The translations under genes were made by a program, and so were the position numbers. From Candidatus Bathyarchaeia archaeon (GTDB lineage: Archaea > Thermoproteota > Bathyarchaeia > Bathyarchaeales > Bathycorpusculaceae), in NCBI GenBank assembly GCA_038727135.1, contig JAVYWL010000002.1:32001-96000 (forward strand): a stretch of DNA of 64,000 nt, in the 5' to 3' direction. This document shows positions 1-64,000 of this stretch, in pieces. The notes beneath the pieces are model-generated. The model had not been told where the DNA came from. It made no database searches and worked only from the letters and a program-made list of their open reading frames with translations. The number at the start of each line of letters is the position of its first letter. The stretch's first letter is position 1.

Positions 1-141
1 ATAATAGAAATTCTATGCAAAAAATTTGGGGTTAAATTCGAGGAGAAAGGCCCCATAATCTTTTCGGAATGGGTGGATAAGCTAAGGGAAGCATATCTCT
101 TCAAGCTTTCAAAGTTAAAGGTTTTAGAGAGGCGGAGGTGA
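1..141 (+). CDS. 3' end of a truncated hypothetical protein (partial)
   Basis: Frame 1 is open from base 1 to TGA at 139-141 (IIEILCKKFGVKFEEKGPIIFSEWVDKLREAY...RRR*) and ends 4 nt before the response regulator. Confidence 0.5.
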   Translation: MIEILCKKFGVKFEEKGPIIFSEWVDKLREAYLFKLSKLKVLERRR

Positions 142-145
142 AAAT

Positions 146-613
146 GTGAAGGAAAAGGCAAGCATCCTAATAGTGGACGACGACGTGGACATATGCAAAA
201 CATTAAGCCTGATCCTTGAAGGCGAAGGTTACAGCGTGGACGTGGCTAACACTGGGGCAGAGGCAATAGGAAAGTCAAAGGAAAAGGCCTACAACGTCGC
301 TTTGTTGGACATAGTGCTTCCAGACATGACTGGAACAGAACTCCTCAAAAAGCTCCATGAGACAACACCAAAAATGATAAAGATAATGGTGACAGGCTAC
401 CCAAACCTCCAAAATGCTGTTGAAGCCCTAAATTACAACGCGGACGCATACCTAATAAAGCCAGTAAACTACGAAAAGCTGCTAAAAGTGATCGAGAAAA
501 AACTGCAAAAACAGAGGGAAGAAGAAACCTTAACGGCAGAGAAAATCGCAGCTTTTGTTAAAATAAGAACCCAAAGGCTACTCCAAAAGTTAGAAAGCGA
601 GGAAAGCGAATAA
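146..613 (+). CDS. Single-domain response regulator (CheY-like receiver)
   Basis: ILIVDDD, LLDIVLPD (phospho-Asp), VTGY and IKP receiver motifs; GGAGG upstream of the GTG start. Confidence 0.92.
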   Translation: MKEKASILIVDDDVDICKTLSLILEGEGYSVDVANTGAEAIGKSKEKAYNVALLDIVLPDMTGTELLKKLHETTPKMIKIMVTGYPNLQNAVEALNYNADAYLIKPVNYEKLLKVIEKKLQKQREEETLTAEKIAAFVKIRTQRLLQKLESEESE

Positions 614-670
614 ACCACGGCGCAAACACCTTACGAATGGAAAACTTTTTAGCTAAAATTGGAGGGATGT

Positions 671-1981
671 TTATTTCAGTTTCTTTAATGCCTCTCTCGC
701 TTTTTCAACCGTGTAATGGATGTCATCCTCTGTGTGGGCAGCTGAAATGTGGCATCTCTTGTTAGGTTTCGGCAGGATAAAGACTCCACTTTTCATCATT
801 TCCCTTTGAAACTTCATGAAAAGCTCATTATTAGAGAATGTGTCCCTATAATTGGTGATTTGCTTCTTCGTAAATACTATTTGGAAGATGGACCCAAAGC
901 CCACAACTTGAGCTTCAATTTTTAATTGGTCAATGACTTCGTTGAGTTCATTTCTAATTTCCTCTCCAAGCTTAAAGAGATGCTTGTGCGCCTCATTCCT
1001 CTCCAACTCTTCTATCGTTGCAAGGGTGGCAGCCATGGATACGGGATTGCTGTTGAAGGTGCCTCCATAGTCAACATTACCCGTAGGCCTAAAATATTCC
1101 ATGATTTCTTTTCTTCCACAGACTGCCGCCACGGGGAATCCGTTTGCCATGGCTTTAGCGAATGTTGTTAGGTCTGGCGTGACGTTGAAGATTTTTTGGG
1201 CTCCACCCAAGTGATGACGAAAGCCGGTAACCACCTCGTCAAAGATTAATACGATTCCATATTCTTCGGTGATTTCCCTCAAAAATTTTAGGAAACCCTC
1301 CTTTGGAGGAATGCAGGTGGCGCTGCCATGGAGAATCGGCTCAGTTATTAGTGCCGCTATCTCATCGTGGTGCCTCCTTATTGTTTTTTCCACAATTTCT
1401 TGGTCATTAAAGGGGACGACAATTACCTGCTTTGCCGTTTCTGGGGGGATGCCTGCTGTGTCCGGAACTGGATTTGGGTGTTCTACTGGTCCTGCCTCTT
1501 TTAGTGTTGGGTTTGTGCTGAAGGACACTATGTCGTGCCATCCATGGTAGGCACCCTCAAATTTTACAATTTTGCTTCTGCCAGTGTAAGCCCTTGCTAA
1601 TCGTATAGCGTGGTAAGTGGCTTCCGTTCCCGTATTACAAAATCTGATCATTTGGGCTGAGGGGACATGAGCCGCAATTTTCTTGGCAACTTCAACCTCC
1701 AACTCGTTACAGAGACCATAAATCACGCCTTTATCCAACTGCCTTTTAACGGCGGCTGAAACTCTCGGATGGGTGTGTCCCAAGATTACTGGTCCAAAAG
1801 CCAGATGATAATCTATGTACTGGTTGCCGTCCGCATCCCAAATCTTTGAGCCTTTAGCCATTGATATGAAAAGGGGGTAAGGTTCAAAATACCGTAGTGC
1901 GCTGTGGACGCCTCCAGGTGTAAGTTTTCTTGCCTCTTCAAAAAGCATCTTTGACCTTTCTGTCCCTTTCATGCTTATCAT
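671..1981 (-). CDS. Class III PLP aminotransferase, GSA-aminomutase-like (possibly 3-aminobutyryl-CoA aminotransferase-like)
   Basis: PGGVHS, DADGNQYIDY, GAYHGWHD, FDEVVTGFR, TFAKAMANG (PLP Lys) and GTFNSNP motifs; ATGA overlap with the BKACE gene. Confidence 0.85.
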   Translation of the reverse strand: MISMKGTERSKMLFEEARKLTPGGVHSALRYFEPYPLFISMAKGSKIWDADGNQYIDYHLAFGPVILGHTHPRVSAAVKRQLDKGVIYGLCNELEVEVAKKIAAHVPSAQMIRFCNTGTEATYHAIRLARAYTGRSKIVKFEGAYHGWHDIVSFSTNPTLKEAGPVEHPNPVPDTAGIPPETAKQVIVVPFNDQEIVEKTIRRHHDEIAALITEPILHGSATCIPPKEGFLKFLREITEEYGIVLIFDEVVTGFRHHLGGAQKIFNVTPDLTTFAKAMANGFPVAAVCGRKEIMEYFRPTGNVDYGGTFNSNPVSMAATLATIEELERNEAHKHLFKLGEEIRNELNEVIDQLKIEAQVVGFGSIFQIVFTKKQITNYRDTFSNNELFMKFQREMMKSGVFILPKPNKRCHISAAHTEDDIHYTVEKAREALKKLK

Positions 1982-2811
1982 CTCAAGATTTTTTGGGGGA
2001 GTCCGAGGAGTTTTCTAGCCTCGCTGGGGGTGGCTATTTCTATGCCCAGCTCCTTTGCTATTCTAACAACCTTAGCCACTAATTCGGCATTGCTTTTGGC
2101 TAGGACGCCCTTGGCGAGGTAGATGTTGTCTTCCATTCCAACTCGGACGTCTCCTCCCAAAATCATTCCAAGCGTTAGAAGTTTAAATTGAACTTTGCCA
2201 CCGACGGCTATGACGTTCCACCTACAGTTTTGCGGTAAAGCCTTCACCATATGCATGAGGTTTTCCGGCGTAGCCGGAATCCCGCCCCTAACACCCAAAA
2301 CTAGTCCAAACCTAAGGGGTTCTTTTAATAACCCTTTTTCAAACAATTGAAGTGCCAGGTTTATGTGTCCAACATCATAGCATTCAATTTCTGGTTTTAT
2401 GTTTCTCTCAAGCATCATTTTCGCAATTTTTTCCACAACATCTGGGGGGTTTAGGAATACGCTGTTGCCGAAGGTCATGGTGGCCACGTTAAGCGATGCA
2501 AATTCAGGGTTTAGCTCAAGGGCGCACATCCTTTGCTCCAAAGAAATTCCATAGGGTCCACCGCCTCCTGTGGTAAGTTGAATAATCATGTCACATTTTT
2601 CTCTGATTCTTTCAACAACTTCGCGGTACAAATTAACGTCTGGGTATGGTTCCTTGGTTTTTGGGTTTCTAACGTGTATGTGAGCGACTGCTGCTCCAGC
2701 TTCGTAGGCTTTCACAGCTTCTTCGGCTATTTGCTCTGGGGTTATTGGCAGGTAAGGTGTCTCCTTCCACATTGGACCAGAACCTGTTGGAGCTACCGTT
2801 ATTATCATCAT
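1978..2811 (-). CDS. Beta-keto acid cleavage enzyme (BKACE/DUF849, Kce family)
   Basis: LPITPEQIA, AGAAVAHIHVR, KPEIECYD and RVGMEDN motifs. Confidence 0.92.
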   Translation of the reverse strand: MMIITVAPTGSGPMWKETPYLPITPEQIAEEAVKAYEAGAAVAHIHVRNPKTKEPYPDVNLYREVVERIREKCDMIIQLTTGGGGPYGISLEQRMCALELNPEFASLNVATMTFGNSVFLNPPDVVEKIAKMMLERNIKPEIECYDVGHINLALQLFEKGLLKEPLRFGLVLGVRGGIPATPENLMHMVKALPQNCRWNVIAVGGKVQFKLLTLGMILGGDVRVGMEDNIYLAKGVLAKSNAELVAKVVRIAKELGIEIATPSEARKLLGLPQKILR

Positions 2812-2970
2812 GTTTTATCACAACACTACTCTTTGCCACTAGATGCCATAAACTTTGTCTTTTAGCTAAGGAGTGCAATTTTTATGGTCACTAAAAAATA
2901 AACTATAGGTTGAAAATCAATAACAAAGCTTAAAAAGAAATCCAAATGTAACTGAAGAAAGGGGAAGGTT

Positions 2971-4563
2971 TTGGCTGAAGTTAAGTTCGCCTTCCCAAGA
3001 AAGGCGACAGGGCTTGTCAGAGAATTAGGCTGGTGGTCAGCATTCTCCGTTTCCCTCAGCTACACCATTGGCAGCGGAATAAACTATTGGTCTGTGCAGG
3101 CTGCATATTGGCATCCAGGCTCAATAATCCCACTTGCATACATTATTGGCGCTTTACCAGCGATCTTCTTGGCCTACGTGATTACCGAAATGGGAATAAT
3201 GATGCCTAGGTCCGGAGGAAGTTACATATACGTATCAAGAGTGTTAGATCCTCACGTAGGCTTTCTAGGAGACTGGTTATACTTCGTAGCCAACAACTTT
3301 GCTACCGGAGTGTTGGCTGTAATCGGCGCTGGATTCTGGGTTAAAATGATTAACCTGCTGGGTTATGCCACCAATAATCCTGACTGGATTGCCTTCACGC
3401 TGGACAATGTGGGGTTAGGCATAATAGCCGTAGTAATAGTTACGATTTATACGCTGTTGTCATTGCTGGGCATAAGAGTGTTTAGATGGTACGTAGCGGG
3501 ACTAGTTGCCATAGGCATAGTAGGAAGCTTTCTCGGGGTTGCCGCCACCTTCTATGGAATTATGAATCCGGCTTACGTGAAGGAAGCTTGGAATTTAACG
3601 TATGGTGCAGGTTCATGGGAACAAGTGCAACAAGTAGCCATAGACAATGGTTGGGCTGATTATGTTACAACCGCCACCAAAGAGGCTGGCGGCACCGGGG
3701 GAGCAACCATACTCAATTTCGTGGACACTTTCTGGGCATACTGGGGAACAACAGCGGCATGCTATTTCGGCGGAGAAATGAAATCTCCAAAGACAGGCTT
3801 CATAGTGGGCGTTTTTGCCGCCACACTATTCGTAATGTTCTGGTATGTCTTAACAGTCATCGGCGTATATACAGCCTACGGAGACTTTGTCAGCCAATAC
3901 TGTTACGTCTATGGAGAAGGATACACGGATCAGGTGACAGCGATGACTATGTTGGATCCAAGTTTACCACTATTCACAGTGCCACTAGCGCATGGGCAGG
4001 TTTGGCTTCAAGCAATATTTGCCTTTATTCCAGCCATGTGGATTTCCAACTGCTCAGGGTCAACTCTACTTGTGGGTCCAAGGCAACCTTTCGCATGGGC
4101 CTTTGACAGATTCTTCCCAGAAGCCTTCAACCGCGTGAATGAGCGTTTCCACTCACCCCACTGGGCAATCATATTGACTGCGTTGATCGCCTACTTATTC
4201 ATACCATTAAGCCTCGGCAACGTTTTCGTGGCAACAGTGGATGCAACATTCATCTTCATCCTCAGCCAACTTCTCATAGCCTTTGCAGGTGTAATATTGC
4301 CTTATAGACGCCCGGACATCTGGGAGAGAGGGTTTAAGGCCACCTTTGCCGGCATACCAGTAATAAGCTTATGTGGCGCCTTAGCAATCTTCTTCTGGAC
4401 TTGGGGATTAGCAGTAGCTGCATCTTGGCTAACCGCTTGGGGAATGGCCTACTTGGCCTTATGGGTTTTCGTTGGCTCCCTCATATGGTTTGCTTATGCA
4501 GAGCGCAACAGAAGGATAGGCATTGCACTACAAGACATATATGGTGAAATACCACCAGCGTAA
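2971..4563 (+). CDS. APC-family amino acid/amine permease
   Basis: About 12 hydrophobic segments; RKATGLVRE, MPRSGGSYIY, GGEMKSP, AWAFDRFFP and C-terminal EIPP motifs. Confidence 0.88.
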   Translation: MAEVKFAFPRKATGLVRELGWWSAFSVSLSYTIGSGINYWSVQAAYWHPGSIIPLAYIIGALPAIFLAYVITEMGIMMPRSGGSYIYVSRVLDPHVGFLGDWLYFVANNFATGVLAVIGAGFWVKMINLLGYATNNPDWIAFTLDNVGLGIIAVVIVTIYTLLSLLGIRVFRWYVAGLVAIGIVGSFLGVAATFYGIMNPAYVKEAWNLTYGAGSWEQVQQVAIDNGWADYVTTATKEAGGTGGATILNFVDTFWAYWGTTAACYFGGEMKSPKTGFIVGVFAATLFVMFWYVLTVIGVYTAYGDFVSQYCYVYGEGYTDQVTAMTMLDPSLPLFTVPLAHGQVWLQAIFAFIPAMWISNCSGSTLLVGPRQPFAWAFDRFFPEAFNRVNERFHSPHWAIILTALIAYLFIPLSLGNVFVATVDATFIFILSQLLIAFAGVILPYRRPDIWERGFKATFAGIPVISLCGALAIFFWTWGLAVAASWLTAWGMAYLALWVFVGSLIWFAYAERNRRIGIALQDIYGEIPPA

Positions 4564-4570
4564 ACTTTAG

Positions 4571-5269
4571 TTACCCACCTTTTTCTTTAATTTTGGCATC
4601 AACTATTGCAAGGTAATACCCATGCAAAATTCCAGGTTTCTTAATCACCCTTATCCCTTCATAATCAATCCTCTGCAGCTTAATCTTATAATCTTCCGGT
4701 TTTAACCCATACTTCTCAATGGTTGATTTCAATTTGTCAATGTGATGTTGAACAGCCTCCTTTAACCTTCTCTTTGTAGCTTCCTCCTCTTTGACGCCGC
4801 CTTCCTCGGCAATTTTTTTAAGCTCATATTTTGTTAAGCTCAACATAAGCAAAGTTACATCCGCTAGGATGAAAAGCAAAATTATGCTTGGGAAGGACAA
4901 GAAAGTCCAATAAATCCATATAAAACCGGGAGGAAAAGTTACGCCCCTCTGCAATAAAATGGCTAAAACAACCACAATCATGAAATAGATTAATGTGACA
5001 AAATTTAAGATCTTGTTTACCCTTATCATTTTTCTAAGCTTGCCAGACTGCCCTATTTTCTTCAAAACTTTTTGGGTTTCTTTACTGAAGTATTTCAGAT
5101 ATGCCGAGTTTAAACTGACCGTTTTGGTTTTCGCCAACAACTCTTTTGGATCGTGAATTGAAGCGCTTCTTAAACCATCAAAGTAGCTAATTACAGAAAC
5201 CAGCTCACTCGATATTTTCTGAGCCTTCTTTACATCCTCCTCAGTCCATTTCACTCTAGCCGACCCCAA
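4571..5269 (-). CDS. Hypothetical membrane protein (2 TM)
   Basis: 232-aa ORF with two central hydrophobic helices, co-oriented downstream of the nucleotidyltransferase-like gene. Confidence 0.75.
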   Translation of the reverse strand: MGSARVKWTEEDVKKAQKISSELVSVISYFDGLRSASIHDPKELLAKTKTVSLNSAYLKYFSKETQKVLKKIGQSGKLRKMIRVNKILNFVTLIYFMIVVVLAILLQRGVTFPPGFIWIYWTFLSFPSIILLFILADVTLLMLSLTKYELKKIAEEGGVKEEEATKRRLKEAVQHHIDKLKSTIEKYGLKPEDYKIKLQRIDYEGIRVIKKPGILHGYYLAIVDAKIKEKGG

Positions 5270-5332
5270 ACCTTACACTAACAACATTAGTACAAATGTG
5301 TAGGATAAGATTATTAAGACTTAGTTGGGAGT

Positions 5333-6121
5333 TTACAACCTAACTTCTTTATACCACTTTTTCTTTGTTCCAACTTGTGCTCTCTTCAACCAATCCTTGG
5401 TTTTGGGCTCCTCATCAATATACTTCAAGATTTGGTCGATCTTTGAGGTCACATCGGCAATATCTTCTGCAGTAAGTTGCTGGTACATGGGGCAGGCAGC
5501 CCTAACCTTTTTCAAGTTGGTTGTGGCTGTGTACCAGAATCCCCAATCGTTTGCAAACAGCTTAGCCATGTATTTGGCATTAATTGTTTCCGGCGCGTCA
5601 GTATCGCCAATTTTGTGGTCCCTCAGGAGGACTATGACGTCTTTGGCGTCTTTCTCTGTGAATTCCACTATTTCCAGTTTGGTTAGCAGCAAGTCGACCA
5701 ATGAGGCTGTTGGATAGTCTAGGTGGAACCTGTTTCGAAAGTCTACCTTGTGGCATAGATCTAACGCGTCATAGAAAATGTCAATGTCAACTTTCCCTCT
5801 ATAAACCTGGCGATTTCTCGTTCCAACACCACTTGTGAAGAAAAAGATGTAGGAGTCGAACTTCCAACCCCTCGTCTCAAAAAACTTTCTGATTTTCGCT
5901 CTTTCTTTATCCGGGGCGACAAAATCTATGTCTGGAAACTCTTGTCCCTCAATTCTCTTCAGCCTTTTGTGAAGGTCAATTGCCATGGGAGACGAGTGAA
6001 TTCTAATCGCTGGGCCGCCTATCAGCCTTAACGTGAGCCCTTCCTTTTTTGCCTCCTCCACTAAGTCTATGGCCAGTTTTACAATTTCCTCGGATGGCAC
6101 TTGCTTCTTTTCCTTCTCCAT
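5333..6121 (-). CDS. Pol-beta-superfamily nucleotidyltransferase-like protein
   Basis: LIGG..AIR..H, DIDF, a third acidic strand (VDIDIF) and a helical tail LLLTK...KDAKD. Confidence 0.65.
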   Translation of the reverse strand: MEKEKKQVPSEEIVKLAIDLVEEAKKEGLTLRLIGGPAIRIHSSPMAIDLHKRLKRIEGQEFPDIDFVAPDKERAKIRKFFETRGWKFDSYIFFFTSGVGTRNRQVYRGKVDIDIFYDALDLCHKVDFRNRFHLDYPTASLVDLLLTKLEIVEFTEKDAKDVIVLLRDHKIGDTDAPETINAKYMAKLFANDWGFWYTATTNLKKVRAACPMYQQLTAEDIADVTSKIDQILKYIDEEPKTKDWLKRAQVGTKKKWYKEVRL

Positions 6122-6124
6122 TAA

Positions 6125-7084
6125 TCATCCCTCCACCTTCCACCATTTCTCAATGCCATCTTTTGTGAGGTCGATGATGAAGCCTCTAAGCACCCCTTCG
6201 CTGTATTCTGAACCGGGGTTTATGGCTAAGGTTTTTCCTATATAGTCTGAAGCATAGGATTCATGGATGTGACCGTGCAAACTTAAGAGGGGCTGATTCT
6301 CCTCAATAAATCTTCGTATGGCTTTGCTGCCTACATTATCATAAATTATTCTTCCTAGGAAGACAACTGGCTTCAAGTTCTTATCCAGTTTTGGAGCCAA
6401 ATCCAGTTTGGTGCAATATGGTGGACAGTGGAAATTTAGGATAACTTTCCTCCAGTCGCCGGAGAACATGTTCTTTATCCTTTCCAGCTTTTTCCATAAC
6501 TCCTCTTCTGGAGCCTCTCGAGGCGTGTCCCATGGTGTAGGGTTAACCCATTCAAAACTTAGCATTTCATAGTCTAGGCATATGTTGACAACCTTTTCCA
6601 GCGGGTATATAACACGGTCCTCGTGGGCCTTTATCAATTCGTCAATTTCAAATGAGTCGTCATTTCCAGGCATCATAACAACGGTGACGTCTTTGGGCAG
6701 TTTTTCATCAATCATGTTAAGCCATCTTTGAAGTCTCTCTTTCATGTAACCGCGGAATAATTCGTCAACCCTTTTTGGATTCTTCATAAGCTCGTCATAC
6801 TCGTCTTGGCTGCAAACATGAGTGTAAAATCCGCTGAAAGTAATCTTATCAATTAGCTTTTTTAGTTCGTCTTCGCCGCTGGCGTTTATCCATCGCCCAT
6901 AAACCATGGTCTTGTATCGGCCGGGGCTTTCCTCAATTATTGGTATTATGAGTTTTCCAGTTAAATCTCCACACAACAATAGAACATTTGCCTTATACAC
7001 TTTGGGGATTGAGAGCCACTTTCGCCAAACCATTTCGCTTCCGTGTATGTCTACGGCATGAAAGAGTCTAACTTTTTCAGCCAT
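6125..7084 (-). CDS. Calcineurin-like metallophosphoesterase (Icc-related)
   Basis: DIHGS, GDLTG, PGNDD, HCPP and HGHIHES motifs. Confidence 0.88.
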   Translation of the reverse strand: MAEKVRLFHAVDIHGSEMVWRKWLSIPKVYKANVLLLCGDLTGKLIIPIIEESPGRYKTMVYGRWINASGEDELKKLIDKITFSGFYTHVCSQDEYDELMKNPKRVDELFRGYMKERLQRWLNMIDEKLPKDVTVVMMPGNDDSFEIDELIKAHEDRVIYPLEKVVNICLDYEMLSFEWVNPTPWDTPREAPEEELWKKLERIKNMFSGDWRKVILNFHCPPYCTKLDLAPKLDKNLKPVVFLGRIIYDNVGSKAIRRFIEENQPLLSLHGHIHESYASDYIGKTLAINPGSEYSEGVLRGFIIDLTKDGIEKWWKVEG

Positions 7085-7215
7085 TGCAAGACCTAGGAAA
7101 TGCTTTACCCTTATCGTATATTTACCTTACTCTTTTTAAAGCAACATCAAGGTTCACTTCTGAAAATTTTATATGCAAATACATGCAATTTGATTTGATA
7201 CTCAAGGTGGAATCT

Positions 7216-7866
7216 ATGAAAGAAGAAGTCCTAAATAAACTGATGAACGCGGTCCTAAGCTATGACCCGGAAGCCGCTGTTAAAGCTGCGGAAGAAGCCC
7301 TCCAAAAAGGCGTAGACCCCGTTGAGGCCATTGAAGAAGGTCTAGCCAAAGGGGTAAGAATTGTCGGAGAGCGGTTCGGCGCCGGAGAAGCCTTTTTAAC
7401 AGAGCTTGTAATAGCCGCGGAAGCCATGAAACAAGCCCTAAAAGTTCTCGAACCTGCAATTCTAAAAAGCGCTAGAGAAAAGAAAACTCTAGGCAGGGTT
7501 CTTATAGGCACGGTGGAAGGAGATATCCACGACATTGGAAAGAACATTGTAAGTACGCTTCTCATGGTGGCCGGCTTTGAGGTTATAGACATAGGAGTTG
7601 ACGTTCCAACCGAAAAGTTCGTAGAGAAAGTTAAAGAGGTTAAACCAGACATAGTTGGAATGTCCGCCCTAATGACCACCACTATGGCCAAAATGGCAGA
7701 GGTTATAGAAGCCCTAAAACGTGAAGGACTACGCGAAAAAGTTAAAGTGATAATAGGCGGGGCTCCCACATCCAAGAAGTGGGCCGAAGAAATAGGCGCC
7801 GACGGCCACGGCGGAGACGCCATAGAAGCTGTTGAAGTGGCAAAAAAGCTGGTGAAAGCCGCATAA
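7216..7866 (+). CDS. Methyltransferase cognate corrinoid protein (MttC/MtbC-like)
   Basis: B12-binding motifs GDIHDIGKNIV, SALMTTT and IIGGAP plus an N-terminal cap domain; start moved to ATG 7216 (AGGTGG upstream). Confidence 0.93.
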   Translation: MKEEVLNKLMNAVLSYDPEAAVKAAEEALQKGVDPVEAIEEGLAKGVRIVGERFGAGEAFLTELVIAAEAMKQALKVLEPAILKSAREKKTLGRVLIGTVEGDIHDIGKNIVSTLLMVAGFEVIDIGVDVPTEKFVEKVKEVKPDIVGMSALMTTTMAKMAEVIEALKREGLREKVKVIIGGAPTSKKWAEEIGADGHGGDAIEAVEVAKKLVKAA

Positions 7867-7910
7867 TCCAAGAGGCTGCTCGGTTACGTTTTGAAGGTTG
7901 AGGCTCTAAA

Positions 7911-9368
7911 ATGGTTTTTCCCAGAGAAAATCAGAGGGTAAAATTCTCCGTCCTTTCCAGAGAAGATTTAGAAACGATTCACAAAGCCACCTTAGAAGTT
8001 TTAGAGACAACAGGGCTTAGAATCACTAGCCAAAAGTGCCTCAGGATTCTTGAGGAAGGAGGCTGCAAGGTTGATTATAAAAGGCAGGTGGCATTTATCC
8101 CCTCTTATTTGGTTGAAGAAGCCTTGAGGAAAAAACAGAAGAGCATAACTCTCTGTGCCAGAAATCCAAAATATGATGCAGTTTTGGATGAAAATCATGT
8201 GTATATAACCACTGACGGGAATGGAACCCAAACTTACGACATGGAAACTGGGGAAAGGCGGACTTCAACAAAGGATGATATAGCCAAATCAGCCATAATT
8301 TCAGACGCCATTGACGTGGTGGACATATATTGGCCCATGGTAAGTGCCCAAGACTATCCAGCCCACGTTCGACATCTCCACGATCTTGAGGTTTCTTTAG
8401 CTAACACGGAAAAACATGTAACCTTCGAAACAACCATGTCGCCTAAAGAAGCTAGATATCAGATAGAAATTGCAGCGGCAGTTCTCGGAGACGAAGAGAA
8501 GCTAAGGAAGAGGCCCATAATCTCTTCCCTACACTGCACAAGCGCCCCACTTCAAATGGATGGAAACAGCATGGAAGCCGCCCTAGAATTTTCTAAAGCT
8601 GGCATTCCAGTGATGTTTTTTGGAATGCCCCAGCCGGGAGCCACGGGTCCTGTAACGCTTGCCGGTTCTTTGGTTGTGAATAATGCTGAAGTTTTGGGCT
8701 GTCTCACTCTAACTCAATTGGTTTGTCCAGGGGCTCCTGTCATTTATGGCGCTGGCATAGCGGTTTTTGATATGAAAACCTTAAAACGAGCTGGGGGAGG
8801 CCCGGAACACGGTTTAACCGGCGCCGCTGCCGGTGAGCTAGCAAGGTATTATGGTATGCCCTCTATTGTGGGAGGTTTTGTTTCAACGGCAAAGACTCCG
8901 GGAGCCCAAGCATGTTATGAAAAGTTTGCAAGCGGGTTTCCACCAGTTTTCTCCGGGTGCAGCATGATCGCCGGGGTAGGATTGCTTGATGACTGCACAA
9001 CCCTCGCCTTTGAAGAGATTCTAATAGACGCTGAAATTGTGAAGATAGTTTTCCGAATAGCCCAGGGAATAGAGGTTAACGACAACACATTAGCACTTGA
9101 TATTATCCGCAAAGTTGGTCCAGGCGGCAATTTCCTAGCCGAGAGACACACCCTTCAAAACTTGCGAAGGGAACATTTCATCCCCGAATTAACCGACAGG
9201 CGATCCTTCGAAGCGTGGATCAAGGATGGCGGGAAAGACCTGGTGAGGATAGCCAAGGAAAAGGTTAAGGTAATCCTTCAAACACACCAAGTTCAACCCT
9301 TAGAAAAGGATGTGCAAAAGGAAATCAAACGCATCATTGAAAGGGCTGAAAAGGATTTAGCTACCTAA
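7911..9368 (+). CDS. MttB-family (COG5598) non-pyrrolysine methyltransferase 1
   Basis: IHKATLEVLE, GATGPVTLAG, NAEVL, GGPE, AQACYEK and VGPGGNFL motifs; no in-frame TAG. Confidence 0.92.
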   Translation: MVFPRENQRVKFSVLSREDLETIHKATLEVLETTGLRITSQKCLRILEEGGCKVDYKRQVAFIPSYLVEEALRKKQKSITLCARNPKYDAVLDENHVYITTDGNGTQTYDMETGERRTSTKDDIAKSAIISDAIDVVDIYWPMVSAQDYPAHVRHLHDLEVSLANTEKHVTFETTMSPKEARYQIEIAAAVLGDEEKLRKRPIISSLHCTSAPLQMDGNSMEAALEFSKAGIPVMFFGMPQPGATGPVTLAGSLVVNNAEVLGCLTLTQLVCPGAPVIYGAGIAVFDMKTLKRAGGGPEHGLTGAAAGELARYYGMPSIVGGFVSTAKTPGAQACYEKFASGFPPVFSGCSMIAGVGLLDDCTTLAFEEILIDAEIVKIVFRIAQGIEVNDNTLALDIIRKVGPGGNFLAERHTLQNLRREHFIPELTDRRSFEAWIKDGGKDLVRIAKEKVKVILQTHQVQPLEKDVQKEIKRIIERAEKDLAT

Positions 9369-9418
9369 AAAGCTTATTAAAAACTTTGTTTGTTAAACGT
9401 TTCAAAAGGAGGAAAATT

Positions 9419-10861
9419 ATGCCTAAATCCTCTCTTCCAAAATTTCAGCCTTTGTCCGAGGATGAAATCGAGTCAATTCACCTTGCTTCTCTTAGACTCC
9501 TAGAAGAGGTTGGCGTGAAAATATACAGCGAAAACGCATTAAAATTATTAAGCGGCAACGGAGCTGAGGTGGACTTTGATAAGAAAATTGCCTATATCCC
9601 ACAACATTTGGTTAAGGAAGCTCTCAGTAAGGCGCCTTCCACCATCAAACTTTATGGTAGAATTAGGAGACACGACAGAGTTTTAGAAGGAGACACAGTC
9701 ACATTTAATCCTGGATCATCAGCCCTATACATTCTGGATTATGAGACTGGTGAAATTAGGAGACCAATTTCGAAGGATTTGGAGAATCTTGTTAGACTTG
9801 CCGACGCTCTTGAACATATTCAGGCGCAAAGCACAGCCATGGTTGTTTCGGATGTCCCTCAGTCAATAGTGGACCGTTACCGCCTCTACATAGTTCTAAA
9901 AAATTCTTCAAAGCCAATAATAACCGGAGCCTTCAGCATCGATGGACTTTATGACATGAAAAGAATGCTTGAAATTGTGGCTGGCGGCGAGAAAGAATTA
10001 GCCAAAAAGCCCATGGCAATATTTGATGTTTGTCCCTCTTCACCGTTAAAATGGAGCGAAATCGACGTACAAAACCTAGTAGATTGCGCCAAATTCCGTT
10101 TACCTGTTAATATTATTCCAGCAATCCAGTTAGGTGCCACTGGTCCCGCAACGATAGCTGGCTCCCTTGTTCAACACAACGCCGAAGTTTTAAGCGGCTT
10201 GGTGATGGTTCAGCTAGTAAATCCGGGTTCCCCGGTGATTTATGGCGGTTCACCAACGGTTTTCGATCAGAGGTGTGCTACGGCTTGTCTAGGGGCTGTG
10301 GAAGCTATGCTTCTGGGTTGTGCCTACATCCAAATTGCAAAGAGCTATCGATTGCCAACTCACATGTATATTGGACTTAGTGATGCGAAGGTGATAGATG
10401 CACAATGCGGCTTTGAAACTGGAATAGGCTTAGTATTAGGAGCGTTGGCTGGAATAAACGTGATATCCGGACCGGGAATGTTAAACTTTGAAAATTGCCA
10501 AAGTTTAGAAAAACTTGTTATAGACAACGAAATTTGCGGCATGGCACTTAGGCTAGCAAAGGGTGTTAAGGTTGAAGATGAAACAATAGCCTTCGACCTT
10601 ATTAAAAAGGTGGGGCCCGGCGGAACATACTTGGCAGAAAGGCACACTCTGGAATGGATTAGAAAAGAGCAGTTCGTACCATCAGAAATCATTGATCGCA
10701 AAGAATGGAAGGCTTGGAGAGATGCTGGGAAAAAAGACGTAGTGAAACGAGCTCACGAAATTGTCGAGAAAAAACTGAAAGAGCATGTGCCTGAGCCGTT
10801 ACCCAAAGATGTCCAAGAAAACCTTGACAATTTTGCAAAAGACCTATTGAAAAGATGCTGA
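9419..10861 (+). CDS. MttB-family non-pyrrolysine methyltransferase 2
   Basis: SPLKW, GATGPATIAG, HNAEVLSG, SDAK..DAQ, GPGML and VIDNEI motifs; AGGAGG upstream of ATG 9419. Confidence 0.92.
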   Translation: MPKSSLPKFQPLSEDEIESIHLASLRLLEEVGVKIYSENALKLLSGNGAEVDFDKKIAYIPQHLVKEALSKAPSTIKLYGRIRRHDRVLEGDTVTFNPGSSALYILDYETGEIRRPISKDLENLVRLADALEHIQAQSTAMVVSDVPQSIVDRYRLYIVLKNSSKPIITGAFSIDGLYDMKRMLEIVAGGEKELAKKPMAIFDVCPSSPLKWSEIDVQNLVDCAKFRLPVNIIPAIQLGATGPATIAGSLVQHNAEVLSGLVMVQLVNPGSPVIYGGSPTVFDQRCATACLGAVEAMLLGCAYIQIAKSYRLPTHMYIGLSDAKVIDAQCGFETGIGLVLGALAGINVISGPGMLNFENCQSLEKLVIDNEICGMALRLAKGVKVEDETIAFDLIKKVGPGGTYLAERHTLEWIRKEQFVPSEIIDRKEWKAWRDAGKKDVVKRAHEIVEKKLKEHVPEPLPKDVQENLDNFAKDLLKRC

Positions 10862-10942
10862 AAGAATGGCATACCGCCCTAACTTTTTATGAAAATTTAA
10901 ATAGATTCCCAACGGTAAGACAGATTCCAAGGAGGATTCAAG

Positions 10943-11848
10943 ATGTTCAAGTTTGAAAAGGAGCAGAAAATTTTTGACATTGCAAACGTGAAGGTTGGAG
11001 GGCAACCAGGTCAACTTCCAACGGTGCTCATTGGAAGCATATTTTACCATAAGCACAAGATCGTAAAGGACGAGCGGAAAGGCGAGTTCGACAAGGAGAA
11101 AGCCGAAGAAGCACTGAAAAAGGAGGAGGAAATATCCAATAGAACTGGAAATCCGAGAATTGTGGATGTTTGCTGTTCATGGCCAGAAGCCTTTGAAAAA
11201 TTCATAGAGTTTGTCGCAGACCATATTGATGGACCCTTTACGATTGATGGCGCCACAGCCGATGTTAGGATTGCCGGGGCAAAATATGTTGGGGAAGTAG
11301 GCTTATCCGAAAGGGTTGTTTACAATTCCATAACACCCCATGTTAAAGAGGAAGAAATCACAGCCATTAGAGACGCCAAGATTAAATCTGCCGTACTTTT
11401 AACACTTAACACCAAAAACCCCACAATTTCGGGAAGGTTGCAGGTGCTCGACGAGTTATTAGCCACGGCTCAAAAGGCGGGAATAGAAAAGTTTTTGGTG
11501 GATACTACGGTTCTCGACCTGCCCGATCCGGGACCAGTTAGCAAGGCCATCTACCTAGTTAAGGAAAAATATGGGTTGCCCGCTGGGGCTGGAACACATA
11601 ACGCTGTTGACAGATGGAAAAGTAGGCGCAAGCTTGATGCAACAGAGTATATGCTTGCAACCAGTGTAGCCAACGTTTTCCCCATAATTGCCGGAGCCAA
11701 CTTCATACTGTATGGACCCATTGAAAACGCTTCCCAAGCATACTTTTACTGTGGCTTAGCTGACGCTTATGTCGCTTACGCTGTTTCCCAAGAGTTTGGG
11801 GTAAGACCGTTAACAAGAGATCATCCATTATACAAAATATTCAGGTAA
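10943..11848 (+). CDS. mtrH: MtrH/MtgA-like methylcorrinoid:pterin methyltransferase
   Basis: MFKFEKEQKIFDI..VGGQPGQLPTVLIGSIFY, YNSI, GAGTHNA and LYGPIENA motifs. Confidence 0.88.
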   Translation: MFKFEKEQKIFDIANVKVGGQPGQLPTVLIGSIFYHKHKIVKDERKGEFDKEKAEEALKKEEEISNRTGNPRIVDVCCSWPEAFEKFIEFVADHIDGPFTIDGATADVRIAGAKYVGEVGLSERVVYNSITPHVKEEEITAIRDAKIKSAVLLTLNTKNPTISGRLQVLDELLATAQKAGIEKFLVDTTVLDLPDPGPVSKAIYLVKEKYGLPAGAGTHNAVDRWKSRRKLDATEYMLATSVANVFPIIAGANFILYGPIENASQAYFYCGLADAYVAYAVSQEFGVRPLTRDHPLYKIFR

Positions 11849-11939
11849 AAGTTTAAACATCCTAAAAATTCGTTATAAAACCGCTTTACTATTTTCTTCT
11901 AATTCAAGTTTTTAAGTGTGCTATTGTGGAATATGGCTT

Positions 11940-13115
11940 TCACTTGTTTAACTTTTCTAGGGCTGTCCGCATTCTATTCATTGCTTCCTTTATTTTCTCC
12001 TTTGATGTCGCATAGGAAATTCTTATGTATCCTTCACCGTAATCGCCGAAGGCTGTTCCCGGCACTGTTATAACCTTTGCCTTCTCAAGAAGATACATTG
12101 CAATTTTCTCTGAGGGCATACCTGTTTCCTTTATGCTTGGGAAAACATAGAAGGCTCCCTCAGGTTTTAGACATGTAACTCCGGGCATACTGTTTAACTC
12201 TTTTGTTACGATTTCTCTTCTTTCGGCGTACTCCTTAAGCATTCTTTGCACGTGTTCCTTTGGACCGCGTAAAGCCGCAATGGCAGCCATCTGGGAAATG
12301 GAGCTTGGATGCACAAGGACGTGCTCTTGAAGTTCGAGCATAACCTCTGTAATCTCTTCTGGTGCCACGACAAAGCCTATGCGCCATCCGGTCATGGCAT
12401 AGGTTTTTGAGAATGTGAATATGCTTACTGTTCTCTCTTTCATTTCTGGAAGAGACGCGATGCTCACGTGGTTTACTCCATCATATAAAATATTTTCATA
12501 AGCTTCATCGGAAATCACATAGAGGTCGTGTTCCAACACGATATCCGCTATGCTTTTCAGCTCCTTTTCCCTAAGCACAGCCCCTGTAGGATTGGACGGC
12601 GAATTAATAATGATAGCCTTCGTTTTCGGCGTTATCCTCTCCGCTATATCGTCGGCTTCTGCGTGGAAATTATTCTCCTCTTTGAGGGGATAATAAACCG
12701 GTTTGCCACCAGCAAGAACTGTTTGGGCAGCATAGTTTGGGAAGCCGGGATCTGGAATAAGCACCTCGTCGCCGGGGTCTATTAAAGCTAGCATCGCCAG
12801 AGATAAGCCTCCCATGGCTCCAGCTGTTGCCATAATTTCCTTCTCCGGGTCGGCTTCTATGCGGTTTTCTTTCCGCAGCTTTTCCGAAGCAACCTTCCTA
12901 AACTCTAGGAAACCAGCATTTACGGTGTAGTGGGTGTAGCCCTCCCTCATAGCCTTAAAAGCTGCCTCAATAATGTGCGGCGGCGTGTCAAAATCCGGCT
13001 CCCCTATTGATAAATTCACCAGGCCTTCATATTTTTGAGCCAAGTCAAACATTTTCCGGATTCCGGATTTTGGAATTTTCTTAGAACGCTTTGAAAGTTT
13101 CAATTTTTTACTCAT
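11940..13115 (-). CDS. Class I/II PLP aminotransferase (AspC-like)
   Basis: GEPDF, NSPSNPTG, SDEAYE, FSKTYAMTGWRIG, PGTAFG and YIRISYA motifs. Confidence 0.92.
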   Translation of the reverse strand: MSKKLKLSKRSKKIPKSGIRKMFDLAQKYEGLVNLSIGEPDFDTPPHIIEAAFKAMREGYTHYTVNAGFLEFRKVASEKLRKENRIEADPEKEIMATAGAMGGLSLAMLALIDPGDEVLIPDPGFPNYAAQTVLAGGKPVYYPLKEENNFHAEADDIAERITPKTKAIIINSPSNPTGAVLREKELKSIADIVLEHDLYVISDEAYENILYDGVNHVSIASLPEMKERTVSIFTFSKTYAMTGWRIGFVVAPEEITEVMLELQEHVLVHPSSISQMAAIAALRGPKEHVQRMLKEYAERREIVTKELNSMPGVTCLKPEGAFYVFPSIKETGMPSEKIAMYLLEKAKVITVPGTAFGDYGEGYIRISYATSKEKIKEAMNRMRTALEKLNK

Positions 13116-13140
13116 AAGGAACCCTACGCTTAACGAAAAT

Positions 13141-13797
13141 TTATTTCGAATATCCTAGAAGCCTTTTAACAACTTCGACTGCCTCTGTGGCGTCTGCTCC
13201 ATAGCCGTCGGCGCCTATTTCTTCAGCCCATTCTCTGCTGGCTGGAGCCCCGCCTATGATTACTTTAACCTTGTCTCTTAGGCCTTCCCTCTTTAAAGCC
13301 TCAATGACTGTTCTTTGCTCTGGCAGGGTTGTGGTTAAGAGGGCTGACAGTCCAACGACGTCTGGCTTTAACTCTTTAATCTTCTCTACAAATTTTTCAG
13401 CTGGCACGTCCTCTCCAATGTCGTAAACTTCAAACCCGTTTGCTGTTAGCATAGAACCAACTATGGTTTTTCCTATGCTGTGGATGTCTCCTGCAACAGT
13501 GCCTAAAAGCACTTTGCCAAGAGCCTTGCGCTCCTTCTTCGCCCGTCTTAGCTCTGGCTCCAAAACTTCTAAAGCTTTTTTCATAGTTTCTGCAGCCATT
13601 ACCAGTTCTGGGAGAAACGCTTCTCCGTTGGCAAATTTTTCTCCAACCTCTCTTATTCCCCTAGCTAAGCCTTCCTCTATAGCCTTAAGAAGGTCAACCC
13701 CAAGCTTTACTGCCTCTTTAGCAGCGGAAACCGCCTCGTCAGCATTGTAGTTCAAAACTGAAAGCCTTAACCTTTCAATAATGTTTTCTGCGCTCAT
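13141..13797 (-). CDS. Methyltransferase cognate corrinoid protein 2
   Basis: GDIHSIGKTIV, SALLTTT and IIGGAP motifs; paralog of 7216..7866. Confidence 0.93.
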   Translation of the reverse strand: MSAENIIERLRLSVLNYNADEAVSAAKEAVKLGVDLLKAIEEGLARGIREVGEKFANGEAFLPELVMAAETMKKALEVLEPELRRAKKERKALGKVLLGTVAGDIHSIGKTIVGSMLTANGFEVYDIGEDVPAEKFVEKIKELKPDVVGLSALLTTTLPEQRTVIEALKREGLRDKVKVIIGGAPASREWAEEIGADGYGADATEAVEVVKRLLGYSK

Positions 13798-13798
13798 T

Positions 13799-15220
13799 TT
13801 AAGCTCCTCCCCTTCTCTTAATAATGCTTATAATTTTAGCTTTTACATCCTTTGAGAGCGGAAGAACTTGATGCTCTTTTAATATTTTCTCGGCTTCTTC
13901 CTTAGCTTTAACCCATAAATCCCTAGCCCCCGATTTGACCCAAATGTCTGGAAAAGTCCTATCAGTTATTTTCGGTATCCAAATCTCCCTTCTGAAGTGT
14001 TCAAGGGTGTGGCGCTCTTTTATGAAGCTGCCTTTGGGTCCAACATTCTTGATAACGTCAAATGCTAGGGTTTCATCTGTGATTTCGAAGCCGCCTACAA
14101 GTTTCTTTATCATACTGACAATCTCATTGTCTATGATGAGCCCTTCCAGGCTCATGGTGTTTTCTGAGGCGATTAAACCCATTCCGCATATTAGGTTAAG
14201 ACCAGCAAGGGCTGGAAGTACACCTGTTAAAGCCTTTTCATATCCCATCTGAGCGTCCAGAGATTTGGAGTCTGTTAAAACACCGCCGCCAGCGCTTGGA
14301 ATACCGTAATAATGCGCCATGTTGGCAACGCATGAGTGTAGCAGGGCAAATTCTGGTCCTCCAAGCACGGCTGAAGCTTGTCTCACATCCATGGCCCTTG
14401 CCCAACTCCCAATGACGAGCGGAGCGTTCTTGTTAACCACATAACGAATCACTAAGGCACTTATGAACTCAGCCATGTTTAGGGCTAGAGTTCCAGCCAA
14501 AGTCACTGGACTTGTCGCCCCAGCCATGGGACCAGAGTTCACAAAAACCGGGATGCCAAGTTTGCAAGCTTCAACAAAAGCTTCAAGGGTAGCCCTATCA
14601 TAAGTAAGTGGACTCGTTATAGATATCAGCAAAAGCATTATCGGTTTTTTCCTCAACTCCTCAACTCCGCCAACAATAGTTGAAGCCATTTCAATGGCGT
14701 CTTGGGCGCCTTCCTTCCGCATAGCCTCATTAATTATTGGTTTACTTGTGTTTTCGAAGGCTGTTGCCCACATGTACCTATCCACAATCTCATGGGGCAC
14801 ATCCATTGGAGAGCCCATACACATGTAAAACTCAACATTATCTAAGGCGTCGGCAATTCTCGTTGCATTCGCCAAGTCTTGAACTGTAACCCTCCTATAA
14901 GTTCTTGACGCGGCATCATAGAAGTTAGTTGCAAAACCCACGGTGCCGAAACGGGTTTCATCCCCGCCCAGAGTCCTCCTCGTTTTCAAGTCTCTATGGT
15001 AAACGCTAAATCTATGGGGTGTCTTCTGCAGAGCGTCCTCAGCAAGATAATGTGGAATAAACGCTCGCTGACTTTTATGATCAACCTCAGCGCCCGCCTC
15101 CTCAAGCTTTTGAAGAACTTCTTCATAGGGAATTATAACGCCGACCTCTTGAAGGATATCCAAACTTGTCAGATGCACAGCGTACCTTTGTCTCTTGGAA
15201 AGTAAATTAGGGTAGTACAT
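13799..15220 (-). CDS. MttB-family non-pyrrolysine methyltransferase 3
   Basis: SPLTYD, GATSPVTLAG, GGPE, TDSK..DAQMGYEK and IDNEI motifs; 1 nt gap to the corrinoid gene. Confidence 0.92.
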   Translation of the reverse strand: MYYPNLLSKRQRYAVHLTSLDILQEVGVIIPYEEVLQKLEEAGAEVDHKSQRAFIPHYLAEDALQKTPHRFSVYHRDLKTRRTLGGDETRFGTVGFATNFYDAASRTYRRVTVQDLANATRIADALDNVEFYMCMGSPMDVPHEIVDRYMWATAFENTSKPIINEAMRKEGAQDAIEMASTIVGGVEELRKKPIMLLLISITSPLTYDRATLEAFVEACKLGIPVFVNSGPMAGATSPVTLAGTLALNMAEFISALVIRYVVNKNAPLVIGSWARAMDVRQASAVLGGPEFALLHSCVANMAHYYGIPSAGGGVLTDSKSLDAQMGYEKALTGVLPALAGLNLICGMGLIASENTMSLEGLIIDNEIVSMIKKLVGGFEITDETLAFDVIKNVGPKGSFIKERHTLEHFRREIWIPKITDRTFPDIWVKSGARDLWVKAKEEAEKILKEHQVLPLSKDVKAKIISIIKRRGGA

Positions 15221-15329
15221 GGTTTTTTACCTTTTAAATAATATGAGCTTAAAGGTTGTCCTAATAAAATTTATTCTCAATGTACGAAAAATTTTTAGGA
15301 AGCATTTTCAGCTTTTTTAATGAAGTGTC

Positions 15330-16196
15330 ATGAAAGTCAATCTACTCCGTAAATATAATTATTTATTTTTATATTTGCCAGCTCTGGTCCTTTTTTTTGT
15401 ATTTTTCCTAACGCCTTTTGTTCTTATGATCAGAATAAGTTTTTTCATAGGGAAACCATTACATTGTTATATAGAAGGTTTTACGATTGAAAATTATTTG
15501 CGATTTTTAAGAGACTCCTATGTTCACGAACGGTTAATGTTCACACTTCAGTTATCAGCACCAGTAATTTTCCTAACTCTTGCTCTTGCCTATATTATGG
15601 CATATGCAATATCTCGTTCTTCCGGGATTAAGCGGTTGGTACTTATTTGTATTACTATTTTTCCAATTTGGATAAATTTAGTTGTTCTAGCTTTTGGCTG
15701 GCAAGTCGTATTCGCAAGATACGGTCTCATAAACTACTTTCTAATGAATATCGGTCTTATAGATAAACCCACACCACTTGGATATAACTTCATTTCTGTT
15801 GTGATAGGACTAGTCTACGTATGTTTACCTTATACTATTTTAACTTTGTTAAGTGTGCTTGACAATATCGATCCAACATTAGAAGAAGCGGCGAAAGATC
15901 TTGGAGCCTCAAAATTCAAAATCTTTGTCGAAGTAACGTTGCCTCTGTCAATGCCCGGAATAATTACAGGAGCAGCTTTTTGTTTCGTATGGGCTATGAG
16001 TTCTTTTGTTATTCCCTCATTTCTCGGTTCTCCTATGCAAAAAACAATCGGCATGGAAATAGCTAACCAGGTGTTAACGGCGTTAAACTGGCCTTATGGT
16101 TCTGTGTTAAGCATCGTATTATTATGTATAACTAGTTTGACATTACTTACTTCAAACACATTAAGGGAGAGGGCCACAAGATGGGCAAAACAATAA
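15330..16196 (+). CDS. Polyamine-type ABC transporter permease (PotB-like)
   Basis: Hydrophobic protein with the EAA loop LEEAAKDLGA...VTLPLSMPG and NWPYGS. Confidence 0.88.
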   Translation: MKVNLLRKYNYLFLYLPALVLFFVFFLTPFVLMIRISFFIGKPLHCYIEGFTIENYLRFLRDSYVHERLMFTLQLSAPVIFLTLALAYIMAYAISRSSGIKRLVLICITIFPIWINLVVLAFGWQVVFARYGLINYFLMNIGLIDKPTPLGYNFISVVIGLVYVCLPYTILTLLSVLDNIDPTLEEAAKDLGASKFKIFVEVTLPLSMPGIITGAAFCFVWAMSSFVIPSFLGSPMQKTIGMEIANQVLTALNWPYGSVLSIVLLCITSLTLLTSNTLRERATRWAKQ

Positions 16197-16990
16197 TTAA
16201 ATCAAGTAATTTTTTAAACCTTGCCTGTGCCTTAATATCAGCCTTTATGATAACTCCAGTAGCCTTAATTTTTATAACATCTCTTGATCCAGCTAAGTAC
16301 ATACGGTTTCCTCCATCGGGGTTTTCGCTGTTATGGTATGAGTATTTTTTTTCGAACAAAATGTGGCAAGATGCTCTCCTTAATAGTATTTATGTAGCAG
16401 TTTTAAACACCGTTATCTCTGTTCCATGTGGAATTATGGCAGCCTACGCGTACAGAAAATATCCTTTTACCAAGTTGAAAAATATATTTAATACAATTAT
16501 GATAATTCCATATGTAACTCCAAGTTTGTTAATTGGAATTGCACTTTTGATGGCCTTCGGTCAAACAATCCTTAGAGGAACCTATTTTATGGTCGCAATT
16601 GCCCATGCATTATGGTCAACATCCTTTGTTTATATTCTTATGCAAGCTGCTTTAGCAAACTATGACTTTACATATGAAGAAGCAGCGAAAGATCTTGGAG
16701 CTAATCTGGTTCAAGTATTTTCCGAAGTTACATTACCTCTTTTAAAGAGTGCCCTCATAGCGGCAATTCTCTTTGCCTTTATTTCATCATTTGGTGAAGT
16801 AACTATGGCTATTTTTTTGGTAACAAACAAAACAATCACCCTACCAGTTCTTTTATGGACATCACTAAAATATGAATTACATCCAGTAGCAACTGTTGCT
16901 TCAGTGATCTGCATCATTTTCGCAATTGTTATATTTGTATTAATTACTAAATTTTTTGGAACTGGAATATTAACTAAAATCGGGATGTAA
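16181..16990 (+). CDS. Polyamine-type ABC transporter permease (PotC-like)
   Basis: FPPSGFSLLWY, EEAAKDLGA, SFGE and TLPV motifs. Confidence 0.88.
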   Translation: MGKTIIKSSNFLNLACALISAFMITPVALIFITSLDPAKYIRFPPSGFSLLWYEYFFSNKMWQDALLNSIYVAVLNTVISVPCGIMAAYAYRKYPFTKLKNIFNTIMIIPYVTPSLLIGIALLMAFGQTILRGTYFMVAIAHALWSTSFVYILMQAALANYDFTYEEAAKDLGANLVQVFSEVTLPLLKSALIAAILFAFISSFGEVTMAIFLVTNKTITLPVLLWTSLKYELHPVATVASVICIIFAIVIFVLITKFFGTGILTKIGM

Positions 16991-16992
16991 AA

Positions 16993-18072
16993 ATGGAGAT
17001 AGCAGTTGAGACAAGAAATATAACTAAAAGATTCGAAAAAGGTAAGGTTGTAGCTCTCGACAATGTCTCTATTTACGTTAAAAAAGGTGAAATTTTTACT
17101 TTACTAGGTCCCTCTGGGAGTGGAAAATCTACTCTCTTAAGGATTATTGATGGATTGGAACAGCCCGATAGTGGTGATGTTTTTATAGATGGCAAATGCG
17201 TCACCTATGTTCCTGCACATAAACGAGACGTATGCATGGTTTTCCAAAGACTTGCACTTTTTCCTCACAAAAACGTATTTGAAAACGTAGCTTTTGGTTT
17301 GAAAATGCGTAAATTTGATAAGAATGAAATAAAGAAAAGGGTTGAGGAAACTCTTTGGAAAGTTGAACTTGACCCAGAAATTTACACCTCGCGCTTTCCG
17401 CATCAGTTAAGTGGAGGAGAAATGCAACGCGTTGCGTTGGCAAGAGCAATAGTTTTACGTCCAGCTGTAATACTTTTTGATGAGCCTTTATCCAGCCTTG
17501 ATAGACGTTTGCGCGATAAAATGCGTGTAGAATTAAAACAGTTATTAAAAAAGTTCAATATAACAGCTATTTATGTGACCCATGATCAGGAGGAAGCTTT
17601 CGTTATTTCCGATAGAATGGCTGTAATAAATAAGGGTAAAATCGTTCAAGAGGGAACTCCACTGGAGCTTTATGAGAAACCGCAATCAGCCTTTGTTGCA
17701 AATTTCCTAGGTGATACTAACATTTATAAAGGAGTTATAAAGCAAATAAAAGGCAACTTAGTGATTATAGAACTTCAAGGAGGAACATGTATAACTGCCA
17801 AATATGCGGATGCCCCGTCTATTTCAAGAGATGTTTTGGTATCTTTAAAAGCTGAGAAAATTGTTTTGTCTGATCGGCCTTTATTCGAAAACCATTTAGA
17901 AGCTGTAATAAGGGATGTTATATTCATGGGTGAAAAAATCATGTATATAGTTGAGGTGAGTAAAGAGTTAACGCTAAAAGCATTTGAAAAAAATTTTGGT
18001 AAGATTTGGCGTAAAGGAGGCAAGGTGCTAGTAAATTGGCTTCCAGACGACGTAGCACTTATCCCAGGGTAA
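16993..18072 (+). CDS. ABC transporter ATP-binding protein (PotA-like, TOBE domain)
   Basis: GPSGSGKS, LSGGEMQRVALARA, FDEP and VTHDQEEA motifs. Confidence 0.93.
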   Translation: MEIAVETRNITKRFEKGKVVALDNVSIYVKKGEIFTLLGPSGSGKSTLLRIIDGLEQPDSGDVFIDGKCVTYVPAHKRDVCMVFQRLALFPHKNVFENVAFGLKMRKFDKNEIKKRVEETLWKVELDPEIYTSRFPHQLSGGEMQRVALARAIVLRPAVILFDEPLSSLDRRLRDKMRVELKQLLKKFNITAIYVTHDQEEAFVISDRMAVINKGKIVQEGTPLELYEKPQSAFVANFLGDTNIYKGVIKQIKGNLVIIELQGGTCITAKYADAPSISRDVLVSLKAEKIVLSDRPLFENHLEAVIRDVIFMGEKIMYIVEVSKELTLKAFEKNFGKIWRKGGKVLVNWLPDDVALIPG

Positions 18073-18327
18073 TTTCTGTTTTAAGCTTAAAGTTTCAGCA
18101 AAATATCTCACTTTCTTATGTATAACAATTAAATGTTTCATTTATATAATTCTTCAACGCTAAAGCTACGATATCACCTCAAATTCAAACATTTGAATTT
18201 TATTAAGCTTAAATTGTTTAGCGACGCTATTAAGTAAAGCTTTATATTACTTATCTCATTTTAACAGTGGACTAAAGCTGTAGGAGATTCTATACAAGTT
18301 TTTATGTTGATTTTCACAATTTGTTTT

Positions 18328-19353
18328 TTATTCCAATTTTAGTTTTGGATAGTACCCTAAAACTTCTTGGTTAACTACATGTTTAGGTTTGATACATTTG
18401 TAAAACCTTATTATTTCTTCACATGCCATTTTTCGAACATTTATGATTGATTCCTCGCTGTACCATGCTATATGAGGTGTGATGATGACGTTTTTAAGCT
18501 TCAAGAACGGACTATTTTTATCAAGAGGTTCTTTTTCAAAAACATCTAAGGCAGCTGCATAAATGGTGTTGTTTTGCAACGCTTCATATAAAGCTTCTTG
18601 ATCCACTATCGCTCCGCGGGATACATTTATCAACATTGCCGTTTTTTTCATTAAGTTAATTCTTTTTTTGTCTATTAAATGATAGGTCTCTTTCGTGAGT
18701 GGGCAATGGATTGAGATTATATCAGAAGCTTTTAATAGGTTGTCTAAATCAGCTTGCATAACTCCAGAATCTTTGAAGATTACATCTGGCAAATATGGAT
18801 CATAAACAAGAATCCTTAAACCAAGGGACTTAAGTTTTTTGGCTACTTCCATTCCAATTCTTCCAAATCCAATGATTCCAGCCGTCTTCCCGCTTAGTCT
18901 ATAAATCGGACTGAAACGTTTCCAGTCCGTCCTAAAATTCGCCTTTCCTTTTTTTGTATAATAGTCGATCCATGGAATTTTTCTAGCTAAAGCAAAAATT
19001 AAACTTAAAGTATGCTCAGTTACTTCAACTGTGCAATAGTCTGGGATATTGCATACTATTATCCTCTTTTTTGTTGCTGTTTTTAAATCAATATTGTCAT
19101 ATCCAACAGCCAAGCGGACGATTAAGCGTAAATTTTTCAGAGATGATAATATTTTTTTATTTAAAGGTAGCAGGTTGCTGATAATTACATCCGCATCCCT
19201 TGCAACATTCAAAATCTCACTATCGTTTTTACACCTAAAAGATTTTATTTCCGCGTTTATTTCTTTTAAGGCTTCTTTCTCAAGGGAGACGTCATCAAAT
19301 GGATTATCCACCATTACAACTCTAATTCTATCTACATTCATTGTATCAATCAT
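18328..19353 (-). CDS. D-isomer-specific 2-hydroxyacid dehydrogenase (SerA/CtBP-like)
   Basis: VGYDNID, GIIGFGRIG, HCPLT, NVSRG, LDVFEKEP and TPHIAWYS motifs. Confidence 0.9.
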   Translation of the reverse strand: MIDTMNVDRIRVVMVDNPFDDVSLEKEALKEINAEIKSFRCKNDSEILNVARDADVIISNLLPLNKKILSSLKNLRLIVRLAVGYDNIDLKTATKKRIIVCNIPDYCTVEVTEHTLSLIFALARKIPWIDYYTKKGKANFRTDWKRFSPIYRLSGKTAGIIGFGRIGMEVAKKLKSLGLRILVYDPYLPDVIFKDSGVMQADLDNLLKASDIISIHCPLTKETYHLIDKKRINLMKKTAMLINVSRGAIVDQEALYEALQNNTIYAAALDVFEKEPLDKNSPFLKLKNVIITPHIAWYSEESIINVRKMACEEIIRFYKCIKPKHVVNQEVLGYYPKLKLE

Positions 19354-19616
19354 CTAGTTCGTTAAGTGCAACAAAAATATAATTTTTGCTGACCGATTCT
19401 CGCGTACGTAATCGTGTTTTAACTTGGTGGTTACCTTTTCTTATTCGCAAATCTTTAAGGACAGGTTTCCTAACCTATAACCGTAAGCTACAATCTTGTT
19501 TTCCGGATTTTAGACTAAAGGTCACTTGTAATGTTTACATTTTAATCTTACATAGAGGCTCAATTCAGTAAAATTTATATCTTCTTAAAAAAACATAACC
19601 AAAGAATGGTGATACA

Positions 19617-20741
19617 ATGAAATTGGTATTTAAGTATGTGTCGGTCTTTATTTTGGGGATTATAATCGGGGCAGCATCGATATACCTTATCTACCAGCCT
19701 CAAATGGTCAAAACCACCGAGTATAAAGTTGTCAGTGAGTTTGAATACTTACGACAGAAGTTTCAAGGAATGACTTTAAGGGTTACTGCTTGGAGCGGAC
19801 CGTATGCGGAAAACTTTAGGTGGGCAATTGTTGAACCCTTTGAAGATTTAACCGGCGTAAATATTGAATTAGTTATTGGTTGGGCGGAATTTATACCTAT
19901 GTTACAAGCGGCTCCTCCGGACCAGCCACCATTCGACGTTTTTAATCTCGATGATTATAATTTTATTGCTGCAAAAAACCTGGATAAGCTTTTACCATTG
20001 AATTTATCAAGGATTCCTAATGCCCAATATGTATACTCATGTTTAAAACAAAAGAGAGAAGAGTGGAAATCAGGACTCGCCATACCATTTGATGGAGGCT
20101 TGTATACCATAATTGTGAACAGGGAGGTTGTGCCATTTGAAATCACTTCCTGGGCGGATTTAAAGCGCCCAGAACTTAGAGGCTTAATTGCAATGGATCG
20201 AACTTGGTATTATGGGCTCTATGTAGGTGCGTTAATGTTAGGTCATAAGTACTTAAATGATACAAACGTAGATGCAGCGTTTGCAGAAATTGCTAGTTTA
20301 AAAGATAGCGTTCACGTGTGGTACACTTCAGGAGCAGAAGCCCTTCAACTCTTAGAATCAAAGGAGGTGGGTGTAGCGATTTATTACACTGGGGGTGCTT
20401 ATGACGCCATCAAAAGAGGGGAACCGTTAGAAATAGTCATTCCTAGGGAAGGAGCAATAGCCTGGCTTGGATCCCTAAGTATAGTGCGTGGGGTGTCACC
20501 GGAAATTCGGGAACTTGCAGAAGCGTTTATTAACTTCGCGCTAAGTCCCGTTAGTCAATCGAGACATGTCACAAAATCCGGTAATTTTGTGTGCGGGGAG
20601 TACGCAAAGGTTCCGAAAGACCAATACTTTAATCCTGCAAGCAACGAAGAAATGGATAAAATGGTGTTCTTTGACTGGGAGTGGCTCGAGCAACACTGGA
20701 CAGAACTAGAAAATCGATGGAATACAGAAATTTTAGGCTAA
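19617..20741 (+). CDS. ABC substrate-binding protein (PotD/PotF-like), membrane-anchored
   Basis: N-terminal TM anchor; WSGPY..PFE..TGV, ITSWADL, PREGA and AEAFINF motifs. Confidence 0.82.
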   Translation: MKLVFKYVSVFILGIIIGAASIYLIYQPQMVKTTEYKVVSEFEYLRQKFQGMTLRVTAWSGPYAENFRWAIVEPFEDLTGVNIELVIGWAEFIPMLQAAPPDQPPFDVFNLDDYNFIAAKNLDKLLPLNLSRIPNAQYVYSCLKQKREEWKSGLAIPFDGGLYTIIVNREVVPFEITSWADLKRPELRGLIAMDRTWYYGLYVGALMLGHKYLNDTNVDAAFAEIASLKDSVHVWYTSGAEALQLLESKEVGVAIYYTGGAYDAIKRGEPLEIVIPREGAIAWLGSLSIVRGVSPEIRELAEAFINFALSPVSQSRHVTKSGNFVCGEYAKVPKDQYFNPASNEEMDKMVFFDWEWLEQHWTELENRWNTEILG

Positions 20742-20935
20742 GCTCATTCCTCTTTTCTTTTCCATTTTTAAATTCTTAAAGAAAATCAATTCAAAAACGG
20801 AGCGACCATACTTATCGAGTTTAAAATGCGTAAACTGTGAAAAATACTTCAGTCAAAATTTTTCAATAATAAAGAAAGAATTTTGAAGAAAAGATTTTAA
20901 AGGCTGCATAGTAAAACGACTCAGCGTGGTATATT

Positions 20936-22393
20936 ATGATTGGTTTCTCCAGAGATGATCAAAAAATAAAAATCAGAATTTTTTCTCGATCTGAGTTGGA
21001 AGCTATTCATTGGGCTACGCTGGATATTCTTGAGAGAACTGGTGTTAAGATATACAGTGAAAAATGTCTAAAAATCCTCGAGGAGGCTGGTTGTAAGGTA
21101 GATTACAAAATGGGGTGTGCATTAATTCCCTCCGAGGTCGTTGAAGAGGCTTTAAGAAAGAAAAAAAGTGTATTTAGGTTGTGTGCCAGAAACCCGAAAT
21201 ATGACTTGAAGCTAGATGGCAGACATGTGTACATAACCACGGATGGCAACGCGGTAAACACTCTGGATTTTGAGACTGGGGAAAGAAGGGCTTCAACAAA
21301 AGATGACATTGCTAAGTCAGCCACCATCGCAGACGCGCTTGACTCTGTTGGCGTTTATTGGCCAATGGTCACCTCCTCAGATGTGCCTGCGCCCATTCGA
21401 CATTTGCACGACTTAGAAGCATCTTTAGCCAATACTGAAAAGCACGTTCAACTTGAAACAATAGTCAAACCAAAAGTAGCCCGTTATGCAGTTGAAATTG
21501 CAGCGGCTGTGGTTGGAGACACAAAAAAGCTCAGGGAACGCCCAATAATATCCTCTCTGCATTGCACCATATCGCCCCTCCAACATGAAGGGGGATCCAT
21601 TGAAGCAGCATTAGAATTTGCCAAGGCAGGTATACCCGTATCCTTTTATGGAATGCCACAAGCAGGTGCCACCAGCCCAGTAACGCTTGCAGGAGCAGTC
21701 GTTATTAATAACGCCGAAGTTTTAAGTGGCCTTGTAATAGTGCAACTTGTGCATCCAGGAGCACCAGTGATATATGGCACTGGCGGCGCTGGTTTTGACA
21801 TGAAAGCGGGCACTTGGACAGGGGGATCACCAGAACGGGCGCTAATTTCGGCAGCCGCGGGGGAGCTGGCTAAATACTATAATATGCCATCTCTTGTGGG
21901 AGGTTTTGTTACATCCGCCAAAACTATCGACGCACAAGCATGTTATGAAAAGCTCATCAGCGGCATCCCCCAAGTTCTTTCCGGATGCGACATAATTGCT
22001 GGAATAGGCCTCATCGACAACTGCAATACCCTTTCGTTTGAGCAGCTTCTGATAGATGATGAAATCGTTAACATGACTTTTCGCCTTGTTGAAGGCATAG
22101 AAGTGAAAGAACAGACAATAGCACTCGACCTGATTCAAAAAATTGGTCCCGGGGGCAATTTCTTGGCTGAGAAGCATACACTTGAATATTTGCAGAAAGA
22201 ACACTTCATTCCAAAATTAACTGATAGACGCTCTTATGAGGCCTGGCTTAAAAATGGCGCAAAGGACATCACAAAGAGGGCAAAAGAAAAAGTTAAAACA
22301 ATCCTCCAACAACATCAACCACAACCCCTGCCAAAAGAAACTCGAACGGAAATACAAAATATCATTGGACGTGCAGAAAAAGATATGATTTAA
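20936..22393 (+). CDS. MttB-family non-pyrrolysine methyltransferase 4
   Basis: Same motifs as 7911..9368, of which it is a close paralog (both 485 aa). Confidence 0.92.
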   Translation: MIGFSRDDQKIKIRIFSRSELEAIHWATLDILERTGVKIYSEKCLKILEEAGCKVDYKMGCALIPSEVVEEALRKKKSVFRLCARNPKYDLKLDGRHVYITTDGNAVNTLDFETGERRASTKDDIAKSATIADALDSVGVYWPMVTSSDVPAPIRHLHDLEASLANTEKHVQLETIVKPKVARYAVEIAAAVVGDTKKLRERPIISSLHCTISPLQHEGGSIEAALEFAKAGIPVSFYGMPQAGATSPVTLAGAVVINNAEVLSGLVIVQLVHPGAPVIYGTGGAGFDMKAGTWTGGSPERALISAAAGELAKYYNMPSLVGGFVTSAKTIDAQACYEKLISGIPQVLSGCDIIAGIGLIDNCNTLSFEQLLIDDEIVNMTFRLVEGIEVKEQTIALDLIQKIGPGGNFLAEKHTLEYLQKEHFIPKLTDRRSYEAWLKNGAKDITKRAKEKVKTILQQHQPQPLPKETRTEIQNIIGRAEKDMI

Positions 22394-22400
22394 AGGTGAA

Positions 22401-23669
22401 GTGTTTATGCTTGTCGAAGGCTTGAAATGTATAAATTGTGGAGAAATATTTCCTCCCGAACCAAAATTTTTTGTCTGTCCAAAATGCGGCGTCGAAAAGG
22501 TTAGAGGGATAACAGTTTTCAAGGGCATAACAGAGGTCGTGTACAACTACGAAGAGATGGGAGAAATCATAAGTAAAAAACTGTTTTCCCAGAGACCTTT
22601 CAATGCCCTAAGATACATGGAACTATTGGGTTTTCGAAAGGAAGAAAGGTTAATAACGTTAGGTGAAGGTGGAACCCCGCTACTGAAAAGCGGGAAGCTA
22701 GCTGAAAGGCTTAAAGTTAAAAATCTACTGTTGAAAATTGAGGCTCAGAATCCAACGGGCTCTTTTAAAGATCGTGAAAGCCTCTTAGCCGTGAATAAAG
22801 CCTTACAGTTTGGAAAAAAGAGCGTGTCGTGCGTTTCATCTGGGAATGCTGCTGCTTCTCTGTCGGCTTATGCAGCCAGAGCTGGACTAGACTGTTTTGT
22901 TTTTATGCCCTCAACTGCTTCGAAGGGGAAGATTTCTCAATGTTCAGTTCACGGAGCCAAAACTTTTCTTGTGGACGGGATTTATGAGGAAATCTTTGAG
23001 GTTTACTTAGAGGCGGTTAAGGACTTGGACATTTTCGAGTCTTGCCCGGGACACAACAGGTTTAGGGTGGAAGGCGACAAGACGATCAGTTATGAAATAT
23101 GTGAACAGTTGGGATGGAAAGCACCCGACTGGGTTATAGACAATGTTGGTAACGGCACCCACTTGTATGGCATGTGGAAAGGCTTCAAAGAGCTAAGGGA
23201 CCTGGGCTTCATAGACAATTTGCCGAAAATGGTTGCCACCGGACCAGTTGGCGGGGCGCCAATAGTTGACGGTTTCAAGAAGGGCGAGGCTGCACCTTTG
23301 GAAAGTTGCGAGGAATCCATAGCTGAGGGTTTGGTTAGCAGGTGGAGTTATGATGCTCCCTTGGCTCTTAAAGCATTAAGAGAGTCCGGAGGAAACGCAG
23401 AGTACGTCTCAGACAATGAGATTTTAAAGGCTATGAGTTTGTTGGCTCGTCTTGAAGGAGTATTTGCAGAACCGTCTGGTTCAGCTTGTATCGCCGTCCT
23501 TCCAAAACTCGTTGAAGCCGGCATTATTGATTGTAAGGACGAGGTTGTATGCCTAATAACTGGAAACGGGCTTAAAGATCCAAAAAGCGGAAGACGAATA
23601 TCCAAAAAGCCAATCGACGTACCGCTTAGCGTCAGGGAAATTAAGGAATTTTTAAGGCGTTTTTCTTGA
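22401..23669 (+). CDS. thrC: Threonine synthase (or paralog, fold-type II PLP enzyme)
   Basis: N-terminal CxxC..CxxC, TLGEGGTPL, NPTGSFKDR, SSGNAA, EGVFAEP and TGNGLKD motifs. Confidence 0.82.
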   Translation: MFMLVEGLKCINCGEIFPPEPKFFVCPKCGVEKVRGITVFKGITEVVYNYEEMGEIISKKLFSQRPFNALRYMELLGFRKEERLITLGEGGTPLLKSGKLAERLKVKNLLLKIEAQNPTGSFKDRESLLAVNKALQFGKKSVSCVSSGNAAASLSAYAARAGLDCFVFMPSTASKGKISQCSVHGAKTFLVDGIYEEIFEVYLEAVKDLDIFESCPGHNRFRVEGDKTISYEICEQLGWKAPDWVIDNVGNGTHLYGMWKGFKELRDLGFIDNLPKMVATGPVGGAPIVDGFKKGEAAPLESCEESIAEGLVSRWSYDAPLALKALRESGGNAEYVSDNEILKAMSLLARLEGVFAEPSGSACIAVLPKLVEAGIIDCKDEVVCLITGNGLKDPKSGRRISKKPIDVPLSVREIKEFLRRFS

Positions 23670-23685
23670 AGCGAAGGGGGAAATT

Positions 23686-24579
23686 ATGAGTTTATTTTTC
23701 GGAGCTGAAACAAAAAACAAAGATGATGCAAACGCCTTTGTTCTTGGTTTATGTTGGGATAAAAGCTCATCCTTTAGGAAAGGCTCCGCTAAAGCCCCAA
23801 AAGCCATCAGAGAATACACAAGCTCAAAAATATACAACCCTTTCACCGAAAACAACGTGAACCTTAAGGATCACTGGAAAATTTACGATTTAGGCGATAT
23901 AGCACCCGCATCAATCATAAAGGCTTTTGAAATGGTGAAAGATGTTGTTAGCAAAAATGCCGATTCCAAATTGCACATTTTCCTAGGAGGAGACCACAGC
24001 ATCACATACGCTACGTTAAAGGCTTTAAAAGAAATCTCAAAAGTTCCTTGGGGTTTGATCTACTTTGACGCCCACCCCGACTTATACGAGAGCTATGATG
24101 GAGATTTATACTCACATGCATGCACCGTGAGGAGGATAGTTGAAGAGGGCATCGTTAATCCTCATTATATAATTCAAGTTGGCATAAGGGCATCCACGGC
24201 CGAGCAGACGGCTTATGCCAAAAAAGCCAAGATAAAAACTGTAACCACATCTGAAGTTTATAAAAATGCAGAGAAAATTTCCTCCTTCATAAACGAAGCC
24301 TTGGGCAAGGTTGAAAACGTGTACGTATCCCTAGACGTTGACGTCCTAGACCCTGCGTTTGCTCCGGGAGTCGGCAACCCTGAAGGTGGAGGAATAACGC
24401 TGCGAAACCTTATAGACATAGTCCATAACCTAAAAAGATTAAACATAAAGGCCTTGGACGTGGTTGAAGCGAATCCAAATTATGATTACGCAGGCGTAAC
24501 CTTCTGCAGCATATCAAAATTCATCAGAGAATTCTTAGGAACCACTATAAAGCCACACGCACGGCAACCATGGCCATAG
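23686..24579 (+). CDS. speB: Agmatinase / ureohydrolase
   Basis: GGDHSIT, FDAHPD, SHAC, DVDVLDPAFAPG and DVVE motifs. Confidence 0.85.
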   Translation: MSLFFGAETKNKDDANAFVLGLCWDKSSSFRKGSAKAPKAIREYTSSKIYNPFTENNVNLKDHWKIYDLGDIAPASIIKAFEMVKDVVSKNADSKLHIFLGGDHSITYATLKALKEISKVPWGLIYFDAHPDLYESYDGDLYSHACTVRRIVEEGIVNPHYIIQVGIRASTAEQTAYAKKAKIKTVTTSEVYKNAEKISSFINEALGKVENVYVSLDVDVLDPAFAPGVGNPEGGGITLRNLIDIVHNLKRLNIKALDVVEANPNYDYAGVTFCSISKFIREFLGTTIKPHARQPWP

Positions 24580-24685
24580 CAATGGTTACCCAAGCTTCTG
24601 TAAAAAGAATGGCCTAATGTTTTTTGGGAAGAGGAAATAATGATGAGGTGGAAGAAACCCAAAAAGTGTCAGAACCCCGGAAAGT

Positions 24686-24762
24686 GGCCGAGGTGAGGTA
24701 GCCTGGAAGCCTACGGGCCTGTGGAGCCCGGCGCTCGGGTTCAAATCCCGGCTTCGGCCCCA
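24686..24762 (+). tRNA. tRNA-His(GTG) with encoded G-1 and CCA
   Basis: Acceptor stem GCCGAGG/CTTCGGC, anticodon arm CGGGC-CTGTGGA-GCCCG, T arm GGGTTCAAATCCC, discriminator C followed by CCA. Confidence 0.96.
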
Positions 24763-24779
24763 TAAACCATCGGGGGCTT

Positions 24780-25283
24780 TTGCCTTTGTCCCTAACAATA
24801 GTGGATGCAAGATTTCACATGTTTAAGGACGAGGATTTCTGGATGCTTGCTGAGATTGAGTCCCATCCGGATGTTATGCGTTGGAACATCGAACCATATA
24901 AAGGCGACAAGGCTGAAATGTATCGTGCTTTTAAAGAAGCCATTGAAAGGCTTCAAGTTGAGAAGGATAAAATATTTCTTGTTGGAATATTTGAAGGCCG
25001 AGTTGTTGGTTTTGTCGGAGTGCGTTCCAAAAATGAAGGCCTAGAGCATGTTGGGGAAGTTGGCATTTCTGTTCACCCAAACTATTGGGGAAGAGGATTT
25101 GGAACAAGCCTATTAAAGGCGGCTGTTGAAAAGGTTAAGGTTGAGGGATTTGCCAAACTTGAACTAGAAACTACCGCATCGAATAAGGCTATGTTGAAGG
25201 TGGCTCAAAAAGTTGGGTTTAAAGTTAAAAGTGTTGAAAAGAGAGAGGCTTCAGAAATAGTCTTTATGGAATTAACCTTTTAA
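24780..25283 (+). CDS. GNAT N-acetyltransferase (RimJ/RimL-like)
   Basis: GISVHPNYWGRGFGT acetyl-CoA motif; N..M...AQKVGF. Confidence 0.85.
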   Translation: MPLSLTIVDARFHMFKDEDFWMLAEIESHPDVMRWNIEPYKGDKAEMYRAFKEAIERLQVEKDKIFLVGIFEGRVVGFVGVRSKNEGLEHVGEVGISVHPNYWGRGFGTSLLKAAVEKVKVEGFAKLELETTASNKAMLKVAQKVGFKVKSVEKREASEIVFMELTF

Positions 25284-25432
25284 ACAGTTACATTGGCGGC
25301 ATTACTGGTTCTTCAAGAAAATGATAAGGGAGAGAAGGGGCTCCGAAAGTAGTCAAAATAAGCGGGAGAGTTATTTCTGTTTTGCAAAAAACTTTTACTT
25401 CTAAGTTGAGTTCTATCTTGTGGTGGTTGTTG

Positions 25433-25582
25433 TTGGATGTTAAGCTTCTTGTTGACGGTGAAGAGATAAGCCTTAACAAGTTTGTTGTTAAGATTTTGGG
25501 CGGCACCATTGTTGGGGCTGTTAGTGCTTTGCGTGGCGTCAAAGAGGATTGGAAGGAAATTAAAGTAGAGATTAGGCGGTAA
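25433..25582 (+). CDS. Small conserved-looking hypothetical protein (about 49 aa)
   Basis: (M)DVKLLVDGEEISLNKFVVKILGGTIVGAVSALRGV; GGTGG before TTG 25433; resembles the C-terminal domain of some MobB proteins. Confidence 0.65.
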   Translation: MDVKLLVDGEEISLNKFVVKILGGTIVGAVSALRGVKEDWKEIKVEIRR

Positions 25583-25601
25583 ATGTTAGGGATGAGCGCG
25601 C

Positions 25602-26258
25602 ATGATCTCCGAAGAGCACAAGAAACACTTGCGGGAAGAGTTTGTTGGAAAGCTTCAAAATCCAGTTAGGCTTGTTGTTTTTACGCAAGAATATGAATGT
25701 CCTTATTGTGCGGAGACGCGGAAGCTCATTGAGGAGTTAGCCACCTTAAGTGATAAGATAGGCGTAGAAGTTTACGATTTTGTGGCTGACACGGATAAGG
25801 CTAGGGCTTATAGCATCGACAAGGTTCCAGCGGTGGCCATTATTGGCGAGAAGGATTTTGGTTTGCGGTTTTATGGTTTGCCCTATGGTTATGAGTTTGG
25901 GACCCTTGTGGAGGGCATAATCGCTGTTTCCCGCGGAAAGTCGGATATTTCTGAAAGTGTTAGAGAGAGGCTTAAAGGCGTTAAGGCGCCGGTGCACATT
26001 CAAGTTTTTGTGACGTTGACTTGTCCCTATTGCCCCTCTGTTGCTAGTCTAGCCTACAAGTTTGCTGTTGAAAGTGACTTTGTTAGGGCTGACGTTATTG
26101 ATGTGAGCGAGTTTCCACATATTGGGCATAAGTACGCTGTTATGGGCGTTCCCAAAACAGTCATAAATGAGAAGGTGGAGTTTGTTGGGGCTGTCCCGGA
26201 AGAAATTTTCTTAGAGCATGTTTTGCTTGCCGCCCGCCGCCCAGAATACGTCTTATAG
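25602..26258 (+). CDS. Protein disulfide oxidoreductase (two thioredoxin folds, AhpF-NTD-like)
   Basis: Two CPYC motifs; IDKVP, G.P.GYEF and GVPKTVIN. Confidence 0.9.
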   Translation: MISEEHKKHLREEFVGKLQNPVRLVVFTQEYECPYCAETRKLIEELATLSDKIGVEVYDFVADTDKARAYSIDKVPAVAIIGEKDFGLRFYGLPYGYEFGTLVEGIIAVSRGKSDISESVRERLKGVKAPVHIQVFVTLTCPYCPSVASLAYKFAVESDFVRADVIDVSEFPHIGHKYAVMGVPKTVINEKVEFVGAVPEEIFLEHVLLAARRPEYVL

Positions 26259-26304
26259 CATTTAAGTGGTGTGAAATCTGGCTGGCAAAAAAGAGTTTTT
26301 AACT

Positions 26305-27081
26305 TTGGTTTTCGTTTACAGCGGCGAATTTGCAGAGCGTGTGATAAGGAATCTTATAAATGACCCTAGTTTCTGCAATTCTTGCGGCTTGTATTGCGAC
26401 TCTTGTAAGTATGGCGTTTACAGTTATGTGCGGAACATCCGCGCTGCTATAGAGCTTCCGAAGCCTTCGGATTTGCCAGCCTTCATAGACAAGCCAGAAG
26501 AATACATGCCCAGGAGTGTTCCGCGGGCAGATTTGTGTGTGGCTTCCGGCTTACACAAGGACCTGCTTTTGGAACTGCCAACCCACATTACGAAGGCTGG
26601 TGTTAAAGGCTTAATTGTGCCCGTTGAAGATTTTAACGAGGTTCCATCAGGTTTGAGGAAGCAGTTGGAAGAGCGCTGTCTTGAGCTTGGCTTGGAGTGT
26701 GCTTTTCCGAAGCCCTTCTGTTCGCTAGAGCCATCTAAGGATAAGCCTTTCATCTCTCGCTTTGTAGAGGAGTTGGGGGTTGGGCGTCCAAAACTTGAGA
26801 TTTCCACTGCAAGGCGAGGTGGACGTGAGGTTGTGGAGACAGCTATTGTTAGGCGGAGTGCTCCATGCGGCTCAACATGGTATGTGGCGAGAAAGCTCAT
26901 AGGCGTTGAAACAAAACGAGAAATCTTATACGATGCAATTGCGAAGGCTCATCATAGCTATCCATGCACGGCGACAATGAACGTTGATCCAGAGGTTAAG
27001 GAGCCAATTCTCCACATAGGCGGCTACATAATAAGGGAGGAAGTAGAAAAAGCACTGGAAAAGGCTGGATGTACGACTTAA
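26305..27081 (+). CDS. DUF166-family protein with Cys cluster
   Basis: FPKPFCSL, RSAPCGSTWYVA and HHSYPCTA motifs; CxxCxxxCxxC near the N-terminus; the frame is also open to an upstream CTG at 26278. Confidence 0.75.
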   Translation: MVFVYSGEFAERVIRNLINDPSFCNSCGLYCDSCKYGVYSYVRNIRAAIELPKPSDLPAFIDKPEEYMPRSVPRADLCVASGLHKDLLLELPTHITKAGVKGLIVPVEDFNEVPSGLRKQLEERCLELGLECAFPKPFCSLEPSKDKPFISRFVEELGVGRPKLEISTARRGGREVVETAIVRRSAPCGSTWYVARKLIGVETKREILYDAIAKAHHSYPCTATMNVDPEVKEPILHIGGYIIREEVEKALEKAGCTT

Positions 27082-27488
27082 CTTTTCTCTAAACGCTCGA
27101 TAAGGTCTAGGACTTTGGCTTTTATGGCATCTCGAATTTTTCTGGCTTCGTCTAGTGGCATTTTGGCTGGGTCTGGCATGTTCCACTCTTCCACGTGCCT
27201 TGCGTAAACTACTGGGCAGAGGGAGCCGCTGCAGACTATTATGGCTACTTCAGCCTTCTCCTGAAGCTCCCTCGTCATAATTTGAGGTTTTTTGTGGCTT
27301 ATGTCTATACCCTCTTCAAGCATGAGTCGGACAGCGTTTGGATGAACCCTTTCAGCTGGTTTTAAGCCAGCACTCACGGCTTTCCAGCCACTTAGCGCAT
27401 ACTTGTTAAAGTAGGCTTCGGCAATCTGGCTCCTAAAACTATTCTCAACACAAACAAACAAGACGGTTTTCAAACTATCCATCTTCAT
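27078..27488 (-). CDS. arsC: Arsenate reductase ArsC / LMW-PTP family
   Basis: P-loop FVCVENSFRSQIAE, SAG, resolving Cys pair (CSGSLCP) and PDP; start trimmed to MKMDSLK. Confidence 0.8.
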   Translation of the reverse strand: MKMDSLKTVLFVCVENSFRSQIAEAYFNKYALSGWKAVSAGLKPAERVHPNAVRLMLEEGIDISHKKPQIMTRELQEKAEVAIIVCSGSLCPVVYARHVEEWNMPDPAKMPLDEARKIRDAIKAKVLDLIERLEKS

Positions 27489-27558
27489 GGGCTGATGTTT
27501 TAACACATCTTCATCCACACGATGCGGCAGTGAAGATTTAATTATACCGTAAATTGTC

Positions 27559-28464
27559 CTAGCGATTTGAATATAAGCTTTGGATGATCGCATCACGCAT
27601 CTCCTTAAAATTCCAATCAGAAACTCCATCTAAGAAGTCGCATCCATGAATTCTCCATTCATTTGGGTCGAGCTCAAACTTTCGAACAGAACATCGCTGT
27701 CGGGCGTTAAGCATAGCGTTTATCAATTCATTTAATTCCATTTTGATTTTGTCTTTGCCTTTAAAATCAAGCCAAGGTTTTATGCCGTTAGTAGAAATTT
27801 CTATAAATGTGACTGGCAAAAAATCCTCAATTTTCCTTACACTAGAAATGCGAACGTAAGATAATTTTTCTTGGCATGACTTTAAGCATTCTTTAAGTAT
27901 TGCAATTCTAACTAGAGAACCGAAATCCGTTACTAAGTCACGAAGCTGACCTAGTTGCAAAATCATATTCGAATGAAATTTAGTGCAAGAGTTTTGATTT
28001 ATGTATTGCTCGTATCCTGTTGGAAAATCGTCGTAGCGCGGAATAAATATGAAGGTTATCGAAACCTTTGGAAGGTATCGTAAGTATATGGCAATTAAAA
28101 AAGATAATAGCATTAAGACCAAAGCCAGAAGCATTAACTGTAAATTATTTAAGATTATTGGGACGCCAAAACCTAGATTTACAGCCAAGTTTCCTAACAC
28201 TCCTACCCAAGCAGCGAAAATCCAACCCATTACAGCCTTTTGTTTCTCAGAGAATAACTCTACAAATCTATTAATATCCGCAAGCTCCCTTCGGTAAAAT
28301 TCCATGATTGTTTCTGTTTCTTTACTTAAATCAAGTTTTTGATCATGCTGTTTGAGGATTCCAGAAGGTAAATAGGGCCATGTGTTAATCTGTAAAACAT
28401 CATTCGCCACAAATTCTTGCCAAGTTAACTGTTTTAATGGTTTTCCCATCATGTATAACTTCAT
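27559..28464 (-). CDS. Hypothetical membrane protein (orphan-like, AT-rich)
   Basis: 301-aa ORF with two hydrophobic segments; no recognised motif. Confidence 0.6.
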   Translation of the reverse strand: MKLYMMGKPLKQLTWQEFVANDVLQINTWPYLPSGILKQHDQKLDLSKETETIMEFYRRELADINRFVELFSEKQKAVMGWIFAAWVGVLGNLAVNLGFGVPIILNNLQLMLLALVLMLLSFLIAIYLRYLPKVSITFIFIPRYDDFPTGYEQYINQNSCTKFHSNMILQLGQLRDLVTDFGSLVRIAILKECLKSCQEKLSYVRISSVRKIEDFLPVTFIEISTNGIKPWLDFKGKDKIKMELNELINAMLNARQRCSVRKFELDPNEWRIHGCDFLDGVSDWNFKEMRDAIIQSLYSNR

Positions 28465-28562
28465 ATTGAGTAGAAATCAATCTTGGCATAAAAACTTAAT
28501 CTTCACAAATGAGAGTTCCTAAAGGCGGCTAAAATGAAAAATAAGGAAATAAGTTGCTAAAT

Positions 28563-29798
28563 TCAGCCTTCCCAGTCTAAGAGTCTTTTTTCGCCTTCGA
28601 TCTTCTTTATGTCTGTTATGTCTTGGGAAACTTCCATTGTTCCCAAATATTTGCCGTCCTTGTCTCTAACCGCGAAGTATCTTATGTGGATTAGGCGGTC
28701 TCCCATTTGAATCCAGAATTCAGCCACATCTCTTTCGCCTTTCTTGAAGGCTTCTAGGATTCTGTTGACCACGTGGACGCTTTTCTGAGGGTGGCAAAGC
28801 TGAACCTTTCTGCCCAAAATAGCCTTCGTCCTCACGAATATGCGTTTATCCGCCTTGCTAAAGTATTTGACGGCGTCATCCTTATCCACGAAGGTTATGT
28901 CCACTGGCAGCGTGTTCAAAATAGCCTCAATCTCCTCTTTCGTTAAAGAGCCTGTTTCAAATTGTATTGTGCCTTCTGGCATAGGTTTCTCCTCGGCTGC
29001 TGGTTTTTCAAGAGTTTTGGCTGGTTTGGCTATTAAGTGTTCCGGGGTGAAGCAGCAATATCCAATTTCGTCAAAATCCGCCCTTATAGTGGACCATTCT
29101 TGCTCTGTGACAACGCGCTGGGCTGCCGGAAACAGAATGTTGTTCTCCTTGTAAATGTGGCTGTTAAGCATATCGCCCACGGCCTTTGCTAGTTCGCTAA
29201 GCTGCCTCTTAAAATCTGAAAAGTTCATTTTTGCGGCGTTCTCGATTAAGGCTTTGAGCTGCTGCTTCTTTTCCCTAACCTGGTTGTGCTCCATCCACAT
29301 TATTGCAGGGGGCTCACTTATACCATGTCTTTCCAAGACTGGGAATAGCGCGTTTTCCTCCCTCAAATAGTGCTTTTCAGCGTCTAAAAGCTCATCCGCC
29401 ACATGCCTCAGCTGTGACAGTTCTCCAGCCACCGCATCTGGGCTTTCGGCTTTTTGCACTTTTTCAACCAAGACGTTAAGCTTCTCGGCTATTTGCTGAA
29501 TCATTTTATGCTCTTCTAAAAGTATGCCAATGGGACTGGTTGGGGCAACCTCAACCTTCTGTTTTTCTAACTGCTCCCTAAAAATCGCCAAGTGAACATC
29601 GCAAAGTCTCTGAAGCTCCTCTCTTGATACACCTTCGCTTACGAGTTCCTGTTCAATTTTAGCTATTTCAAGCGAGCTCACGCCCTCAAGAAACTGTCTA
29701 AAACGCTCCTTAACCTGTTCGGGTGGGGCGCCAGCATGCAACTGCCTTAAAATTTCTTTTAAAACCTTCTTCCGCTCTTCTTCTGTCACTCCACCCAT
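28563..29798 (-). CDS. DUF438 / hemerythrin-like / PAS domain protein
   Basis: LHAG, EIAKIEQEL, LCDVH, HYLREENALFP, MWMEH, HIYKENNILFP; PAS domain LPVDITFVD...CHP..S. Confidence 0.88.
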   Translation of the reverse strand: MGGVTEEERKKVLKEILRQLHAGAPPEQVKERFRQFLEGVSSLEIAKIEQELVSEGVSREELQRLCDVHLAIFREQLEKQKVEVAPTSPIGILLEEHKMIQQIAEKLNVLVEKVQKAESPDAVAGELSQLRHVADELLDAEKHYLREENALFPVLERHGISEPPAIMWMEHNQVREKKQQLKALIENAAKMNFSDFKRQLSELAKAVGDMLNSHIYKENNILFPAAQRVVTEQEWSTIRADFDEIGYCCFTPEHLIAKPAKTLEKPAAEEKPMPEGTIQFETGSLTKEEIEAILNTLPVDITFVDKDDAVKYFSKADKRIFVRTKAILGRKVQLCHPQKSVHVVNRILEAFKKGERDVAEFWIQMGDRLIHIRYFAVRDKDGKYLGTMEVSQDITDIKKIEGEKRLLDWEG

Positions 29799-29799
29799 T

Positions 29800-30990
29800 T
29801 TAGGTGCCTCCTTCTAAAATTTTCTTGGCTAATGCTTTCCCAAGCTCCACTATGCGCTTCATGCTCTCGTCTGTTGGCGGTCCATTAATTTCTAGCGCAC
29901 CGATAACCTCGATTTTAAAGTCGCCAAGTATTTCTTGAATTTGTCGTATTGCGCCTCCACCCCAACCATAAGAGCTTAAGACAACAGCGAATTTTGTTGG
30001 TGGACGCAAAGCCTTGAAAAGGTATGTGGCATAAACAGCCAATGGATGGGCTCCGCCCAAAACTGTTGGTGCACCAAGCACTATGGCTCTTGAATCCACA
30101 AGGTCTTTGGCTAAATCGCCAACATCAGTCACTGCTAAGTTGTGGAAGGCTAATTCGATGCCTTCCGATGCTAGTGTTTCAGCCATCTGCTTAACCATGG
30201 CATCTGTGCTGCTCCACATACTTACATAGGCTATTGTCGCCTTCGCTCGCGTTTCGCCAACCGCCCAACGCCTATAAGCGTTTAAAATAAGCTCTGGCTT
30301 TCTATGGATGGGACCATGGCTAGGCGCTATCATTCTAATTTTTAGGTTGGCGATTTTTTCTAGGGCTTTCTGTGCCATAGCCCTGAAAGGCATCATTATC
30401 TCGCCCCAATAACGCTGGGCGTGGACAAGCAAGTCCTCAATTTCGTCACTGTAGACGCCTCCAGCCATGTGGGCGCCGAAAAAGTCACATGGGAAAAGTA
30501 TTCCATCTTCTTCCAAGTATGTGAACGTTGTTTCTGGCCAATGGAGCATAGGCGCCTCAATAAAGCGCAGGTTTTTGTCGCCTAGACTTATGGCCTCATT
30601 GTCAGCTACAACCTTAATTCGCTCTTGTGGAACGTGATAATAAACTTGAGCCATTTTTGCGCCTCTGCCAGTAGCCACTAGTTTAGCTTTCGATGCGATT
30701 TTCATTATGTGGGGTATGGCGCCAGCGTGGTCTGGCTCCGCATGATTCATGACAACGTAATCAATTTCTTCTGGTTTTGCCATGTTGCGGATTTTATCTT
30801 CCAAATCTTTTTCGAAGCCCGGATTTACAGTGTCTATTAAGGCTTTCCCATCGCTGCCAATGATGAGGTAAGCGTTATAGGATGTGCCTTTTGGAAGCGG
30901 GATTAGGGCGTCGAAAATTCTGCGGTTCCAATCTCTTACGCCTACCCAGTAAACGTTTTCCGCTATTTTCAGAACGTTTCTTTCAGTCAC
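29800..30990 (-). CDS. fprA: Flavodiiron protein (FprA family)
   Basis: GTSYNAYLI, NHAEPDH, LHWPE, CDFFGAH and APSHG motifs plus a C-terminal flavodoxin domain (SYGWGGGA). Confidence 0.93.
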   Translation of the reverse strand: MTERNVLKIAENVYWVGVRDWNRRIFDALIPLPKGTSYNAYLIIGSDGKALIDTVNPGFEKDLEDKIRNMAKPEEIDYVVMNHAEPDHAGAIPHIMKIASKAKLVATGRGAKMAQVYYHVPQERIKVVADNEAISLGDKNLRFIEAPMLHWPETTFTYLEEDGILFPCDFFGAHMAGGVYSDEIEDLLVHAQRYWGEIMMPFRAMAQKALEKIANLKIRMIAPSHGPIHRKPELILNAYRRWAVGETRAKATIAYVSMWSSTDAMVKQMAETLASEGIELAFHNLAVTDVGDLAKDLVDSRAIVLGAPTVLGGAHPLAVYATYLFKALRPPTKFAVVLSSYGWGGGAIRQIQEILGDFKIEVIGALEINGPPTDESMKRIVELGKALAKKILEGGT

Positions 30991-31000
30991 ACGCGTTCAC

Positions 31001-31022
31001 CTTTATTACAATTGTAATAAAG
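31001..31022. promoter_or_regulatory. Perfect 22-bp palindrome, probable operator
   Basis: CTTTATTACAATTGTAATAAAG is self-complementary and lies between the fprA start and a TATA-like element, opposite the divergent regulator. Confidence 0.7.
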
Positions 31023-31066
31023 TATATTTATGCCTTTCCCCACAATATAACAAGGAGGAATGAAAA

Positions 31067-31474
31067 ATGCTACTGCCATGCGAGGTCGCCGTGAAAAGCC
31101 TACTCCCACCAGTAAGGGCAGCACTAGCCAAACAACTAATGACAAAACACAACCTAAAACAGATGGAGACAGCAAAACTGCTGGGCGTAAGCCAACCTGC
31201 CATAAGCCTTTACAACAAGAAAATGCGGGGAAAAGCCCTAGACCTGGAAAAAGACAAAGAAATTAAAAGGCTAATTGATGAGTTGGCGGATTCCCTGGCA
31301 AAGGAGGGCTTATCTCACAAGGATTTTACACTAAAGTTTTGTGAAATCTGCAAAGTCGCTCGTGCAAAAGGTTTGTTGTGCAATATGCATAAGGCTTTAG
31401 ATCCAACATTTGAAACTGAAAAATGTGGATTATGCATGTCTACAGAACTAAAATGTCTAACTCAAAACCCTTAA
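31067..31474 (+). CDS. HTH transcriptional regulator with Cys-rich C-terminus (COG2522-like)
   Basis: PCE..V..LLP.VRA and HTH Q.E.AKLLGVSQPAISLY motifs; C-terminal CxxC, CxxH and CxxC. Confidence 0.85.
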   Translation: MLLPCEVAVKSLLPPVRAALAKQLMTKHNLKQMETAKLLGVSQPAISLYNKKMRGKALDLEKDKEIKRLIDELADSLAKEGLSHKDFTLKFCEICKVARAKGLLCNMHKALDPTFETEKCGLCMSTELKCLTQNP

Positions 31475-31491
31475 ATACTAAAGGGCATAAA

Positions 31492-31866
31492 ATGCAGACA
31501 AGTCATGGAAATGACAGTAAAAGAAGCGCTCAAGAATTTTTCAAGCTTTACTTAACTGCTTTAGCCACTACCTTGATACTCTTAACCTCCGGAGCGCTGA
31601 TCTACACCACCATAATGAATAAACCCTTCCTGGAAACTATTCGTGGAGCCTTGATTATCGGGGCGCTTGTTCTGCTCGGCATGGGCTTTGTGAGTTTGCT
31701 TCCATTTTTCGGAATATAGGTACATAAGAGGAGGCGCTTTAAACCCTGTCATCGCTAGGGAAGGAATGAGGCATATAAGGCTGGAAGAGACCCCAAAAGG
31801 ATGGGAATAATACTGGGATTTGTTGGCTTCACCCTTCTCCTAATATACTTCATCGTCTTTCAGTAA
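31492..31866 (+). pseudogene. Small membrane protein with two compensating frameshifts (or assembly errors)
   Basis: The ORF stops at 31719. Removing one T from the T5 run near 31705-31709 and adding one G near 31779 gives a continuous protein ending GIILGFVGFTLLLIYFIVFQ* at 31866. Confidence 0.5.
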
Positions 31867-31872
31867 AATCGC

Positions 31873-32751
31873 TTATTCTGCTAGGAACTTTATTATTTTC
31901 TCGTAGACATCCTTGTCCCTTAAGTCTTCATGCCCCTTGTATATGCTTGGGTTGTCATTAACCTCAACAACTACATAGTCGCCGTTAACCTCCTTGATGT
32001 CGACGCCGTAAAGCCCCTTCCCAATGACACTGCAGGTTTTTAGGGCTATTTCCTTGAGTTTTTGAGGCGCATTGTCACGTTTCAGAGTAACTGTTCTGCC
32101 CCATATGAAGCTTGGTTTTCCACGGCGCTTTACGCCGTGTTTCCACTTGCCCTTCGGCATCATGTACTTGCAAACATATAGAACTTCGCCGTTTAGGACG
32201 CCCACACGCCAGTCAAAGCGGGAAGGCATAAACTTCTGCACAACAATGTAGTCTGACCGCCTAAAGAATCGTTTGGCAACTTCTCGAAAGCTTGTTTCGC
32301 ATGAAACCTTCTCCACATATTTAGAGAAGCTGGTGTAAGGCGCCTTAATAACCACTGGTTTTCCAAAAAGCTCGAAGATTTCCTCTATCTGCCTATGATG
32401 AAACTCATCCTTGTTCAAAAAAAATGTTGGAATGCGCGGCACATTATACTTTTCAAAGAGCCGGTACTGGTGGATTTTGTTGGCGCAAATCCTAATCGAA
32501 ATTGGGTCGTCAACAACTTTTAAGCCAAGCTCCCAAGCAGTTTTTGAAACTACATAGGCTGTGTAAAGCGGGTCGGTGGTCGCCCTAATGAAAACTGCGT
32601 CATACTTTGGGATTTCAGAAAGTCCGCTTCTAAATAAGAAGTTGAACGAATGCCCCATCTGCTCAGCTGTTTGCTTAAAGGTTTGGAGAGCCTCAGCTTC
32701 GTCAGAATATGTGAAATTGTATTTTTCAACAAAACATGCTATCCGCGTCAA
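31873..32751 (-). CDS. RimK-family ATP-grasp ligase
   Basis: FIRATT, VVDDP.SI..CANK, PVVIKAP..SFS, QKFMP..FDWRVGVL, GLYGVDIK and EVNDNP motifs. Confidence 0.9.
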   Translation of the reverse strand: MTRIACFVEKYNFTYSDEAEALQTFKQTAEQMGHSFNFLFRSGLSEIPKYDAVFIRATTDPLYTAYVVSKTAWELGLKVVDDPISIRICANKIHQYRLFEKYNVPRIPTFFLNKDEFHHRQIEEIFELFGKPVVIKAPYTSFSKYVEKVSCETSFREVAKRFFRRSDYIVVQKFMPSRFDWRVGVLNGEVLYVCKYMMPKGKWKHGVKRRGKPSFIWGRTVTLKRDNAPQKLKEIALKTCSVIGKGLYGVDIKEVNGDYVVVEVNDNPSIYKGHEDLRDKDVYEKIIKFLAE

Positions 32752-33479
32752 TCAAACCATCCTTTCCCGGAAACCCGGGAAACAATTTGAGAAATCATAT
32801 CAACGTCAGGAGGCGTAATTTCCTCCATCTTTAAGGGTTGAAGCCCACAAAGGTAGGTTTTCCCATTGAAACGTTGAATATGCAATTTGCATACTGGAAT
32901 TTTGAAGGTTTCATAGACTTTTTTGGCTATTTCCCGTGTGTTGCTGTCTTCATGGACGCATTCGCCGAAGAAGGATTTAACGGAAACTATTTCGCCACGT
33001 AGTGGTTGGGCGCAAACGGCATAACGGTAGTTCATGCTTAGGCTTTTGACAGCCTTGTATAGGGCAGTTCTATTTCTTGCTGTTTGGAAACCGTTAAACG
33101 AAAAGGGATTAACTGCGAAGACAACAACTGGGAAGCTGAATTCAGCCATTATCTGCTTAACAGAGTCCGTAACAAGATATGGCGTTACTGGCGTCCCATT
33201 TTTTGAAGCTCTAACCAGTAGAACCGGCAGCCTGTAAGCATCTATGGCGTTTTCCGTTGTTGGGACAACATCGTTTCCAAGAATTTCAGCGTGAAGCGAA
33301 ACATAATAGCCTGTTTTCATGTATCTGTAGTCGTTGTTTATGTTGAGAATGAAGTCCCTAACAGAAGACTTGAGGAAGGCTGATGGTTTTATTATGGACG
33401 CGTTTGTTCTTAGGTCGATGTTTGAGACGACCAGCACGCAAGAGGCACCAGACAACAGAAAACAGCTAACACCATCCAA
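32748..33479 (-). CDS. RimK-like ATP-grasp N-terminal (RLAN) domain protein
   Basis: ILNINNDYRYMKTGYYVSLHAE.LG..V.P signature; 4-nt overlap with the RimK gene. Confidence 0.78.
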   Translation of the reverse strand: MDGVSCFLLSGASCVLVVSNIDLRTNASIIKPSAFLKSSVRDFILNINNDYRYMKTGYYVSLHAEILGNDVVPTTENAIDAYRLPVLLVRASKNGTPVTPYLVTDSVKQIMAEFSFPVVVFAVNPFSFNGFQTARNRTALYKAVKSLSMNYRYAVCAQPLRGEIVSVKSFFGECVHEDSNTREIAKKVYETFKIPVCKLHIQRFNGKTYLCGLQPLKMEEITPPDVDMISQIVSRVSGKGWFD

Positions 33480-33551
33480 ATATTTAAAACTAACTATGCA
33501 ACTATGCCAATCAACTCTATTCCTAGCGGGGAAATGCTATAAGCTTATATT

Positions 33552-34784
33552 TTGGCTGGCTGCACAATTCTCTCTGTTAAAGAGGCAGTCTGTACGTACA
33601 GAACCTTAGAGGTTCTCGGACCAGAACATGAGTTCTCGCTCGTAGATGAAAATTTGAGGGCTTTGCCAATGGTTGACAAAGTCATAAAGGATGTTTATGG
33701 GCGAGTTGTAAACTTTGTGGAGTTTGGCAACTTCACCTTTGGAAAAGAATTGCAACTTCACGTTGTTGAGGTTAAGCCTAACAAACCTTTCAAGTCACCA
33801 AAAACCTTTGAAGAGAACATGCATGAGGCTGTTTTAAGGCTCAGCGAAATGCTTGAACATCGTTATGGAGCGAGGCTTTTGGGAACTGGGATGCATCCGA
33901 CATTGAGGCTTGAGGAAACAGCCGTTTGGCCGCATCGCCACAAGCAGATTTACGAGGCTTTCAGCCGAATCTTCAACCTTAAACAGCATGGATGGCTTAA
34001 CATACAAAGCTTTCAACTTAACATTCCATATGCCGATGAAGCCAAAGCCGTTCAAATGCATAACCTGCTTGCCAACGTCTGCGCCTATCTTCCAGCTGTT
34101 TCGGCTTCCTCCCCCATCTTTGAGGGGCAATTAGGCGATTACGTGGATAATAGGCTTCTCTTTTACATGGAAAACCAGAAGGAAATTCCATCAGTAACTG
34201 GAAAAGTCGTTCCCGAATATGTTCAGTCCTTTAGGCAGTATAGGCAGGAAGTTATTGGGCGTTATTCGGCTGATTTAGCCAAGGTTGGAGCCCACAGTTG
34301 CATCCTCAACAAGGAATGGGTTAACTCGAGGGGCATAATCTTCCGCTTTGAAAGGAAAGCCCTAGAAATAAGGGTCATGGACGAACAGGAATGCATAAAA
34401 TCCGACGTGGCTCTAAGCTGTTTTATAAGGGCGCTGCTTAGAGGCTTGATGAAAACGGATGAGCCTTTAATGCCGACGGAAGTTTTGGCTGAAGACTTCA
34501 AGTCCGTCATAAAATATGGCTTAGAGGCGAAAGTGCTCCATTCCAATGGGCCAACAGCTAGGCATGTGTGCAGACACTTTTTAAAAGTCGCTTGGGAAAA
34601 CGCCACATCCGAAGAGAAGGAATATCTCCCCTTAATAGAGAAGCGTGTTGAACACGGCAACCTTTCAGATGTCATCAGAGAGAAAGTCAAAGTTAGGGCG
34701 CAGAAGACGAATATGCATGAGGCAATTATAGACGTTTACTCGAAACTTTTAAACAGCCTAGAGGCTAATGAACCCATATTTTGA
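33552..34784 (+). CDS. Glutamate--cysteine ligase family 2 (GCS2) carboxylate-amine ligase
   Basis: GPEHEF, ELQLHVVE, GMHP, HGWLNIQS.QLN, ASSP, NSRG...RF and EIRVMDEQEC motifs; exact start uncertain. Confidence 0.85.
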   Translation: MAGCTILSVKEAVCTYRTLEVLGPEHEFSLVDENLRALPMVDKVIKDVYGRVVNFVEFGNFTFGKELQLHVVEVKPNKPFKSPKTFEENMHEAVLRLSEMLEHRYGARLLGTGMHPTLRLEETAVWPHRHKQIYEAFSRIFNLKQHGWLNIQSFQLNIPYADEAKAVQMHNLLANVCAYLPAVSASSPIFEGQLGDYVDNRLLFYMENQKEIPSVTGKVVPEYVQSFRQYRQEVIGRYSADLAKVGAHSCILNKEWVNSRGIIFRFERKALEIRVMDEQECIKSDVALSCFIRALLRGLMKTDEPLMPTEVLAEDFKSVIKYGLEAKVLHSNGPTARHVCRHFLKVAWENATSEEKEYLPLIEKRVEHGNLSDVIREKVKVRAQKTNMHEAIIDVYSKLLNSLEANEPIF

Positions 34785-34790
34785 TAGAGG

Positions 34791-35339
34791 TTGGAAGCGC
34801 GTATGCAAGCTGAAGGCGAACGCCAGAAAAACTTCTTTAACATTTGCGGCACTTGCAAGATTAACTGTTGCTGGGATGCTAGACCGCCAATAACCGAAAA
34901 GCGTGAAAAAATTATTCTAGAATACTTGAAGGCGCATGGCATCCACGTTGAGAATCCTTTCGTGCATGCTGAATATACTTTTCCAAGGGAAGACGAAGGC
35001 GGATACTGCATATTTTATGATAGGACGACGAGAAAATGTGTTGTGCATCCAGCAAAGCCAGAAACATGCGTCGCTGGTCCCATAACCTTCGACATAAACA
35101 AGGCGACTGGTAAAATTGAGTGGTACTTGAAGATGGAGAAAATTTGTCCCCTCGCTGGAGTAATTTACGAGGATAAAGCCCTCTTTAAGAAGCATTTTGA
35201 AGCCGCTAGAAGGGAAATTCTGCAGCTTGTAAGAGAACTGACGCCAAAGGCTTTGAAGATCATATTGAAGCGAGAAGAACCAGACACATTCAAGATAGGG
35301 GAGGAAGAAATAGAAGGGGAAATTTTGGATAAACTATAG
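34791..35339 (+). CDS. YkgJ-family CxxCxxxCC putative Fe-S/Zn protein
   Basis: CGTCKINCC, CIFY, C.VH..KP.TC..GP and CPL motifs. Confidence 0.82.
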   Translation: MEARMQAEGERQKNFFNICGTCKINCCWDARPPITEKREKIILEYLKAHGIHVENPFVHAEYTFPREDEGGYCIFYDRTTRKCVVHPAKPETCVAGPITFDINKATGKIEWYLKMEKICPLAGVIYEDKALFKKHFEAARREILQLVRELTPKALKIILKREEPDTFKIGEEEIEGEILDKL

Positions 35340-35376
35340 GATAACATGTCGCAGGAGAATGTTAATTTTCAGCGTT

Positions 35377-38088
35377 TTAAGTTCTAGTGATCTTCCGCAT
35401 AAAAATTTCTGGCATAACAAGAAAGCCCAAGCATGAAAGGGACGCAACAATTACCCATTCAGCTATGTCTAATTGTGCTGTATGAAAAAGAAGGCTTAAT
35501 GCGGGAACATAAACAACAGCCAAAGTTGAAACTACAGATATAAGCACACCTGCAAGCAGCCACCTGTTGGTTAAGAAGCCCGCTTTGAAGGCATTTTTGG
35601 TTTCTGATCTGCAGTTCCAAACAACCACCAACTCGTAGAAACATGCCACTAGGAAAGCCATGGTTCTCGCTTTTTCAAGAGAACCCAAAACAGCGAAGCC
35701 CCACCAAAAAGCAGCGATCTCCGCTGCCAGCTGAATCAACGTGGATGCAAGAATGAAAATTAGCATGCCATGCAATAAGCCCTCCTTTGGGCTGCGGGGA
35801 GGTTTTTCCATAACATCCTCGGCTGGCGGATCTTTGCCTAAGGCTATTGCGGGCGGTCCGTCGGTGACAAGATTTAACCACAAGATCATTGTTGGCAGAA
35901 GGGGTATGGGCAAACCAGCTAAGGCAAAGGACCCTACAAGGATCAGTTCAGTAAAGTTGAGGGCGAGGAGAAACCTTATGAACTTTCTAATGTTGTTGTA
36001 AATTATTCGACCTCCTTCAACAGCTTTGACTATTGTGGCGAAGTTATCGTCTGCCAGAACCATGTCTGAAGCCTCCTTAGCCACGTCTGTTCCGGTTATG
36101 CCCATGGCTACGCCAATATCCGCTTGCTTTAGTGCTGGTGCATCGTTGACACCGTCCCCTGTCATTGCCACAATGTGCCCCTTCCTTTTCAAAATCTTAA
36201 CTATGCGAAGCTTGTGTTCAGGGGAGACTCTTGCGTAAACTGTTACTTTTTCAACAATTTCCTCAAACTTCTCGTCGCTTAGCTGGTCTAGTTCAGCGCC
36301 TGTTAAGACTAAGTCGCCCTCATTGTATATGCCGACTTCCTTCGCCACGGCGATGGCTGTGAGTTTGTGGTCTCCCGTTATCATCACAGCTTTTATTCCA
36401 GCTTTTTGGCATAGTTTAACGGCTTCCTTGGCTTCCTCTCTTGGCGGGTCAATCATCCCAACAAGTCCGACAAAAACCATGTCATGTTCGATGCTTTCTT
36501 CATTGTATTCGTTATCTAGGCTTGGTAGAACCTTGTAGGCTAAGCCTAACACACGAAGCGCTTGACTTGCCATTTCCTCGTTTTTTCTTAGAATTAGTTC
36601 TCTTCCCGCCTTGCTAAGTTTCGTTTCTTTCCCATCCATGTATATGTAACTGCAAAGTTGCAAGACGACTTCTGGAGAGCCTTTAGTAAAGGCAAGATAA
36701 CGCCCATCATCAGTCTTATGCAGTGTTGTCATACGTTTCCTTTCAGAACTAAATGGGATTTCGCTCACTCTCGGATACTCTTTTTCCACATAGCTCTTCC
36801 ATATTCCTGCCTTTGCCGCCGCAACAATGAGTGCTCCCTCGGTAGGGTCTCCGAGAATTGTTTGCCCATCATAGGAGGCGTTATTACATAATGCTCCAAT
36901 TTTAAGGAGCAACGCTATCCCGGGTTCAAGAATAGGGTTTATTTGTGTACCATCCTTTTGGAACTCGCCGATTGCTGAGTAGCCAGAACCCGTAACATCA
37001 ATCATCTTGTTGTTGACGAAGATTTTGCGTACCGTCATTTCACCCTTTGTCAACGTGCCAGTTTTATCTGAGCATATGACTGTTGTGGAGCCCAAAGTTT
37101 CCACAGAGGCGAGTCTCCGAATTACCGCGTTGCGTTTAGCAAGCTCTCTGGCACCAAGAGCAAGGGTCACAGTAACAATGGCTGGTAAGCCTTCGGGAAC
37201 GGCAGACACAGCTAAAGCCACAGAGGTCATAAATATCTCGATGCCGATTACGGCGTTCCTCAGAAACGCAAGCGCCAGAATTAACGCCGCAGCAACAACC
37301 ACCAAACCGATTTTCTTGGCGAACTTATCAAGTTTAGTTTTTAAGGGGATTTCCTCTTTTTCAACTGCTTGAACCATTTCTGCTATTTTGCCAAACTCTG
37401 TGCTCATCCCGGTGGCTACAACTACGGCCTTTCCTCTTCCATAAACCACATGGGTTGCAGCGAAAACCATGTTTCGCCTTTCAGATACCACCGTGTTTTC
37501 AGGCAAAACCATCGTGCTCTTGTTTACCGGAACAGATTCCCCCGTTAAAACAGCCTCGTTGACCCTAAGTTCAAAAGCTTCGATAACTCTGCCATCAGCA
37601 GACACACGATCCCCAGCTTCGAGGACCAGAATGTCTCCGGGAACAACTTCCCTTGCTGGAATTGAAACTTCTTTGCCATCCCGCAGCACCCTCGCTTTGG
37701 GAGCTGCCAATTTCTCCATGGCTTCTATTGCCTTTTCCGACCTATACTCTTGTATAAAGCCAACAACAGCGTTGAGAATAACAATGGCGCCAATCACGAT
37801 CGCGTCAGCATATGTTTCTATTGCCGCGTGAGGTTTAGCTGCGGTTTCAGCTTCAAACCAGCCAATTACGACTGAAATAACAATGGCCGCCAACAAAATC
37901 AGTGTGAAAACATTTTTGAACTGAAGTAGGAAAATCTTGAACAGGGAAATTCTTTTTCGCCTTTCAAACTCGTTATAACCGAACTTACGTAGCCTAAGCG
38001 CAGCTTCTTCAGTGCTCAAGCCCTTCCGGTCGGAATTTAAAGCATGCAGAACATCCTCTACATCCATTGCATGCCATCGATGAGCCAA
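35377..38088 (-). CDS. Cation-translocating P-type ATPase (type II, Ca2+-like)
   Basis: LTGES, VPEGL, DKTGT, KGSPE, MITGD and GDGVNDAP motifs. Confidence 0.95.
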
Positions 38089-38331
38089 GCTTCTTCCCTA
38101 CCGGCTATGCTACCATCAATTATAACTGGTCTTCTAAACAAACGTGGAGGATAATTTTGAGAATCTAACATATAATCCTTTTAGTCATCAATTTGGATAC
38201 TTTTTCGCAAAAATCTAGAGGGGGCTATCCAATTTACGGCTGCTACAACTCATAAATTTGATGTTGCGTGTTGCAAAATGCTTTTACCTTTGGTTTTCCG
38301 CTATTCCTATAGCATCGAGGTTTAAACCGCT

Positions 38332-41208
38332 TTGAAAGAGCAGCCCAAAAATGCTTTTGACCTTCTAGTTAAGCCTGTTCGCCGCTTGATTGAGCAGAGG
38401 GGATTCTCTAAACCAACAGAGCCTCAAGAAAAGACTATTCCGCTCATCCTTGAAGGGAAAAATGTTCTGCTTATTTCGCCAACAGCGACCGGCAAGACTG
38501 AAGCCGCCTTCTTACCCGTTTTGAGCATGCTATTGCAGGAGCCACACACTCCAGGCATAAAAGTGCTTTACATCACGCCTCTGAGGGCTTTAAACCGGGA
38601 CATGTTGGAACGCCTTGAATGGTGGTGTAACAATCTAGACATTAAGCTGGCTGTTAGGCACGGCGACACAGAAACCCGCGAACGGACAAGGCAAGCGCGG
38701 AGTCCACCGGACGTTTTGATAACAACGCCTGAAACTCTGCAGGCTATTTTGGTTGGCTGGATTATGAGGCAACACTTGCAGCAAGTCCGCTGGGTCATAA
38801 TTGATGAAGTTCATGAGATGGCTGACAGCAAACGTGGAAGCCAGCTTGCCCTAAGCCTTGAAAGGCTCAGAACAATGATTGGGAGAGACTTCCAAATAAT
38901 AGGCTTGTCAGCCACCATTGGCAGCCCTGAAAAGGTAGCTCAATTCCTCGTTGGAAACGGCCGTCCAATAGAGATTGTACGAGTTCCAGTTGCCAGAAAA
39001 ATGCGTCTCAAAATACTTTTCCCAAAGCCTAAACCAGAAGACTTTAGACTGGCAGAACAGCTTTACACGCACCCAGAGGTGGCGGCCAGGCTTAGGGTTA
39101 TCCGCGATTACATAAGCCGCCATAGATCGGTTCTTCTCTTCACAAATACACGCGCCATATCAGAGGTTTTGGCAAGCCGTTTCAAAGTCTGGGACATAGA
39201 CTTCCCAGTTTCCATACATCATGGCTCTTTGGCCAAGCCCTCCCGTATAGCAGCAGAAAGAGGCCTAAAAAATGGCGAGTTGAAGGGCTTGGTTTGCACC
39301 AGCAGCCTAGAGCTTGGCATAGATGTAGGCCGCATAGACCTAGTCATACAGTACATGAGCCCCCGCCAGGTTACAAGGCTTATCCAACGGGTTGGAAGAA
39401 GCGGCCACAGAATTGGTCACATAGCCGAGGGAATAATTGTAACAATGGATTCTGATGACACGTTGGAGGCTTTGGCCATAGCAAGACGCGCCCTAAAAGA
39501 GGATTTAGAACCAGTCGAAATTCCGCCAAAGCCTTATGATGCTTTAGCTCATCAAATTGCTGGGCTACTCCTAAAACAGAAGAGGCTTGAGTTCGGCGAA
39601 ATCTTGGAAATGTTTAGGAAAGCCTACCCATACGCCGACCTAACAATGGAAGATATTGAAAAAATTTTACGATATATGCATGAACGCTTCCCTAGACTTG
39701 CGTGGGTTTCCTTTGAAGACAAGGTGGTTCTGAAACCAAGAAGAACTAAGGCGCTTTTCGAATATTATTTTGACAATTTGTCCATGATACCTGAGGAGAA
39801 ACAATACCTGGTAGTGGATGAGACAACAGATCAAGCTGTGGGAATTTTAGATGAAGCCTTCATGGCGGAGTATGGCAAGCCAGGAATAAAGTTCATAATC
39901 CGTGGAAGCCCATGGCGAATCCTCCACATATCAGGTGACAAGGTCTACGTAAAGCCGGTTGACGACCCTACCGGGGCTATTCCAAGCTGGATAGGTGAGG
40001 AAATCCCAGTGCCCTTTGAGGTTGCCCAAGAGGTCGGCTACATCCGTGGTTTTGTTGAAGAGCAAACCCGCAAGGGCCTGCCCCCACAAGAAATTGCATC
40101 TAAACTTAGCGAAAGCTATCCGGCAGAAAAAGAGACAATTTTGGACGCTTTAGCCGAGACCATTGAGCAGGTAGCTGCTGGAATACCTGTTCCAACGGAT
40201 AATCGAATAACCGTCGAAGATTGGGAGGACTTCGTCATAGTCCATGCCCATTTCGGTTCTCTTACGAACAGAGCTCTAGCCCAGCTTGTTGGGCAACTAC
40301 TATCCGAAAGGGTTGGGTACGGCATAGTGGTTCAACACGACCCGTACCGTATATTCATACAAACAATGGGTGCTGCAGACGCTGACCAAATTGTCACATT
40401 GTTTGATGAAATGGCTTTAATGGGCGAGCAAACCGTCAGAGACACTTTGACAAGGGCCACTGTTAAGACTGGCATTTTTAAGAGGCGGATGATTCACGTG
40501 GCAAGACGCTTCGGCGCACTGGAGAAGTGGGCTGACTTTAGCAATGTAAGCCTCCAAAGACTTTTGAAAAGCTTCGAGGGAACCCCAATATTTGAGGAAG
40601 CCCTTAAAGAGGTTTTCACAAAAGACTTGGACGTTGAAAGGCTCGTCCAGGTTTTAGAGAAAATCCGCAGGGGCGAAATAGAAATTGTTAAGGTTGAAAC
40701 TGGCGGAACTGCCACCCCAGTTGCTCGTGTTGGCATTGAACGCGTCAGCATGAAAACAGACCTCATCCCACCTGAAAGGATGCGAGCCGTGCTCATAGAA
40801 TCCGCAAAAGCAAGGCTGTTGAACGAAACATGCAATCTCATCTGCACAAACTGCTGGAGTTACGCGGACATGATACGCGTCAAAGACTTGCCAGCAAAAC
40901 CAAAATGTCCAAAGTGTGGCTCCGGAGCCATCGGGCTTCTAAGGGTTGAGGAAGAGAAGGTCATGCCACTGGTGGAGAAGAAGGGCGAAAAGCTCACAAA
41001 AAGCGAGGAGAAAATTCGGAGGCAAGCCCTACAAACAGCCCGCCTAATAGAAAAGTATGGCAAGGCGGCGGCGGTAGCCCTCTGCGCAAGGAAAGTTCAA
41101 CCATCAGACATTAAGGAAGTTCTTGAAAAGGAAGCAATGCTCACGGATAGGTTCTATGAGCTTGTTTTAGAGGCTGAACGCAAAGCCATAAGCAAAAGAT
41201 TCTGGTAG
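38332..41208 (+). CDS. lhr: Lhr-like SF2 DEAD/H helicase with C-terminal Zn finger
   Basis: PTATGKT, DEVHE, LSAT, HHGSL, SLELGID and QRVGRSGH motifs; IPSWIGE; C-terminal CTNC..CPKC. Confidence 0.92.
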   Translation: MKEQPKNAFDLLVKPVRRLIEQRGFSKPTEPQEKTIPLILEGKNVLLISPTATGKTEAAFLPVLSMLLQEPHTPGIKVLYITPLRALNRDMLERLEWWCNNLDIKLAVRHGDTETRERTRQARSPPDVLITTPETLQAILVGWIMRQHLQQVRWVIIDEVHEMADSKRGSQLALSLERLRTMIGRDFQIIGLSATIGSPEKVAQFLVGNGRPIEIVRVPVARKMRLKILFPKPKPEDFRLAEQLYTHPEVAARLRVIRDYISRHRSVLLFTNTRAISEVLASRFKVWDIDFPVSIHHGSLAKPSRIAAERGLKNGELKGLVCTSSLELGIDVGRIDLVIQYMSPRQVTRLIQRVGRSGHRIGHIAEGIIVTMDSDDTLEALAIARRALKEDLEPVEIPPKPYDALAHQIAGLLLKQKRLEFGEILEMFRKAYPYADLTMEDIEKILRYMHERFPRLAWVSFEDKVVLKPRRTKALFEYYFDNLSMIPEEKQYLVVDETTDQAVGILDEAFMAEYGKPGIKFIIRGSPWRILHISGDKVYVKPVDDPTGAIPSWIGEEIPVPFEVAQEVGYIRGFVEEQTRKGLPPQEIASKLSESYPAEKETILDALAETIEQVAAGIPVPTDNRITVEDWEDFVIVHAHFGSLTNRALAQLVGQLLSERVGYGIVVQHDPYRIFIQTMGAADADQIVTLFDEMALMGEQTVRDTLTRATVKTGIFKRRMIHVARRFGALEKWADFSNVSLQRLLKSFEGTPIFEEALKEVFTKDLDVERLVQVLEKIRRGEIEIVKVETGGTATPVARVGIERVSMKTDLIPPERMRAVLIESAKARLLNETCNLICTNCWSYADMIRVKDLPAKPKCPKCGSGAIGLLRVEEEKVMPLVEKKGEKLTKSEEKIRRQALQTARLIEKYGKAAAVALCARKVQPSDIKEVLEKEAMLTDRFYELVLEAERKAISKRFW

Positions 41209-41300
41209 AAGGGCTGAAAGACTTACAACAACTTTTAAATGGGAGACCACGTTAATCTGGGTGAGCACAACTTTCAGCAACAGTGGAGAGATAAAGAAGT

Positions 41301-41627
41301 TTGGAGATAAGCCGAAAAAGACTCCGAGAAGAAGTCCTAAACAGGATAAAGTATGTTAAAAACTGTGTTTTGGCAAGGGAACTATGCCTCCTAATCAGAA
41401 CAAACAGAGCCGTCCTCGAGCCAAAAGATGTACAGGAAATATGCCTCTACATTTCAGGCTTATGCAAGGAGGAAGGATGCGAAGAACCAAGCGAGCTCTG
41501 CCGAAAAGCAGCAGAAGCCGTGGGCGCAGGAGACGAGGAGAAATATTTGGAGTTATGCGCTCAAAGCGCTATGAAATGTGGAGAGTCCAGACGCCCAACA
41601 CCTAAGAGAGCCACCTACGTTGCCTAG
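41301..41627 (+). CDS. Cys-rich helical hypothetical protein
   Basis: 108 aa with 8 Cys; GGAG upstream of the TTG start. Confidence 0.7.
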   Translation: MEISRKRLREEVLNRIKYVKNCVLARELCLLIRTNRAVLEPKDVQEICLYISGLCKEEGCEEPSELCRKAAEAVGAGDEEKYLELCAQSAMKCGESRRPTPKRATYVA

Positions 41628-41672
41628 CGAAAGGGAAAATCTTTAAAAGAATAAAGTATCGGTAAAACCAAA

Positions 41673-42164
41673 ATGGAGGCATGCTCACTGTTCATAGCCC
41701 CATATGTCCCAACACCCCTCCCCGTCGTCCGTCACATGCTTATTTTAGCACAGCTGAAACCCGGCGAGGTTTTCTTCGATCTTGGCGCGGGAGATGGCAG
41801 AACAGTAATAATGGCTGCTAAAGAGTTTGGCGCAAGAGCGGTGGGCGTAGAACTACGCGAAGACCTTGCAAAAAGAGCCCTAAGCACGGTCTACGAAGAA
41901 GGGCTTCAAGACAGAGTGACAATAGTTAACGGCGACATGTTCAACGTTGACCTCTCATCAGCTGACGTTGTATTCCTATACCTAACCACAAGCGCCAATG
42001 AAAAGATAAAGCCAAAACTCGAAGCTGAACTTAAGCCGGGAGCCCGCGTTGTCTCCCACGACTACGAAATAGTGGGATGGAGACCATTAAAAGTTGAAAA
42101 CTTCTGCGAAAACCCAAAGCTTGGATACCCATCCCACACAATATACCTTTACAAGAAAGTTTAA
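41673..42164 (+). CDS. Class I SAM-dependent methyltransferase (archaeal protein-lysine MTase-like)
   Basis: APYVPTP, DLGAGDGR, VFLYL and GARVVSHD motifs. Confidence 0.88.
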   Translation: MEACSLFIAPYVPTPLPVVRHMLILAQLKPGEVFFDLGAGDGRTVIMAAKEFGARAVGVELREDLAKRALSTVYEEGLQDRVTIVNGDMFNVDLSSADVVFLYLTTSANEKIKPKLEAELKPGARVVSHDYEIVGWRPLKVENFCENPKLGYPSHTIYLYKKV

Positions 42165-42191
42165 GCCCCCTAACAAAGACTGGGACAAGGC

Positions 42192-42605
42192 ATGCCCCAA
42201 TCATTCAAAACATTATACAGAGTTTTGTGGCTGGACACCGATGCAGCCCAAATAGTCCACTTCCTAAACTTTTTCAAGTTTTTCGAAATAGCCGAAGAAG
42301 AGTTCTACCAGCATCTTAAACTGATAGACTTGTTTGCCTCCAAAGATTTGATAATGCCCAGAGTTGAAGCCTTCTGCCAATATCGGAAACCAGCAAAGTT
42401 CAACGACCTACTGGAAATAGAGCTAACAGTGGATGAAATGAGGGAAAAATCCGTAAAATATAGCTTCAAAATCTACAATAAGGAAACGGCGGAACTGCTG
42501 GCAGACGGCTACATTGTGGCTGTCGCCGCAAACAGACGCACACTGAAAGCCATGGAAATCCCAAAGGAAGTTGCTGAAAAACTCAAAGCCTATTACAACG
42601 GCTAA
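42192..42605 (+). CDS. Acyl-CoA thioesterase (YbgC/4HBT hotdog fold)
   Basis: DTDAAQIVHF.N..FFE and Y.KPA.F.D motifs. Confidence 0.88.
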   Translation: MPQSFKTLYRVLWLDTDAAQIVHFLNFFKFFEIAEEEFYQHLKLIDLFASKDLIMPRVEAFCQYRKPAKFNDLLEIELTVDEMREKSVKYSFKIYNKETAELLADGYIVAVAANRRTLKAMEIPKEVAEKLKAYYNG

Positions 42606-42685
42606 GGAGGGAAAATAAACCTTTAATCCGAGACCTTAAACTTCAAAATTTTGAAAAACCAGTAAAGGCTTAAGGGCAAAGGGCT

Positions 42686-43201
42686 ATGCTGTTCGTTCCA
42701 TGGCAGTACATTGCAGACTGGAAATGCAACACTTGCGGCTTATGCTGCAAAGCCTACAGCGTAGTCCTAAACTTCCAAGAATGGCTAAAAATAGTAAAGA
42801 ACTACGGCGTAGAAACAACAGTTTCAGGATTAAACAAATTATACTTGCGAAGAAAAAGCGACGGCTCATGCATATTCCTCTATAAAATGGCAGACATGCA
42901 CCTATGCGGACTACAACACATGAAGCCAGCAGCTTGCAAACTTTGGCCCTTCAAAATTTTAGCTACACCAAAGTTTGGATACGCAAGAGAAGCCTTGTAC
43001 CATTACGGCGGAAAAGCATTGTACATATATGCTGACTCCACATGCACCGGAATAATCTACGGGAGACCATCATGGGAGTTTGCAAACCAAACCCTAAAAG
43101 AATTTATAGAAATCGCCATAGGAATCCGCAGCGACCAAAAAAGAAGCAAAGCAAACATAGATTTTATCCAACAATACCCATCAATAAGACGGCTTTTTTA
43201 A
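42686..43201 (+). CDS. YkgJ-family CxxCxxCC protein
   Basis: CNTCGLCC, CIFL and C..Q..KP..CKLWPF motifs. Confidence 0.85.
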   Translation: MLFVPWQYIADWKCNTCGLCCKAYSVVLNFQEWLKIVKNYGVETTVSGLNKLYLRRKSDGSCIFLYKMADMHLCGLQHMKPAACKLWPFKILATPKFGYAREALYHYGGKALYIYADSTCTGIIYGRPSWEFANQTLKEFIEIAIGIRSDQKRSKANIDFIQQYPSIRRLF

Positions 43202-43227
43202 GCAAATTTTGTGGTTAACGCTTTGCT

Positions 43228-45024
43228 TTAGATGGACTGCATTGGGTAGCGTTCATATTGAAGTTCATAAAGCTTCTTCAACTTCTCAACATTGTCTATT
43301 TCCTCTATGGTTTTGTCTGTTCTGAAGCGGACTATTTTTGGCACTCTTAGGGCGTAGCCGCTTGTGTACTCGTCTGTTTCTTGAATCTCTTGGTATGTTA
43401 CCTCCACAACAACCGTTGGCTTTACGAAGACTCCTTCGTCGTCTTCGCTGGTTTTTGTCTTTTCAATAACCGTTGCAAGCGCGTCCATGGTTTGTTCTGG
43501 TAGGTTGGATACTTTTCCGATGGTGTAGAGTTTTTTCTCTTTTGGATCTCGCACTGCCAACATGAAAGACGAATAGAGCCCCGCGCGTCTCCCCTTTCCG
43601 TATAGGGCTTTTACTATTGTGCAGTCTATTGTGTCGCGTTCTGGTTTCAGTTTAAGCCATGTGTAGGTACGCTGTCCAATCTCGTATGGAGAGCTTAAGT
43701 CCTTTACAACTATGCCTTCAAAGCCTTTCTTTAAGGCTTCGTCGTAGAAGCGCATCAGTTCAACTTCGTTTTGGCATTCAACGCCCTCAGCCAAATATTC
43801 TGGCGGGACAACCTCTACTAGGTATTTGCGCCTTTCTGAAAGTGGCAAGCCTATGAGTTCCCGCCCGTTTAGGAAGAGTATATCGAAGGCTCTGTATGTG
43901 ACGCGGACTTTCTCCATTCTTTCTGCAAGCTCTTTTGGTGTCAGTTCTCTTGGCACCGTTCTTTCGAGCATTACCTGGAAGGGCAGCGGGTTGCCGTTTG
44001 GGTCTACGGCTAGGACTTCGCCGTCCACAATGCAGCTTTGGGCATTAAACTTCCTGGCTATTTCAACGATTTCCGGCAGCGTTTGAGACTTTTCAACTCC
44101 TCGCCTTGAGAAAATCCATGTCTGGGTTCCCCACTTGTGAATTTGAAGGCGACTCCCATCAATCTTGTATTCTGCCCTAGCCGGATAGACAACTTTGTCC
44201 GGCTCGTATAGGTGGGCCAGTTGGGGTCTTATGAACTGTCCGGGGCGCATTTTCACTTCTGCCAGTTTTGGCAGTCCTTCTGAGGCTAGGCTTATTCCTT
44301 CGGCTATACCCATTATGGCGCATGCGTTTTGGATTAGCTCCACTGGAACTTGGTAGGCTCTTGCCGCGGCTTTCATGACTGTGCTTGCATAATAGCCAAG
44401 TTTTAAGTCGCCCAGAAGAAGCCGGACAATGTATTTTGCTTCTTGAGGTGTTGCAATCCGCAGCAGACTCGCAACGTAGAGTTCGCGTTCCTTAACGCCT
44501 TTCAGTCTTGGCAGAAACTTAATCGCCTCATAAACCTCATTTACGGATAGCTTTGGCTCTGAAGGCTTTTTAAGGAGATAAGCCACTTCCCCGTGTTCCC
44601 CGTAGTCGATGAGGAATTTCCTAACCTCGCTTTTTGAAACGCCAGTTGCTAAGCTTAGGCTTCGCTCCACCAAGCCCGGTCCAACTTTTAGGCTTTCATC
44701 AGTTATTATCCCGAGGGCTAAGCGCGCCTTAACCTCAAGGGAAAGCTCAGCTGTTTTGAAGAATTTAGCTAGTTCTGTCTCTTTTCCCTTTTTCCCGCGG
44801 AGCACCGCCAGCCGCTCATAAACCTCAACTATCTTTGAGAAGGGCATGTCTTTTCTAGGCTCTTTTCCTTCCATGTATAGGCGTATGAGGTAATATGGTA
44901 TGCCCGTCCGCCATTCTATCTGTTCTGGGGAGAAACCAGCCTCAATTAAGCGGAGAACAGCCTCCTTCTGCGAGCCGTAAGTTTCTATCAGTTCTTTTAT
45001 GGTGGGCGGCTTAACCACCGACAT
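43228..45024 (-). CDS. lig: ATP-dependent DNA ligase with atypical N-terminus
   Basis: Motif I EYKIDG, III VDGE, IIIa AFDIL, IV EGIVVK, V WLKLK and VI LRVP....RTDK. Confidence 0.9.
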   Translation of the reverse strand: MSVVKPPTIKELIETYGSQKEAVLRLIEAGFSPEQIEWRTGIPYYLIRLYMEGKEPRKDMPFSKIVEVYERLAVLRGKKGKETELAKFFKTAELSLEVKARLALGIITDESLKVGPGLVERSLSLATGVSKSEVRKFLIDYGEHGEVAYLLKKPSEPKLSVNEVYEAIKFLPRLKGVKERELYVASLLRIATPQEAKYIVRLLLGDLKLGYYASTVMKAAARAYQVPVELIQNACAIMGIAEGISLASEGLPKLAEVKMRPGQFIRPQLAHLYEPDKVVYPARAEYKIDGSRLQIHKWGTQTWIFSRRGVEKSQTLPEIVEIARKFNAQSCIVDGEVLAVDPNGNPLPFQVMLERTVPRELTPKELAERMEKVRVTYRAFDILFLNGRELIGLPLSERRKYLVEVVPPEYLAEGVECQNEVELMRFYDEALKKGFEGIVVKDLSSPYEIGQRTYTWLKLKPERDTIDCTIVKALYGKGRRAGLYSSFMLAVRDPKEKKLYTIGKVSNLPEQTMDALATVIEKTKTSEDDEGVFVKPTVVVEVTYQEIQETDEYTSGYALRVPKIVRFRTDKTIEEIDNVEKLKKLYELQYERYPMQSI

Positions 45025-45053
45025 TTGTTTTTATCACGGCCCACTAGTGCATG

Positions 45054-46304
45054 CTATTTTGTTTCAGCTTCTGGGGTTTTTGGTATTGGTTCTATTGCCC
45101 TTAGGAATCCGTCCTTTGTTATGTCAACTCTTATTCTTCGGCGTTCAAAGTTGCACATTCTGCAGTCCAAAACGCGGACTATGCGGACGAATTCCCCTCT
45201 GTCAACGCCTAAATCCACTTGCTGGTCATACCAGTAGACGCGTCCATAATCCACTATTATTGTTCCGTCTAGGTTGTGGGCTAGGCCTATTCCGCCCGCC
45301 ATATCGTAGCTGTCCCAAACTTCCGAGCTTCGCTGGTTCACGTAGAGGGCTGTTATGCCATGCACTTGGTTGTAGCGGGCCAGCTCCATGACGCGGTATT
45401 TTAGGGCTCCACGGTAGGCTTCCAGCACCGTTACAGAGTCTATTATGGCTAGTTCAATCTTCTCTTTCTCGGCCACATAGCGATATGTCTCCGCAAAGGT
45501 GTTCCAGTCGCGGAGCTCGGGATAAGCCACAGTATCCAAAACGAAGAGGTTTTCGCGTATCTTATTCCAGTCCAAGCCTAGAATGTCAGCTTTCTGCTTA
45601 AGTCTAGACTGCAAATCAAAACGTGGGGTGGCGCTTTTCCAGGTGTCTTCAGCCGTTGCATAAAGCACTTTTCTCCCAGAGGCGGCAACTCTTACGGCTA
45701 TCTCCTCAACAAGTATGGATTTTCCGGCTCCAGGCAAGCCTGTGATGGCGAATTGTCCACAAATTGGGATTCCTCCAAGGCTCTTCCCGTCTGGTGTTAG
45801 GAAAAGCTGGTCTAGGAAGGTGCCTGTTGGAAAGCCAAGTAGAGGTTTTTTCGCTTCCACCGCTTCGTCTGGCTTAAGCACAAGAGTGCTTAGCTTTTCT
45901 TTGCCCTCCTCAATCTTTGTTGTCATGGGCTTTGTGGCAAGCTCCCACTCATCCGCTGGTGCCTTAGCACTTTTCAAAGCTTCGGCGAGCGTCTGAGCCA
46001 TAGCCCTCACAAGACTTTCTATCTCTGGAGCAGTTGTCTCCGGCTTTAGCTGCACTGCAGCTTCTGAAGGTTTCACAGCGGCTTCAACGGGTTTTTCTAC
46101 TGGTTTCGGCTTTGCCTCCTCGACGGTGAGCGCCCATAATTCTCCTCGACGCTCCACAACCCCCTTGTTTTTAAGGGACTGCAGAAGCGCATAGGCGGAT
46201 TTTGGTCCATACTTCGGTATGCCTAAACCTTCTGCAATCTCGCTTAAAGAGGTCTGTCCGCCATGGGCTTTGAGAAACTCAACTATGTCATTTTCCTCAA
46301 CCAT
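45054..46304 (-). CDS. KaiC/RecA-superfamily ATPase (AF_0795-like) with N-terminal winged helix
   Basis: GGIP, Walker A GLPGAGKS, Walker B IIDS and AGG.GLAHNLDG; N-terminal wHTH followed by a Pro/Glu/Lys linker. Confidence 0.82.
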   Translation of the reverse strand: MVEENDIVEFLKAHGGQTSLSEIAEGLGIPKYGPKSAYALLQSLKNKGVVERRGELWALTVEEAKPKPVEKPVEAAVKPSEAAVQLKPETTAPEIESLVRAMAQTLAEALKSAKAPADEWELATKPMTTKIEEGKEKLSTLVLKPDEAVEAKKPLLGFPTGTFLDQLFLTPDGKSLGGIPICGQFAITGLPGAGKSILVEEIAVRVAASGRKVLYATAEDTWKSATPRFDLQSRLKQKADILGLDWNKIRENLFVLDTVAYPELRDWNTFAETYRYVAEKEKIELAIIDSVTVLEAYRGALKYRVMELARYNQVHGITALYVNQRSSEVWDSYDMAGGIGLAHNLDGTIIVDYGRVYWYDQQVDLGVDRGEFVRIVRVLDCRMCNFERRRIRVDITKDGFLRAIEPIPKTPEAETK

Positions 46305-46391
46305 AAACTTTCCCAGTTTAAAGGCCGACCCTGTTTTCTAAATATTTTTGTAAAAGTTTAGGCTTTTAAATATACCCCTCTATAAACGACT

Positions 46392-46835
46392 TTAAACATG
46401 CCTTTCAAAGGGCTTAACAAACTCTATAGATACGCTTTTGCCTCTTTTTCTCCATCGCTGCTTTCTTAGCTGCTCCCTAATCATGGCTAAGGCGTTTTCC
46501 ATTCCGAAGGGTTTCAAAAGAAATGGATATGGCTTCTTGCTGACTTTGCCAACCATCTCTTTAACTCGGCGAAGTGAAGGCTTATCAGCAACAACTATGA
46601 TTTGAGTTGAAGGCGCCACCTTACCAATCTTTTTCAGAAAAACTGTTAGTTCAATGTCTGTTATAGAGTAATCTACAATAGCAATGTTGGGATGCTTTAC
46701 CTTGGCTATTTTTAGGGCTTCTTCCCCCGTTTTTGCCGTTTCAACCACGTAGCCCACATACTCAAGAACCGTCTGCAGAATCTTCCTTACGCTGTCATTG
46801 TCGTCGACAACAAGGATTCTGGCACTTTCACCCAT
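46392..46835 (-). CDS. Response regulator receiver (atypical)
   Basis: ILVVDD, AIVD and LKPF motifs; the conserved Thr/Ser is replaced; AGGAGG before the ATG. Confidence 0.85.
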   Translation of the reverse strand: MGESARILVVDDNDSVRKILQTVLEYVGYVVETAKTGEEALKIAKVKHPNIAIVDYSITDIELTVFLKKIGKVAPSTQIIVVADKPSLRRVKEMVGKVSKKPYPFLLKPFGMENALAMIREQLRKQRWRKRGKSVSIEFVKPFERHV

Positions 46836-48751
46836 ACCTTTTCCTCCTTTACTCTTTCTGTTTTAGGCTTAACTGGAAATGTCACCGTGAAAGTTGTACC
46901 CTTATTTGGAGCGCTCTTCACAGTAATCTTGCCGTTGTGCGCCTCCACTATGCGTTTGCATATGGGCAAGCCGAGCCCCAAACCCTTAGCCTTTGTCGTG
47001 AAAAAGGGCATCCAAAGCTTTTCTAAAACCTCCTTTGACATGCCCACCCCGGTGTCTGTGAAGGAAATTTCCATAAAATCATCGCTTTTCCTGCTGGATA
47101 TTGTTAGTCTTCCACCTTTCGGCATTGCAGCAATAGCATTCTTAATTATGTTAACGAAAACTCTCTTCATCTTTTCCTTATCTACAACTACTGGGTCGTT
47201 TGTAGTTTCATTAACAACCACGATTTTTCTAGGGACTTTTAAGGTGGATAATGCCTCCATAAGCAAAGCCTTTGGAGTTGTTTCCGCGAGGTTAAGCTTG
47301 ATCTCTTTTGAATAGTCAAGCAAGTCTGCAAGAACATTGTTGGAGTACTCCACATCCTTCTCAATTATTCTAAACATTTTTTTGGCTTTTGCATCCATAT
47401 GCCGCCACAGCTTCTTCTTCAAATAATAAATGGCTCCGGCGATGCTGGTCAATGGATTCCTCAAGTCGTGACCAACCATGGCTGCCACCTGACCGATAGC
47501 GGCAAGTCTCTCCGCTCGGAGAAGTCGTTCCTGAGCTTCTTGCAACTGCTTTGTCCTCTCTTCAACAAGAACTTCCAGCCGTCTGGAATATTCTTCCAGT
47601 TTCTCCCGCATTTGCTCCTTTTCAGTGACGTCTCTGGCAATAATTAGAACACCAGATATTTTATCCCCAACTCTGATAACAGACGCGGAGCTTTCTAATT
47701 GGCGTACTTTTCCATCGCTACCAACAACGGTGAAGTTGGCAGAGCTGATTTTGCCTTCTAGAGCGTCAGAAAATGCGGCAATAACTTTCTGCAATTCATC
47801 GTTTGGAACTGCATGCAGTTCGGTGAAATGCTTTCCAATAATTTCCTCCTTTCTACACCCTAAAACTTCTGAAGTTTTTCTATTTACATCTAAAATTTTC
47901 CCGTACTGGTCTAAATAAATAAAGCCGTCCTCGGCGTTTTCAAAAATATTTCTGAATTTTTCTTCAGATTCCTTAAGGGCTGATTCCATTTTTCTACGTT
48001 CAGTAACATCCATGATGATTGCTAGGGCGCCAGCATAGCTTCCATCTTCATTCCAGAGGGGTGAGGCTGAAACTTGGACAAAGCGAGGCTTTCCATCTTT
48101 CCGGTACAAGGTTAGCTCATAACGGCTGACAAGCCCCTTTCTCCTAGCCTTGTTTTCCTCGGCTATCTTCCTTAAGCCCTTCTCGTCAACAAATCTTAGA
48201 AGATTCATGCCTTGGATTTCTTTCTCGCTGTAGCCAAGCATTTCGGCGAAGGCTTTGTTAGCGAAAATTATGTTCTCGTTGGGGTCAACTATTGTTATTC
48301 CTTCCATAGCGTTTTCCAGAAGCATTTCAAAACGCCGATTTGTCTCTTTTAGACGCGCCTCCATACGCTTAAGCTCTGTAATTTCCGTCATTAATGCTTG
48401 AAAACCTAGGGTCTTGCCGCCGACAATGAACCGAGTGGGCTTAGAAATGAAATAGCGAACTTGTCCACCTTTACATATAACACGGAACTCTAAGGCTCGA
48501 GGCTGCCTTTTTAGGGCGATTATCTTTAGGAAAAGGCGCATAACCCTAAACCTGTCTTCTGGATGGAGAAACTCCATGAAGGTTCTGCCAACAACTTCTT
48601 CTGGTTGACAGCCCAAGACATCAGCCAACGCCCTATTAACATAAACGAAACGTCCTCTAGTGTCTGATATGGCTATGGGCAAAGCCGCATTCTCCACCAA
48701 ACTTTTGAAGGCTTCAAGACCCGCCAGAGCCTCTTTTAACTTCTTGTCCAT
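46787..48751 (-). CDS. Multi-PAS sensor histidine kinase
   Basis: Three PAS/PAC repeats, H-box HDLRNPL, N-box NIIKNA, DTGVG, PFFTTK and GLGLGL; alternative TTG start at 48778. Confidence 0.93.
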   Translation of the reverse strand: MDKKLKEALAGLEAFKSLVENAALPIAISDTRGRFVYVNRALADVLGCQPEEVVGRTFMEFLHPEDRFRVMRLFLKIIALKRQPRALEFRVICKGGQVRYFISKPTRFIVGGKTLGFQALMTEITELKRMEARLKETNRRFEMLLENAMEGITIVDPNENIIFANKAFAEMLGYSEKEIQGMNLLRFVDEKGLRKIAEENKARRKGLVSRYELTLYRKDGKPRFVQVSASPLWNEDGSYAGALAIIMDVTERRKMESALKESEEKFRNIFENAEDGFIYLDQYGKILDVNRKTSEVLGCRKEEIIGKHFTELHAVPNDELQKVIAAFSDALEGKISSANFTVVGSDGKVRQLESSASVIRVGDKISGVLIIARDVTEKEQMREKLEEYSRRLEVLVEERTKQLQEAQERLLRAERLAAIGQVAAMVGHDLRNPLTSIAGAIYYLKKKLWRHMDAKAKKMFRIIEKDVEYSNNVLADLLDYSKEIKLNLAETTPKALLMEALSTLKVPRKIVVVNETTNDPVVVDKEKMKRVFVNIIKNAIAAMPKGGRLTISSRKSDDFMEISFTDTGVGMSKEVLEKLWMPFFTTKAKGLGLGLPICKRIVEAHNGKITVKSAPNKGTTFTVTFPVKPKTERVKEEKVWVKVPESLLSTTMTA

Positions 48752-48880
48752 GCCGCCTCTTCCGCAACTTTTAGTCAAAATTTCAGTGCGCCAATGATTT
48801 AACTTGTATGAATGTGGAGTCTAGATTATTACTAACAATACATATTCGGAATCAGAATCCAACTTTGACGAGGCTTGCTG

Positions 48881-49054
48881 TTAAGACCGTCGCTTTTCTA
48901 TTATTAGCCTCTCACCGTCAATCTTTACAGTCACATCCTCTCCAACTTTGAACGGAAAACTGGTGTCCGACGAAACCTCCTTGGGAATGTATATAAAGAT
49001 TTTCCTATACTTCTTGCCTCTATCTACAACTTTGCCTTTTCCTTCACCAGTCAT
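48881..49054 (-). CDS. AbrB/SpoVT-like small DNA-binding protein (57 aa, below the ORF-track cutoff)
   Basis: Manual translation: MTGEGKGKVVDRGKKYRKIFIYIPKEVSSDTSFPFKVGEDVTVKIDGERLIIEKRRS*. Confidence 0.75.
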   Translation of the reverse strand: MTGEGKGKVVDRGKKYRKIFIYIPKEVSSDTSFPFKVGEDVTVKIDGERLIIEKRRS

Positions 49055-49116
49055 AGGCGCCCTATGCGCCCCGATATTGCTCAGAATTTATTCTGAAATT
49101 ATTGACTATAAAAGTT

Positions 49117-49923
49117 TTAAGATGCTTTAACCATGAATTCGCAGTACTGGTCGCCCTTGGCAATGCATTTTGTCTCTTTGACCTTAACATCCTTTCCAAA
49201 GAAGCGGGTGAATATTCCGGCCACAGCGCCTCTATAAAATTGGCTGTATGGCTTTCCTTTCCCAACACCCAGTTCGCATTCGAAGTTTTGGTAAACTCGA
49301 AGTTGCGCGGATTTCTTTTGCACATCTATGGCTACATGATCTATTATTCCCCAGCCCAAAGTCATGTTTATGGCTTTAGCCACTTCAACTAAATCTTCCA
49401 TCTCGTCTGATTTTGCAATCTCACGGTATGTGTCATAAATTTCAAAGCCTATGCTAAAGCCTTGATAATAAAGCATTGCCTCCCCAGCTGAGCCGAATTT
49501 TTCTCTAACTCCGTTGAAAAGTGCTTCGTAAACGGATTTCCTGAAGATGACGGCTCTCTCGTTTGCTGCAACTAATGGGAAGAAGTGGTTGTCGAAAACT
49601 ATGCTTTCGCCATGCGGTTTTATTATCTTTGCGTTTTTAACGAAATTGTAGCTGTTGAGGATTATATCTAGGGCCTCTTCTGGCGTGGCTCTTGCCCTTG
49701 AAAAGTCTAGGAAGGCAATTGCGTTAACTGTAGGTTTGTGGGCTTCATTCATGGAAAATTGAATGAAGCGCACTGTTATGTCTAAGCTTTCAGCTATCTC
49801 GGCTAGTTTCCTTAGGTTTCCCCTCTCAACTTTCGCCTCTATTGCAAGTCCATATATTTTCTGGTCTCTGTCAAAAATCATGACCCTTCCGACGTCTAGG
49901 GGTTTAAAAGTGTTTTTAGACAT
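49117..49923 (-). CDS. V4R domain protein with ACT-like N-terminus
   Basis: GWG, FEC, RG..AG.F and ETKCIAKGDQYCEF motifs. Confidence 0.85.
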   Translation of the reverse strand: MSKNTFKPLDVGRVMIFDRDQKIYGLAIEAKVERGNLRKLAEIAESLDITVRFIQFSMNEAHKPTVNAIAFLDFSRARATPEEALDIILNSYNFVKNAKIIKPHGESIVFDNHFFPLVAANERAVIFRKSVYEALFNGVREKFGSAGEAMLYYQGFSIGFEIYDTYREIAKSDEMEDLVEVAKAINMTLGWGIIDHVAIDVQKKSAQLRVYQNFECELGVGKGKPYSQFYRGAVAGIFTRFFGKDVKVKETKCIAKGDQYCEFMVKAS

Positions 49924-50121
49924 TTCGTCGCACCCTCAAATTTTGGTAGGTGCACGAAATTACTACCATTAGTAGTCACTAGCTATGACCACAAAAACAG
50001 ATATATAATTTGCGCACTGGAAATCCATAGCCTAAAGCAAACCAGAAGAAGAACAGTGAGTCAGCAGTTATAAACAAGAAAAGCGCATGGAAATAAATCT
50101 AAAAAGCGTGGGGATAAAAGC

Positions 50122-50916
50122 TTGAGCAAACCAGAAGTTGGAGTTTCAACCCTCCACCTGCTGAGCAAACCCTTCAACAAGATGTTCGAAAAGATCGCAA
50201 AAATAAACGCCAGCCACATAGAAATCGTGGACGACGGTCTTCACGCATTGGACAAGCGAAGAGTTACGAGGCTTAAGGATGTAGGAAAATCCTACAACAT
50301 AAAATTTTCAGTTCATGCACCCTTCGCCGACATAAACATAGCCTCACCATCACACAACATTTTAAAAGCCATGCTTAAACGACTAAAAAACTCCATAAAG
50401 CTGGCAAGCCAATTGGAGGCCTATGTTTGGGTTTTCCATCCAGGATTAAAAACAGGCGTGAGCATGTTTTATCCCGGCGAAGACTGGAAACAGAACCGAA
50501 AAACTGCACAGTTCCTCTACAAAATCGCCACAGATTATGGCTTAGAAATAGCCATAGAGAATGTGCCAGAACCATACCCTTTCCTAATGAAAAGCGTTAA
50601 AGACTTTGAGAAGTTTTATAGCGAAATTTCAGAGCCTATAGGCTTAGCCCTTGACATTGGACATTCAAACATCAATGGACAGACAGAGCAGTTCCTAAAA
50701 ACGTTTGCAGAAAAGATTGTGCACATCCACGCCCACGATAATGACGGAAGGGACGACTCGCATTTTGGAATAGGCCATGGAACCGTGGACTGGAGGAGAT
50801 TTGCAAGTTTACTGCGGGAAATATCCTACGACAAGGTTGTGGTTGTGGAGTCTGTTGAGAAAGTTTCGGAAAGCGTCAACTTTTTGAAATCCATGTTTAA
50901 TAAAGTATGGCGGTAA
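50122..50916 (+). CDS. Sugar-phosphate isomerase/epimerase (AP endonuclease 2-type TIM barrel)
   Basis: SVHAPF.DINIAS, FHPG, IEN, LDIGH and HIHAHDN...D.H motifs. Confidence 0.85.
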   Translation: MSKPEVGVSTLHLLSKPFNKMFEKIAKINASHIEIVDDGLHALDKRRVTRLKDVGKSYNIKFSVHAPFADINIASPSHNILKAMLKRLKNSIKLASQLEAYVWVFHPGLKTGVSMFYPGEDWKQNRKTAQFLYKIATDYGLEIAIENVPEPYPFLMKSVKDFEKFYSEISEPIGLALDIGHSNINGQTEQFLKTFAEKIVHIHAHDNDGRDDSHFGIGHGTVDWRRFASLLREISYDKVVVVESVEKVSESVNFLKSMFNKVWR

Positions 50917-50918
50917 AC

Positions 50919-51686
50919 ATGGATACTCCAAAGGCAGAGTATGCGCTTGTTCGTCCTGTGCCAAACTCCTACGACAGATGTATAAGAACCAATCTTGAGA
51001 GGATAGATGTTGGACTTGCTAAAAAGCAGCACATGGAGTACTGCAAAGCCCTAGAAAATCTTGGTTTAAAACTTCTTTGGGCTAAGGGTGACGACACATT
51101 ACCAGACAGCTGCTTCGTGGAGGATACAGCCATTGTTTTTGGCGAGAAAGCGGTTATATGCAACATGAAAATGGATTCTCGAAAAAGGGAGGTTGTCGAA
51201 ATAGCGAAGATGCTGGAAAAAATGAAGAAAGTGCATCACATAGAACCGCCGGCAACAATTGATGGGGGAGACGTCCTCAAAATTGGCAAGGAAGTATTTG
51301 TTGGTCTTACAGCCAGAACTAATTTTTATGCTGTGGAACAGCTGCGGAAAATTTTGGAGAATGATGCGTTTAACATAATTCCTGTCAAAGTGGACGGCGT
51401 CACCCATTTGAAGTCTGTTTGCACATACCTCGGAAACGGTTATGTTGTGCTAGCGGAGGGCTACTTCAATGCGGATGTTTTTAAAGGCTATAGTAAGCTT
51501 GTTGTTCCTTCCTCAGAGCAATATGCGTCAAACTGTCTAGCCGTTAACGGAGTAGTTCTGATGGCGAAGGGTTATCCAAAAACAAGGAGGCTTATAGAAA
51601 GGGAAGGCTTCACCATACAAGAGTTAGAGATGTCGGAGTTTCGGAAAGGGGAAGGCGCCTTAACATGTCTCTCAATACTTTGGTAA
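50919..51686 (+). CDS. Dimethylarginine dimethylaminohydrolase / amidinotransferase family
   Basis: PDSCFVEDTA, IDGGDVL, HLKS and E..K..GALTCLS (catalytic Cys) motifs. Confidence 0.88.
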   Translation: MDTPKAEYALVRPVPNSYDRCIRTNLERIDVGLAKKQHMEYCKALENLGLKLLWAKGDDTLPDSCFVEDTAIVFGEKAVICNMKMDSRKREVVEIAKMLEKMKKVHHIEPPATIDGGDVLKIGKEVFVGLTARTNFYAVEQLRKILENDAFNIIPVKVDGVTHLKSVCTYLGNGYVVLAEGYFNADVFKGYSKLVVPSSEQYASNCLAVNGVVLMAKGYPKTRRLIEREGFTIQELEMSEFRKGEGALTCLSILW

Positions 51687-51689
51687 GTT

Positions 51690-52613
51690 TCAGCTTTTTG
51701 GAAGCGAGATTTCAAGGGTCATAAAGTCTTCCGCTACCTGTGTTTTTTTGAAAATTTTCCTTGCCTGTTTTAAGAGCACTTTTGGGTTTTCATAACGTGC
51801 ACTTATGTGGGTCAGAATCAAAAGTTTGGCTCTAGAATTTTTGGCGTTCTCCGCCGCTTGGCTTGGGGTTGAATGCCCATCCTCGTAGGCTCTTTCAGCT
51901 AGTTCATCATCCAAAGTGGCGTCATGAATTAGCAAATCAGCATCAGCTGCAAAAGCCGCTAAACCCTCAAAGGGCCGCGTATCCCCAGTATAAACAATTT
52001 TTCTCCCAGGTCTCGGTGGACCCATGACGTCTTCTGGTTTAACAATTTTCCCGTTTGGAAGCTTAACTTCATTGCCATGTTGAAGCTTAGACCATAAAGG
52101 TCCTTCTGGAACGCCTAAGGCTCTGGCTTTTTCTGGGTAAAACTTTCCCGGGCGGGGCTTCTCCACAAGGGCGTAGGCTAGGCTTGGTATTACATGATTT
52201 GCCCAAACAGCCTCAACCACGTATTCTTCCTCCTCACATACCTTTCCAGCATTGTGGATTTCGTGGATTTCTATTGGGAATGTTAATCCGAACTGCACCG
52301 TTTCCCTTATGCTTTCCATGAACCTTCTTATTCCGGGCGGTCCATAGATTTCGAGTTTTTTGTCGCGGTCAAGAAGAGCCATTGTCTGTACAAGCCCGGG
52401 CAAGCCCAGCACATGGTCTCCGTGCATATGCGTTATAAACACTTTCATTTTCCTATTGAAACTGGCTCCGGCCATTATCATCTGCCTTTGCACACCCTCG
52501 CCACAGTCGAACAACAGTTGCTCGTCCTTACGCCTTATTAATATGGCTGGCAAACTCCTTTTTGGCGTCGGAACGCTTCCAGCCGTGCCCAAGAAAATAA
52601 CCTTCAAGTTCAT
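51690..52613 (-). CDS. rnz: Ribonuclease Z
   Basis: FLGT...P, DCGEG, THMHGDH, GP exosite, GDT, HST and THISARY motifs. Confidence 0.95.
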   Translation of the reverse strand: MNLKVIFLGTAGSVPTPKRSLPAILIRRKDEQLLFDCGEGVQRQMIMAGASFNRKMKVFITHMHGDHVLGLPGLVQTMALLDRDKKLEIYGPPGIRRFMESIRETVQFGLTFPIEIHEIHNAGKVCEEEEYVVEAVWANHVIPSLAYALVEKPRPGKFYPEKARALGVPEGPLWSKLQHGNEVKLPNGKIVKPEDVMGPPRPGRKIVYTGDTRPFEGLAAFAADADLLIHDATLDDELAERAYEDGHSTPSQAAENAKNSRAKLLILTHISARYENPKVLLKQARKIFKKTQVAEDFMTLEISLPKS

Positions 52614-52724
52614 GGTGGCACTTTCACCTTTTAGATATACTGCTTTTCTTGTTAGGCTTTATGTCTATGGGCCCACAAGTCTTAAAGGTTTAGATGGACA
52701 TTTATATATGGGAAATGAGGGCTC

Positions 52725-53191
52725 ATGGTAAAGGTTCTTGTCGTTTTTGAGTCGCGTTATGGCAACACCAAGCGCGTAGCAGAATCCATAATTGAGGGAA
52801 TAAACGAGGTCGGTGGGGTGGAGTTTTCCTTTAAAGAACTGAGAAGGTGGACTTTAAGGAAATTCCTTCTTATGACGCAATGTTGATTGGCTCCCCAAAC
52901 CATATGGGTGGCCCTACAAGGGGCATTAAGGGCTTCATCGACAAGCTTAGCAAGTTGCAGTTGGATGGAAAGAAATTTGCTGTTTTCGACACGTATATGG
53001 GAAGGGACTTTGAGAAAGCTGTAAAGAAAATGGAGAAAAGGATAAGCGAAAAGGCTCCAAGTTTAAAGCGAATTGCAGCTGGCTTATCAATAAAAGTTCA
53101 AGGGGTAAAGGGACCTATCGCGGAAGACGAACTTCCAAAATGCAAAGAGTTTGGGAAAAACATAGCCATCCAACTTAAAAGGGGAAAGTAG
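52725..53191 (+). pseudogene. Flavodoxin, frameshifted (single-base deletion)
   Basis: ATG 52725 gives MVKVLVVFESRYGNTKRVAE (FMN loop). The protein continues in another frame after about 52840 as EKVDFKEIPSYDAMLIGSPNHMG...FAVFDTY. Confidence 0.8.
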
Positions 53192-53194
53192 AAA

Positions 53195-53584
53195 ATGACG
53201 GTTTCTGTTAAAAGGAGCAAGATGGTGGTTTTTGTCGTTTTTCTCTGGATAATTCAATCTGTTGGCAGGCTTTGCTTTGCGGTGGTTGGCACACCCGGAG
53301 GCATGGGACAATTTTTAGACACTCCGATTTCAAACGAGGTATCCGTCATCCTCTTTATGATGTTTATGTTTCTAGGTGTTTTAGGACTTGTTGCTGCTTT
53401 CGGCTTGTTGGCTGGGCGAAGATGGGGCTTTTGGAGTACAGTGTTGGCTAGTGTTGCGACCATAGCCTTTGACATTTGGGGTTTAACAATACAGTTGACA
53501 GCTGCCATCGGCTTAATTGTACCAATAATATCTATGGGAATTCTCTACTTTAAGAAAGGGCAGGTGCTTGCCACATCAAAATGA
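53195..53584 (+). CDS. Hypothetical membrane protein (4 TM)
   Basis: Four hydrophobic segments; GL..GRRWG. Confidence 0.75.
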   Translation: MTVSVKRSKMVVFVVFLWIIQSVGRLCFAVVGTPGGMGQFLDTPISNEVSVILFMMFMFLGVLGLVAAFGLLAGRRWGFWSTVLASVATIAFDIWGLTIQLTAAIGLIVPIISMGILYFKKGQVLATSK

Positions 53585-53602
53585 AAGAAGTTATAAGCGC
53601 TT

Positions 53603-54640
53603 TCAGACTTTCTCAAAGACTGCAATTTCGCGGGTTAAACTTCTGTGCACGTAAACCATGTGGGATTCCACGTGGCGATAGCCCAATGCCTTGCCTATCT
53701 GGCCTATGCCAACCGTTTTTGGCGCTGCCATACATATATGCCCATCTCTGCCAAGCATATCGTAAACAGCCTCTAAACAGTCTTCGATTATCTGTTTTGT
53801 TGTCCGCTTGAGGGTTGTGGCGCTTTTTCCGTAAGGTGGATCTGCAACAACGCGGTCAACCTTTTGAACCGGCGGGTTTTTTGCGTCTGCAACTATGAGC
53901 CCTTCTGGTTCAATACCAAAATATGTGAAGTTTTTTCTGCTTCCTTTTATCATGCGTCTTTGGATGTCCACGCCTAAAATGCGGCAGCCTATTAGGGCTG
54001 CTTCTATTAATATGCTTCCGGTTCCGCAGAAAGGGTCAAACACCAAGTCTCCAGCCTTTGGTTTGGCTAGGTTTACCATGCACCTTGCAAGTTTTGGCGG
54101 CATTGCTGACGGGTGAAAGAAGGGTTTTTTCTTTGGGCGTCTCTCCATAAAGGGTTTTGGCGGCATATCTACCAGCTTCAAGCCAAAAATAAGCTTGTCG
54201 TCCGTTAGAATTCCTGTGAAGGTTTTTTGCGGGTTTTGAAGGTTTACTCGCACATTTTCCGCTTGGTTTAGGATTATTTCGCCTAGTTTGCGCTCCAAAG
54301 CCATTCCATCAACTTCTCTTGCGTGGCTTTTTACATGCCTTATGCGGACAGCAAAGCTTTCGCCGCTTTCTAGGAACTCGCCAATGTTGGTTGAGCGCAG
54401 AGCTTTAACAGCCTCGCTTGGCTCAGCCTTACAAGTGAAAATTTCATATCCGCAAAGCCTCGTTAGGGCTGCGCGCCTTTTTATGGCTTCGACGCATTTT
54501 ATGTCTGCTTCGATTCTCAAAACTTGGTCCAGTTTTTCTAAAACTTTGTAGTTGTAACCTTCAGCCTCAAGGATGGCTTTTAACTCTGCTGCGGGAAGTG
54601 TTTCGTGCTCGCCTGATAGTAGGAAGAAGAGCCTAGCCAC
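53603..54640 (-). CDS. tRNA (guanine10-N2)-methyltransferase, THUMP domain (Trm11/TrmG10)
   Basis: LSGEH..LP.AE, RP..KPFF.P, DPFCGTG and DPPYG motifs; GTG start at 54640. Confidence 0.88.
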   Translation of the reverse strand: MARLFFLLSGEHETLPAAELKAILEAEGYNYKVLEKLDQVLRIEADIKCVEAIKRRAALTRLCGYEIFTCKAEPSEAVKALRSTNIGEFLESGESFAVRIRHVKSHAREVDGMALERKLGEIILNQAENVRVNLQNPQKTFTGILTDDKLIFGLKLVDMPPKPFMERRPKKKPFFHPSAMPPKLARCMVNLAKPKAGDLVFDPFCGTGSILIEAALIGCRILGVDIQRRMIKGSRKNFTYFGIEPEGLIVADAKNPPVQKVDRVVADPPYGKSATTLKRTTKQIIEDCLEAVYDMLGRDGHICMAAPKTVGIGQIGKALGYRHVESHMVYVHRSLTREIAVFEKV

Positions 54641-55517
54641 TTTGAAGCTCCCGCAGTGTCTGGGCAATCAGCGGGGCTAGGGAAACTTTGCTTACTGGGC
54701 TGGGGACGCTGTCGGTTCCAATAATTTCTTCTACTCTAGCTTCTTTGATGCGCTTTTCAGCATCGCCTACCAGAAGCGGGTGCACGCATGCGGCGTAAAC
54801 TTTGGCTGCTCCAAGCTCTTTTAGTATGTTTGCGGCTGCAACTATTGTTCCGCCAGTGCTAATAATGTCGTCGAAAATTATGACAGTTTTACCTTTAACA
54901 GCAAACTCCCTCTTCTCAACCGTCACACGTCCAGTGTAACGGTCTCTCTGCTTTTCCAAATAGCCAAAGTCTCCGCCTAGAACTTTTGAGGCTTCTTCAG
55001 CTATCCCTATTGCGCCTTTGTCTGGAGCAAGCGCAAAAGCTTCTTTGAAGTCTCTCTGCCTAAAGTGTTCGGCTAAAAGCGGGATGGCTGAGATACTTTT
55101 TGCTTGGAATGGAAACCTGTCTAAAACGTTTTTCTGGTGAACGTTAACTGTCAGTAGCATGTCGATGCCAGCAGCCTTAAGCATTTTTGCTATGGCTTCT
55201 ATGCTTACAGCCTCGCCTTTTAGGAAGACCTTGTCTTGGCGGGCATAAGCCAAGTATGGAACAACAGCCACAACCTTTCTTGCATTGTTTCTTTTGGCGG
55301 CGTCAGCAATTAAGGCCAGCTGTATTAGGTGTGTGTCCTGCGGGGGGCTTGTTGTCTGCACTATTACAGCGGTTTCGCCTTCAACTGCTCCTTCAAGCCT
55401 CACATAGGATTCGCCGTCTGGAAAAGCCTTGAAAAAGACAGGGGTTGGCTCTAAGCCTAAAAGGTTGGCTATTTTTTCGCCTAGCTCTTTTGAGGCTGGT
55501 CCCGGAAGGATTTTCAT
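54633..55517 (-). CDS. prs: Ribose-phosphate pyrophosphokinase
   Basis: FPDGE, PYLAYARQD, APDKGA and DDIISTGGT motifs. Confidence 0.95.
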   Translation of the reverse strand: MKILPGPASKELGEKIANLLGLEPTPVFFKAFPDGESYVRLEGAVEGETAVIVQTTSPPQDTHLIQLALIADAAKRNNARKVVAVVPYLAYARQDKVFLKGEAVSIEAIAKMLKAAGIDMLLTVNVHQKNVLDRFPFQAKSISAIPLLAEHFRQRDFKEAFALAPDKGAIGIAEEASKVLGGDFGYLEKQRDRYTGRVTVEKREFAVKGKTVIIFDDIISTGGTIVAAANILKELGAAKVYAACVHPLLVGDAEKRIKEARVEEIIGTDSVPSPVSKVSLAPLIAQTLRELQSG

Positions 55518-55552
55518 TTAACCGCCGTTCTCTTAATGGAAGCGCCTTTCTT

Positions 55553-56830
55553 TTAGATTTTTCCAGTAGCCCTATACTGTTCTATGAGTTCTTTGGCTCT
55601 GTCCATGCGGATTTTGCGCTCTTCCACCATCTTTTCAGCAACCAAGTCTATGAGTTCGCCGGTGGCGCCGGCGGCGATGGCAATGTTTCTAGCGTGAAGC
55701 GACATGTGACCGCGCTGTATGCCCTCGTGGGCTAGCGCCCTCAAAGCGCCTAGGTTTTGGGCTAAGCCAACAGCCGCCAAAACTTCGGCAAACTCATTAG
55801 CTGTTTTCACACCTAGGATTTTTAGGCAGATTTTGGCGATAGGATGGGTTCGCACAGCCCCGCCTATTAGGCCTACGGCCATAGGCAGTTCTATTGAGCC
55901 TACCAGGTCGCCGTTTTCGTTTTTCTCCCATGTTGAAAGCGTTGTGTAGTGGCCGCTTCTGGCAGCATAAGCGTGGGCTCCGGCTTCTACGGCTCGGTGG
56001 TCGTTGCATGTGGCGATTACGACTGCTATTATGCCGTTCATTATTCCCTTGTTGTGTGTAGCAGCCCTGTAGGGGTCGGCGGCGGCAAAAGCCCAAGCAT
56101 TCACAATGCCATCTACGACTTCTTCTCCGCCAACAGCCTCCTTCGGCACGACGCACCATGCCCTTGCTAGGCGTTTAACAGCCAAATTTGAGATTATCCG
56201 CAGGTAAACGCGTCCGCCTGTTATCCGCTCTATTAGTGGGGCTACAGCCTCGCACATGGTGTTTACGGCGTTGGCGCCCATAGCGTCGCGGCAGTCCACA
56301 TGCAACTCGGTGATAACCATTGGGCCCTGAACTGTTTGGATGACTTTTGCGTCTAGGTCTTTTGCTCCGCCGCCCACAGAAACAAGCACCGGGTCTTGGT
56401 CGTTAGCCTTCTTTAGGATTTCCTCTTTAGCCTGCAATACGCGTAGCCTAGCCGCATAAGGGTCTTTAATGCCAACAGCCTGCACTTGCCCAATCATTAT
56501 TGGCGGAGTGCTGCTCGTGTGGAAGCCCCCGCCATCCCTAACCATTTTAGCAGCATAACTAGCCGCAGCCACCACGGATGGCTCTTCAATAGCCATGGGA
56601 ATCAAATAGTCTTTGCCGTTTATGAGGAAGTTTACGGCAATGCCCAAAGGCACCGGAATAGCCCCAACAACATTTTCAATCATGCGGTCAGCCAAGTCAA
56701 GGGGCAGACTGCCAGTATTCTGCAATAGGGCGCATTCTTCATCGGTTAAGCCGGCAAACTCCTTAACAAAGGCTAAACGCTCTTCAGGACTAAGCTTATA
56801 AAAACCCGAAAACAACGAAGATTTACTCAT
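55553..56830 (-). CDS. Class II (degradative-type) HMG-CoA reductase
   Basis: MIENV, EEPSVVAA, DAMGAN, RIISNL, THNKGIMNG and GIQRGHM.LHA motifs. Confidence 0.93.
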   Translation of the reverse strand: MSKSSLFSGFYKLSPEERLAFVKEFAGLTDEECALLQNTGSLPLDLADRMIENVVGAIPVPLGIAVNFLINGKDYLIPMAIEEPSVVAAASYAAKMVRDGGGFHTSSTPPIMIGQVQAVGIKDPYAARLRVLQAKEEILKKANDQDPVLVSVGGGAKDLDAKVIQTVQGPMVITELHVDCRDAMGANAVNTMCEAVAPLIERITGGRVYLRIISNLAVKRLARAWCVVPKEAVGGEEVVDGIVNAWAFAAADPYRAATHNKGIMNGIIAVVIATCNDHRAVEAGAHAYAARSGHYTTLSTWEKNENGDLVGSIELPMAVGLIGGAVRTHPIAKICLKILGVKTANEFAEVLAAVGLAQNLGALRALAHEGIQRGHMSLHARNIAIAAGATGELIDLVAEKMVEERKIRMDRAKELIEQYRATGKI

Positions 56831-57004
56831 TCTTGCTATCACCCAACATTTTTATTTAAACTGAGTAATAGCAATAACTGACTGCACATTTAAACTTTAG
56901 CGGAATACCGGTTTTCTCATCGATGCTTGTAGGATAGACATGCTAAGAATTAAGAAGAAAATATAACTATGGTATCGAATAAAACGCAAAGAAAAAAGGG
57001 AAGT

Positions 57005-57568
57005 TTAACTTTCGACTGTTATCTTCAACGTCATTACAATAGAATCGCTGATTGTAGCATTACTGAACCATAGAATATCCCATTGCACACGCCACGAGCT
57101 ATTGTTACTAGCAAGACTTTGGAAATCGGTTGATGAACGCGTCCCACCATCATCGCCATGAGGGTCTAATCGCAAAAAGTCTACAACGTTACCATCGTTG
57201 TATATGGTTATATTTATGTAGTCTAACGTTGTGCCGGCGTTTCCATCGTAGCTGGTGCTCTGAATCTCCAATTTTATGTTATGCTGAGACGTGCCGTTGT
57301 TGCATATTCTAACCGAATCGCTGTATGTTACTAACTGGCCTGGTAACCCTTTCATACCTGTGAAAGTTACTGTTTGACGATCGCTACTTATAGCTCCCCC
57401 CGCTTTTGTAGTGTCAGCTCCCGCATAGAAATTAACGTCAAAACCCTTAACCCCTACGGTTGCAGTTATTTGCATGTAGTTGTAGATAGCTGCACTTGCA
57501 GTTCCGATGAGTAATGCTGACACTAACAGCGCTGCAAACTTCAATATTTTTTTGTAGTTTGTTTTCAT
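57005..57568 (-). CDS. Secreted/surface protein with signal peptide
   Basis: Basic N-region, hydrophobic stretch and ASA-type cleavage site; beta-rich, Ser/Thr/Asn-rich mature part with several NxS/T sequons. Confidence 0.75.
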   Translation of the reverse strand: MKTNYKKILKFAALLVSALLIGTASAAIYNYMQITATVGVKGFDVNFYAGADTTKAGGAISSDRQTVTFTGMKGLPGQLVTYSDSVRICNNGTSQHNIKLEIQSTSYDGNAGTTLDYINITIYNDGNVVDFLRLDPHGDDGGTRSSTDFQSLASNNSSWRVQWDILWFSNATISDSIVMTLKITVES

Positions 57569-58271
57569 TTTGTTGTTTCACCTCCTTTTCTTTTTTCCTT
57601 TCTTTTAGGGTTTCTATCCATATTTTTATGAGGACGTAGGCGCTGACGGCTAGGACTATGGCGCAGGCTATTGCTAGGGCAGTAGCCGAAGCTATGAAGG
57701 CTGCCTCTCCCCACGTTGGTTTGTAGGCGGCGTAGGCGGCTGCTGCGGCGATTGTTGTGCCTGCGCCTATGGCTATGTACCACCATCGGGGCTTGAAGAA
57801 TATGTATGTACCCAACCCCACTACAAGTGTGTCGAAGGCTACTATGCCCACGAAGGCGGCTTCCCAACCCATCTGAGGAAGCAAAATAATCGGATGCGAG
57901 GCGATTTCAGCATAGTTAGATAGGAAGAAAACCGCCAGTGTTAAGGCTGGAATGGTTACTGCTGCCATGAAAACTTTGGCGTGGCTTACGAGCCTTTTAA
58001 CAATGCCTAGGTAGACGTTTACGGCTATTATGTTGGCTAAAGCCACAATTAAGTATAGGAGGCTGTACCAGAAACGCATGTACTCGCCAAACGTTAGCAT
58101 GAACTCTCTGCTTACGATTAGGTGGCCGAAGCCAGCCAGCGCTGCCAACTGGTAGATGTAGGGTAGCTGCCCTGGAAAGTGCCGGTCCAAGAGGCATGTT
58201 AGGAGGCTCATGGCTAGGAATAGGTCTATGCCTACCAATGAGAAGAACTCTGGCTGTAGTGGGGAGGGCAT
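57447..58271 (-). CDS. Multi-pass membrane protein (about 7-8 TM); C-terminus uncertain
   Basis: Strongly hydrophobic ORF. The 122-nt overlap with the next gene disappears if one A is added to the A6 run near 57595, giving ...RKKRKGGETTK* at 57565 with an ATGA overlap. Confidence 0.72.
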   Translation of the reverse strand: MPSPLQPEFFSLVGIDLFLAMSLLTCLLDRHFPGQLPYIYQLAALAGFGHLIVSREFMLTFGEYMRFWYSLLYLIVALANIIAVNVYLGIVKRLVSHAKVFMAAVTIPALTLAVFFLSNYAEIASHPIILLPQMGWEAAFVGIVAFDTLVVGLGTYIFFKPRWWYIAIGAGTTIAAAAAYAAYKPTWGEAAFIASATALAIACAIVLAVSAYVLIKIWIETLKERKKEKEVKQQNENKLQKNIEVCSAVSVSITHRNCKCSYLQLHANNCNRRG

Positions 58272-58315
58272 GCTTTTTCGCCCGAAGGTCTTTGTTTCTT
58301 CTTATTTAAGACATG

Positions 58316-58342
58316 TGAATTCGGAATTCGAATCCGAATTCA
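58316..58342. promoter_or_regulatory. Inverted repeat, probable operator
   Basis: TGAATTCGGA-N7-TCCGAATTCA immediately upstream of a minus-strand TATA-like element (58301-58310). Confidence 0.55.
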
Positions 58343-58375
58343 AGAGTATAATTATGTGGCGAGAAAGATAAATCT

Positions 58376-58398
58376 TGTGTAGTAATACTTACTACACA
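58376..58398. other. Inverted repeat (terminator or operator)
   Basis: TGTGTAGTAA-TAC-TTACTACACA, 15 nt past the stop codon of the MBL gene. Confidence 0.45.
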
Positions 58399-58413
58399 CA
58401 TATAACAAGCCTA

Positions 58414-59415
58414 CTAACGCCTAGGAAGAGCCGCAGCCCTAACATTAAACTGCTTTTGAATATGCCTAGCCAAAGTTTCAGCATAACCAATCCGAAAATT
58501 ATCAGTAACAACAAATTTAGGCCTAGAACGCCTCACATACTCCATCAAACCATCAAAATCAGAATGGTCACTTAAGGCTACAACATACTCATTTTCGCCT
58601 ATCTCGCGGCATGGAACATCAAACTCCCAACCACTAACATAAACGCGGAAGCATCCACGTCCAACACGAGCCCTAGAACCCATATGGTAAAAAGCCAAGC
58701 AAGGCTGGTTCCTCTCAAGCATTTCTCTGGCTTCTTTCTCCTCAAGCCTTAATAGGCGACCTACACGCATGCCGTGCCTCTCGCAAATTTTTGAGATTTG
58801 AAAAACCCTTTGAGGCACGATAAAAGGAGCTTTTATGTCGGCGTCGTGGAGAATCTGCATAACCTCTTGAAGTTTACCATGATAACCGAAAACATAAACA
58901 ACGCCACGTTTAAGCCCCTCCTTAACAATGGAGACTAGCAATTCTCTAACTTCGCTGTTGAAGGGACGCCTACAAGATGGACTACCATAGGTGGCTTCCA
59001 TAACAAGCACATCAGCCTCTAACACTGGGGTGCCCTCAATCCTAAAATCCCCAGTGTAAACAATCCTTGTCCCTTCCGCATCTTCAACGAGAACTTGACA
59101 AGCGCCTAAAATGTGGTCTGCAGGAAAAAGCGTGATGCTTTCTTCGCTGTAATGTAGTGTTTTTCCATAATCGAGGGTTTCCACGTATCCGCCCATAAGA
59201 AACAGCGGACTCTTCATAACGTCAATCAAGTCTTTTGTGGCTTTTGTCATAAGCACTTTCTCGCAAGTTCTTAGGCTCCGCTGTAAGCCAATCATGTGGT
59301 CCGCATGGGCATGGGTAACAACCCTCAAAGGTTTAGAATCATCAAAGGCGTCGCATGCAACACTCTTGCCTAGCAGAACGGCACCCCGCTCAGTTATGTT
59401 AGCCTTACTGGACAA
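58414..59415 (-). CDS. MBL-fold (beta-CASP-like) nuclease/hydrolase
   Basis: THAHADH, HILG, YTGDF, EATYG and LSDHSDF motifs. Confidence 0.85.
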   Translation of the reverse strand: MSSKANITERGAVLLGKSVACDAFDDSKPLRVVTHAHADHMIGLQRSLRTCEKVLMTKATKDLIDVMKSPLFLMGGYVETLDYGKTLHYSEESITLFPADHILGACQVLVEDAEGTRIVYTGDFRIEGTPVLEADVLVMEATYGSPSCRRPFNSEVRELLVSIVKEGLKRGVVYVFGYHGKLQEVMQILHDADIKAPFIVPQRVFQISKICERHGMRVGRLLRLEEKEAREMLERNQPCLAFYHMGSRARVGRGCFRVYVSGWEFDVPCREIGENEYVVALSDHSDFDGLMEYVRRSRPKFVVTDNFRIGYAETLARHIQKQFNVRAAALPRR

Positions 59416-59432
59416 CTGTGTGCCACCAACTG

Positions 59433-60800
59433 TCAGCCAGCGTGTGCGTAGGCAAAGTCACTAATCAAAGTGGCAATAAACTTCGTCCCAGTAATGAAAC
59501 TTTCAATTTTTAGGTTTTCGTTAGGCGCATGCGTATTAGACTCGGGATGACCACAACCAGCAGAAACAATAGGATAGCCCAAAAAGTTTCGGAACAAGTG
59601 CATGGGGCCAGAACCAGCGCTAAGCGGATAAATAACAGCCCTTTTCCCATAAACCTTCTCGGCTGTTTTTGCCACCAAACCAACAAACGGGTCATTAATA
59701 GGCGTTTTAGCTGGCTCGGTTGAGCCATGCCTTATTACCTCAAAATCCCCAAACCCGTGCCTTTTAAGATGGCGGACAAGCTTATCAAAGATTTCATCGG
59801 GCTTCTGGTTTGGGACAAGCCTAAAATCCAGCTTAGCCATGGCTTCATGAGGCAAAACAGTCTTGGAGCCCTTCCCAGTGTAACCGGCAAATAAGCCGTT
59901 TATTGTGCATGTGGGCTGGTAGAGCAGAGCCTTCAAAGCCTCAAAGCCGCTAACATTTTTCAAGAACTGTTTTAAGCCAAGCTCTTCCTTCAGCTCTTTC
60001 TCCTCAAAAGGAATTCGCCTCAAACACTCGATTTCTTCAGCGGATGGCGGCACAACATCTTCATAGAAACCGTCGATGAGAATTCTTTCGTTCTCGTCTT
60101 TTAAGGTGTTTAAAGCCCAGACCAAACGCCACGCAGCATTGGGTATCAATGGAGCATTTGCAGAGTGGACATCCTTGTTGGCGGCTTTCACCCTCAACTC
60201 AACGGATAGGACGCCCTTCAAACCCAAATATAGGTGGGGTCTACCCCTACGGTCCGTTCCACCAAACTCCCATATGGCAGCATCAGCCCCAAGAATATGC
60301 CTATAAGCCCTAACAATCGGCTCAAGATTCGGGCTTCCAATCTCCTCCTCACCTTCAACAAAGAACTTTATGTTAACCGGCACGTCGCCATCCGTTTCCA
60401 AGAAAGCCTGAACTGCCTTAAGCCTAGAAACAAAATTCCCCTTATTGTCTATGACACCCCTCCCGTAGATTTTTCCATCCACAATTTTTCCGCTGAAAGG
60501 CTCGCAACTCCACTTTTCAAGGGGTTCTGGAGGTTGAACATCATAATGGTCATAAAAGAGCAAAGTCTTACCAGAACTTTTAGACCTGACCTCGCCATAA
60601 ACTACGGGATTTCCCTTTTCGCCTTCCAAAACTTTTGTTGAAAGTCCTGTCTCCCGCATTATCTCTTCAACAAGTCTTGCGCATTCCGCAATCCCTTCGT
60701 CCTTCGCCGACACGCTAGGTTGCCTAACAAGCCTTACAAGGTCCTGGACAAAATCTTCAGCGTGTCCATCAATGTAGTTGTAAACCTTCTCCAAACTCAC
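59433..60800 (-). CDS. M20/M25/M40 metallopeptidase (ArgE/DapE family)
   Basis: HYDVQP, GRG..DNKG, EGEEEIGS and HAPNE motifs; GTG start at 60800. Confidence 0.9.
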   Translation of the reverse strand: MSLEKVYNYIDGHAEDFVQDLVRLVRQPSVSAKDEGIAECARLVEEIMRETGLSTKVLEGEKGNPVVYGEVRSKSSGKTLLFYDHYDVQPPEPLEKWSCEPFSGKIVDGKIYGRGVIDNKGNFVSRLKAVQAFLETDGDVPVNIKFFVEGEEEIGSPNLEPIVRAYRHILGADAAIWEFGGTDRRGRPHLYLGLKGVLSVELRVKAANKDVHSANAPLIPNAAWRLVWALNTLKDENERILIDGFYEDVVPPSAEEIECLRRIPFEEKELKEELGLKQFLKNVSGFEALKALLYQPTCTINGLFAGYTGKGSKTVLPHEAMAKLDFRLVPNQKPDEIFDKLVRHLKRHGFGDFEVIRHGSTEPAKTPINDPFVGLVAKTAEKVYGKRAVIYPLSAGSGPMHLFRNFLGYPIVSAGCGHPESNTHAPNENLKIESFITGTKFIATLISDFAYAHAG

Positions 60801-60816
60801 GTTTCCCACCCTTTTT

Positions 60817-61218
60817 CTAGGTTGTTTTTGGCGCAAGCCAGTCAATCAACCGCCTCGGTTCGTCACACCTAATCTGAACTTTTATCGGGCCTAAAGGCGA
60901 CTCTGCCACAGCCTTTGAAAAGGAAACATGCCCAACAAAAGCCACCTGCTTGTTCAGATAGAAGGTTATGGTTTTTTCGCCTAACCCCTCGAATAGGGCG
61001 CCTCTTGCGGCGTCGCGGATGCGCTCTCTACGCAGTAAATTGTAAAGCTTTGTTAGGGATTCCAACCCCTTCGCTTCTGCCACCAGTAAGCTTCCCTTCC
61101 ACAGCGGCTTTATCTGGACTGGTATGCCGCCGAAAATGTTCTCAACAGCCCTCTTCACCTTTTCCTCTGATTCTGTAGGGTTTATCTCAACTTCCACACG
61201 AACTTCTACTTCATCCAT
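60817..61218 (-). CDS. UPF0201/DUF54 RNA-binding-like protein
   Basis: PTE.EEKV..AV.NIF, LNKQVA..G and ESPLGPI motifs. Confidence 0.88.
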   Translation of the reverse strand: MDEVEVRVEVEINPTESEEKVKRAVENIFGGIPVQIKPLWKGSLLVAEAKGLESLTKLYNLLRRERIRDAARGALFEGLGEKTITFYLNKQVAFVGHVSFSKAVAESPLGPIKVQIRCDEPRRLIDWLAPKTT

Positions 61219-61772
61219 TTCTCTTCAATCCTCTTCAAGACTTTAGCAGCTTGTTTTTTGGCCTCTTCTAGGCTTCCCTCATTAACTATTAAATATTCAG
61301 CCATGGCTATAGCATTTCCCAACCCGACACTTAACTCCCGCATGTCCCGCTCCCGGAAAATTTCCCAGTTTTTGGGGTCGTCGCTTCTCTGTCTATGAAA
61401 AAGCCGCTTAAACCTCGTTTCGGGCGAAGAGTGAACGGCAACTAATGTGAACTTCGGAAAATGATGCTTAAACTCTTCAACCTCTGCTAGGCTTCTTATG
61501 CCATCCACAATGACTTTACTTTCAGTTTTCTTTAATATCTTTGAAGTGCATCGTCTTGCTATTACGGCTTCCCCTTCCAAATGCCTCAGCTCCAGCATTA
61601 TGCGCCCAAGATTTTCAGGAGTTAGCTCTAAACCTCTCCGCCGGGCTTCTTCCCGAACCTCATCACCCATAACAACAACAGCGTAGCCGCTGGCCCTTGC
61701 AACATTAACAACAACGGATTTTCCAGCTCCAGGCATGCCGGCCAAGCCGACAACCAACTTTTCAGCGGTCAT
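61206..61772 (-). CDS. UPF0200 P-loop kinase (archaeal dephospho-CoA kinase-like)
   Basis: GMPGAGKS, MGD.VR, DGIRS..E and R.R.DD...RD.REL..G motifs. Confidence 0.85.
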   Translation of the reverse strand: MTAEKLVVGLAGMPGAGKSVVVNVARASGYAVVVMGDEVREEARRRGLELTPENLGRIMLELRHLEGEAVIARRCTSKILKKTESKVIVDGIRSLAEVEEFKHHFPKFTLVAVHSSPETRFKRLFHRQRSDDPKNWEIFRERDMRELSVGLGNAIAMAEYLIVNEGSLEEAKKQAAKVLKRIEEKWMK

Positions 61773-61935
61773 TCCAGGTCTTCCTTTCCCTAATCTTTGC
61801 AAATGCGCTATCGTTATGGATATTCTTCTAAAACGTTAAAAGCATTTACTAAACACGAGCAGCACTTAACATTTCATAGGCAAAGCTTTTATTTGACGAC
61901 CAACAGAAGACGCTTCCATAACCGGGGTATACGCT

Positions 61936-62535
61936 ATGAATCTTGAATTAAGGAAGGCTTTAGGCTTTGTAGGCGCAATGTTAATGGTCATCAGTTTTGC
62001 TGGTGCAGCTGGACGCTTATATGAGGGTTTGCCACTGCTTGCCGGCATGATCCTAGTTCTAATCGCCTTAAAGGGGTTTGCGGACCATTATAAAGAGAAG
62101 GGCATATTTAACAACTCCCTCTACGGAACCATAACGGTAGTTGTTGGCATGATAGCAGCGATACTGATCTTTATAACGCTCATTTCGCCAATTGCCCCAG
62201 AACTCGCACAGTTAGATTGGACCAACATGGCTGCCGTCCAAGAATTTATCAGGGAGCATCTCTGGTCTTTCCTAGGACCAATCGTTGGAGCCTATTTAAC
62301 GCTTGTCATATCCCTAATCATCTCGGCAGTGTTCTTCAGAAAATCTTTAGATGCCCTTTCCACAAAGTCTGGGGAGAAAACTTTTGAAACAGCCGGCCTG
62401 ATTTGGCTCATAGGTGCTGTCCTATCAATAATCCTTGTAGGCTTTATAATAGTATGGATTGCATGGATAATCATCGCAGTCGGATTCTTCTCAATGAAAA
62501 TACCAGCGGAAACTCTACAGCCTCCAACACAATAG
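61936..62535 (+). CDS. DUF996 membrane protein
   Basis: LVLIALKG.AD.Y....IF, F.TAGL...IGA.L and W....VGFFS motifs. Confidence 0.8.
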   Translation: MNLELRKALGFVGAMLMVISFAGAAGRLYEGLPLLAGMILVLIALKGFADHYKEKGIFNNSLYGTITVVVGMIAAILIFITLISPIAPELAQLDWTNMAAVQEFIREHLWSFLGPIVGAYLTLVISLIISAVFFRKSLDALSTKSGEKTFETAGLIWLIGAVLSIILVGFIIVWIAWIIIAVGFFSMKIPAETLQPPTQ

Positions 62536-62786
62536 CCAATAGTTATAGCCATTCGAATTCCGTAATTTTGAAAACTTCAAATTCATTCCTACCTACATGC
62601 CCACATTATGCAACCAACGTCCATAAAACACTGTGGCGAAAGCAGTCTGAAAAACGCGCTAGACGTCTGTTAGCCAAGCTTCGCAGAAATAGCTTCATAA
62701 ACCGAATAGCAAACTAGCCTGTAGAAAAAACAAAAATAGCAATATGAACAATAAACAATCAGAAAATGCGGGTTGGTAAAAAATGT

Positions 62787-62875
62787 GCGGGGTTGCCCTA
62801 GCCTGGTAGGGGGCAGGCCTGCTAAGCCTGTGGTCCGTTTGGGCCGCGCGGGTTCAAATCCCGCACCCCGCGCCA
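62787..62875 (+). tRNA. tRNA-Ser(GCT) with encoded CCA
   Basis: Acceptor stem GCGGGGT/ACCCCGC, anticodon arm CAGGC-CTGCTAA-GCCTG, long variable arm, T arm GGGTTCAAATCCC and 3' GCCA. Confidence 0.96.
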
Positions 62876-63032
62876 TTTTGTGGGTATATAGGCGAAGTTT
62901 TCTTCGCGCGTGTGATGGCTATCAGCCCATAAACTAACACAGTTACACCTGCAAGACTGTTGGGAGAGAATATCTTATTATATCTCCACATTAATTTAGA
63001 TAGAGCAATAGGGTATAAAGGGCTTGTTGACC

Positions 63033-64000
63033 ATGCACAGTTTCACTCTAGTGGTCGTTATTTTAGCAATTATTATCCCGTTGGTTTTTGCTCCGTCTTT
63101 TCTGGGGCATTATTACCTTTCAGTTTTAAGAACAATTCTCATGTGGGCAGCTCTAACAATGAGCTGGTATTTCTTTTCCGGTTTGACAAGATATATTTCA
63201 CTTGGGTCTTCTGTCTTTTTCGGAGCAGGGTTATATTTTACAGTTTTATATCTGAATTTTAGCATTATAGAGGGACGTTGGCCTCTATTACCCTTTCCAG
63301 CCATTGTACTCATAGCAGGGCTACTAAATTTTGGATTTGCATCGATTCTGGGTCTAATAACGTTAAGGCTTAGGGGGATTTATTTTGCAATAACCACTTT
63401 CGCTTTAGGTATGACATGTCAAGGCATCTTTGACTGTTTGGCGGCAAATGTTATGAACGCTTATTATGCGCGTAGCCCCTCTTTCGCCCCTCAGATGAAA
63501 TACTATTCAATGTTGGCAACGGCACTTGTAATTTCTCTAATGATATTTACCCTAAGCAGATCAAAACTCGGTACCGCTTTAAAATTGGCAGGTAGAAATG
63601 AAGAGGCTGCCGTGTATCTGGGCTTAAACGTTATGCGAGTTAAAACTTTGGGATTTGCGATTAGCGCAACGTGCATGAGTTTTGTGGGAAGCAGTTACGC
63701 TATAATATCTCCAATCGCGGATTCAAAAATCGCATTCTATCTAAAATGCTCATTATTGCCACCAATCATGGCGATTTTCGGTGGAATTGGAACAAGTTAT
63801 GGCCCAATAATTGGAGCTGTCTTGTTATCTTTGCTTAATGAGTACGTTGGTGTTGCCATGACTTATTACTTCTTAATAATCTTCGGGGTTGTTGCAATTG
63901 TCATCGCCAAAATAGTACCAGAGGGGATTGTTGGACTTATGAAAAAATTGGTTGCAAAGTTTTTTGACGGAAAGCGACAAGGCTCTATTGAAGAGAAAAG
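63033..64000 (+). CDS. Branched-chain amino acid ABC permease (LivM-like), runs off the window
   Basis: Manual translation from ATG 63033: ...MSWYFFSGLTRYISLG..VFFGAG.Y, LRLRGIYFAITT, GGIGT..GP.IGA; no stop seen before the window end. Confidence 0.8.
   Translation, partial: MHSFTLVVVILAIIIPLVFAPSFLGHYYLSVLRTILMWAALTMSWYFFSGLTRYISLGSSVFFGAGLYFTVLYLNFSIIEGRWPLLPFPAIVLIAGLLNFGFASILGLITLRLRGIYFAITTFALGMTCQGIFDCLAANVMNAYYARSPSFAPQMKYYSMLATALVISLMIFTLSRSKLGTALKLAGRNEEAAVYLGLNVMRVKTLGFAISATCMSFVGSSYAIISPIADSKIAFYLKCSLLPPIMAIFGGIGTSYGPIIGAVLLSLLNEYVGVAMTYYFLIIFGVVAIVIAKIVPEGIVGLMKKLVAKFFDGKRQGSIEEK

Follow-up and report, generated by a model that had tools for sequence, protein, structure and literature searches.

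The locus analyzed here raises the question of what a nucleotidyltransferase and a metallophosphoesterase do beside a permease in a catabolic gene cluster. The window, i.e., the whole stretch of DNA that was analyzed (64,000 nucleotides), originates from a hot-spring archaeon. Four genes make up the locus, all at the positions assigned to them by an earlier interpretation made from the letters alone (the sequence-only reading):

2971..4563, + strand: APC-superfamily permease, 530 aa, PF13520 match
4571..5269, - strand: 2-TM membrane protein, 232 aa, no Pfam family above cut-off
5333..6121, - strand: Pol-beta-fold nucleotidyltransferase (NT), 262 aa, supported by an AlphaFold2 model and conserved motifs
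6125..7084, - strand: metallophosphoesterase (MPE), 319 aa, PF00149 match

The NT gene is positioned downstream of the MPE gene on the same strand, with a spacer of 3 nt between them (MPE stop codon at 6125-6127, NT start at 6121). The 2-TM gene is convergent with the permease gene, from which it is separated by 7 nt. BKACE and a class-III aminotransferase are encoded upstream of the set, and a corrinoid protein, two MttB proteins, and MtrH are encoded downstream of it. PADLOC yielded no match for NT, the 2-TM protein, or the permease. The neighborhood is catabolic and not a defense island, in agreement with the sequence-only reading.

Comparison of the permease with PF13520 gave a score of 89.1 bits (cut-off, 27) over residues 19 to 498. 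Its nearest solved sequences, GkApcT and AdiC, were reached with E values of only 4e-5 to 6e-4 (GkApcT, 4e-5); judged from its sequence, the permease is a member of the APC superfamily that is very distant from the characterized ones. An alignment of 37 sequences revealed a conserved motif, GI(D/A)....[FY].E[IL]PP[EA], in the C-terminal cytoplasmic tail. We take the other conserved motifs to resemble general APC signatures.

The NT gene is intact and encodes all catalytic residues (G35, D64, D66, and D114). Among 38 homologs, G35 of the GG pair at 35-36 (G35-G36 in the window NT) and D66 of the DID motif were invariant, as were L146, K148, K157, D158, and D161 of the helical tail, and D64 and the third Asp, D114, were at least 90% conserved. 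The Pol-beta pattern of GG, DID, and a third Asp followed by an LxxK...KDxxD tail, previously noted in the single sequence, is thus a conserved property of the family. The acidic/aromatic stretch D192-W193-G194-F195..Y197 was also invariant, and the basic C-terminal tail, GTKKKWYKEV, was conserved. The AlphaFold2 model of NT (pLDDT, 92.6) displays the NTase fold that the earlier assignment had presupposed. Structural comparison with VIA-align revealed ANT(2'')-Ia (Z 12.7), LnuA (12.3), and MenT1 (11.8) as the nearest solved folds, followed by 5uvd (11.1), JHP933 (10.2), TM1012 (10.1), TglT (9.7), and MenT4 (8.7). All eight matches with a Z of at least 8 (8.7 to 12.7) are NTase-fold or NTase-named proteins, and the alarmone synthetases SpoT (5.1) and SAS2 (4.8) were matched at what the note of the tool describes as background level. 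With the hG[GS] core fold and the DxD/third-Asp triad both present, NT is a member of the Pol-beta nucleotidyltransferase superfamily.

The NT family has no curated model. PF14907 (NTP_transf_5) scored 16.7 bits against the window NT, below its cut-off of 31.2, and reached an E value of ≤0.1 in 21 of 38 family members (best, 4.4e-6); it is a distant relative at most. PF08843 (DUF1814, AbiEii/MenT) did not match the window NT and reached E≤0.1 in 4 of the 38 members (best, 0.028). PF10706, the sequence family of ANT(2'')/Lnu, was detected in a single member (E 0.049), which does not place NT in that family.

The MPE gene, which had been read as encoding a calcineurin-like phosphoesterase, is intact as well, and all metal ligands are present. 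Its product scored 30.2 bits against PF00149 (cut-off, 21.5). D12, H14, N141, D142, D143, H219, H272, and H274 were invariant among 41 homologs, and D40 and H270 were at least 90% conserved; motif III reads GNDD instead of GNH[DE], with the His replaced. By score and metal motifs, MPE is a member of the calcineurin-like metallophosphoesterase superfamily (PF00149). The AlphaFold2 model (pLDDT, 96.5) matched aq_1956 (2yvt; Z 24.3), TT1561 (1uf3; 23.1), and MPPED2 (19.9) best in VIA-align, and Mre11 (19.4), Rv0805 (17.5), and GpdQ (17.3) at lower values. Since aq_1956 and TT1561 carry the PDB name "hypothetical protein" or uninformative names, they give no hint as to the substrate of MPE. The window MPE is 60 to 90 residues longer than aq_1956, TT1561, and MPPED2 and, relative to the most similar small MPEs, contains an insert of approximately 85 residues (approximately 45 to 130). 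A search of PDB sequences with the MPE profile gave a single match, aq_1956 (E 3.6e-4), and PF14582 (Metallophos_3, the aq_1956/TT1561 type) scored 21.3 bits, below its cut-off of 28.2.

The linkage of these genes was analyzed in 79 NT loci from 56 archaeal and 23 bacterial records. MPE was present in 65 and the permease in 55 of the 79 loci according to tblastn, and in 59 and 57, respectively, according to ORF clustering. Among the 35 loci with flanks of at least 5 kb on both sides, clustering detected both MPE and permease in 30 and neither in 5, one of which (L054) has an MPE by tblastn. The order and orientation of the module genes vary among loci, and the link is therefore not merely one inherited operon layout. 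Natural NT-MPE fusions were found in four cluster representatives (572 to 581 aa; NT N-terminal, MPE C-terminal), and in one protein MPE is joined to a GcvT-like catabolic domain. The sequence-only reading had made its case depend on the NT-MPE pair being kept together in other genomes and had proposed a test for conserved association with APC permeases across archaea and bacteria; both were observed, and the permease link is much stronger than was apparent from the single window.

The genome of the window contains exactly three NT genes, three MPE genes, and three permeases of the subfamily, which form three co-located sets, one of them without any catabolic neighbors. A fourth, canonical APC permease, located on C3, adjoins none of these sets. 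In 121 Bathyarchaeia genomes, NT was detected in 31, MPE (E≤1e-37) also in 31, and a permease of the subfamily in 30; 28 genomes encode all three, 88 encode none of them, and 5 encode one or two. Such co-occurrence counts overstate independence because kin share genes. Copy numbers of NT, MPE, and permease match, with up to 14 NT matches in one genome. The pairwise distance matrices of the module genes correlate with an r of 0.79 to 0.91 (31 single-copy loci), a value reached in 0 of 2,000 permutations. In the same loci, the median pairwise identity was 42.5% for NT, 41.7% for MPE, and 22.2% for the permease, the values for the two enzymes thus being about twice that for the permease. Neighboring pathways differ by locus (MttB/corrinoid, FGGY kinases, class-III aminotransferase plus AOR, and others). 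A search of 1.84 billion proteins with the NT profile yielded 917 cluster representatives at E≤1e-30, and a scan of species genomes confirmed 561 NT relatives. These results indicate that the module genes are intact, are inherited as a unit with matched copy numbers, and can encode NT and MPE as one polypeptide. Permease, NT, and MPE, in places with the 2-TM protein, very probably constitute a real, functionally linked module.

Hydropathy analysis with our own script, applied to the 97%-identical L001 copy of the 2-TM protein, revealed two adjacent hydrophobic segments at approximately residues 81 to 148, bearing out the earlier description of a 2-TM protein convergent with the permease. Soluble domains precede and follow the two helices, and the two-segment pattern recurs in other family members. 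Alignment of 15 sequences (A4), about 20% identical, revealed I27, D202, Y203, and I206 as invariant. The family occurs in 15 of the 79 NT loci, as BLAST clustering and the profile agree, and a different bacterial pair occurs in 14. The 2-TM protein is an optional fourth component, mostly archaeal; the second copy of this genome is located in its C1 set.

In our reading, permease, NT, and MPE together form an uptake module not described before, in which one enzyme pair is dedicated to adding and removing a nucleotidyl group. In the proposed mechanism, a divergent APC-type permease for amine-type nutrients would form an uptake unit obligatorily with cytoplasmic NT and MPE, to which archaea would often add the 2-TM protein. 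NT would use an NTP as the donor to place an NMP on a hydroxyl, and MPE would hydrolyze the resulting phosphodiester, the two acting as a private add/remove switch. The target would be a constant element of the transporter complex, either a partner of the conserved cytoplasmic tail of the permease or the 2-TM protein with its invariant Asp-Tyr. The nucleotide or energy state of the cell would thereby gate uptake, in a manner like that of the unrelated GlnD-GlnK-AmtB system. A constant target is suggested because NT and MPE are more conserved than the permease and because neighboring pathways differ. The permease tail, the NT tail, and D202-Y203 of the 2-TM protein look like docking or target elements. 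The aromatic position of the permease tail is either F or Y and therefore cannot be the acceptor, and since the 2-TM protein and the bacterial pair are each confined to a minority of loci, a universal protein target would be the permease itself.

Gating of permease uptake by nucleotidylylation is proposed tentatively, at somewhat less than even chances. With slightly more reserve, we suggest that each permease of the subfamily carries its own NT writer and MPE eraser of a nucleotidyl mark on the transporter complex, a previously unknown uptake switch used in parallel, with as many as a dozen or so private sets in one genome, in Bathyarchaeia, Asgard archaea, Chloroflexota, and Actinomycetota. 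Other results also weigh against transporter gating: ANT(2'')-Ia and LnuA, the top structural neighbors of the NT model, modify small molecules (their Z values tie with that of MenT1), and the GcvT-like::MPE fusion points to metabolism. We also know of no metallophosphoesterase that acts as a protein de-nucleotidylylase. The sequence-only reading had offered reversible modification of a transporter or enzyme, or turnover of a nucleotide signal or activated metabolite. Its premises stood, namely that intact enzymes of the NMP-adding and phosphodiesterase types are encoded as a pair next to an APC permease and that the surroundings are catabolic; as for the target, the transporter complex is weakly favored, the other candidate being the imported amine.

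If the cargo were the substrate, the permease would import an amine or amino-alcohol, NT would O-nucleotidylylate it, and MPE would later remove the group or cleave the phosphodiester, the nucleotidyl group serving as an anionic handle or leaving group for downstream enzymes. Such processing is conceivable though rather unlikely. Small-molecule O-nucleotidyltransferases as the top NT folds (Z 12.7 and 12.3) and the GcvT-like::MPE fusion are consistent with it, the occurrence of one set for each permease would fit a need for a separate enzyme pair for each substrate, and D192-W193-G194-F195..Y197 of NT might accommodate an ammonium group. MttB and corrinoid genes lie next to the window set (clusters in 9 and 7 of 79 NT loci, respectively), and amine activation before MttB-type demethylation has a precedent in choline utilization by Eubacterium limosum (PMC12155760). 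Yet NT and MPE are far more conserved than the permease even though the substrates implied by the gene contexts differ, and one set lacks catabolic neighbors. The cost of two ATP equivalents per molecule would be odd for energy-limited anaerobes, adding and removing enzymes in one fusion would favor a futile cycle on a free metabolite, and the 2-TM partner would have no explanation. Alternatively, NT might make a small messenger that MPE degrades, with the permease complex as receptor or as the sensor driving synthesis. Rel/SpoT proteins, which are fused synthetase/hydrolase enzymes, follow this make-and-break logic; NT-MPE fusions exist, and MPE resembles cyclic-nucleotide phosphodiesterases (MPPED2, Z 19.9; Rv0805, 17.5). 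A local signal is nevertheless improbable: the NT fold matches to alarmone synthetases (SpoT, Z 5.1; SAS2, 4.8) are weak and at background level, no receptor domain was recognized, and up to 14 NT per genome with matching MPE and permease would cross-talk unless the pairs were tethered.

A shade more improbable is the scavenging of zwitterionic phosphodiesters (glycerophospho-amine lipid head groups), imported by the permease and cleaved by MPE in the manner of GpdQ, with NT in salvage or control. To our knowledge, no APC transporter for phosphodiesters has been described. GpdQ was matched by the MPE model (Z 17.3) but is no closer to MPE than Mre11 or Rv0805; Chloroflexota sets lie amid FGGY kinases, a DAO-type dehydrogenase with an Fe-S subunit, a HAD phosphatase, and an Fe-ADH_2 protein. 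NT would have no necessary role, yet no partner is more constant, and some NT proteins are fused to MPE. MttB systems adjoin archaeal sets, and phosphocholine is a substrate of an MttB-family enzyme in the system described by the cited text (PMC12155760). That NT is a MenT/AbiEii-like toxin neutralized by MPE, with the permease a mere neighbor, has hardly any likelihood, notwithstanding an NT fold like those of MenT1 (Z 11.8), TglT (9.7), and MenT4 (8.7) and the conserved Lys/Asp-rich helical domain after the catalytic core (L146, K148, K157, D158, and D161). The link to one permease subfamily is near-obligate with matched counts, no AbiEi-type partner was found among the scanned neighbor clusters, PADLOC was empty for NT, PF08843 reached E≤0.1 in just 4 of 38 members, and the neighbors are catabolic, neither mobile nor defense genes. 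The conserved neighbors of NT are MPE, the APC permease, and membrane proteins, not the antitoxin with which AbiEii/MenT toxins pair. A toxin-antitoxin or defense system was rejected on the basis of the permease/MPE partners, the lack of an antitoxin-type neighbor, and the lack of PF08843 membership.

The proposed gating of the transporter resembles AmtB-GlnK-GlnD. AmtB is an ammonium channel, GlnK is a PII protein, and GlnD is a Pol-beta-type uridylyltransferase/uridylyl-removing enzyme whose removing part is an HD domain. In both systems, a nitrogen-compound transporter is tied genetically to a Pol-beta adding enzyme and a removing phosphohydrolase, and the two activities sometimes occur in one polypeptide (GlnD; here, the NT-MPE fusions). 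The module differs in having a metallophosphoesterase as the proposed eraser and an APC-type, not Amt, transporter, and homology does not extend beyond the NTase superfamily fold; no PII family was detected in the 28 neighbor-cluster representatives scanned (clusters 3 to 31, all but cluster 11). ANT(2'')-Ia (153 aligned residues; rmsd, 3.2) and LnuA (138 aligned residues; rmsd, 3.2), which are aminoglycoside and lincosamide O-adenylyltransferases, have the same catalytic G, DxD, and D as NT, but identity is 14 to 20%, NT has approximately 90 extra C-terminal residues, and it is found with a permease and MPE in catabolic clusters rather than among resistance genes. In the MthK-MthB-MthC-MthA choline:tetrahydrofolate methyltransferase system of E. 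limosum, choline is phosphorylated and MthB uses only phosphocholine, so that the amine reaches the MttB-family enzyme already activated as its phosphate ester (PMC12155760). MttB, corrinoid, and MtrH genes adjoin the window set. There, the activator is a kinase, not an NTase, the cited text in its account of the system names no MPE or APC permease (PMC12155760), and only 9 of 79 NT loci have MttB genes.

No published description of a permease/NT/MPE module was found in the open-access literature, in keeping with the earlier statement that no characterized system has this architecture. The labels "AbiEii toxin" for NT and "Icc-related phosphoesterase" for MPE, used by annotation sources, would mislead. 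The module is common, with many archaeal and bacterial carriers. It is encountered frequently in Bathyarchaeia, Asgard archaea, and Anaerolineae, the uncultured groups dominant in sediments and hot springs, and is located at the step where amines and methylated amines enter their catabolism. If NT and MPE gate the permease, they would represent a new principle of transporter control; if they act on the cargo, they would represent a new way in which amines are activated before being degraded. In both cases, a testable role is gained for three protein families that lack curated models.

Four open reading frames (ORFs) were found at the positions at which the sequence-only reading had placed them. 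They encode an APC-superfamily permease, a membrane protein with two transmembrane helices (2-TM protein), a nucleotidyltransferase (NT), and a metallophosphoesterase (MPE), and two enzyme genes lie on the upstream side of the set.

671-2811, - strand: class-III aminotransferase (GSA-aminomutase/GntE-like) and BKACE-family enzyme
2971-4563, + strand: APC permease
4571-5269, - strand: 2-TM protein, 232 aa
5333-6121, - strand: NT, 262 aa
6125-7084, - strand: MPE, 319 aa, 3 nt upstream of NT

The genes of the BKACE-family enzyme and the aminotransferase overlap by 4 nt (1978-1981). This pair is divergent from the permease gene, with 160 nt to the permease start, and both enzymes probably belong to the pathway supplied by the window permease. 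Downstream of the set, genes for a corrinoid protein, two MttB-family methyltransferases, an MtrH-type methyltransferase, and a class-I/II aminotransferase were identified. The longest ORF of the corrinoid gene starts with a TTG at 7084 (+ strand) and touches the MPE start codon (7082-7084, - strand). In this ORF, no corrinoid domain starts before about residue 50, so the true start is probably located further downstream, and a shared divergent promoter region would then remain between the corrinoid gene and the MPE gene.

The source genome is that of a hot-spring Bathyarchaeia; up to 0.49 of the sampled words of the window sequence were present in DNA runs labelled hot-spring metagenomes. A scan for sigma-70 promoters and terminators, a model that is not meaningful for an archaeon, gave results at shuffle level. 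RNA-Seq contigs from one sediment-metagenome library (X16) matched 3531-4511, 5498-5856, and 6493-6973, which lie within the permease, NT, and MPE genes, respectively, with 90 to 99% likeness; none matched 4672-5395. The contigs suggest that the three genes are transcribed in a relative. They were not counted as expression because the library may contain DNA and they give neither strand nor level.

The AlphaFold2 model of NT (pLDDT 92.6) has a Pol-beta nucleotidyltransferase fold. Structural comparison with VIA-align revealed ANT(2'')-Ia (Z 12.7), LnuA (Z 12.3), MenT1 (Z 11.8), and 5uvd (Z 11.1), followed by JHP933 (Z 10.2), TM1012 (Z 10.1), TglT (Z 9.7), and MenT4 (Z 8.7), and Foldseek agreed on the fold. 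The sequence-only reading, which had staked its case on such a fold, had recognized a Pol-beta pattern and a helical tail in the 262-aa protein. Both were borne out in 38 homologues, in which the catalytic residues G35, D64, D66, and D114 and the helical-domain residues L146, K148, K157, D158, and D161 are conserved. In addition, the C terminus carries a conserved basic tail, GTKKKWYKEV, and an Asp/aromatic stretch, DWGF.Y, is invariant. ANT(2'')-Ia, LnuA, and MenT are the nearest folds, and NT lies outside their families. No Pfam family scored above its cutoff (PF14907 reached 16.7 bits versus a cutoff of 31.2), NCBIfam gave no match, and searches of the PDB with the single sequence and with a profile gave no useful match. 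PF14907 is named in one open-access paper, on a phosphonate cluster, as far as the accessible parts of the literature go.

A subgroup of longer NT relatives (protein records P0020 to P0028, 420 to 438 aa) is distinguished by an additional domain of about 115 aa at the N terminus and by a linker rich in Pro. In those read by eye (P0020, P0026, and P0028), His apparently takes the place of the first DxD Asp (...AHADF...), and the variants of this subgroup may be inactive or altered. A Roadblock-like identity for the extension, based on likeness by eye, was discarded, with no Pfam match even at an E value of ≤10.

The 319-aa protein is a calcineurin-like phosphoesterase, as had been read from the sequence, with a Pfam score of 30.2 bits (cutoff, 21.5) and conserved metal motifs. 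Residues D12, H14, N141, D142, D143, H219, H272, and H274 are invariant in 41 homologues, D40 and H270 are at least 90% conserved, and motif III reads GNDD. The closest folds to the MPE model (pLDDT 96.5) were aq_1956 (Z 24.3) and TT1561 (Z 23.1), both small MPEs with uninformative PDB names, and MPE lies outside their family. MPPED2, Mre11, Rv0805, and GpdQ followed at Z 17 to 20. A search of the PDB with the single sequence gave no useful match. Since the catalytic residues are kept and the folds are intact, NT and MPE both look active.

The permease, NT, and MPE genes form a unit. When one genome of each species was scanned, 561 NT relatives were confirmed, and the best 80 matches provided 79 NT loci, which by their record titles comprise 44 loci from Bathyarchaeia, 6 from Asgard archaea, 6 from other archaea, and 23 from bacteria (mostly Chloroflexota and Actinomycetota). 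tblastn with the window proteins detected MPE at 65 of the 79 loci, the permease at 55, MttB at 9, and the corrinoid protein at 7. The gene pair is thus conserved, a point on which the sequence-only reading had made itself refutable. ORF clustering, which misses genes overlapped by longer ORFs (e.g., the MPE of locus L054, seen by tblastn only), assigned MPE to 59 loci, the permease to 57, and both to 55. At the 35 loci whose flanks reach 5 kb or more on each side of NT, clustering found both partners at 30 and neither at 5. The three genes differ in order and orientation between loci, as they can be collinear or divergent or can have the permease in the middle, and the gap between NT and MPE is ≤300 nt at 43 of the 79 loci. 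At 31 loci, each of the three genes is present as a single full-length copy; the pairwise distance matrices from these loci were correlated for NT and MPE (r = 0.79), NT and permease (r = 0.82), and MPE and permease (r = 0.91), values that none of 2,000 permutations reached for any of the three pairs. The median pairwise identity in these loci was 42.5% for NT, 41.7% for MPE, and 22.2% for the permease.

A single chain can also comprise both NT and MPE. Among longer proteins, four cluster representatives of 572 to 581 aa (P0124 to P0127) are fusion candidates; all four have a C-terminal PF00149 match, P0125 aligned in both halves (NT, residues 13 to 249; MPE, residues 260 to 572), and P0127 aligned in the NT half. 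The architecture of the remaining representatives was deduced from length and these matches. All are metagenome gene calls, and any single one could be a read-through artifact. Another metagenome record, P0128 (952 aa), combines a GcvT-like folate domain, an unassigned stretch of about 300 aa, and an MPE of this family; its middle part (about residues 335 to 636) was ruled out as an NT. This protein may be a gene-call artifact or may point to a role in metabolism.

The genome to which the window belongs (1.55 Mb, 94.7% complete) encodes exactly three NT, three MPE, and three permeases of the subfamily, arranged as three colocated sets, one of them in the window. The other two are as follows.

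C1:82254-86426: second set, with its own 2-TM protein
C2:122977-126396: third set, without a 2-TM protein

The set on contig C1 neighbors genes for hydroxy-acid/keto-acid enzymes (D-2-hydroxyacid dehydrogenase, RraA-like, GlcD/GlcF-like, KDPG aldolase, and PfkB). The set on contig C2 is flanked by FeoB/DtxR genes on one side and RNA-modification genes on the other and has no catabolic neighbors. A fourth, canonical APC permease (C3:139786-140946; PF13520, 178.9 bits) has no NT or MPE nearby.

In a sample of 121 Bathyarchaeia genomes, profile matches were obtained for NT in 31, for MPE (E ≤ 1e-37) in 31, and for the permease (E ≤ 1e-30) in 30. Another 15 genomes had only weak partial MPE matches (E 1e-20 to 1e-26) in frames of about 200 to 260 aa, which were taken for another MPE family. 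All three genes occurred in 28 genomes and none in 88, and the following five had one or two.

G020: only NT, with an internal stop
G040 (87% complete): NT and permease
G045 (74% complete): NT and MPE
G057 (58% complete): MPE fragment
G103 (84% complete): MPE and permease

The numbers of NT, MPE, and permease matches, which are not copy numbers and come from genomes that are partly related and so not independent, run in parallel (5/5/5 in G010, 4/4/4 in G028, 6/6/7 in G111, and 14/16/12 in G063). Large paralogous expansions were seen in G063, G107, and G111 (14, 7, and 6 NT matches, with similar MPE and permease numbers). Stop codons break some copies, e.g., in G002, G020, and G063.

The permeases, though divergent, share a C-terminal tail directly after the last helix, GI(D/A)....[FY].E[IL]PP[EA]. 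The fourth gene is optional: BLAST clustering and a profile both placed the 2-TM family at 15 of the 79 loci, with about 20% overall identity and invariant I27, D202, Y203, and I206. Pfam offered nothing usable for this protein, and the Atlas contained unnamed archaeal clusters only. At 14 loci, 12 of them bacterial, it is replaced by two proteins, a soluble one of about 160 aa that carries the motif G.GRW[IV]A[DN]F.E[ST]F and one of about 150 aa that has two transmembrane helices at its N terminus and a small soluble domain. Pfam contains no family for the two (c4a and c4b). Loci at which they are separate include L016, L021, L028, L033, L038, L040, L048, L053, and L063, and they are fused into one protein at L052, L071, and L074. 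Complex prediction with the permease, NT (residues 8 to 262), and the 2-TM protein (residues 21 to 232) as partner returned "no answer" (score 0.00, mark 0.32), which speaks neither for nor against an interaction.

In the proposed mechanism, NT would modify a hydroxyl with an NMP, and the phosphodiester so formed would be cleaved by MPE. The earlier interpretation of the two as writer and eraser is supported in part: the unit and its components hold up, and the mechanism is a proposal. As the target of NT and MPE, we weakly and tentatively favor a constant component of the transporter complex, because NT and MPE are far more conserved than the permease, because the gene contexts differ and one set stands alone, and because the permease and NT each end in a conserved tail of the partner-docking kind. 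A further reason is the private sets, numbering up to a dozen, which point to physical tethering. The main rival, in which NT nucleotidylylates the imported cargo itself, is considered only somewhat less likely. It is supported by the top NT folds, which are small-molecule O-nucleotidyltransferases, and the invariant DWGF.Y stretch and the fusion of a GcvT-like domain to MPE fit it as well. It also has a precedent in E. limosum, in which choline must be phosphorylated before its demethylation by an MttB-family enzyme (PMC12155760).

That NT and MPE handle a local second messenger is improbable, and cleavage of phosphodiester nutrients by the module is slightly more so. A toxin-antitoxin pair is hardly credible; no antitoxin gene was detected among the neighbor clusters scanned around the NT loci, and PADLOC gave no match for NT. 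In logic, the nearest known counterpart of the module is AmtB-GlnK-GlnD; no PII gene was found among the same neighbor clusters.

The Pfam models AbiEii, NTP_transf_5, ANT(2''), and Metallophos_3 all scored below cutoff for the proteins of the set. Full-text searches of open-access papers and bioRxiv preprints returned no description of the NT-MPE-permease architecture, in agreement with the earlier statement that no such system was known to have been characterized. The module is genuine and widespread and has so far gone undescribed. Its neighbor genes vary between loci: some sets lie beside MttB, corrinoid, or URO-D-like methyltransferase genes, and those of Chloroflexota lie beside FGGY kinases with a GntR regulator, a HAD phosphatase, a DAO dehydrogenase, and an Fe-ADH_2 protein. 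Other sets are accompanied by a class-III aminotransferase with an aldehyde:ferredoxin oxidoreductase, or by luciferase-like oxidoreductases, creatinase/M24, and D-serine-dehydratase-like proteins. The module is attached to a wide variety of pathways for amines or nitrogen compounds.
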